From: Podarcis gaigeae
Lineage: Eukaryota
Strand: one strand, 5' to 3'
NCBI GenBank assembly: GCA_964106915.2
Contig: OZ066915.1
Length of the DNA: 64,000 nucleotides
Position 1 is the first letter of the stretch; every line of letters begins with the position of its first letter. Below are positions 1-64,000 of the stretch, one piece after another. The translations under genes were made by a program, and so were the position numbers. Below the pieces are notes generated by a model. The model did not search any database, was not told where the DNA came from, and saw only the letters and a program-made list of their open reading frames with translations.

Positions 1-791
1 TGTCCTTGGTGGGAGGATGGGGGTACAAATGGAATCAAATAAAGGATCTGTTTGTGATCTCCTTCAAGCGCTTGAAATAAAGAGAGCAGAAGCTTCTGCT
101 GCTCAGCGATGTTCTCCTTTTGACATTCAGCTGTCAAGCGGAATTGCATTCCTGCAGCCTCATCAGAAGAGAAAGGGTGGCTTTTTCCTACATTATGCAC
201 CAAGCTGCTTGGCTGCATGCCAGAATCTGTCAGAAGTGCATGGCCTGTGTCCTTGGCACAGGTGCTCACTTGCACACACAGGCTGGGCTCTGCACACTGG
301 AGCCTGGTGTCTTATTTATAGCTGGGAAGGTCGATTAGTCACTTTTTAAACGAAACTTGACTTAGAGCCTTTTCTACACAGTGATTTCCGCCCCCCCCAA
401 TGGTTGCTATTTGGGACGATGTTTGGCAAACACTATTTAAAGGTTGTATATTGACATTTTTTTAAGGAAGTTGATCGAGAGTGATGTAGAGGGCATATTC
501 TAAGGGCATAACTAGACGCAGTGACGAACGAACATAAGGTTGCTACTAAAAATGGCAGCCCTGTGTCATGTTCTCCCTCCTCATCCCGCACTGTGAACTT
601 AGGGAAACATGCGAATTGGCATCATTATGTCACCCATTTCTTTTCCCCCAACCTGGTTCTGCAGCTGATGACGTGGAGGAGGGCTGAGCGATATCTGGTT
701 CTCAAGATTGTGATGTATCACCAGGTAAAGGTTGTGATATGCCAATATATTACAATGTCTGAAATAAAGATGGAGCTATGTAGAGGCATTG

Positions 792-1715
792 CTTCTTGGG
801 AGAAAAGTGATGGCAAACCTAGACAGCATCTTAAAAAGCAGAGACATCTTGTGTTCAAATAATATTTGCAAAATCATATTGAAAAACCAGAACTCCTATT
901 AGAATAAGCAAGTTCCACTATAAATACTGAAATATCCAATAATATGGATAACAATGTGTAACAGAAAAAGAAGTAGAAAGTTGGTTTAATAGTGTGTGAA
1001 AGAAAGTAATAGAAATGGAAAGAAATTGCAACTGAGTAGATTGGAAGTCAAGCACAGGGTGGGGTGAGGGGTCAGGGACGGTGGTGGGAAAAGGAAGTAT
1101 GTGCGGGATTGTATATGGGTATGTGTGGATATTTTTAAGGATTGTATGAAATGTATGTCTGTTTGTATATCCATAATATGTATGTATAAATCTATCAATG
1201 TTGAATTATTCCAATAAAAAATCTATTTTAATTTTTTTTAAAAAAGCAGAGACATCACCTTGCTGACAAAGGTCCGTATAGTTAAAGCTATGGTTTTCCC
1301 ACTAATGATGTATGGAAGTGAGAGCTGGACCATAAAGAAGGCTGATCGCCAAAGAATTGATGCTTTTGAATTATGGTGCTGGAGGAGACTCTTGAGAGTC
1401 CCAGGGACTGCAAGAAGACCAAACCTATCCATTCTGAAGCCCTGAGTGCTCACTGGAAGGACAGATCCTGAAGCTGAGGCTCCAATACTTTGGCCACCTC
1501 ATGAGAAGAGAAGACTCCCTAGAAAAGACCCTGATGCTGGGAAAGATGAAGGGCACAAGGAGAAGGAGATGACAGAGGACGAGGTGGCTGGACAGTGTTC
1601 TCGAAACTACAAGCATGAGTTTGACCAAAATGCGGGAGGCAGTGGAAGGGCCTGGCGTGCTCTGGTCCAGGGGGTCACGAAGAGTCAGACACGACTAAAC
1701 GACTAAACAACAAGA
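792..1715 (+). mobile_element. 5'-truncated BovB (RTE clade) LINE, split by a later insertion
   Basis: Encodes RTE ORF C-terminus (TKVRIVKAMVFP..YGSESWTIKKADRQRIDAFELWCWRRLLRVP); 3' tail CGACTAAACGACTAAACAACAA; flanking AGAGGCAT repeats at 782-789 and 1716-1723; near-identical to the 21902-22435 copy. Confidence 0.9.
849..1240 (+). mobile_element. L1-like 3' fragment inserted by TPRT into BovB
   Basis: 16-bp TSD AAAAAGCAGAGACATC at 833-848 and 1241-1256, starting at a TT|AAAA site; G-rich tract, AATAAA at 1213-1218 and a degenerate A/T tail. Confidence 0.7.
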
Positions 1716-1904
1716 AGAGGCATGGGTGGCTTCATATTTTTCCCTGCTTTGTGATTTTTGCCAGCACCTGCTCTTGTGATTCACCGGCCCCTGCAGAAGG
1801 CAGGGGGGAGCTAAGTCGACAGAGCTAATGGGGGCTGCAGGAATCAAGGCAAGGGAAGCATTGGCTGGCTGTATGGTTTTCCCCACATTGTCATTTTTGC
1901 ATAG

Positions 1905-1952
1905 CACGCACGCACGCACGCGCACGCACGCACGCGCACACACAAACACACA
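1905..1952. repeat. (CACG)n/(CA)n microsatellite
   Basis: Visible tandem repeat. Confidence 0.9.
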
Positions 1953-2448
1953 TACCAACCATGATTTGTGGTGTATTGCCAGGTCAAAAATTATGAAACT
2001 GATACCACAATATGGACTTCAAACTGGTTTTAGACGATATATCGCCCAGCCCTAGTGGGCCACAAGGAATTGGGACAGTGTGATGATGTCATGTCATTAC
2101 AAATAGAGGAAGGGGAAGATTGTCCTGGAGTTACCTTTCCTGCAGCACCCTGTTACACTTTTCAGACTTGGGACCCACTTTTGAGTCCTCTCCTAACATG
2201 GGAGCCACTTTTGCATTATTATTACAGGGGTGTCCTCCCCCCCCCCAACTTACATGTGATCAACTGGTGTGCGACTGCGTATACGCTTGGTGCTGGGAAT
2301 TAATTAAATTCAAACCAGGAAACGGCAAGAAAGAGTTGGGGAGTTCTCATGGTTCATGAGAAGACCCTTATAGGAGCCTGAAGAGGACATCAGTGAGGGC
2401 AGAGGAAACCCCCAAAAGGCCAGAGGTACAGTGGAGTTTTGTTTAGGC

Positions 2449-2583
2449 CAGGCTTCCTCAATCTCGGCCCTCCAGATATTTTTGGCCTACAACTCCCATG
2501 ATCCCTAGCTAGTAGGACCAGTGGTCAGGGATGATGGAATTGTAGTCTCCAAACATCTGGAGGGCCGAGGTTGAGGAAGCCTG
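2449..2583. mobile_element. Palindromic hAT-type MITE
   Basis: TIRs CAGGCTTCCTCAA / TTGAGGAAGCCTG; 8-bp TSD GTTTAGGC at 2441-2448 and, displaced by the LTR insertion, at 3155-3162. Confidence 0.85.
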
Positions 2584-2584
2584 G

Positions 2585-3150
2585 TGTGATGGCCTGGGAA
2601 TCCGATTCAGAGGCTGAATCAGAGGAATCCCAGCCTGCACAGGAGTCCCCGCCTCCAGGGCCGGCTGAACTGGGGCAGGGCCTTGATTCTGAAGCGCCTG
2701 CACTTGTGCCGGATCCTCAGGAGCAGGCACCAGGTGAATCCACTCTGGCTCCGGAGGTGGTTGAGGACTCAGTGTCTACAGGTGAGTCTCCCCCTGGGTC
2801 CAGTAACCCTCCAGCCTCTCCTGAGCTGCAGAGGCTCAGGGCAGAGAGGCGGAGGGAACTGGTTTCTCCCAGGAGGAGTGCTCGCCTTAAGGCCAGGAGA
2901 GTCGGGTCTCCTGGGGGCCGGGACCGCCCCTGGCCTCAGAGAAGATAAAGGCCAGTCAGCCCGGTCCCAGGTTGCGGGAGCAACGTCGTTGAAGAGCTGT
3001 TTCGGCCAGCACCCAGTCAGGTTCCTCCAGAGTTCCTGTCCTTGCCCGGCTCCTCACTTTGGACCCCGCTTCGCCCGTGGAGGACTGTCTGCCGACCTCG
3101 ACTCAGGTCCTGGACCTCACCCCACGGAAACCTCCCCCGGGACCAGCACA
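2585..3150 (+). mobile_element. Solo LTR of an LTR retrotransposon (Gypsy/BEL-like)
   Basis: Starts TGTGATGG and ends CCAGCACA (7/8 inverted termini, TG...CA); perfect 5-bp TSD CCTGG at 2580-2584 and 3151-3155; TATA-like GATAAA at ~2944. Confidence 0.85.
2589..2948 (+). CDS. LTR-internal ORF, 119 aa, acidic/Pro-rich N-terminus and Arg-rich C-terminus with SPRRSARL (hypothetical)
   Basis: ATG in strong Kozak context (gtgATGG) just inside the LTR start; open to TAA at 2946-2948. No expression evidence. Confidence 0.35.
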   Translation: MAWESDSEAESEESQPAQESPPPGPAELGQGLDSEAPALVPDPQEQAPGESTLAPEVVEDSVSTGESPPGSSNPPASPELQRLRAERRRELVSPRRSARLKARRVGSPGGRDRPWPQRR

Positions 3151-3400
3151 CCTGGTTTAGGCTGCTGTGCTTCCCCACCTAATAGCTGGCGTGTGGGGTA
3201 GTGCAGCAGCAATGCATATTCCAACCTCCTGCTGGCCCCAGAGCTTCAATTCTAGTTGTGGATATTTTTGGCTACAGTATTTTTTCGTATGTAGTGAAGA
3301 GAGAGCAGAAGTGTGGGCATTTGGAGGATGCTTCCCACTTACGCAGGCCATTTCCTCCTCCTCCTCCTCCTCATTTAATGTCAGTGTCCTCGGTACCACT

Positions 3401-3541
3401 TAGAATCATAGAATTGTAGAATCGGAAGGGACCATGAGGCTCATCTAGTCCACCCTCTGCAATGCAGGAATCTTTTGCCCAACGTGGAACTTGAACCCAC
3501 AACCCTGAGATGAAGAGTTTCATACTGTGTTGACTGAGCTA
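3401..3541 (-). mobile_element. tRNA-derived SINE with CR1-like tail (Squam2-like)
   Basis: Minus strand: tRNA-like head (TAGCTCAGTC...GGGTTCAAGTTCCACGTTGGGC) followed by CR1-type tail ending ATTCTATGATTCTA. Confidence 0.7.
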
Positions 3542-3616
3542 AGTGTGCTGCTCTTGCCCTCATTTTGAAATGATATCTATCCATATTCTGAAAATAATTT
3601 TTAAAATACTATACTA

Positions 3617-3971
3617 AAGGTAAAACTAAAGGGACCCCTGACCATAGGTCCAGTCGTGACCGACTCTGGGGTTGCAGTGCTCATCTTGCTTTATTGGCCG
3701 AGGGAGCCAAAGTACAGCTTCCAGGTCATGGGGCCAGCATGACTAAGCCGCTTCTGGCAAACCAGAGCAGCGCACGGATATGCCATTTACCTTCCTGCCG
3801 GAGCACTACCTATTTATCTACTTGCACTTTGACATGCTTTCGAACTGCTAGGTTGGCAGGAGCAGGGACTGAGCAATGGGAGCTCACCCTGTCGTGGGGA
3901 TTCGAACCGCCAACCTTCTGATCGGCAAGCCCTAGGCTCTGTGGTTTAGCCCACAGCACCACCCACATCCC
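3617..3971 (-). mobile_element. Sauria SINE (Squam1), full length
   Basis: tRNA-like head with B-box GGTTCGAATCC on minus strand, ACCTTT-type tail; 12-bp TSD AATACTATACTA at 3605-3616 and 3974-3985. Confidence 0.9.
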
Positions 3972-4509
3972 ACAATACTATACTAGACTAAACTGAAATA
4001 TTTAAATATTTATTTGTCCTTGAGTATTCCCACCACACTTGCAATCTTTTCCTGCCACACCCTTTGAGAACCACTACATTAAATAATCTATTTCAGGTGG
4101 CTTTATAGCAAAAGCTACTGTGGTTCTGTAACGCTTTAACTTGGAATATTTTTTTTTTAATAGTATTATTATGACTGGTTTTGTTTATTTTTCTGGATAA
4201 TTAGTAGAATGCTTTTTGTTATCTGCTTCCTGTTATTTGTTTGGTTCTGTGAGGTTATATTTTAGAAGCTACCTTCTATGGTAGCTACTCTAAAAGGTAG
4301 TTTATTAATATTTTAAACGAAGAAAGAAACAAACAAATATTGGTGTGTACAGCTGCCCATCCTGAAAGCAACATGAGAGAGTTGGATAGACTTCAGGATT
4401 GCAAAACCAGTTTTGTCCCTGTTCTTTTAATAGAGATCCACCCATCACCCACATGCAAAATAGTGGCTGGGCTTTGAGCCAGATGCAAAGTAGCTCAACT
4501 GCCATCCCA

Positions 4510-4800
4510 TGAGCCCTGCAATTGGGTGTCTTGTATTAATTTACAAACCCCTGAACAACTTAGGTCCGGGGTACCTTAGGGACTGCCTGAGCCCTTATAT
4601 CCTAGCTCAATTGCTGAAACCATCTGGAGCATCATTGGCCATCCCACAAGTTGGTGAAGCTCATTTCACATCAGCAGAAAACCAAGTCTTTAGCGTCATT
4701 TGCCCAGTCCTGAGGAATGCGCTCCCAGTAATGTTTCAGCAGGCATCTTGCATTTTAACCTTCAAAGATTGTCTATGCTGCCAGGCTTACGCTTGCAATT
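4510..4800 (+). mobile_element. Old L2 LINE ORF2 3' fragment
   Basis: Translation LVLIYKPLNNLGPGYLRDCLSPY...FSVICPVLRNALP resembles the L2 ORF2 C-terminus seen in the younger copies. Confidence 0.6.
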
Positions 4801-5659
4801 AAGAAAACATCTGTAAGAGTTAGCTGATGATTTGTGATTTAATTTTTTTGCATGGTTTTTATTGTGTATGTATAATGTATAGAGTAGGAAACGCTATATC
4901 CAGCCTTTATTGATGGGCAGTTTTAAGGTAATAAGCCTAATTTACTTCTAGGGTATTCATATATTTTCCCACCATTGTTCACCCCACACTTTTCAGTGCA
5001 TTCGTCCCATCACTTTTCAAACCGCAAACAACTCTGATCACTTTTTTAATGTATTAGATGTGCTAGGGCAAATCATTGCTGATTTTGTTCTGTGAACTGC
5101 CATGAGACCTCTGGGTATAGGGCAGTATATAATTAAATAAATAATAAATTAATCCAATTTAATTGAGCAAACCAAAAGTGCCTGAATCCCTGGGGGTGGT
5201 GGGAGACAGTCAAGAGAGGTGCCCTGAGACAACCATTGCTGCCTTTTTAAAGTTTAAAAGCTGCAGCCTTTTTAAAGAACTCCACAACCCAGTAAATATG
5301 TATACTTCTACTCCGTATAACAGGATGTTTTCATCCTTAAACTGTTTAGCCTAGTTGCACTGAGAGCTATCTTTGACTGCAACCATTGCATAAAAATTAA
5401 AAATTAAACGTTCTGATGAACGCATGTGAATATATTGACCAAGTGTATTCTGCATGCCAAAATTATTACAGTTATTACAAATCCTGCCATACCCTCCAAC
5501 ATTTCTCCAAGAAAAATAGGGGTATCCTAAGGAAAAGTGGGACATTGCGGGATCAAATCAAAAACAGCTTCTCTAAATCAGGGATGTCCCTGGAAAATAG
5601 GGACAATTGGAGGGTCTGGAATAATCCCAGATCAAGGCTGGTCCCTTCCTTCTTTCCCT

Positions 5660-5840
5660 ATCTGCAGCCCGCGCCCGAACAGTCATTGGTGGAAGGCGCC
5701 GCCTCTCCCGCCTGCTTGAGCCGCAGCTTTGATGGACACGCAGCTTCTCCTATGGGAAGTTGGCGGTAGCGGCCAAGAGCCAATGGGCTGGAGGGATATG
5801 CGAAACGGAGCCCAGCCGCCAGGAAGGCTTCCAGGAAGTC
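5660..5840 (+). promoter_or_regulatory. Putative PRR13 promoter (small CpG-rich region)
   Basis: CpG enrichment; ATTGG 5685-5689, CCAAT 5780-5784, ETS-like GGAAGT motifs; lies just upstream of donor AAG|GTAGGT at 5908/5909. Confidence 0.55.
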
Positions 5841-5908
5841 GCTGCTGCTGCAGAACTTGGAAGGGAGTGAGGGCAGAAGGCGGAGAGAGGTTGCAAAGGT
5901 GAAGGAAG
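5800..5908 (+). other. PRR13: PRR13 non-coding exon 1 (start approximate)
   Basis: Strong donor GAAG|GTAGGT within the only CpG-rich segment upstream of the ATG exon; TSS not determinable. Confidence 0.5.
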
Positions 5909-6184
5909 GTAGGTAGGTGGGACGGGATCCTTGCAATCTGGTAGGATTTCTTGCAGTTTTTGCAATTTGTGGAAGGGTTTTCTATGTCTGGGTGTATAAA
6001 TGGGCTCTAAAAAGTTTAAAGGCAAAGGCAACTTTTAAAGGGTATTTTTGCTGGATTCACAGCAGTGAATTTACGATTGAAGCAATATCCCATCTTTCGT
6101 CTCCTGTTTCTACTTTTACTTTTATTGTTGTTTTATTTGTGAGTTTATTTGAGGTGAACTCAAAGCGGCTTGCAAAAATTAACA

Positions 6185-6405
6185 TTATTATTAATAACGA
6201 TTTTATTATTTGTACCCCGCCCATCTGGCTGGATTGCCCCAGCCACGCTGGGCGGCTTCCGGCATATATAAAAACATAATGAAACATTAAAACCTTCCCT
6301 ATACAGGGCTGCCTTCAGGTGTCTTTTAAAGGTTGCTAGTTACTTATCCCCTTGACATCTGATGGGAGGGCGTTCCACAGGGTGGGGGCCGCCACTGAGA
6401 AGGCC
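6185..6405 (-). mobile_element. L2 LINE 3' fragment
   Basis: Shares TACCCCGCCCATCTGGCTGG...CAGGGCTGCCTTCAG 3' end with the other L2 copies. Confidence 0.8.
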
Positions 6406-6855
6406 TTTTAAAAATAAGAGTTAAAAGCCTCCTAAAATGCTCGTGAATAAAAGGGCAGATCACTTGTAGTGTGGGAATGTTTTCCATTCACTTGCCTCAG
6501 TGGTGTTAAAGCTTGAGATATCTGGTGGGTTTGTGATGCAGGTGAGACTCGAATCAGGATCTTCTTGGACCACTTCGGAGACTCTTGGCTTTTAGTCAGT
6601 GCTGAAATTCTATATACTAATAGCAGACTCATCCTCGATGAGTCTGGGCAGTAGCCAAAATGGCACCATCTGTGGGCAAATCCCAAGATCTGCAGGAGTA
6701 CAAGCATTTTAAAAGGGGAGAGAACTCATAAATGGGGGTGTGGACACCCACAAACAATTCATTGAATGAGTATGCGCAGTAGGCATAGAACACATTACTG
6801 ACTTGGTTGTTGGGGGAAAACAACTGGAAAACAGGTGGAGGGATGGAATAAAGTA

Positions 6856-7126
6856 CAGTGGTACCTCGGGTTACATATGCTTCAGGTTACATAATGATAT
6901 AATAATTTAATATTTATACCCCGCCCATACATACGCTTCAGGTTACAGACTTGGCTTACCCAGAAATAGTACCTCGGGTTAAGAACTTTGCTTCAGGATG
7001 AGAACAGAAATCGCGCAGCAGCAGCAGGAGGCCCCATTAGCTAAAGTGGTGCTTCAGATTAAGAACAGTTTCAGGTTAAGAATGGACCTCCAGAACGAAT
7101 TAAGTATGTAACCAGAGGTACCACTG
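6856..7126 (+). mobile_element. Tc1/mariner (Tigger-like) MITE containing a ~32-nt L2 tail insertion
   Basis: TIR CAGTGGTACCTC...GAGGTACCACTG with TA flanks; many family copies in this window. Confidence 0.85.
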
Positions 7127-7495
7127 TATGCTGGAAAAGGAATAGCTAGCTGGTCGGTTGAAACCCTGAACAGGACCACTCAACACTGCAACATTTGGTT
7201 GCTGTCCCCATTTGTCTGCAGAGGCTATGCAAATTATGTTGGGTGCCTTCTTGCTTAGTGTGACTGGACTCTAAGGTTAGGCAGAGAAGATAGAAAGAGA
7301 GACCCAATGGTTGGAGAGGGTGTGTTGAAGGGCAGTGGATCTTAATGGGCAGTGGAGATGACAGCCCACTCATTTTCTGAAAAAACAAAGAAACCCAAGT
7401 GTTGGGTTTTCCTCTCTCCCTTGGTGCAGGGCCCACCACTTAGGGGCATGTTCAGAAACCCTATGAAAGGGAGCTCTTTAAACCATACTTTTATA

Positions 7496-7737
7496 CAGTG
7501 GTACCTCGGGTTAAGTACTTAATTCATTCCGGAGGTCCGTTCTTAACCTGAAACTGTTCTTAACCTGAAGCATCACTTTAGCTAATGGGGCCTCCTGCTG
7601 CTGCCGCGCCGACGGAGCACTATTTCTGTTCTCATCCTGAAACAAAGTTCTTAACCTGAAGCACTATTTCTGGGTTAGCGGCATCTGTAACCTGAAGCGT
7701 ATGTAACCTGAAGCGTATGTAACCCGAGGTACCACTG
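7496..7737 (-). mobile_element. Tc1/mariner MITE, inverted relative to 6856-7126
   Basis: Same TIRs and TA TSD; internal sequence is the reverse complement of the previous copy. Confidence 0.9.
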
Positions 7738-8920
7738 TATATGAATTAGAGAGAGGCTACGTACCCATCAAGACTGGGGATTTTGGCCTTCTCGGACCAG
7801 ATGTGGGATAATAATTTGTTCTGTTTTCTAGGCTTTATCAAAATGTTAGGTTCCTGTTGATCATAAGTCAGTTAGCGTTTATGGAAACTTCCTTTGGCTC
7901 AGGAAGTTTGGTTGGTTATACACTTCTGCCCCATTATCTCTTGAAATATTGCTGCACTTAGAACTAATAACCATAACTTTGTAACATCGTTTGAATGTTT
8001 TAATCTCATGAGCAACACACTGATGATAGACTGTTTAGCTTTGTAAAATAACCATATTTATTATTATTTATTAATTCCATTTCTATACCACTTTATGTTT
8101 TTAAGGGGGAAAAAACTCAAGAGAGGTTTAAAACACCAAATAAAACAATATGGAATATAACATTACCAAAGAAAGTCAAATATAAAGTATACATTCAAAG
8201 CAACTTAATTAACAGGAAGCTAAAATATTATCTTAAAAACTTCATATTTAAAATGTAGATAAACTGTGAGGATTGCATGACGGAAAGACAGCCTGGAAAT
8301 TATAAACGTGAAATGATATAATTGACCTATCTAGTTTTGAATCTTGAATCTTGTATGAGTAACACAGTGATGATGTATGGTTTAGATTTCCAAAATAACC
8401 TTATTTAGATACTTAAGATTCATATAAACCTAATTTCATACTGATTTTAAAGATGGAAAAATCAAATTAGAAAAAAACAGGAGTTGGAAGGGAAAAATTA
8501 AATACACATGGTTATACTTTTCACTTGCCTTCCAATAATTTAGTGTGGGCCCTTGCATGCTTTCAAACATACATAACTAGATCCATATTCATGACAGCTA
8601 GGGACTTATTTAAAAAAAAAAAAAGTTGTCAGAAACTTGAATTTCAGTCTGTGTACCGCATACTATTGTCCATGGATAATCCTTGTCTTAAATTAAATTC
8701 TCTGTAGTAGAATCTGTGTAGTTCTGTCTGTGTAGCCTGTAGTGTTTATCTTTTTGCAATTTGACCTTATGGTATGAACTTTGTTATGAGCAGAAATCTT
8801 TCCCACCTACTTGATTTATGATCTTGTTTATGCAGTAATTGATAGCCTTTAACTTTACGTAGTTTATGCTAACAATATCTTTCCCTACCCAGGTGACACA
8901 TTCTCGTCTCCTTGAGAACC

Positions 8921-8939
8921 ATGTGGGACCCCAATTCAG
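8921..8939 (+). CDS. PRR13: PRR13 coding exon 1 (exon 8893-8939), MWDPNS-G
   Basis: Acceptor CCCAG|8893, ACCATG start, donor G|GTAAAT; resembles recalled human N-terminus MWNPNAG; phase 1 joins exon at 11369. Confidence 0.88.
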
Positions 8940-10470
8940 GTAAATGGGAAGAAGGATTGATGGGTGTATCTGGGGTACCTCTCTAGGGAATATGCATAGG
9001 GCTGGGCACAGAGATGGCAACTATTATGTTGCATGTGAGCTACCCCTGGGCAGGAGGGCATTTTTTGATCGGCGTTGGCTGCTTCCAGAAAGAGCCCTGA
9101 GTGCTTTCTACGCACTGAGTCATGTCCCTGTATCCATGCATTAAATAGCTGCCACATTATTTTTTAAAAAAAGAAAAGAAAAGAGTGTCAGCTGACTTGG
9201 TAGCTCCCAAGGCACCTCTCATGCCATTGTGCTGGTGTACCTAATCAGCATTAAAACTCACCTGGATGGCAAAGATCTTGCAAGTTCTCTGTGAGGGAAG
9301 TCCTGCCAAGTGGAAAAGCAGAAGGCATTTTAAGTCCAGTCACAATTGGTTCCGGCCAGTCTTGCTTTCTGCAACAGAACTAGGTTGTCTCAAGTCAAGG
9401 ACAGCCTTTTGTTTTGCCTGACCTCACTGCCTGTGAGTTGTCCTCAGCGATTCAGCAGAAGGCTCAGTTTGACATTGCTAGCCGTCACTAGTGATGTGTT
9501 GTTGCTTTTGAAAGACCCTGTGCTTTCTCCGCGGCCAACCACATGGCCTCCTTGGACCTCCTGAATCCAAAATTCCTTCTCCCATTAGTGGAAACTTGCT
9601 TTCAGAACATTGGAGGTCCTTGAGTTGATTGAAGGTTGAAACTTGTGTGGCCAAAAGCGCAGGGGCTGCTCCTCTAGAGAACATGCAGAAATGTGGAAGG
9701 AAGAAGAACTGCTTCTCCTTGCAAGCTTGGTGGGCTGAGGTTGGGAGTGGAACATGTGTGGATGTAGCCAGTTAAGGGAGCAGCTGAACTGTTGTAGGAG
9801 ATCTATAGCTCACTGGCAGAGCCCAGGCTTTGCAAACAGAAGATCCTGGGTTTCTGATCTTCCCCATCAGTTTCGCCATTTCTGCATAATCCATCAATTT
9901 TGTTTGCCATTCTTCCTTTGTTGGTAATGCTGCTTCTTCCCAGTAGCATTCTCACTGCCGTCGTTGCGTACATAAAAAGTCTTTTATCTTCTCTTTTCTA
10001 CTTCTTCCCCTATTAAATCTAAAAGAAAGGCTTCTGTTTTTTAACAAATGTATTTGTAAACATTTTCTTTAATTCATTATAAATCCTTTCCCAGAAGCTG
10101 TTAATCTTACAACATGACCACCACATATGGAAAAAAGTACCTTCTTTCTCTTTACATTTCTAACACATATTTGATTTAGTTTTATACATTTTTGCAATCT
10201 TACTTGGTGTTAGATACCAATGGTACATCATTTTCATGTGATTTTCTTTCAACACACAGCATGCTGTAAATTTTATTTCTTCTCTCCACAACTTTTCCCA
10301 AGATGAAAGTTGGATATTATACCCAAAATCACTAGCCCAATGTGCCCTACACAGTTTCAGCTATGTCTTCACAATTCATAAGGGCTTGCTCCCCCACCCA
10401 AATGAAAGCTGAAATTCTTAGGGAGACAAACTCTGTAGGCAATACCATGACGGCACCTCCAAGTAGGCCT

Positions 10471-10472
<2 letters not shown>

Positions 10473-10505
<33 letters not shown>

Positions 10506-10835
10506 TTATTATTTGTACCCCGCCCATCTGGCTGGGTTTCCCCAGCCACTCTGGGCGGCTTCCATAGAAACAAAAAATACACTAAAATATCACAGATTAA
10601 AAACTTCCCTGAACAGGGCTGCCTTAAGATGTCTTCTGAATGTCCGGTAGTTATTTATCGCTTAGACATCTGATGGGAGGGCGTTCCACAGGGCGGGCGC
10701 CACTACCGAGAAGGTCCTCTGCCTGGTTCCCTGTAACTTGGCCTCTCGAAGTGAGGGAACCGCCAGAAGGCCCTCGGAGCTGGACCTCAGTGTCCAGGCA
10801 GAATGGTGAGGGAGGAGACACTCCTTCAGATATAC
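10473..10835 (-). mobile_element. L2 LINE 3' fragment with (TAA)n tail
   Basis: (AAT)n array 10473-10504 followed by the L2 3' end shared with the 56553 and 59890 copies. Confidence 0.85.
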
Positions 10836-10957
10836 TTGAAAATACCCCTTTGTTTGGAAAATTCTGAGCTGGATGGATTACTGCTCTGACTTGGTATAAG
10901 ACAGTTTCCTATATTTTAGAGATGGTGTCTTGCTCATGTTGCCTAGTATACATAGAC

Positions 10958-11268
10958 CAGGGGTCAGCAAACCAGGAGCCGGTCCACTGCCCCTCAGACC
11001 TTGTGGGGGGCCGGACTATATTTTGGAAAAAAAATATGAATGAATTCCTATGCCCCACAAATAACCCAGAGACGCATTTTAAATAAAAGGACACATTCTA
11101 CTCATGTAAAAACACCAGGCAGGCCCCACAAACAACCCAGAGATGCATTTTAAATAAAAGGACACATTCTACTCATGTAAAAACACGCTGATTCCCAGAC
11201 CGTCTGTGGCCGGTTTTAGAAGGTGATTGGGCCGGATCTGGCCCCGGGCCTTAGGGTGCCTATCCATG
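10958..11268. mobile_element. hAT (Charlie-like) non-autonomous element with internal tandem duplication
   Basis: CAGGGGTCAGCAAAC start; 8-bp TSD ACATAGAC/ACGTAGAC; duplicated CCCCACAAA...ACACATTCTACTCATGTAAAAACAC unit. Confidence 0.75.
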
Positions 11269-11368
11269 ACGTAGACAGAATGGTAAGATGCTTCAGGTTG
11301 ACTGCTGCGTGTTTCATTTAGCCTTGCAAGTGATAAGATTTTCTTCCCCCCCCCTTTTTTTGTTTTAG

Positions 11369-11784
11369 GCCAGCCAGGGGCCTACCCAGGAGCTGCTTAT
11401 CCTCCCAACCCTTCTTATCCAGCGGGCTTCAACCCTGCCCACCCCCCTCCTGTGAATCCTGCCTTTCCCCCAGGTCCAGTACCTGTTGGCCCATATCCTG
11501 GGCCCCCAGCAGGGATCCCCGGGCAACCTGCATACCCACCAGGCCATTCTATCCTGCCCCCGTATGCTGGACACCAACCTGGTTACCCTGTCCCCCCTGG
11601 CGGTCCTTACCCCCCACCTGCCCCAGGTATGCCTGGAGGGATGGGGGTGAATCCTTTGCTGCCCGGGGCTGTTGCCATGGGGACCCATGGGATGGATAAG
11701 AAGGCAGCGAAGAAGATGAAGAAGAAGATGAAGAAGGCGCACAAGATGGACAAGTCACACAAGCACCACAAGATGCATGGGAAG
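11369..11784 (+). CDS. PRR13: PRR13 coding exon 2 (Pro/Gly/Tyr-rich region and Lys/His-rich tail)
   Basis: Acceptor TTTTAG|GC, donor AAG|GTGTGT; translation ...NPAHPPPVNPAFPPGP...DKKAAKKMKKKMKKAHK...HGK typical of PRR13. Confidence 0.93.
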
Positions 11785-11884
11785 GTGTGTGAAAGAGGAA
11801 GGGAGGGTTGGAGAAGAACAGGAAACTTGGACTTTCTTTACTTGTTGCTGTGCTTCAAGAAGCTAGCCAATCTGCTGCTCTTCA

Positions 11885-12133
11885 GAGAGCCAGTGTGGTG
11901 TAGTGGTTAAGAGCGGTAGACTCGTAATCTGGTGAACCGGGTTCGCTTCCCCGCTCCTCCACATGCAGCTGCTGGGTGACCTTGGGCCAGTCACACTTCT
12001 CTGAAGTCTCTCAGCCTCACTCACCTCACAGAGTGTTTGTTGTGGGGGAGGAAGGGAAAGGAGATTGTTAGCCGCTTTGAGACTCCTTAGGGTAGTGATA
12101 AAGCAGGATATCAAATCCAAACCCTTCTTCTTC
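11885..12133 (+). mobile_element. Squam3-type tRNA-derived SINE
   Basis: A-box TGGTGTAGTGG, B-box GGTTCGCTTCC, (TTC)n tail. Confidence 0.8.
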
Positions 12134-12219
12134 AGATGTTGCTGGACTCACATCATCCCTGACCGTTGTCCATGCCAGATGGGGCTGATGGGAGTTGGAA
12201 TTTAGCAACATCTAAGGGC

Positions 12220-12930
12220 TAGGACTGGGCAATATTTCATCCAAAACTGTTTTGAAGTCCATATTGTGATATCAGCTTCATAGTTTTTGACCTTGCGATA
12301 TAACATGAGCCGTTATGTATGTTAGGGCTGGGCAATGTATTGTCCAAAACCAGTTTGAATTCCATATCGTGATATCAGCTTCATAATATTTGACCTGGTG
12401 ATATATTGTAAATCGTGATTGTGTGTGTGTGTGTATGCTTTGCAAAAATCACGATGCAGGAAAAAATGTGAAGCCAGCCAATGCCTCTATGTAGCTCCAT
12501 CCTTATTACAGGCATTGTGATTATATTAGTATATTGCAATGTTTAAAAGGTAAAGGGACCCCTGACCATTAGGTCCAGTCATGACCGACTCTGGGGTTGC
12601 GGTGCTCATCTCACTTTATTGGCCGAGGGAGCCGGCGTACAGCTTCCGGGTCATGGGGCCAGCATGACTAAGCCACTTCTGGCGAACCAGAGCAGCATAC
12701 AGAAACACCGTTTACCTTCCCGCTGGAGCGTTACCTATTTATCTACTTGCACTTCGTGCTTTCAAACTGCTAGGTTGGCAGGAACAGGGACCGAGCAACG
12801 GGAGCTCACCCCGTCACGGGGATTCAAACCGCCGACCTTCTGATCGGCAAGTCCTAGGCCACCCGCATCCCATTGTGATGTTTAGCTGGCATATATCACA
12901 ATGTTGAAAACCAGGTATCACCCAGCCCTA
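12220..12930 (-). mobile_element. hAT-like element (same family as 679-2054) with duplicated end and an inserted Sauria SINE
   Basis: TAGG(A/G)CTGGGCAAT at 12220 and 12323; ends CCCAGCCCTA at 12930. Confidence 0.65.
12546..12871 (-). mobile_element. Sauria SINE
   Basis: Near-identical to 3617-3971; degenerate TSD ATTG(CA/TG)ATGTTTA. Confidence 0.9.
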
Positions 12931-13773
12931 CTGTGGGGCATTATGTTGAGAGAGGCTTCCATGGAGGTAGAGGAGAGAAGGCCTGGTGGTCTGAGGTGAA
13001 TGGTCACTGGGCCTTCAACCGTGAGCTAGTCTGTGGAGTTTGTGATTAGAATTATTTTGGGGTGTAGCTGTAAATCATGGGGAGCGATGTTGGAGGAGGA
13101 TACACAGCGTGGTTGGGGAGAGGTACTCCTTTCTGCAGGGAAGAGCTCTGACCTCTGACAGTCAAACTGTGGACATGCGTATTCGCCATCTTCAGAAAAG
13201 AGCAATTGTGCCAGTTGGTGGGAAAAGGAGTCCCAGAGAGAGAAGGGGAGAAGAAAAAAATGGAACTGAAACAGATGGAAAGGGTGGGAGAAAGCCTTCT
13301 GCAAAATGGAAATGGATCCCAAACTGAATGATGGAAAGGGTGGGGAAAGTCCTTTGAAAGTAGTCACTTTGGACCGCTTGTTATTTGGGGATGGGTCAGT
13401 GAAATGGACTAAGATGGAGGGCAGTGGGAGGCAGCAACCGAATAGTGACACTGGGGGGGGGGGGAGCACTATTCAATGCTGCAAGTTCCCGTTCATCGGC
13501 TGCAAACTCTAGTTGTCTTTGTCCATGGCAAACGGCCCTTCGCAGTGGGGGGGGGGAGAAACTCCAGTACTTGTTCAGAGTCTGTCTTTTCCTTCATCCA
13601 ATCTGTGTGTATAGGAAACAGTAATTTCAGCTGATAATGAGGCATTAATATCCTCAATTGACATTTTCTTGAGCTGAGCTCCGGGATAGATTAAAGCCCT
13701 GATTAGATTTCGGTAGCAGTAACACTGAGTCAGAATTGAAGTCTCATGAGCCTCCCTCTTCTTCTGTTTACAG

Positions 13774-13809
13774 CATTCCTCCTCTTCCAGCAGCAGTGAC
13801 TCCGACTGA
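13774..13809 (+). CDS. PRR13: PRR13 last coding exon, HSSSSSSSDSD*
   Basis: Acceptor TTTACAG|CAT, phase 0; Ser-rich DSD* terminus characteristic of PRR13; spliced CDS 156 aa. Confidence 0.93.
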   Translation, partial: HSSSSSSSDSD

Positions 13810-14357
13810 GGCCTGTTCCTACCTTCCAGACGTATCCTCTTCCCGCAAACCCTGATCCTTGCACCAGTCTTCCTGCTTCCAACAAGCGCCGATCTACTTA
13901 ACTGTCACCAGATAACAATGAGGGCTGCTTGTGGGTCACCCATTATTTACAGGGTTTGGCCAAAGTTTATCCCAACGGCATGCGCAACCTCCTGCAAAGT
14001 CTGATGGGAACTCTGGTGCTGATGATGATTTAAGCAGGGTTGGTGGGATCAGCAAATGAATCTTAAGAAAGTCAGAATGTGAGGCCACCAATTGGCTTAA
14101 GTAAAGTTCATCTGCAAATGCGTGGCAGCTTTTGCTCTTCTGAAATGTAGGCTGTTCAAAATGGCAGCCAATCAGGTTGTTTCTTGGCACCCTGAAGCTT
14201 TCTGATTGGCTTCCTGAGGCAGTTGGGGTCCAATTGAATGGATAAGATGTGCTTTAAGTGACAAAGAAGTGGGCCTTCAGATGGTGTTGTACTAGACCTC
14301 CCATCATCCCTTGCTGGCTGGGACTGATGGGAATGGTAGTTGCAACAACATCTAGAC

Positions 14358-14494
14358 CAGGGTTTCCCAAACTTGGTTCTCCAGCTGTTTTTGGACTACA
14401 TTTCCCATCATCCCTGACCCACGGGTCCTGCTAGCTAGGGATGATGGGAGTTGTAGTCCAAAAACAGCTGGAGAAACGAGTTTGGGAAACCCTG
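14358..14494. mobile_element. Near-perfect palindromic hAT (Charlie-type) MITE in the probable PRR13 3'UTR
   Basis: TIR CAGGGTTTCCCAAACT / AGTTTGGGAAACCCTG; flanks ATCTAGAC / GTCTAGAG fit the NTCTAGAN target consensus. Confidence 0.85.
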
Positions 14495-17400
14495 GTCTAG
14501 AGTGCCAAAGCATAGCCACCCTGGCCCAAGAATTTCAAAAAATGGTTCCCGTTCCTCAATATGATCATCTTTCCTGTGCTACCTGGGGAAATGGCAGATA
14601 GAAGCGAAGAGATTCAGAAAGTGTGTGTTGCTTATTTAATATAAGGTTGAATGATAGGTTTCTTAATATTGCAGATAAAATGTGCTTGATCAGGGATGAT
14701 TATGCTCCGTTGTGCAAACATTTCAGTAGCTTTATTATATTATTTCAGAGGTATGATTCATTTTTTTAATATAACTGAGGATGAAAATCTTGTTAGGGGT
14801 GTGTTTTAGAAAGCTTAAATACTAAACTTAAACATGGGGAAATAACACATTGGTCGTTTGCGTCATGTTTAATTGTAATGCTATAACCATGGGCAGAATT
14901 TTTGGTGGATTAAAGTGGGTATCTGATCCAAGATGGCTGGAGTATCTTAATGAATTGCAAAAAAACTAGGATCACACATCCTCGCCTGTAATGATAGAAT
15001 ACTCTAAGCCGTTGCACTTGGAGGGAGCATGTTCTCTTTTTAACTCACAATTGCTCTTTTTCCCTGCAGAAAGGGGCTGCTTAGGGAACAACCAGGTGTG
15101 CTTGGAGAATAAAAGGAACAAGTTGCAGTTGACCAACCAGTTAAAAAGTGCAAAGAGATTCTAAGCAAAATGGCTTCACACAGCTATCCTTTAAAACTCT
15201 TCCTTGTTCTGACAATTGTTATTGTTTTAGTATTTTGGATTAATATGTATATTATGTATATGTTTTAGTATTTTGGTTTAATGCATATTAAAGGCCACCC
15301 TGGGATCTATGCAGGACGAGCGGGTTACAAAAGTTCCAAATAAATAATTTTTAAAAATATCATGGTGCATGTTTTGAGAGTGCGAGGGAAAGCTTTGTGG
15401 AGTATAAACAGCAAGTTTAAGCGTGTCAGGGATTCTCCAGATTGTTCGACAAAGAAAGGGGGAGCACCACTGTGCAATATCCAGTGCACATTAGCAGATC
15501 ATAATTGTCAACATGCTAATTACTGTGTATCAGGATGAATCATCTTCTGCTTGTTTATTTCCTTTTGACATTTTGCTATTATAATTCAGCAGTTGAATAA
15601 CGGCAGTTACAAAAATGACTAGGCTAATCCTGGGCCTGATCCTGTGCTGGTGTAAAGCAGATACTGTTTTGTACATTGACACAATCTCCACACGCGGGCC
15701 TTGCTGACAAACAACAACATTTGTGGATAAAAAGTACATTTGCCTTGTGCCTTCCCCACGTCAGTCTCTTCAAACTGGTCCAATAAATGCAAATGTCACC
15801 CTCTGGACTCGTTTGTGGAGCCAGAATGGGAAGTGCATAATTATTTGTTTAGATTTCTATCTTGCCTTATATCCAAAGGTCCAGCAGTAGGAAGCATTAA
15901 AAGTAATGGACCTGAAAGGCTAGAATATTTCAACATGAAAGTTGAAATCCCCTTCCCCCCCCCTAAAATGATGCTTGTAAAGAGTTAATTTTCCCTAATC
16001 ACCTTTGGGGAGTTAGACTTGTCTCCAGGTAACCAGGCACGCTTATCCTGCTTTTGTTAAGGAAGACATTTGTTCTCTCTACCTGCCCCCCTCCTTTTAG
16101 GCTCAATATGTATACGTTTTACACAGATATGTGTGGGTAAGCAGGCTAATAAACATTTTTATTTGGGGATAGTATCCTTTTGCAGATGTGTTGGCAAAGC
16201 TGCCCAAAACATTTATCTGAATGAAAAGGACTTGTGATTCTTCCAAAACAAACCAGCGCCACTGTTAACCATTTGGCCCAACCGCTGAGTAGCATGACTG
16301 GCTGACTTTTTGACAACCTCCATTTGCCATTCCAGGGTAACAGCGCAGGCAGGTTTGTTTGGCCACTAGTGGGTCACTGCCCAGAGCTGGGGGGCTGTGC
16401 AAGGCTTGATGGGACACAGTTTGTGCAGGCCCATTCCAGAAGATATTTGTACCACGTCAGACATCGGAGAAGGGGAATGGCGGGGATGCCCAAAGCCCTC
16501 TGCTGCTGTTCTAAAGTAACCAATGCAAAGCACTGTGTTTATGAAAACAAAGGCTCTGGCTGCACCATCTTGTTTGCAGATAACACGAAGCCAAACCATG
16601 GTTTAATATGAACAAGCTGCAAATTTGCGGGCTCCCAAACAGGAGGTGGCTGTTGGCTTGCTCCTTGGCGTTTGCTAAGCCATGGTTTGGTTTAGCATTT
16701 GGTCTGGTCCCAGACTCGTGGTTTAGCTCTCTTTAAAGCACATGAGCGGTAAACTATGGAACAAACCTTGGTTGTAGCTTGTGGTTTGTCTGGAGACAGC
16801 TAAACCGTGGGTCTGGGTTCAGGCAAAATGCAAAGCCGAACCATCAATGCAGCAGCAGAACAAACACATGAATGGCAAAGGGCACATGCCAAACCAAGGA
16901 GGGTGTAAATTGGGATGGGTGAGGGGTGTGGCGAGGGAGAGAGGGTGACCTAGGGAGAATCCCTGGGGCCAGATAAGGCAGACATAGGAAGTGCTACATT
17001 TGGGTCCTAATTATGAGGTTTCCTTTCCTTCTTCCTTCAAGAAGAAGCTAATGAATCTCTAGCAGAATAGTCTCAACATCTTCACCAAACTTCGAGGTTT
17101 GGGAGGAAGCCATGTAATATCAAAATATGTGGCATGGATGCACAATCTCCATATACCTCTTCGCTGCAGACAGCTGCCTTCTTTCCTCAGCCCAGCCCAG
17201 CAGACCACCAGCTCAAAAACCTGCTCCCCCGTGACTTGTGTTGTTTAGAAAAACGGGTTGTTGACTTTAGCCTTTCAAAAGGCGGACTCTATTGGATGGG
17301 TAAATGGTATTCTCAATTTTTGGAACCGTTCTCCCCAGAGCGGCTTCAATTTTTAAGTCACATTAAGGGACTGATGACGTGAATATATATATATATATAT

Positions 17401-17999
17401 ATATATCCTTTAAATAGCAGGACAAAAATAGAAAAGCATGCTGAGAGGCTATTCTGCTACCACAGTCGAGTGACTAAAGCAGGCCTCCTCAGTTTGAGAC
17501 CCCCGGCAACAGAAAAGTCCTGCTTGATCAGACCCAAAGACCTCCCTTTCATTTTATTTGTTAACGAAAAAATAACAAGGTGCTCATATAATCTGTGCAG
17601 TACAACATATAAGGCTATTTAAAAACAACAACCCTAAGAACATCAATCAATACTGATTGGTTTAAAATTAATTAGAAAATCATTATTATTATTATTATCA
17701 TGTATTCAATTTATGCCACCCTTTCTCAAAAGATCCCAGGGCAGTGCACAACATTAAAAACACATTACAGAACATCAGTAATAAAAACATAGTAAAAAGC
17801 ATACAGACAGAAGGACAGATAGTAAAATAATTAGTGACACTCCCCTGCCCCACACTTTCATAGGCCACAGATGATTTAACGGTCATAGACCTGGGGAAAG
17901 AGGAATGTTTTTGCCTGGCGCCTAAAGACATATCATGATGGCACCAGACAGGCCTCTCTGGGGAGAGCATGCTGCAAAGGCATGCAAGACAGGGATAGT

Positions 18000-18343
18000 A
18001 AAGGTAAAGGGACCTCTGACCATTAGGTCCAGTTGTGGCCGACTCTGGGGTTGCGGCGCTCATCTTGCTTTATTGGCCGAGGGAGCCGGCATACAGCTTC
18101 TGAGTCATGTGGCCAGCATGATTAAGCTGCTTCTGGCGAACCAGAGCAGCGCATGGAAACGCCGTTTACCTTCCCGCTGAAGTGGTACCTACTTATCTAC
18201 TTGCACTTTGACGTGCTTTTCTGCTAGGTTGGCAGGAGCAGGGACCAAGCAACGGGCGCTCACCCCATCACGGGGATTCGAACCGCCGACCTTCTGATCG
18301 GCAAGTCCTAGGCTCTGTGGTTTAACCCACAGCACCACCCGCG
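18000..18343 (-). mobile_element. Sauria SINE
   Basis: Similar to 3617-3971. Confidence 0.9.
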
Positions 18344-18344
18344 T

Positions 18345-18663
18345 AAAGGACCCCGAGACGGTTAAGTCCAGTCAAAGGTGACTCTGGGGTTGCAGCGCTC
18401 ATCTTGCTTTAAGGCCAAGGGAGCCAGCGTTTGTCCACAGTCAGTTTTCTGGGTCATGTGGCCAGCGGGACTAAACTGCTACTGGCGCATGGAAACACCA
18501 TTTACCTTCCTGCCACAGTGGTACCTAGTTATCTACTTGTACTAGCATGCTTTTGAACTGCTAGGTTGGCAGGAGCTGAGACAGAGCAACGGGAGCTCAC
18601 CTCGTCGTCCAATCAGCAAGCCCAAGAGGCTCGGTGGTTTAGACCCCAGCGCCACCTGTGTCC
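18345..18663 (-). mobile_element. Sauria SINE, divergent subfamily, abutting the previous copy
   Basis: Same core with a different 3' end (GGACCCCGAGACGGTTAAGTCCAGTC on +). Confidence 0.8.
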
Positions 18664-19029
18664 TCAACTTTAGGGAGTTCCACACTGCAGGGCCTGCGTC
18701 ACTCAAGGCACGATCCCTAGTGATGGCCAAGTGACCATCAGGGGGTATGGGGCTCTGTTCTGCTCTGCTGGCTCATCAGCAGAATAACATGTTGCCAGCC
18801 CCCTGTTCCTGTGAGCACCTTGGCTAATGGCGGCTTTTGAACCAGAAACTGGGGCAGCCCCACAAAAAAGCACGTTACAGCAATCAAGCCTTGAGGTTAG
18901 CAAGGCATGAGCCACTGTACTGTTTTAAAAGTGCATTCTATATTTGACCACCTTCAGTTATGTTTTATTTTGACATCTTTTAAGACAATATTTTAAGTTT
19001 CCTGTTAGTTACGGTGCTTTGAATGTATA

Positions 19030-19278
19030 CAGTGGTACCTCGGTTTTCGAACGTCTCAGAAGCCGAACGCTTTGGGTTTCGAACGCCCAGGTTTCAAAAA
19101 CCCGGAAGGAAATGCTTCCGTTTTCGAACGCACCTCGGAAGCTGAACGGTTTCCACTGCGTTTGTTTCAATTTTCTCCACTGATTTTTCTCACTGCCATT
19201 TGCACCTCAGTTGTTGAATGTTTCAGAAATCGAACGGTCTTCCGGAACAGATTACATTTGACAAGTAAGGTACCACTG
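19030..19278. mobile_element. Tc1/mariner MITE (TTCGAAC-rich variant)
   Basis: TA-CAGTGGTACCT...AGGTACCACTG-TA. Confidence 0.8.
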
Positions 19279-19287
19279 TATTCTATA

Positions 19288-19503
19288 CAGTGGTACCTCG
19301 GGTTAAGAATTTAATTTAATTCTGGAGGTCCGTTCTTAACCTCAAACTGTTCTTAACCTGAGGTACCACTTTAGCTAATGGGGCCTCCCGCCGCCACCGC
19401 TGGATTTCTGTTCTCATCCTGAAGCAAAGTTCTTAACCCGAGGTACTATTTCTAGGTTAGCAGAGTCTGTAACCTGAAGTGTCTGTAACCCGAGTTACTA
19501 CTG
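19288..19503 (-). mobile_element. Tc1/mariner MITE
   Basis: Same family as 7496-7737; TA flanks. Confidence 0.85.
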
Positions 19504-21901
19504 TATTCCATAGCCATCGTTATTAGCTGCTATTGGCAAAACTGTATCAGGAATTTTATTTTAAAGCAAGGGTGAGAAACCTTGGGCCTAAGGGGTTAAA
19601 GGCAGCCCCCACCAGCTTCTGACTGACCCTTGATCCCTCCCTCACTGGCGCTGCTCCATTCCAGCTGTTTTTGCCTGGCTGGAATGTGTCCTTGAACTCT
19701 CTGATAATGCCTCTCATTTTCTCCATGGAGGATGCAGAGGGGGGCACAGTGTGTATAGACACAGGCTCACTGTAAAAAAAATGTAAAATCTGCTTTAATT
19801 GTCCCTGCTGACCAATGAATGGCATGTAGTCCTCTGAAGATGGCCCAGAAGGGAATGCAAACTTTGGAGTGAAAAAAGGCTCCCCCCTCCCACCTTTGGA
19901 AAACCATCCAAGTTAGAAGCACAGCCCACCTGCAAGGCATTGTGATCTGCCAGGTGTTGCAAATGAAGGCAAGGTGTGGGGTGTTCTCTAGCCGGCTTGA
20001 TTGTGCGGCTTTGTCTGGGAACTGGGAGTTCTTGCTGGCGACAATCCTGGGTGTTGAAGAAGCTGGAGGGAGACTGTTTTCAAGTGCTCTGAAAAGAACT
20101 GCCCCTTCTTTTTCTTCCACCCTCCACCCAGAATGTTAAAAAAGGGAAGCTGAGTTAATTGAACTATCTTTTCACACAACAGGGAAGACTGGAATTGATT
20201 TGGCTACAGCTATGCATAAGACTGGGCTCTATGAGCCCTATTTAAAATAAAAAACACATCTTTGCACATATTGTTTTTAACCAATTCAGTCTTTATTGGT
20301 AGTTGTGCCCTTGTTTTTCAGAAAGATGGAGATGCAGTGAGTTAGACAAGCTTTTGCCAAACAGGGTTGCTTCCAGACTCTCACTATTTTCAGTTGGGGT
20401 TCAGCCACATACTGGAAATTTCAGATTACGCAATTATAGTTGATAAGGCAGTCTTGTGAAACAAACCCACTTCCTCAAAAGATTGGACTTTTGGTGGCAG
20501 ATAAAGTTCTGTGGAAAATGTACTGGAATGGACTTGCTTTGATGCAAAATAACCTCACCTCCCTGAGTGCATGCTCATTAAATAGCCAAAGTTGGCTAAT
20601 CTCCCTGCAAACAAATCAGAATGAATAGTCCATGGAAGCATGCTTACATGCTACTAAGGAGGGGGTTAGTTTGAGTTTATCTCATAGGTTCCTTACACAT
20701 TATACGTTTAAAGCAGATTAAAAGTACATTTCTCCCTTCAAAGAATTTGGGGCACCTGGAAATTGTAACTCTGTGAGAGGTGAACTACAGTGCCCAGAAT
20801 TCTTTGAGCTTTGAAACTGCTTTAAAGGTATAAGCAAGTGAACAACCATAGTCAGTTTTCTTTTTTTAACTGCACTTGTTGCAATTTTATTATTTAGATC
20901 CCTTTGTCTCTCAAGTGTCAACTTAAAATAATTTTCTCCATATGCAGACATAGTAAGGGCTTGTTAGCATACACATTATGAAACATGGACTTCCTTCTCC
21001 TCCTAGCTGTTTTTTTTTTATGGATCATTTTCATATCCTTGTCATAAAGATAGGTACAGCCTTTCTTTAGCAACCAGGACGCAGAGCAGAGCAGGATTTA
21101 CCTCTGTATCCTTGAATAGCTGAATGTTCCTGTGAGATTGAGAATAAATTAGCAAACTGAAATAGCACCGACATTGTGTGAGAGTTAACACCTGTTAAAA
21201 TAAGAGGGCTGTTCACACTCTGATCTCAGTTTTATGCCACTGTCAGTTTTCTTCATGTATTTCTACACATTCACCCCCGGGTTTGCACAACTAAGCAAAA
21301 TGAGGACCTTTTCCTACAAGGATGCAGTGTTCACATAGGGAAACGAATGTATAACAGTGAGAGTACAGATCACATGGATGTCTATTTTGCTGCAAATGCA
21401 CACAAAGGTGTTCAGCACAATGAAACACAGAGGCTTTTTTCAGTGCTCCCCCCAAAAAAAGAACTACCGAAGTGATTGCCACAAAAAAGCACCTTGAAGA
21501 CTAACAGACAGAAGCTTTCGTGGATCAGGGCACACTTCCATCAGTACTTTGTTACTGAACCCTTTATTATGAGCCAAAGGAAGTGTTTGTTCCATTGTGT
21601 GGACAAATTATCTTTTTCTTAGGGCTAATTCACAGATTCCGTTTTGCCTCACTGCAATGTCGCTTAGGGTTGTTGTTTTTTAAAGAAGTATTTCCTTCCT
21701 CACTGAATAATCATTGCTGCCCTTCATAAATCTGGGATTTGGGGACAGTGTTTCTGCATCAGACTGATTCATACTAACATTTACTTAGAATAGACCTGTT
21801 GAAATTAGTGAACCTAAATTAGTCATGATTGGTAGCCAACTTGTGCACCCTGCTCCCTAAAAGGCAGAACTCCTGGAGATTAGCCAGAGCCTAAGCAGCA
21901 G

Positions 21902-22435
21902 TCATGAAATTAAAAGACGCCTGCTTCTTGGGAGAAAAGCAATGACAAACCTAGACAGCATCTTAAAAAGCAGGGACATCACCTTGCCAACAAAGGTCCG
22001 TATAGTTAAAGCTATGGTTTTCCCAGTAGTGATGTATGGAAGTGAGAGCTGGACCATAAAGAAGGCTGATCGCCGAAGAATTGATGCTTTTGAATTCTGG
22101 TGCTGGAGGAGACTCTTGAGAGTCCCAAGGACTGCAAGAAGATCAAACCTAGCCATTCTTAAGGAAATCAGCCCCGAGTGCTCACTGGAAGGACAGATTG
22201 TGAAGCTGAGGCTCCAATACTTTGGCCACTTCATGAGAAGAGAAGACTCCCTGGAAAAGACCCTGATGTTGGGAAAGATGGAGGGCACAAGAAGGGGACG
22301 ACAGAGGACAAGATGGTTGGACAGTGTTCTTGAAGCTACCAGCATGAGTTTGACCAAACTGCAGGAGGCAGTAGAAGACATCCATGTGCCTGGCATCCAT
22401 GGGGTCACGAAGAGTCGGACACGACTAAACAACAA
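21902..22435 (+). mobile_element. 5'-truncated BovB (RTE) LINE
   Basis: Open frame MTNLDSILKSRDITLPTKVRIVKAMVFPVVMYGSESWT...KLRLQYFGHFMRREDSLEKTLMLGKMEG; CGACTAAACAACAA tail. Confidence 0.92.
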
Positions 22436-22989
22436 AGCATGTTTCAGAAGCACTCCAAGACCCATTTATTGAAGAGCTTCTTTTAATGGCTGGCGGTGGT
22501 AGATTTTTACTGTATCGTTTTATTCGGATGCTTTATGTTGTTTAAATCGCATTACCAATCTTAAACCTTTTGAGTAAGCCAGACTACATCCACACACACA
22601 TACAGTTCAGACACATCACATGTGTAAAAGTCAATGGTAAAACTTGTGTGCTTTGACTAGAGACACCGTCATGGTGATGGGTGTGGAATATATGTCACAA
22701 GGGGACGTGTGTCGGTGGGGTCCCAGGTTTCCCTCTCACAAAGGCGTCCCAAAGCACATGTCCTAATGGAAGCAAAGGCACTGACAAGGGCGCCCTGGAG
22801 AACGGGGTCGGGGGCGAGGGACTCTTCTCAGCCCCCAATCCGATTCCGTCCCAGCTCTTTTTGTCAGTTTACTTTGTCCTATAAAACTTAACAGGAGCTC
22901 CTCTGAGCCACTTCTGCCCCTTCCACCTCCTCCTGGTTCCTCTCTCTCAATTATGCTGAAGTCCTGGTGGGAACAGCCTTTGTATCTGC

Positions 22990-24270
22990 ATATGCACAAA
23001 CGCAGCGCGCGAGAGATGGCTGCCTCCTTTCTTTCTTCCTCCCTCCGTCCCTTTCCTCCTCCTCTTCTCCATAGCTCCCTGCTAGAGCCACGCTGCTTTT
23101 GGAAGACTACGCAGCACGCGGCCTGCAGGGGGTACCTCGCTGCTCTTTCGCTGGGCGACGCTCTAGCCAGCGCCCCCGGCTCGTTTCCAACGGCCCCCTC
23201 TCTATGGTCGGCATTGCAACGTCCGCTGGGGAAAAGACGCGCTGGCCGGGGCGTCTCTGTCGTTCCAGCGCGGAAGAGGTCTGCACGGGGGAGGAGAGGG
23301 GAGGGCTCTCATCGTTTCCGGGTCAAGGCGGGGTTGAAATCGCCCCGCTCTCCAGCTCCCCCTCCCAGACCCGCCGAGGCCGCCGCCGCAAGAGCAGCTG
23401 CCGCAGCCCCTTCCCGCTGCCCTTGCCCTCCTCCCGCCGCCGCCATCCCGCCCGCCCGCCCCGGCTCTCTCCTCCTCCCCTCCCCCCGTCCCGCTCCCTC
23501 CGCCCGCCCCGGAGACCCGCGCACCACCCGCCCTCCCTCCTCCCGCTCCCCCCCGTCCCGTCCCCTTCCCCGCCCCAGCGAGGGAGCGAACGAACGCGTG
23601 AGCGGCCGGGCCTAGCCACCCCGCCAGGTAAGGGCTTCCCACCGCCCCTCGGAAAGTACTCGTCTTTTTTTCTCCCCCTCCTCCCCCCCCCTTTCCGAAT
23701 CCCCGGCCTCGAGTAGCTGCGCTCTTCCGCCAACCCTGCGCCTCGAGCCGGGCCGGGTCGCTACGCGAGTTCGAGGATGCGCTTGCGGCCTACTGCGGCC
23801 GGGTCCCACCCGAGTGCGTGTGAAGCGCCTGGAGTCGGTGGGTGGGGGGAGGGGTGGCGCTGTTGCTGCCATTTGCGTCTCGGGGAGGAGCGGGCCCCGC
23901 GTGGAACGCGGCTGGGGGGGGGCCGCAGTGGACTGGATGGCTGCGTGCGTGTGTATGTATGTAGTTGGGGGGGCGCTCTTGCTGCGTCACATCGAGCGGG
24001 ATGTGGGCCCAGGCCTCTTGCGCGCGAGGGAGAGTGATGGCGGGGGGAGGAGGAGAGGGGCGGGGATTTTTCTTTCAGCCGGGGGGGGGGGAGGAGGAGG
24101 AGGTTGACGCTAAGGCGGCCGGCTGTGAGTAAGAGAATGGAGGGAGGCCTGGCTCGCGGGCCGGCGGCGGCAGCAGCAGCGGGCGGGCGGATCTCATGGC
24201 TGGAGCGGGAGGGGTGGGGAAGAGAAAACAGGACAGTTGCGTCGTGTTATTTAAAAACGCGTCCCGCCAG
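22990..24270. promoter_or_regulatory. CpG island / PCBP2 promoter
   Basis: Very high GC and CpG density, multiple GC boxes; surrounds exon 1. Confidence 0.9.
23360..23627 (+). other. PCBP2: PCBP2 non-coding exon 1 (C-rich 5'UTR; start approximate)
   Basis: Consensus donor CAG|GTAAGG at 23627/23628; C-rich leader resembles the recalled mammalian PCBP2 5'UTR. Confidence 0.8.
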
Positions 24271-25987
24271 CTATACAGCGCCCCCTTCTTATTTTTTTTT
24301 CTCCCTCCGATTCCGATTCTTTTTTAGGCAGCTCTTCTCCACTGGCGGAAAGTCATTGTGAGAACTTTATAGCGCAGCTTTAATAATAGAAGTATAAAAA
24401 TTAAAATAGAGCCCTTTTTCTATTAAACTGGCCGGTGGAAGGAGATTACACACACACACATACATACATACATATATATAAAAGTAGTTTTAGTATGAGG
24501 ATGTGGGATTTGTTTAATATGCCCGTTCCCCTCGCCCTCGACCCCTCCACGAGTTTGAAATAGGTTTGACTCTAAACTTGGGCGGTGCAAGGTGCAGATC
24601 TGCAAGTTTATAATTGCTCGTTAGAGTGGGCAGCTTTAGGGTGGGAGATGGTTTGAGAACTTGGGGAAGGTAAAATACTGTAAATAGGAACTTCACTGGC
24701 TGGTGAAGAAAAATTGCAACTTTAGACTTCCGGTGGTTTGAGGATTGGCCTGTGTGGCTTCTTTATAAAACCAAAATCGGTTTAGGGTTGACAACCTTCC
24801 TTTCCATATATTTTAACTTAAAATCTATGATATGGCTCAAGGTGTTATTGTAGGTAGTAATCCCTGTAAATAAAATTCTTGAATATTGGAAGTTAAATGG
24901 ATTAGTTGAGATAAATAAGAATTCAGGTACCAACTTGTGCAATGTTGCAGAAACAGCAAACTATTGGTGACTTTTAAGAGTTAAGTCTTTTATTTGGATT
25001 TTTGCTTTTTTATCTTAGACTAGTGTTAAAAATTATTTTCTTAACCTGATTCATAGTTCAGTTTTCAGCTTGGAAGTTGCTTGCTGTTACTTTTTCTCTT
25101 CATATATATGAAAGAAAATGACTTTTATATATATGACTTTCACTTGATTTGAAAATGACTTCTTGCTCTCTAATGAGTCAATTATCCCTAAGCCTACTTA
25201 AAAGGTGACTTCCTGTCACTGTTCAGTAGTATGGAAAAAACACACTGCTCATGCTTAAAAGCTGTTACTTTACATGGTTAAAGTTAAGTTTCATCGCATG
25301 GGTGATGGGGTTCTTGTTACTTATAGTTGACGAAAAGAACCATCAAATTCAGCAGCAGGCATACATCTTGTCAAATATAGACGGATTTTTTTAAAAAAAT
25401 AAATAGTGAAGCTGTGAAAGTGACTGGGAAGTGCTTCTGCTGAAGCTATTTGTAGTTTGCTGAGCAATGGAACTGGAAACTGAAAGTGACAATTGATCTC
25501 TATCTCTCCTTCTAGCAAAGGAAGGAGGAGGTCAAGTTGTTCAAGGGGATATGTCTATTCTGTGCCAGGAGCATTCAGGGGATCGTCTTTAACCAGTAGT
25601 CTCCAATGGGCATTAACACATTTGGCTACTAAGCACTACCTGACCAGTTTGTGAATAAACACATAGGAGGTGTAAACTTCTGCGCATCAACTGATTAGTG
25701 ACAGTAAGCACATGCAAATCTGTGGCGTTGACAACTTGTCGGTGACAGTCAACTGGGCCTATTCCTCAGATTAAATCTAATGCAAGATACATGTAATGCT
25801 GAGGCCTGGAAAAAAGAACAAATACAGGACATCAAAGTGTTCAGATACTGCCAGAAAACAGTATTAATGAGTTAATTCTTGTGTGGTGACAGTACAAGAT
25901 AATCTTTTTATTTTATAGGTTGATTTTCCTTCCAGCGACCAAAGATTTGACCACTTTCAAGCCTGACTTAACTGAATACAGCTCAAG

Positions 25988-47716
<21,729 letters not shown>

Positions 47717-48085
47717 GACAATGCAACCGCCTCACTCATTACCCGTTTCTGCTGTTCATCCCCATGATCCATCTGTGTAGTTTCTGAGCAGTCAGCGATT
47801 CCAGGTTTTAACTAGTTTGTAAATTTTCAGTTCTACATGCTTTACCCATCCACTCATGATTTTTTTTTTTAATTGCAGCATTTTAATTCCTTTTCTCTGT
47901 TCAGCTGTTAAAATGCTGATTCATATTTTAGTTTATAAGCTTCTCCCCCTTTCTTGGCTCATGAAGTTTTTCTGTTATGTCATGAGATGTAAGAGTGGAA
48001 TTAATACATTTCAGTTTAGTTCTGTAATGTCAGAAATTTTTCAAAAAAATAAAAAGATGGACTGGAGCTTTTTTCCTTGTGAATA
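47717..48085 (+). other. PCBP2: PCBP2 conserved proximal 3'UTR
   Basis: Blocks such as CCCATGATCCATCTGTGTAGTTTCTG and TTTCAGTTTAGTTCTGTAATGTCA resemble the recalled mammalian PCBP2/PCBP1 3'UTR. Confidence 0.8.
48048..48053 (+). terminator. PCBP2 polyadenylation signal AATAAA
   Basis: Hexamer at the end of the conserved UTR with U/GU-rich sequence downstream. Confidence 0.7.
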
Positions 48086-49094
48086 GAAAATATTGTGGTG
48101 CTCTTGAGTTTTTATAGCTGGCCTTTATTAAGCGTCTGTGACTCCGTAAGGCTTCAGTAAGCTGCTTTGCTTGGAAATGCTTAAAAAGGGTGACCTTGGT
48201 GACCTGTTTGGGTTTGAGAGGTGACTGCTCCTAGCTTTCTAGTATTATCAAAAAACACCTAGAGGAGTGGGTTAACACACTGAAGAGGGAAGGGAGGAGT
48301 AAATAAAATATGCAAAACATGTTAGCCCACTCCTCTAACGCACAGGACACTAAACTTCTATACTATAACTGCTGTATGTTGGAAGTTCCCTCACAGAATC
48401 TCCCTTCCGAGTGAGCTGTGTTTGTGGGGGCCTGAAACTCTTCAAGCCACCCAAATACCTAGGCTTTCATTTTGAAGCTTGGGGCAGGCTCTGAGCTACG
48501 CCTCTATTACTGAAGTCGGTTTTTATTTTCAATATGAGATGCAAATTGAGACGGTCAAATCTCATTATGGTAAAATAAAGAAATTCTAATTCCCCAGGAC
48601 TCTATGCTGCAATGCTTTCCTGTAACTGGGTCAGGCCTTTCACAATTTCAGGAGATGAATGCTAACTATACAATGTGGGTAGCCGACATTGCGTTTCCCA
48701 GAAGTTGAACCATGACTTCCCAAAGCCCCAGCCAGCACAGCCAGTGTTCACTGATGATGAAAGTTGTAATCCACAACATCTGGAGAGTAATAGCTGCCCT
48801 TCCTGTAGAATATATGCAAGATCCCTGTTTGATATTCTTCTGGTATGTAAATGTGAAATGCACACATTAATATTTCTGCACATGGAATGAAGCCATCCAC
48901 CTTATGAGGGCTTTGAGGTAATCTCAGTGCATAAACAAAATACCACTTTAGTTTAAAGAAGTTCCCACCTTTCATTGGGAAGGGTTAAACATTGTTCAGA
49001 GAAGGTGATTCTGAAATGAGAGCTTCTTGTGGGCTGGTTTGCACATCACTGTAAACAGTGCTTTTAGAAAAAAAGCACTGACTGTAAGCCATTA

Positions 49095-49317
49095 CAGTGG
49101 TACCTCTAGTTATGAACTTAATTCGTTCCAGAGGTCCATTCTTAACCAGAAACTGTTCTTAACCAGAGGCGTGCTTTTGCTAATGGGGCCTCTTGCTGCC
49201 GCTGCACCGCCAGCACACAATTTCTGTTCTCATCCTGGGTCAAAGTTCTCAACTCGAGGTGACGTCCAGGTTAGTAGAGTTTGTAACCTGAGGTGTTTGT
49301 AACTCGAGGTACCACCA
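49095..49317 (-). mobile_element. Tc1/mariner MITE
   Basis: CAGTGGTACCTC...GAGGTACCACC; same family as 7496-7737. Confidence 0.8.
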
Positions 49318-50557
49318 TACAGTCCGTATTTGAACAGCTTAGTTCACTAACAACTTGGAAATTGAACACCGCAAAGCCAGACGTAGGTGTTCCAGTTTGC
49401 AAGCTTTTTCAGAATCTGACCTGTTCTGTTTTGAGTGTTACTCTTCCAGTGCCACAATTCTGCTTTGAGTGCCTGCGCTCCTGCTTGCACAGGAGTAGGA
49501 GCTGTATCAGGGCAGCTCAGCTGGGGAGGGGCATGCTCCGTCACACTTTCCATTGAGGGGTTTGCGGCTGGGGGCTCCTTTAAACTTCTCCCTTGAGGGG
49601 AGAAATTTAAGGATCCCCCACCTCAGCATCAGAGCCCCTGCATCACCTGAAGGCAGCCAGGCAGAATAGTTGCGGGGGTGGGGAAGGTGGAGGCAGCCTG
49701 GCAGCTGCATCTGAGAGCCCCTAAACCACTGAGGCAGCTGTCAGACTGTCTCCGCATTGCCATGCGATGCTCCTTTAAACTTCTCTATTGAGATGATCAC
49801 AGCCACGCACCCCTCAATAGAAAAGTGTGACGGAGCCTGCACCTCTCCTGAGCAGCCAACAAGCTTGAAAAAGCAGCAACACAACAAATTGAAAAAAGCA
49901 GACCAACCTCAAATGAATCAAAATCAGAAGAAAACATAAAACAGCACTGACTCGAACCCTAATTCTCATCCTTACCACAACACTAACCCAATCCTAAAAT
50001 TAACCCTAGCCCAGAAATGGCCTTGTTAGATAGTAAAATTCATGTTCAATTGCTGCTTTAGGGGTTGTTTATAAAAGTCTGAAAAGGATCCATCCATTTT
50101 GCATTACTTTCTATGGGAAAGCACGACTTGGTTTTAGAATGGACTTCCGGAACGAATTAAGTTTGGGAACCAAGGTACCACTGTAGTGGGAATGTTTTGT
50201 CCTCCAGATGTTCCTGAACTAAACTCCCACCAGCCCCAGCAAGCATAGCCAATCACCAGGGGCGATTGGAGTTGTTGTTCAGCAAAATTTGGAGGGCCAG
50301 ATGTCCCCCATCTCTGCTGTAAGTGTCATCCTGAAAAGCCAGTTTTGAATTGGCAGTTTGCTGTGCCTGTGTCTCTCCTTCCTTGGTTAAGCTGGGAGCA
50401 AGAAAACGACAACATTGGCTTAGTGTTCTATCTGAACCAGTGCTCATGGCTTGTTTCTCTCCATTCAAGTGGGAACCAATAATAAACCTGCGTGGCTTTG
50501 ACAGCCACAAGGCTAATAACTGACTTTGTATTGGGAAAAATTGGCTGCATAGATATA

Positions 50558-50799
50558 CAGTGGTACCTTGGGTTACATACGCTTCAGGTTACATACGCTT
50601 CAGGTTACAGACTCTGCTAACCCAGAAATATTACCTCAGGTTAAGAACTTTGCTTCAGGATGAGAACAGAAATCGTGCTCTGGCGGCGTGGCAGCAGCAG
50701 GAGGCCCCATTAGCTAAAGTGGTGCTTCAGGTTAAGAACAGTTTCAGGTTAAGAACAGATCACGAGAACAAATTAAGTTCTTAACCCGAGGTACCACTG
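50558..50799 (+). mobile_element. Tc1/mariner MITE
   Basis: TIRs and TA TSD. Confidence 0.9.
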
Positions 50800-52423
50800 T
50801 AGTAGGAAAAGGAGTGAATCTAGCTGAGATTGGCACTAATGTCCGAAAAGGAGAATAGAGGGCCTACCGAATTCTTCCAGGCTTTTGCCTGAGGGACTTT
50901 TGCCAAAGCAGTTCGTTCCTCAAACTTTGCTGTGCCATAGATTGGTTAGCGAGAAAAAGATTCCCTGTGGAGGAGGCGCATACTCTCTCGACTTGTGCTT
51001 CCTTCGGTCTTGCTCCTCCGTTTCAGAATCTAGGTGTAAAGCAGTGTGCTGTGCAACCCACAAAGTCCTCAAAAGTGGGATCTCACAGCTAGCCTAAAAG
51101 CAAGTGTGTTGCATTCAGTGTAGTGCTAAGGAGATTATTTTGCCAGTGTAGCATTTCTGCTCACCCAGTGGAACCATTTCCCATATCCTAACCCGGCATG
51201 CTCTTCTGGGGGTTCCCCCTATCCTCCAGAGCAGAGTGAGAGTCTTTGTGCTGCTTTCCGCTTGCACAACAAGTTGGTTGAGTACATAAGGATTTTAAGA
51301 TCTCATTGCAGGCACCACCTCAAAATGGTTTTGACAGGGAAAAGAATGCAAACCTTGTCCTGACACTGCTACTGGCAGCTTTTCACCAACATCATTTGCC
51401 TTGAAAGACATCTACAGCTACCACAAGAAGTGTGTGAGGTCTTGGTACCTTTGCAATACAGCCACGACTGTCCGTATTTCTTAAATGTCCTTGAGGAAAG
51501 GACAGTGAAACCTGAGCTAGTAGTTAAAACTTGACAAATCTCTTAACACTTTTATTTCTAAAGACGCACCTGTGCTCTAAACTTAGAATCCCAGGTTTGC
51601 CAGGTCCCCATGCAAAAAAGAATCGAGTGAAAGATTCCATTGAGGGACAAGGAAAAGTTTTGTGCATTAAATTCCTAGAGCTGCAGACTTTCTGGGATTG
51701 CTCTCAAGTGCAACAGTCTATTTCTGTCATCAGGAGGGCAAGGAGGTTATGCAGGGCACTGCACGGTGACAGTTTCAATTTCATTCAGCCCACACCGTTC
51801 AAGCATTCCCTGTCCACCTAAAGCTGCTTTTTCATTGTGGAAGCTTAAGATGTGTGTGCCGTAATACCACACAGCTCTTCTGCTCTTCCCCTGCATCTGT
51901 GAATATACAGAATGTAGGTATCCAGTTGTCACAAGGCAGCTTAAAGTAGGCCTGGGAACAGTTTCCTTGATTCCTGAAGAGAGTACAGATTTCGTTACTT
52001 TCTCCATGTGTGGTGCAGTCTTTAAGACCTCAACTCCTACAGTCTTAGTCCCTACTTGTCTGCTCATAATTTTGGGCTCCAGCAACTCTCTTCAATCTTG
52101 TGTCTGACCCCTGTGACTGGCTTTATGCCTCTCGCTTGAGGCAGGATGGGGATCTGCAATGTTCAGGGCTTTCTATAACTCATCGGGGCCAGAGCTAACA
52201 TTTGGCCAGGGCTCTTCATACCTCCCCCAAAGCCCCTGTCTTCTCTCCCAGCTTGTTTCCTGTGCTAGCCAGCTAATTCCAATCCCCATGCTTTTTCACT
52301 TGATTTATTCTCTTTTCCATGTCTCTTACTTGCCAAAAGTTCTGAACTTGCCTATGGGAAACAAATTAAGTGTGATATAGATTCTTTATGTGTGTCGTTA
52401 AGTACTACTTCCAATGTTGACTA

Positions 52424-52629
52424 CAGTTGTACCTCGGGTTACAGATGCTTCAGGTTACAGATTCCACTAACCCAGAAACAGTACCTTGGGTTAAGAACTT
52501 TGCTTCAGGATGAGAACAGAAATCGCATGATGGCGCGGCAGCAGCAGGAGACCCCATTAGCTAAAGTGGTACCTCAGGTTAAGAACAGACCTCCAGAATG
52601 AATTAAGTTCTTAACCTGAGGTACCACTG
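52424..52629 (+). mobile_element. Tc1/mariner MITE
   Basis: TIRs and TA TSD. Confidence 0.85.
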
Positions 52630-54671
52630 TATTCATTTGGCTGGCATACGAAATTGGAACTGAGGTTCTCTTCCTAGTGGCTGTAGGCAACTCAAAACAA
52701 ACAAAAAAACCTTTGCTGGTATCACTTTGATTTTCTTAATGGGAGGGACAACAAAGTTGGGCGCAGAAGCCCTGATTGCAACCATTGGCAATCTTAATTC
52801 TGCCGCTCCTCTGACTTCTGAGATTTTAGCAGCCAGTTATCCTTGCAGTTTCAAATATATTTTTATAGCCATGGGGCTTGAAGCTTGCTTCAGAACAAGT
52901 ACTTAAAGGTGAACTGCTAAGAATTGGGATCCTTGGCAATATTCAGCGGAGAGGACATCAGCCGAATGGAATGCCTTCCTCACTGGTACCTACCCCTCCT
53001 CTTTCTCCTCCCGTCCCCACTTAGCACATGCAATTTTGTGTTTGGAACCCTTGAGGAAAGCACAGGGCTACATTGAGAACATGCAAACACTGAATACAAA
53101 ATGGTCTTTAATTGAAATCTGCAGTGCCATTACTCATCTAGCAATGTTATTACCATACAGACATGATCTATCTTACAAGGGTGGATGTTAAAACAAGTGA
53201 GGAGGATGCACAGATCCAACATGGTAGGAAGTATGGCTTCACCTAAGGGACTGAGAACTTTCCTTCCACAGGAAGAATGACAAACTGGGCTGGGAGTGGT
53301 TGGAATGGGTCGGATGTCATGCTCGCTGTGCAGCGCAGCCTTTTCTAGGGACCAAGATCCTGTGAGAGCCTGGCTAGGGGTGCGAAGGAATTAATGCAGC
53401 CAGGAAGAGCCTGAGCAGAGACCCTTGGGAAAGGATGAGGCACAAAGTCAACCCTAGCAGTTGAAAGTTTAGTATTGACAGGGGAGCTTCTCCACCTTGA
53501 GCTAATGTAAAATGGCTTGTATTATTTCCATGGAGACTGGTTCTCAATAAGTGAGGGTGTTGCAAAGGAATACTTTCTTCATTCCGTCTGTGGCTAAATG
53601 CAGTTTGTGTTGCCTGATGATTCCGGTTGCCAATGGGGTGCCCTGTGCATTTATTAAAAAACTACATTTCTACTGCCAGGCTTTTCGTCCAGAATTGTTT
53701 CCTCAGGCAGCCGCTCTCCCAAGATGCGAGACAGCAATCTCTCCCTGCTGTGCTACCTGAAGATTTTTTAACTGGAGGTGCCAGTGGTTTGAACTTGTGA
53801 CCTCATACATGGGAAGCATGTGCCCTGTTACTGAAGTATGGCTCTCTACTAATCTGTTCTGGGGCAACTGCAAGCTGTTACGTCTCCATTTGAGGAGGCT
53901 GGTTCTCAGTACATTTTTAATCTGTTTCCAACATGGCTCGCAAGACCCACAGAGCACAGTAAGGTGTTTTGTTAAGTGTAGCCTCTGGTGGTTAGGCGTC
54001 CAGTGCGTATCTGCTCAAAAATAAAAATAAAAAAATGCCACTTTGAAAGACTAGCAACATTACAGATGGTCAGAATGAAACAGCTAAAAGGCCTTAGAAT
54101 CCTGCAAAACCTGGCACTGCGTGTTCTAGGACTGCCTTTGGAAACACTTTCTCTTTTGTGCCAAAAGTTGGGAGTTCAGAACCATGTGCAGCTGCATCAG
54201 ATCAAAGGCCTATCGGGTCTAGAACTCTTGTCTTCAAAAGGGGCCAGCCAGATGTTCCTGGGATATTTGTCCCACCTACCCTGAGAACACTGATATGTTG
54301 AAACCATGATCTTGAAACAGATGCTCATTTGCTGTGTGAGATGGAGCCTAATGCATGTATGGCTCCTCTACCCAATCAGGAACCCCAACTGGTCAGGATT
54401 CCTGATTGGTTAGAGCAGCCCTAATATGCACAGCTGTAGGGACCTTCATCCCTAATGCCAAAAGTGTTTCTAGTGGGGTGCCTGGCCAGTGGATGTGTTC
54501 ACATGGGAGGGCATGTTCCCATTACCCTCTGATGTGTTCAGTGAACGCATGTAGGAAATCATATAAACACATGCATTACAAATTTGCAAAGTTTTTTTTT
54601 TTATGTAACCAAAACAAATACCTTTAAAATAACCTGGCTTTGTTGCAATTTAATCTTGAATATATTTTTAA

Positions 54672-55035
54672 AAAGGTAAAGGTACCCCTGCCCGTACGGG
54701 CCAGTCTTGTCCAACTCTAGGGTTGTGCGCCCATCTCACTCTACAGGCCGGGGGCCAGCGCTGGCCAGAGACACTTCCGGGTCATGTGGCCAGCGTGACG
54801 AAGCTGCTCTGGCGAGCCGGCAGCAGCGCAGCACACGGAAACGCCGTTTACGTTCCCGCTAGAAAGCGGTACCTATTTATCTACTTGCACTTTAGGGGTG
54901 CTTTCGAACTGCTAGGTGGGCAGGAGCTGGGACTGTTTGACGGGAGCTCACCCCGCTGCGGGGATTCGAACCGCCGACCATGCGATCGGCAAGCCCTAGG
55001 CGCTGAGGATTTACCCACAGCGCCACCCGCGTCCC
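54672..55035 (-). mobile_element. Sauria SINE, distinct CpG-rich subfamily
   Basis: Full-length head GGGACGCGGGTGGCGCTGTGGG on minus strand; TSD-like TATATTT..AAAAAGG on both sides. Confidence 0.9.
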
Positions 55036-55428
55036 TATATTTAAAAAGGGTGTGTCTTTAAATCTAGAGAATTTTTCTTGCCTTCCTTCCCACCCCTAAC
55101 ATTTCAAAATAACATTTCTTATCTTGTAGAGCTGCCAAGTACATGCTATTAACAATCAGAGCTCCATATCTGGAGGGGCAAGCTAGAAAGTGAAGTCCAA
55201 GCAGATTTGCCAAACCAAGGCTTGAGCATACATGGGAAACCACTGTTAAGATCTTGTGAAGGGAACTGAAATGACTATCTGGGCTCTGCCTTAGAAAGGA
55301 TCAAACCCTTACAATTCAGGGAAAATTTAAACACGCCCTGACCTGCCATAATTCAGTCTATTTGGACTAAAAGGGGCAAGAAGCTACGATACATGTGAAT
55401 TTTCAGAATTGCTGGTTTTTCATGGAGT

Positions 55429-55434
55429 TTTAAT
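55429..55434 (-). terminator. Candidate MAP3K12 distal poly(A) signal ATTAAA
   Basis: Minus strand TGTAAAATGTCTCATTAAAACTCC with UGUA upstream; usage unverified. Confidence 0.35.
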
Positions 55435-56552
55435 GAGACATTTTACATTTAAGATTACTTTGCCATCGTAAGTCTTCAGGATGGGCCAAGCAGCATATTT
55501 AAACAAGATTAGTGTGAACTGGCTGTGTTCTTTTAAATCTTTGTGAGATTTCCCATTGCACCGTTAGCAGATGCTAGTTCAGATCCGCCCCCCTGCAAAA
55601 TCTCACGCCTTGCTTAAAAGACTGTGACAGGGAGGGCTTCTGGCTGTCCTTACTGCTGGGGAAGTATGTAGCGGGCAGTATGTCTCCCGCTCTGGCCTTT
55701 GGTTGGAGTAATTCTACAGTATTGAACACTGCTGCCAGCTAGAGATTGGCTTGCAATGTCCTGTGTACCTAACTGCAGAGCTGGCAGATTTCATACTCTT
55801 ACTACCTGCTGTTGGAGTTAATGGACTTTTTGGCACGATCCCTTTAGCCCATCTGTTCAGATGTTCTATAACTGAGCTCTTGCCTGGAAGGGCCTCGAGG
55901 CTCTGACATCTCAGGGAGGTTGTGCAATGGTTTGTCTTTACCTGCTAGGCAGTGCTGCTTACGTTCCCTGCTCACACCATCTACCAGGGGGGCACGTGGG
56001 CGCTGCCCTGTAGCCTCAAGAGACCCCAGTGGAAACAGTACTGGTTGCATTATCACAGGGGCTGCAAGTTTTAAAGGGATTGACCAATTTTTCGTGGGGA
56101 GGTTCCCTCCTCCCTTTTAAAAACCTATTTAAACAAAGCAACAAATATTCAAGCATCTGGAAATCCTTTCTTTGCCCTGTGGGAAAAGCAATAGCTGTAA
56201 CAATAGCTGGAGCCTTTTGGAAGCAGAAAGGTGGTGCAAAATTGGGAGAACCTTAAAGTTTCCTTTTTTATTGAAAAGCATGTTGCCAGTCCTCATGTGT
56301 GAGGCTGCTGTGCAGCAAATGCACAGAAGATTCAAACGTAGGTGGAGGCGTGGAGTACTTGCTACTCGTAGCTGCCAGTGCCCACTGACTTCAAATTTTT
56401 ATTGCTCTTTGCAGTTCTATGCATCCCTGTGGGCTAAAAAATTCTCTTCAATGGAAATTGGGTTTAAGTGCCAGATTCTGTTTAGCCAACAGAGGAGGTA
56501 CAGCTGTGCAAAGAACAATATAGTAATACACACATCTCTTCTGCCAGTCTAA

Positions 56553-56557
56553 ATAAT

Positions 56558-56631
<74 letters not shown>

Positions 56632-57295
56632 TATAATATATTTATACCCCACCCATCTGGCTGAGTTTCCCCAGCCACTCTGGACCGGCTCCCAATTGAG
56701 TGTTAAAAACAGTACAGCATTAAATATTAAAAACTTCCCTAAACAGGGCTGCCTTCAGATGTCTTTTAAAGAGAAAATAGCTGCTTATTTCCTTCAAATC
56801 TGAAGGGAGGGTGTTCCACAAGGTGGGCGCCACTACCAAGAAGGCCCTCTGCCTGGTTCCCTGTAGCCTCACTTCTTGCAATGAGGGAACTGCTAGAAGG
56901 ACCTCTGTGCTGGACCTCAGTGTCCTGGCTGAACGATGGTGGTGGAGATGCTCCTTCGGGTCTACTGGGCCGAGGCCGTTTAGGGCTTTAAAGGTCAGCA
57001 CCAGCACTTTGAATTGTGCTCGGAAACGTACTGGGAGCCAATAAAGATCTCTCAGAACCGGTGTTATGGTCCCAGCGGCCACTCCCAGTCACCAGTCTAG
57101 CTGCCACATTCTTGATTAATTGTAGTTTCCGAGTCACCTTCAAAGGTAGCCCCACGGAGAGCGCATTGCAGTAGTCCAAGTGGGAGATAACTAGTGCACG
57201 CACCACTCTGGAGAGGCAGTCTGCGGGCAGGTAGGGTCTTAGCCTGCGTACCAGATGGAGCTGGTAGACAGCTGCCCTGGACACAGAATTAACCT
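56553..57295 (-). mobile_element. L2 LINE 3' fragment with long (TAA)n tail
   Basis: ORF2 C-terminus VRALVISHLDYCNAL..GLPLKVTRKLQLI / ITPVLRDLYWLPVRFRAQFKVLVLTFKAL; microsatellite 56553-56640. Confidence 0.92.
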
Positions 57296-58780
57296 GCTGA
57301 ATTAGAGCTGAAGGAGACTGTCCACATGAGCCTAGCTGAAGAATGGGCTGCCTTTGTTTGCACTGTAGCCGATCAGATCCCTAAAGCAAAGCTGGTGTAG
57401 CAATGGCGCATGGGGGCCTTGGATTAGTGGGCAGTGGAAAGAAATTTCCCAGCATGCCACTCTTAGCACCACAGAAGGTGGAGCAGCAGGTATACAGCAG
57501 CCGCTTCTGGAGGCTATATGCTGCCTGACATCTCACGTCCCTAGTCCATCTGAATTAGCACCATCAGTGGCAGCACCTCTCAAATCTGGCTCTAGCGTGC
57601 TCAGGCTGCTGTTTTGCCACAGGCTGCTGCGTTAGGCTTGTGCAGCATCATGCAAAGCCTACTCCTGGTTGCACTGAATTCTCCCTACCAAAAGCTGCTG
57701 CATTCCTCCTTAAATAGGAAAAAAAAGCAGCTGCGGCAATAAAATCAGGCAAGGAAGGGCAGGCAACCCCTGCCCCCTTGTGGGCAGAAAGGGAATTAGC
57801 ACCAGGGCAATGCTGCTGTCAAAACGGGCAGGTCTTTCGAACCGGAGCATGCACTGCGGTTCAAATGCCGGACTTGGTTTCCATTCTGCAGCTCGCGTCT
57901 GGGGAAGGCGAACAGGTGTGTAAGGGGAGAGGGCTTTTGACGATGGGAGAGAGGAACCCACAGCCAGCCTCTCCCGATAGAAAGAAATCAGATGGCAAAG
58001 CAGGGACACCCCCTGTTAACATGTCACAAATCAAGCCAGGTGTATTTTGCAAGCATTCAGGTGCACTGTTATCTGTTTCGCTGCTGTTTTGGTAAGGACT
58101 GAGCAAGGATCCGGCAGGAGGCAGAATGTGCACTGGAAGGGGGACCCCCCATATGCAAATAAGCTGGGCAGGGGGTGTCACAAAAGCCACAGCTCATAGT
58201 GCTAGTGAGCAAAGGAAGACATTTTTTAGCCAGTTCAGCTTTGTTTCAGGAACTCGTCTCTTTCCCAGTAGTCTCGGCTTAGTTGTCCCCCACCTCTGCC
58301 ACCCAGGCTGCTTTGTCAAAATGGCAGAGGGTGGGCGGGGGGGGGGAATGTGCTGGTCCCAAAATCTGTGGCTGAGAAACCCTGCCTTAGTTCATCTTTT
58401 TGCACCAGGAGCGGGGTTTTCCCCTTTCTCTTTTTTTAAACCCTTTTGTGTCCACCCCTGCGCTAAGCTCTCACACCCTTGGTGTTTTTAACCAAACACA
58501 AATAAACAACAAACGTGAAAGGAGAGGGACATATTTCTCCAAACCAGGACCTTCACCTGAGAAACCAAGAGGAAAGGGGATTCTTCCTCGCCGGGGTACG
58601 CTCAACAGACTCCCCTTCCCCCCTTTTTAAACGTTAAAAGGCTTTCGCCAGAATCGAGCATTGGGATCAGAAATCCCAATTCCTGCCTTGTCCGTCCGTG
58701 CACACGATCTCTCTATCTCTCGCTTACCTCCCCGCTCCCCCCCCCCGTTACACAGATCCATCTGACAGAGACACGTGTTA

Positions 58781-58847
58781 AGTGCAAATGTAAACATTTC
58801 TCGTTATAAATTAAAAAATAAATAAATTACTTGAAAAGTGCAGTGCA
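58781..58847 (-). promoter_or_regulatory. MAP3K12 3'UTR cluster of miRNA seed matches and an AU-rich element
   Basis: Minus strand TGCACTG, GCACTTT, ATTTATTTA, TGTTTACA, TTGCACT within 67 nt. Confidence 0.6.
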
Positions 58848-59735
58848 TGTTGGTGCCAGCAGGAGAGAAATGGAGCAGGTTTCCCCCCCATTCCACCATT
58901 GGAATGGGCCACATCTAGAGTGTGTGTGTGTGTTCGTGTGTGTGTCTGTGTGTGTGTGTACACATATATACAGTATGGGAGGGAGGGAGGAAGGAAGGAA
59001 GGAAGGACTGTTGGAAGAGAAGAGGGCTTGTTGCGCTCAGGCTTTGGTTGTTACTTTCGGGGAGGGCTATATTGGGGGCAAGGGGAAGGAAAACAACTTA
59101 TTCCCAAGCTCTGGGTAGGGGGAGGTTTCCGTGCTGACTGTGGCCCAAACATGCATTGAGTCCAGATCAGAAACAGTCTGGCACCTGGAATGTGCCTGGT
59201 CCAGCTAAGATGTTTGAGCCTTGCCAGTGCGCTGAGAGCTCCTTGCCGCTTCCTTTGGTAGAAGAACGCACCATTCCCCAGCCCGGGTCTTCTCTCTCTG
59301 CCCACAGGCCCATCGCTTACTCCCTGGGCCTGGTTAGAGCTCGTTGGTCCTCAGCCGGGGCCCACAATGTCCAGGACTCATGAGGCAGCAGAACAGAAGG
59401 GATTGACTCTGCTTTCTGTGTGTATCGAAGGCCTCTCCTGCTTAGTTGCGGGGCCGACGGCTGCAGGGTTTGCGTGTCCGTTTGTTCCACGTCTCCAGCT
59501 GCCCCAAGTGAAAACTGCAAGCCCCGGTGACAGGGAAGGGGCCTTCGACCCCACAACCAGTCCAGAAGAAGGCAGGGATGAGGCGCACTGGCTCTCCTTC
59601 CAGAGATTATGAGATATATAGATTTATATAGAGCTTTTATAGATTATTTATATAAATATCTGGGGAGGTGGTCGTGGTGCAGGGAAGGGCCAGGGGTCTG
59701 TACAACCCGGGGAAGGAAAAGCCAAACCGGTGCGA

Positions 59736-59834
59736 TCACAAACTGGGCATGTCCTGAAGTCTCTGCATCTCCCCGCTGCCTGAATGGTCCAGTTCGGCAC
59801 TGTCGCAGTCCGAATCCTCGTAGGCAGCAGCGTC
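59736..59834 (-). CDS. MAP3K12: MAP3K12 (DLK) last coding exon, DAAAYEDSDCDSAELDHSGSGEMQRLQDMPSL*
   Basis: Acceptor CCTTCCAG|GAC, phase 0; EDSDCDS.ELD motif of the DLK C-terminus. Confidence 0.9.
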   Translation of the reverse strand, partial: DAAAYEDSDCDSAELDHSGSGEMQRLQDMPSL

Positions 59835-59889
59835 CTGGAAGGAGAGGGAGAGTGTGAGGAAATCGGGGCATGTGGAGAAATAATACCCA

Positions 59890-61065
59890 ATAATATAATA
59901 ATAATAATAATAATAATTTATTATTTATCCCCAGCCCACCTCGCTGGGTTTCCCCAGCCCCTCTGGGTGGCTCCCAACAAAATACTAAAAACACGATAAA
60001 ACATCAAACATTAAAAACTCCCCTATACAGGGCTGCCTTCAGAGGTCTTCTAAAAGTCAGATGCAGTGGTATCTCTGGTTACAAATGCTTCTGGTTATGA
60101 ATGCTTCAGGTTACGATCTCTGCTATCGCGGAGGTAGCTGCTCCTGGTTGCGAACTTTGTTCAGGATGCGAACGGAAATCGTGCGCAGTGGGAGGCCCCA
60201 TTAGCAAAAGTGTGCCTCAGGATAAGAACGGTTTCAGCTTAAGAACGGCCTCCGGAACGAATTAAGTTTGTAACCAGAGGTACCATTGTAGTTGTTTATT
60301 TCCTTGGCATCTGAAGGGCGGATGTCACTACCAAGAAGGCCCTCTGGTTCCCTGTAACTTCGCTTCTTGCAGTGAGGGAACTGCCAGAAGGCCCTCGGTG
60401 CTGGATCTCAGTGTCCGGGCTGAACGATGGGGGTGGAGACGCTCCTTCAGGTATACAGGACCGAGGCCGTTTAGGGTTTAAAGGTCAACAACAACACTTT
60501 GAATTGTGCTCGGAAACGTACTGGGAGCCAGTGTAGGTCTTTCAAGACCGGTGTTATATGGTGACCACTCCCAGTCACCAGTCCATCTGCCGCATTCTGG
60601 ATTAATTGTAGTTTCCAAGTCACCTTCAAAGGTAGCCCCACGTGGAACGCATTGCAGTCCAAGTGGGAGATAACTAGAGCATGCACCACCCTGGCGAGAC
60701 AGTCTGCGGGCATTGTAGGGTCTCAGCCTGTGTACCAGATGGAGCTGGTAGACAGCTGCCCTGGACACAGAATTGACCTGCACCTCCATGGACAGCTGTG
60801 AGTGCAAAATGACTCCCAGGCTGCACACCTGGTCATTCAGGGCCACAGTTACCCCATTCAGGACCAGTGAGTCCTCCACACCTGCCCGCCCCCTGTTTCC
60901 CCAAAACAGTACTTCTGCCTTGTCAGGATTCAACCTCAATCCATTAGCCGCCATCCATCCTCCAACCGCCTCCAGATACTCACACAGGACCTTTAATGCC
61001 TTCACTGGCTCTGACTTAAAAGAGAGGTAGAGCTGGGTATCATCTGCATACCGATGAACACCCAG
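59890..61065 (-). mobile_element. L2 LINE fragment (RT YADD motif to 3' end) in the MAP3K12 last intron
   Basis: HRYADDTQLYLSF...WMAANGLRLNPDK; frameshifted; interrupted by a MITE. Confidence 0.92.
60064..60288 (+). mobile_element. Tc1/mariner MITE nested in L2
   Basis: CAGTGGTATCTC...GAGGTACCATTG; L2 sequence resumes on both sides. Confidence 0.8.
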
Positions 61066-61248
61066 CATGAGGCCACCTGTGGCCCTGAATTGGGCTGCAA
61101 GGAAAAAGCTTTAACCAATGCTCTGCTGGATCAGGCCCGTCCCTCATCCAGCATCCTGTTCTTACAGTGGCCAACGAGATGTCTGAGGAAAGAACGCAAG
61201 CAGGACATCATTGCGACAACACTCCCCTCAATCTGGTATTTAGAAGTA

Positions 61249-61621
61249 CAGTGGTGCCTCGCAAGACGAAATTAATTCGTTCCACAAGTTTTTTCGTCTT
61301 GCGAGTTTTTCGTCTTGCGAAGCATGGTTTCCCATAGGAATGCATTAAAAATCAATTAATGCGTTCCTATGGAAACCGCCTTCAGACCAGGTCCGGGGAC
61401 AGTCGGTCCCCCAACCTCTTCTGAAGGTCGGAGGGGGGCGAAAGGCTTTGCTCCCCACCGCCAGCATTTAAAATAGGTCCCCGGAGATTTCCCTATGGGC
61501 TTTCTTCTTGCGAAGCAAGCCCATAGGGAAATTCGTCTTGCGGAATGACTCAAAAACGGAAAACTCTTTCGTCTTGCGAGTTTTTCGTTTTGCGAGGCGT
61601 TCGTCTTGCGGGGCACCACTG
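61249..61621. mobile_element. Tc1/mariner (Tigger-like) MITE, TTCGTCTTGCG family
   Basis: TA-CAGTGGTGCCTCGCAAGACGAA ... TTCGTCTTGCGGGGCACCACTG-TA. Confidence 0.88.
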
Positions 61622-62003
61622 TATACCGCCTCCTGATGGTAGAGATAGAGCATAGCGGTCATAACTAGTAGCCACTGATAGACTTATCCTCCTTGAATGT
61701 ATTTAATCCTCTTTCAAAATGGCCATCGTTGCCCCTTGTGGACATGAGTTCCACAGCTTAACTATGCCCTGCATGAAGAAGTTTTTGTCTGTCCTAAATC
61801 TCCCCACATTCAGCTTCACCGGATGTTCAAACGTTGCTGTGAGAGAGGGAGAAAACCTTTTTCTGCCCACTTCCATCATACCAGTGCATACTCATCATTA
61901 AAGCTGGGATGGGGGACCTGGGACCTTCCAGATGCGACTGGACCGTGGCTCCCACTGTCCCTAGTGAGCCCAGGGCTGACGTGATTTGCAGCCCAGCAAC
62001 CTC

Positions 62004-62346
62004 GACGCGGGTGGCGCTGTGGGTTAAACCACAGAGCCTAGGGCTTGCCGATCAGAAGGTCGGCGGTTCGAATCCCTGCGACGGGGTGATCGCCCGTTGC
62101 TCAGTCCCTGCTCCTGCCCACCTAGCAGTTCGAAAGCACATCAAAGTGCAAGTAGATAAATAGGTACCGCTCTGGCAGGAAGGTAACCGGCGTTTCCATG
62201 CGCTGCTCTGGTTCGCCAGAAGTGGCTTAGTCATGCTGGCCACATGACCCGGAAGCTGTACGCCAGCTCCCTCGGCCAGTAAAGCAAGATGAGCGCCGCA
62301 ACCCCAGAGTTGGCCACAACTGGACCTAATGGCCAGGGGTCCCTTT
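62004..62346 (+). mobile_element. Sauria SINE
   Basis: GACGCGGGTGGCGCTGTGGG head, GGTTCGAATCC B-box; flanking AACCTCGA repeats. Confidence 0.9.
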
Positions 62347-62885
62347 AACCTCGAGAGGGCAGCAGGATCCTTTAAAGCAAATATTCCACACCCAGAAAAA
62401 TGAAAAAGCTAATCTTGCATGTGATCCACATTTAGGTTCCTTCTGCTAGGCACAGGGAAGGGCAAAGGGTTTGTCAGGGAGAGGGGTTGAAATCTGGCAA
62501 TCTCAGTTCTCTTTTTGGTTTGGGAATTTCCCCCCAAAAGGCGGCCCTCCTACGCAGCTTGAAATTTAATAATGTAAAAATAAAATAGTGAGCCAATCCA
62601 CTCACGAGGCTGAGTTCTGTCCGCTTCCACGTTTGCTGATGGTGCAGTCTTAGCACATTAACAACAGACCAGAAGCCAACAAAACCAGTAGGTGCAGGAA
62701 CAGGCAATGTTGGGCTGCAGGTAACCTACATTTTGGGCTTTCCTGCACCAGTAAAAGTGACCTCGCAGCCTTCTCAAAGCTCCTGCATTGCCCAGGTTCA
62801 CCACCAGGGGGAAACCCACAGGCAAAACAAAATCCCGGCAGCTGAAATGGATGCCAGCACCCTGCCATTCTCGCACTGCACCCAC

Positions 62886-63159
62886 CTCTCCAGGGTTCTG
62901 CTCGGCACTGAGCTGGCGTTTGACAAGCTGAATGGCCGCCTCCTTTTCGGACAGCCCGTCTGAGTGCCCCAGGATGTCGTCGTCCGAGCGCTCAGCATCC
63001 AGGCGTTCGTCTGTGTTGGTGCTGGCCACATCTGGCGTGCCACCGCTGTGGGATGCTGTGGTGCCCTCGCTGGCAGTGCCCTCCTCGCCATCCCCATCGG
63101 AGAAGTTCTCGGAGCTGAAAGTGGAAAGCGACTGCCGCTTGCTCATCGCCTGAGGCCAC
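62886..63159 (-). CDS. MAP3K12: MAP3K12 penultimate coding exon ([32 protein letters not shown]...STNTDER...NPGE)
   Basis: Acceptor CCCAG|G TGG, donor GAG|GTGGGT (phase 0, joins 59834); [16 protein letters not shown] and STNTDER motifs of DLK. Kinase exons lie beyond the window. Confidence 0.9.
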
Positions 63160-63313
63160 CTGGGTCAGGAGAGAGAAAATATGAAGCCCTCTGGCAACAT
63201 GGACCCATCTGATGTGTGGCAATGGGGGTGCCAGGCTACTCAACCTCACTGGCCTCCAACTCACCCACTGTGGCTAGGGCCAGATTTAGGTTTGATAAGG
63301 TCCTGATCTACTG

Positions 63314-63560
63314 AAGGTAAAGGTAAAGGGACCCCTGACCATTAGGTCCAGTTGTGGCCGACTCTGGGGTTGCAGTGCTCATCTTGCTTTACTGGCCGAG
63401 GGAGCCAGCGTACAGCTTCAGGGTCATGTGGCCAGCATGACTAAGCCGCTTCTGGCGAACCAGAGCAGCGCATGGAAACGCTGTTTACCTTCCCACCGGA
63501 GCGGTACCTATTTATCTACTTGCACTTTGACGTGCTTTTGAACTGCTAGGTTGGCAGGAG
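63314..63560 (-). mobile_element. 5'-truncated Sauria SINE
   Basis: Family core; flanking TACTGAAGGTAA duplication. Confidence 0.85.
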
Positions 63561-63651
63561 ATTACTGAAGGTAATGGGGCCCTTTATATGTCCAGCCGTC
63601 CTTTGTCAACTACAAATTGTCACTGTTTTTTTGTGTTGAATATATGCTACA

Positions 63652-63905
63652 CAGTCATACCTCGGGTTACAGACGCTTCAAGTTGCGCGATTTCAGCTTG
63701 TGCACCGCGCTGAACCTAGAAGTACCGGAACGGGTTGCTTCTGGGTTTCGGTGCTTGCACAAAACACTAAATCGCGCTTTGTACATGCGCAGAAGTGCCG
63801 AATCTCGACCCGCACATGCGGAGATGCGGCGCTGCAGGTTGTGGACGCTGTGGGTTGTGAACATGCCTCCCGCACGGATCACGTTCGCAACCCGAGCGCC
63901 CACTG
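63652..63905. mobile_element. Tc1/mariner-like MITE
   Basis: Degenerate TIRs CAGTCATACCTCGGGTT / AACCCGAGCGCCCACTG. Confidence 0.65.
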
Positions 63906-64000
63906 TCTGATAATTTATGGACCCAATAGGTATCTCAAGCCATTTGCACATAACAAATAGGAGCCTACACAACACAAAACAACAATGCAGGTTTTTGGGT

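What the first reader, a model, noticed from the sequence alone, without database searches (positions are those of the whole stretch)
2585..3150. Solo LTR encoding an intact 119-aa protein with an HMGN-like RRSARL motif
Seen: an element bounded by TG...CA with a perfect 5-bp TSD carries an ORF that starts at its fifth base in strong Kozak context, fills the region upstream of a TATA-like box and stops at that box. The protein is polarised: ~75 acidic/Pro/Ser residues, a predicted helical ELQRLRAERRRE, then SPRRSARLKARR. Established: RRSARL is the core of the HMGN nucleosome-binding domain (RRSARLSA), which docks on the H2A-H2B acidic patch; some retroviruses encode accessory proteins in U3 (MMTV Sag; HIV Nef overlaps U3). 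Inference: this LTR family may encode a U3-borne chromatin-binding accessory protein, expressed from the 3' LTR of full elements, with a possible CDK site (SP) next to the arginine anchor. I know of no description of this in squamates. GC-rich DNA can give ORFs this long by chance, so this is a hypothesis.
Basis: partly seen in the sequence, partly recalled or inferred. Interest (0 to 1): 0.72.

Follow-up and report, generated by a model that had tools for sequence, protein, structure and literature searches.

The report
Transposon integrase tail hidden in LTR
The reading frame in this lizard transposon remnant is not a separate gene but the tail end of the transposon's integrase protein, and the tail carries a short motif that likely lets the integrase grip nucleosomes the way vertebrate HMGN proteins do (binding not yet tested).

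Summary
In detail: a 566-bp solo LTR with a perfect 5-bp TSD and a 119-codon ORF containing RRSARLKA. The accessory-gene reading does not. The LTR belongs to a high-copy, env-less Ty3/Gypsy chromovirus of Tf1/Sushi type. In elements with an internal region, the Pol frame runs integrase > SH3 > chromodomain > polypurine tract > this ORF without a stop (16 of 30 junctions; also a 1240-aa Podarcis muralis Pol record). The ATG overlaps the LTR attachment site and lies upstream of the inferred transcription start. The tail looks constrained: no shared frameshift in codons 1-110 of 171 copies, many shared indels after the stop, net dN/dS about 0.5 (interval reaches 1), and no shared residue change in the motif. 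An old, DNA-unrelated LTR-like family has the same acidic-linker, basic-stretch, RSARL layout. Against: 49 of 100 junctions are frameshifted, and the 'CDK-site' serine is alanine in 88 of 171 copies. Best reading: a chromodomain integrase with a second, HMGN-like nucleosome tether encoded in U3. The fusion is shown; binding is untested. Plant CRM elements are a precedent for targeting tails inside the LTR. Ten literature searches found no such motif in a retrotransposon integrase.

The parts
2580..2584 (+). left 5-bp target-site duplication
   Evidence: identical to 3151-3155
2585..3150 (+). solo LTR of a Ty3/Gypsy chromovirus (Tf1/Sushi type), subfamily A
   Evidence: TG..CA ends; 94-96% identical to the 39 other scored copies among 2,674 candidates; the same LTR family flanks gag-pol elements
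2589..2948 (+). 119-codon frame: the part of the Pol/integrase C-terminal tail that lies in U3; orphaned in this solo LTR
   Evidence: continuous with integrase-SH3-chromodomain in L031 (478 aa), in 16 of 30 junction loci and in UniRef A0A670IJD3
2589..2819 (+). acidic Pro/Ser-rich linker, aa 1-77, predicted disordered; the ATG overlaps the attachment motif
   Evidence: net charge -17; low pLDDT and no secondary structure; net dN/dS 0.41-0.78
2820..2855 (+). predicted short helix, aa 78-89
   Evidence: AlphaFold2 model of chromodomain plus tail, low confidence
2871..2894 (+). HMGN-like motif RRSARLKA, aa 95-102; predicted acidic-patch arginine anchor
   Evidence: compared with HMGN RRSARLSA, Dsup PPRRSSRLT, Dot5 RRSARIAT
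2944..2949 (+). TATA-like box that contains the stop codon
2974..2984 (+). inferred start of R: stretch complementary to the element's non-tRNA primer-binding site (self-priming)
   Evidence: 7-8 contiguous matches and duplexes of -13.6 to -16.9 kcal/mol in 3 of 3 full-length copies tested; 30 nt below the TATA-like box
3151..3155 (+). right 5-bp target-site duplication

Best explanation
This is a solo LTR of a Ty3/Gypsy chromovirus whose Pol reading frame runs through the polypurine tract into the 3' LTR, so the 119-codon ORF is the C-terminal tail of the integrase, and its RRSARLKA motif likely docks the integration complex on the H2A-H2B acidic patch as a second tether beside the chromodomain. 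Shown: the element class, the in-frame fusion, the family-wide ORF and a frame-preserving history. Inferred: the transcript starts about 30 nt below the TATA-like box, so U3 is transcribed only as the 3' LTR copy, and the tail is translated as part of Pol. Predicted, untested: a disordered acidic linker holds the motif away from the chromodomain; the chromodomain (aromatic-cage residues present) reads methylated H3 while the motif's arginines bind the acidic patch. The window copy is a recombination remnant that has lost the integrase and would not make the fusion.
For: Fusion: L031 has one 478-aa frame with integrase core, SH3_Tf2-1 and Chromo followed by the LTR ORF. In 16 of 30 junction loci the chromodomain frame reaches the ATG with no stop, 7 of them open for all 669 codons up to the locus edge. 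UniRef A0A670IJD3 (P. muralis, 1240 aa) carries protease, RT, RNase H, integrase and Chromo domains and ends in this tail with RRSARL. Class: gag, zinc knuckle, protease, RT, RNase H, integrase, SH3, Chromo; three full-length copies of 5.7-5.8 kb with 5-bp TSDs; self-priming-type PBS, a Tf1/Sushi trait (PMC6317226 passages). Constraint: in 171 distinct LTR copies the only indel shared by 3 or more copies in codons 1-110 is +30 nt, while 24 of 31 rare indels shift the frame, and 8 shared indel events follow codon 110. Net divergence is 0.05-0.10 in the ORF against 0.16-0.25 at LTR nt 401-566. Tail synonymous rate equals that of integrase (0.165 vs 0.129-0.160) while tail pN/pS is 0.49 (CI 0.26-0.97); for helix plus motif it is 0.13 (CI 0-0.40), like the chromodomain's 0.11 (deepest pair). 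The shifted forward frames give 1.09-2.15 in the two deeper comparisons. Aa 94-102 show 0 of 9 positions with a shared second residue against 20 of 77 in the linker. A 78%-identical subfamily keeps the frame and the motif with different codons (L251). An old LTR-like family with no blastn likeness to this U3 has an acidic frame without shared stops (D+E 24%), a basic stretch and R11/13, S11/13, R7/13, L11/13 at motif positions 2, 3, 5, 6. An unnamed chromodomain protein (P0117) has the same junction, an acidic linker and a C-terminal RRSARL; Podosphaera chromoviruses carry RSSARL after the chromodomain. The RRSAR core is what binds the patch in HMGN2/5, and variants work in Dsup, Dot5 and APC3.
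Against: No binding evidence of any kind was obtained. Of the first 100 of 156 junctions, 49 are frameshifted at a G run just before the polypurine tract (23 at -1, 23 at +1, 3 other). Tail dN/dS is weak: with transitions weighted (kappa 4) it is 0.54-0.83 with intervals spanning 1, and within-subfamily ratios are 0.6-1.0. The helix-plus-motif ratio rests on about 3 synonymous and 1 non-synonymous differences, and is 1.13-1.15 in two shallower pairs. Linker versus aa 78-102: Fisher p = 0.09. In the A-B pair a shifted frame gave the same 0.63 as the ORF frame. Part of the copy sample was picked on the motif, as were L251 and the seed of the old family. The motif is not general: RRSxR in 0 of 77 tails and 3 of 88 (shuffled mean 0.56, p = 0.019; that query profile itself held the motif). 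In the old family the first arginine is R in only 5 of 13 rows, and no internal region or TSD was found.
Confidence: 0.55

Rival explanations
1. The tail is a real part of integrase, but its basic end is a general nuclear-localisation or DNA-binding patch; the likeness to HMGN is incidental.
For: Other chromovirus tails end in different basic strings: KRGRP in Rhineura (P0038), RRRGRPRR in several unlabelled records, and short Arg-rich ends in the set. A second family in this genome has an acidic-then-KRKR frame in its LTR with no RRSAR.
Against: The exact spacing R-R-S-A-R-L, not just charge, is kept across subfamilies, in the old family and in P0117. Neighbouring basic residues (aa 103-104) vary freely.
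Confidence: 0.25
2. The tail is neutral read-through: Pol lacks a stop at the polypurine tract, and GC-rich U3 happens to be open and is conserved for promoter reasons.
For: 49 of 100 junctions are out of frame. Tail dN/dS intervals reach 1. Read-through into the LTR with unrelated tails is common in vertebrate chromoviruses. A second family has a roughly 110-codon, ATG-less open frame in its LTR although Pol stops at the tract in most copies seen. An open frame this long arises in 2.4% of shuffles.
Against: Synonymous sites in the tail change as fast as in integrase, so it is not DNA-level conservation. No shared frameshift in codons 1-110 against 24 rare ones. Slips are symmetric around the in-frame length and unclustered on the tree (24 changes, shuffled mean 24.1), as expected of new errors in dead copies, although a hypermutable run also erases the signal. 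Motif and layout recur in a DNA-unrelated family.
Confidence: 0.13
3. One reading: the ORF is also, or instead, made as a free 119-aa accessory protein from its own ATG.
For: The ATG has good context and is kept in 98% of 171 copies. In -1-slipped copies the Pol stop overlaps this ATG, which could allow re-initiation (inference). RNA reads of a related organism cover U3 in both directions, with many loose ends at the LTR start, as from host transcripts running through solo LTRs.
Against: The ATG lies inside the attachment motif, which is conserved for integration, and the same V-M junction appears in chromoviruses with unrelated tails. It is upstream of the inferred transcription start. The frame is continuous with Pol in the modal copy. 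No joint (splice) was listed in the three RNA runs laid, at low internal depth.
Confidence: 0.07

Closest known systems
Tf1/Sushi-group chromoviruses (Sushi-ichi, Amn-san; Ty3/Gypsy, Metaviridae)
   Same: Domain order gag-PR-RT-RH-IN-SH3-chromodomain, no env, 5-bp TSD, non-tRNA self-priming PBS, TGTnAnR LTR start. A GGGAAAC heptamer lies at the gag-pol overlap in 3 of 5 copies (its role as the Sushi/PEG10 slip site is recalled).
   Different: Pol continues about 115-130 codons into U3 with an acidic linker and an HMGN-like motif; most related post-chromodomain tails seen are short (median 29 aa in the set).
Plant CRM group A centromeric chromoviruses (CR motif)
   Same: [quoted passage not shown]
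   Different: The CR motif replaces the chromodomain, while here the tail is added behind an intact one. No centromere targeting was tested here; copies are spread over many contigs.
HMGN nucleosome-binding motif and HMGN-like motifs (HMGN2/5, tardigrade Dsup, yeast Dot5, APC3 loop)
   Same: RRSAR core identical to HMGN; 7 of 8 positions of RRSARLSA; preceding Pro as in Dsup; set in a disordered region.
   Different: Part of a transposon integrase, not a free chromatin protein; Lys instead of Ser at position 7; the acidic region lies before the motif; no Pfam HMGN hit at E up to 10; binding untested.
Foamy virus Gag chromatin-binding sequence (acidic-patch tether of a retroviral integration complex)
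   Same: Proposed job: tethering an integration complex to nucleosomes; loss of Gag chromatin binding redistributes integration (PMC9040877 passage).
   Different: Carried on Gag, not integrase, in a true retrovirus; no sequence likeness was tested.
U3-encoded retroviral accessory genes (MMTV Sag, HIV Nef; recalled)
   Same: An ORF occupies U3 of the 3' LTR.
   Different: Those are separate proteins from subgenomic RNAs of env-bearing retroviruses (recalled). This ORF is fused to Pol in an env-less retrotransposon.

Membership tests
Ty3/Gypsy chromovirus, Tf1/Sushi group | gag, PR, RT, RNase H, integrase in Gypsy order, no env | tested here: met
   Pfam on L032 frames; Pol enters the LTR about 150 nt after the chromodomain
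Ty3/Gypsy chromovirus, Tf1/Sushi group | chromodomain at the integrase C-terminus with aromatic-cage residues | tested here: met
   PF00385 E 9e-13; Y, W, Y aligned to HP1 cage positions; fold pLDDT about 90
Ty3/Gypsy chromovirus, Tf1/Sushi group | self-priming primer-binding site | tested here: met
   PBS complementary to the LTR about 30 nt below the TATA-like box in 3 of 3 copies; trait per PMC6317226. Predicted pairing, not an assay.
Ty3/Gypsy chromovirus, Tf1/Sushi group | RT phylogeny within the clade | not tested
   no named reference RT sequences were fetched
Retroviral U3 accessory gene (Sag/Nef type) | ORF separate from Pol | tested here: not met
   continuous with Pol
Retroviral U3 accessory gene (Sag/Nef type) | own subgenomic or spliced RNA | tested here: inconclusive
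   no joints in 3 RNA runs, internal depth only 0-5
HMGN protein family | free chromatin protein matching the HMG14/17 profile | tested here: not met
   no such Pfam hit at E up to 10; the ORF is a Pol tail
HMGN-like acidic-patch motif | RRSAR/RRSSR core with three arginines in a disordered region | tested here: met
   aa 95-99; kept in 95-100% of 171 copies per position, sample partly picked on the motif; core defined in PMC12487698
HMGN-like acidic-patch motif | binding to nucleosomes that depends on the acidic patch and the arginines | not testable with these tools
CRM group A chromovirus | CR motif in place of a chromodomain | tested here: not met
   a canonical chromodomain is present

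The most novel reading that the evidence does not exclude
Some chromovirus integrases carry a two-handed chromatin grip, a methyl-lysine-reading chromodomain plus an HMGN-type acidic-patch anchor encoded inside the LTR. The anchor has been kept across lizard LTR families whose DNA no longer aligns and recurs in distant chromoviruses, which would make it the first acidic-patch anchor on a retrotransposon integrase and leave more than a thousand ATG-bearing copies of a nucleosome-binding peptide scattered through the genome.
Probability: 0.4. Interest if true: 0.78.

Novelty: new variant of a known kind. Interest (0 to 1): 0.56.

Why it matters
How vertebrate chromoviruses find and hold their target chromatin is poorly known beyond the chromodomain. 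A short, well-defined HMGN-like motif at the end of the integrase gives a cheap peptide-level test. If it binds, it extends the acidic-patch tethering known from foamy virus Gag to retrotransposon integrases and adds to the short list of non-HMGN proteins with the motif. It also warns annotators: an ATG-led ORF at the start of a solo Gypsy LTR can be an orphaned Pol tail, and such tails end up in gene models (P0001, P0007, P0039).

Tried and rejected
Pfam on the 119-aa ORF: nothing over cut-off. ESM Atlas: chromodomain clusters only for P0002; no usable hit for the tail. Metagenome scan for P0117's DNA: 421 pattern matches, none confirmed, so its organism and LTR position are unknown. Earlier findings: none by sequence or words. 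RNA search: no RNA holder listed. Three raw RNA runs of a related organism gave 137-232 reads each, mostly on U3, 85-99% alike, with thin one-direction cover of the internal region; too thin to show a Pol transcript through the junction in this species. A second read-laying on other species' DNA did not complete, so no cross-species substitution table exists. Complex prediction of the tail with H2A-H2B was not available (no verdict); PMC12487698 also reports that AlphaFold 3 models HMGN2-nucleosome poorly. The solo/junction census had a faulty end pattern and was discarded; TSD counts come. The degenerate pattern excluded the family's common codons by my choice of letters, so its 16 hits are not a census; 3 were fetched. 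No TSD, 3' end or internal region was found for the old family. L228 had no LTR end match and is left out of the 3 full-length copies. The CDK-site idea was rejected. ERV origin was rejected.

Full report
Observation. The element spans 2585-3150, begins TG, ends CA and has an identical 5-bp duplication on both sides. A 119-codon ORF runs 2589-2948, acidic in aa 1-77 and basic around RRSARL at aa 95-100, and stops inside a TATA-like box. An open frame this long arises in 480 of 20,000 shuffles and the hexamer in 26 of 200,000. The genome holds a large family: 2,674 candidates, 40 scored at 94-100%, and 1,284 exact matches to the motif-coding 25-mer. Of the 30 closest copies 27 keep the frame open and 23 keep the exact motif. 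The host is probably a lacertid lizard, inferred from 82-89% protein identity to Podarcis records.

What the ORF is. Three of those 30 copies had a polypurine tract directly upstream, and the only protein relative of the ORF was a Podarcis record in which it follows a chromodomain. The fetched regions showed gag with a zinc knuckle, protease, RT, RNase H, integrase, SH3 and chromodomain. In L031 one 478-aa frame runs from the integrase core through the chromodomain and the tract into the LTR ORF and ends at its stop. In 30 junction loci found by DNA, the chromodomain frame reaches the ATG without a stop in 16. A 1240-aa P. muralis Pol ends in the same tail. Three of four fetched full-length regions could be delimited: 5.7-5.8 kb, 5-bp TSDs, LTR pairs 93.5-99.1% identical. 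Their primer-binding site pairs with the LTR about 30 nt below the TATA-like box, the self-priming arrangement of Tf1/Sushi chromoviruses (PMC6317226, passages). This places the inferred transcription start near window 2974, so the whole ORF lies in U3. The ATG at base 5 overlaps the attachment motif (Sushi TGTYANR, PMC3601003, passages), and the same V-M junction is seen in Rhineura, Salvator, Naja and Anolis chromoviruses with other tails. The window copy is thus an orphaned Pol tail.

Is the tail selected? I compared real copies pairwise and subtracted within-subfamily diversity. Between subfamilies A, B and C the ORF differs by 0.05-0.10 net and LTR nt 401-566 by 0.16-0.25. In 171 distinct copies no frameshifting indel in codons 1-110 is shared by three or more copies, a +30-nt insertion is shared, 24 of 31 rare indels shift the frame, and 8 shared events follow codon 110. 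In the deepest pair (28 vs 18 copies) pN/pS is 0.08 for integrase, 0.11 for the chromodomain, 0.49 (0.26-0.97) for the tail and 0.13 (0-0.40) for helix plus motif, with equal synonymous rates. The signal is modest. With transitions weighted the tail gives 0.54-0.83 with intervals spanning 1; the motif figure rests on about four differences and is above 1 in two shallower pairs; linker against aa 78-102 gives p = 0.09; and the sample is partly picked on the motif. The serine of the proposed CDK site is alanine in 88 of 171 copies.

The junction is unstable. Of 156 pattern matches, the first 100 listed are 51 in frame, 23 at -1, 23 at +1 and 3 other, through length changes of a G run. On a tree of 74 junction copies the frame state is unclustered (24 changes, shuffled mean 24.1) and differs even among near-identical copies. 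This fits fresh slips or assembly error around an in-frame mode, but it cannot prove that the tail is required.

Is the motif more than one family's accident? A 78%-identical subfamily keeps the frame and RRSARLKA with other codons (L251). A codon-degenerate search (16 hits, 3 fetched) also led to an old family with no blastn likeness to this U3. Its copies start TGTnnTGG, have an acidic frame (D+E 24%) with no shared stop, then a basic stretch and the motif, with R, S, R and L at positions 2, 3, 5 and 6 in 11, 11, 7 and 11 of 13 rows; position 1 is R in 5, with stop and Gln codons that fit CpG decay and Gly in 3. Its internal region and TSD were not found. Outside lizards, the unnamed P0117 has chromodomain, the same junction, an acidic linker and a terminal RRSARL, and three Podosphaera-type records have RSSARL just after the chromodomain. 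The motif is not general: RRSxR occurs in 3 of 88 tails (0.56 expected; the query held the motif) and 0 of 77.

Mechanism. Cryo-EM shows that the RRSAR core of HMGN2 and HMGN5, and PPRRSSRLT of Dsup, bind the acidic patch through arginine anchors (PMC12487698, parts 1-2 of 5 read). Variants work in yeast Dot5 (PMC12871379, passages) and APC3 (PMC11910654, passages). The tail has the full core in a predicted disordered setting behind a well-folded chromodomain with cage residues. I infer a second chromatin tether on the integrase, akin in job to foamy virus Gag (PMC9040877, passages). Binding was not tested. I put the fusion at about 95% and the acidic-patch function, given the fusion, at a little under 60%. 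The rivals are a general basic NLS or DNA-binding patch (0.25), neutral read-through (0.13) and a free accessory protein (0.07).

Expression. No indexed RNA holder was listed. Three raw RNA runs of a related organism gave 137-232 reads, mostly on U3 in both directions with loose ends at the LTR start, and depth 0-5 on the internal region, with no joints. This says little either way.

Novelty. Pol extending into the 3' LTR with a targeting domain is known in plant CRM elements (PMC3059260 and PMC3605345, passages). I found no report of an HMGN-like motif in a retrotransposon integrase: RRSARL plus retrotransposon gave 5 papers, the 4 listed on other subjects; acidic patch, retrotransposon, integrase, arginine anchor gave 0; chromovirus plus acidic patch gave 1 review, seen as a listing only; none of the listed papers held the motif term. 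Searches were read as listings apart from the papers named. Verdict: a new variant of a known kind, interest 0.56.

Noticed in passing
window 2441-2584 and 3155-3162: The LTR sits in the right edge of an older MITE-like element: 49-nt inverted arms (2448-2496 / 2536-2584, 86%) and an 8-bp direct repeat at 2441-2448 and 3155-3162, hAT-like by length (the label is recalled).
   Followed up: partly
L253-L282 (seed G000:C8:58058979-58059739): Old LTR-like family (28 candidates, 69-88% identity to the seed) with a sharp TGTnnTGG start, an acidic frame, a basic stretch and a decayed RSARL(R/K)A about 325 nt in; no internal region or TSD found.
   Followed up: partly
L168, L230-L249: A second chromovirus family: Pol stops at the polypurine tract in most copies seen, yet the LTR holds an ATG-less open frame of about 110 codons, acidic then KRKR-rich.
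   Followed up: partly
G000 contig C32 (29.5 Mb): 22 of the 30 best junction loci lie on this small contig, many nearly identical; possibly a repeat-rich sex chromosome or segmental duplications (inference).
   Followed up: no
P0038, P0078, P0133 and others: Several chromovirus tails end in RGRP strings like AT-hooks (label recalled), suggesting that these integrases swap short basic chromatin anchors.
   Followed up: no
P0007, P0039, P0263 (Podarcis muralis records): Gene models join the 5' LTR's ATG-led tail to gag, probably a prediction artefact.
   Followed up: no
window 3611-3971, 12546-12859, 17998-18340, 54672-55039, 62009-62347, 63314-63560: Six or more copies of another repeat of about 350 bp in the window, SINE-like by size; also a GC-rich stretch at 23001-24000 (70% GC).
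   Followed up: no
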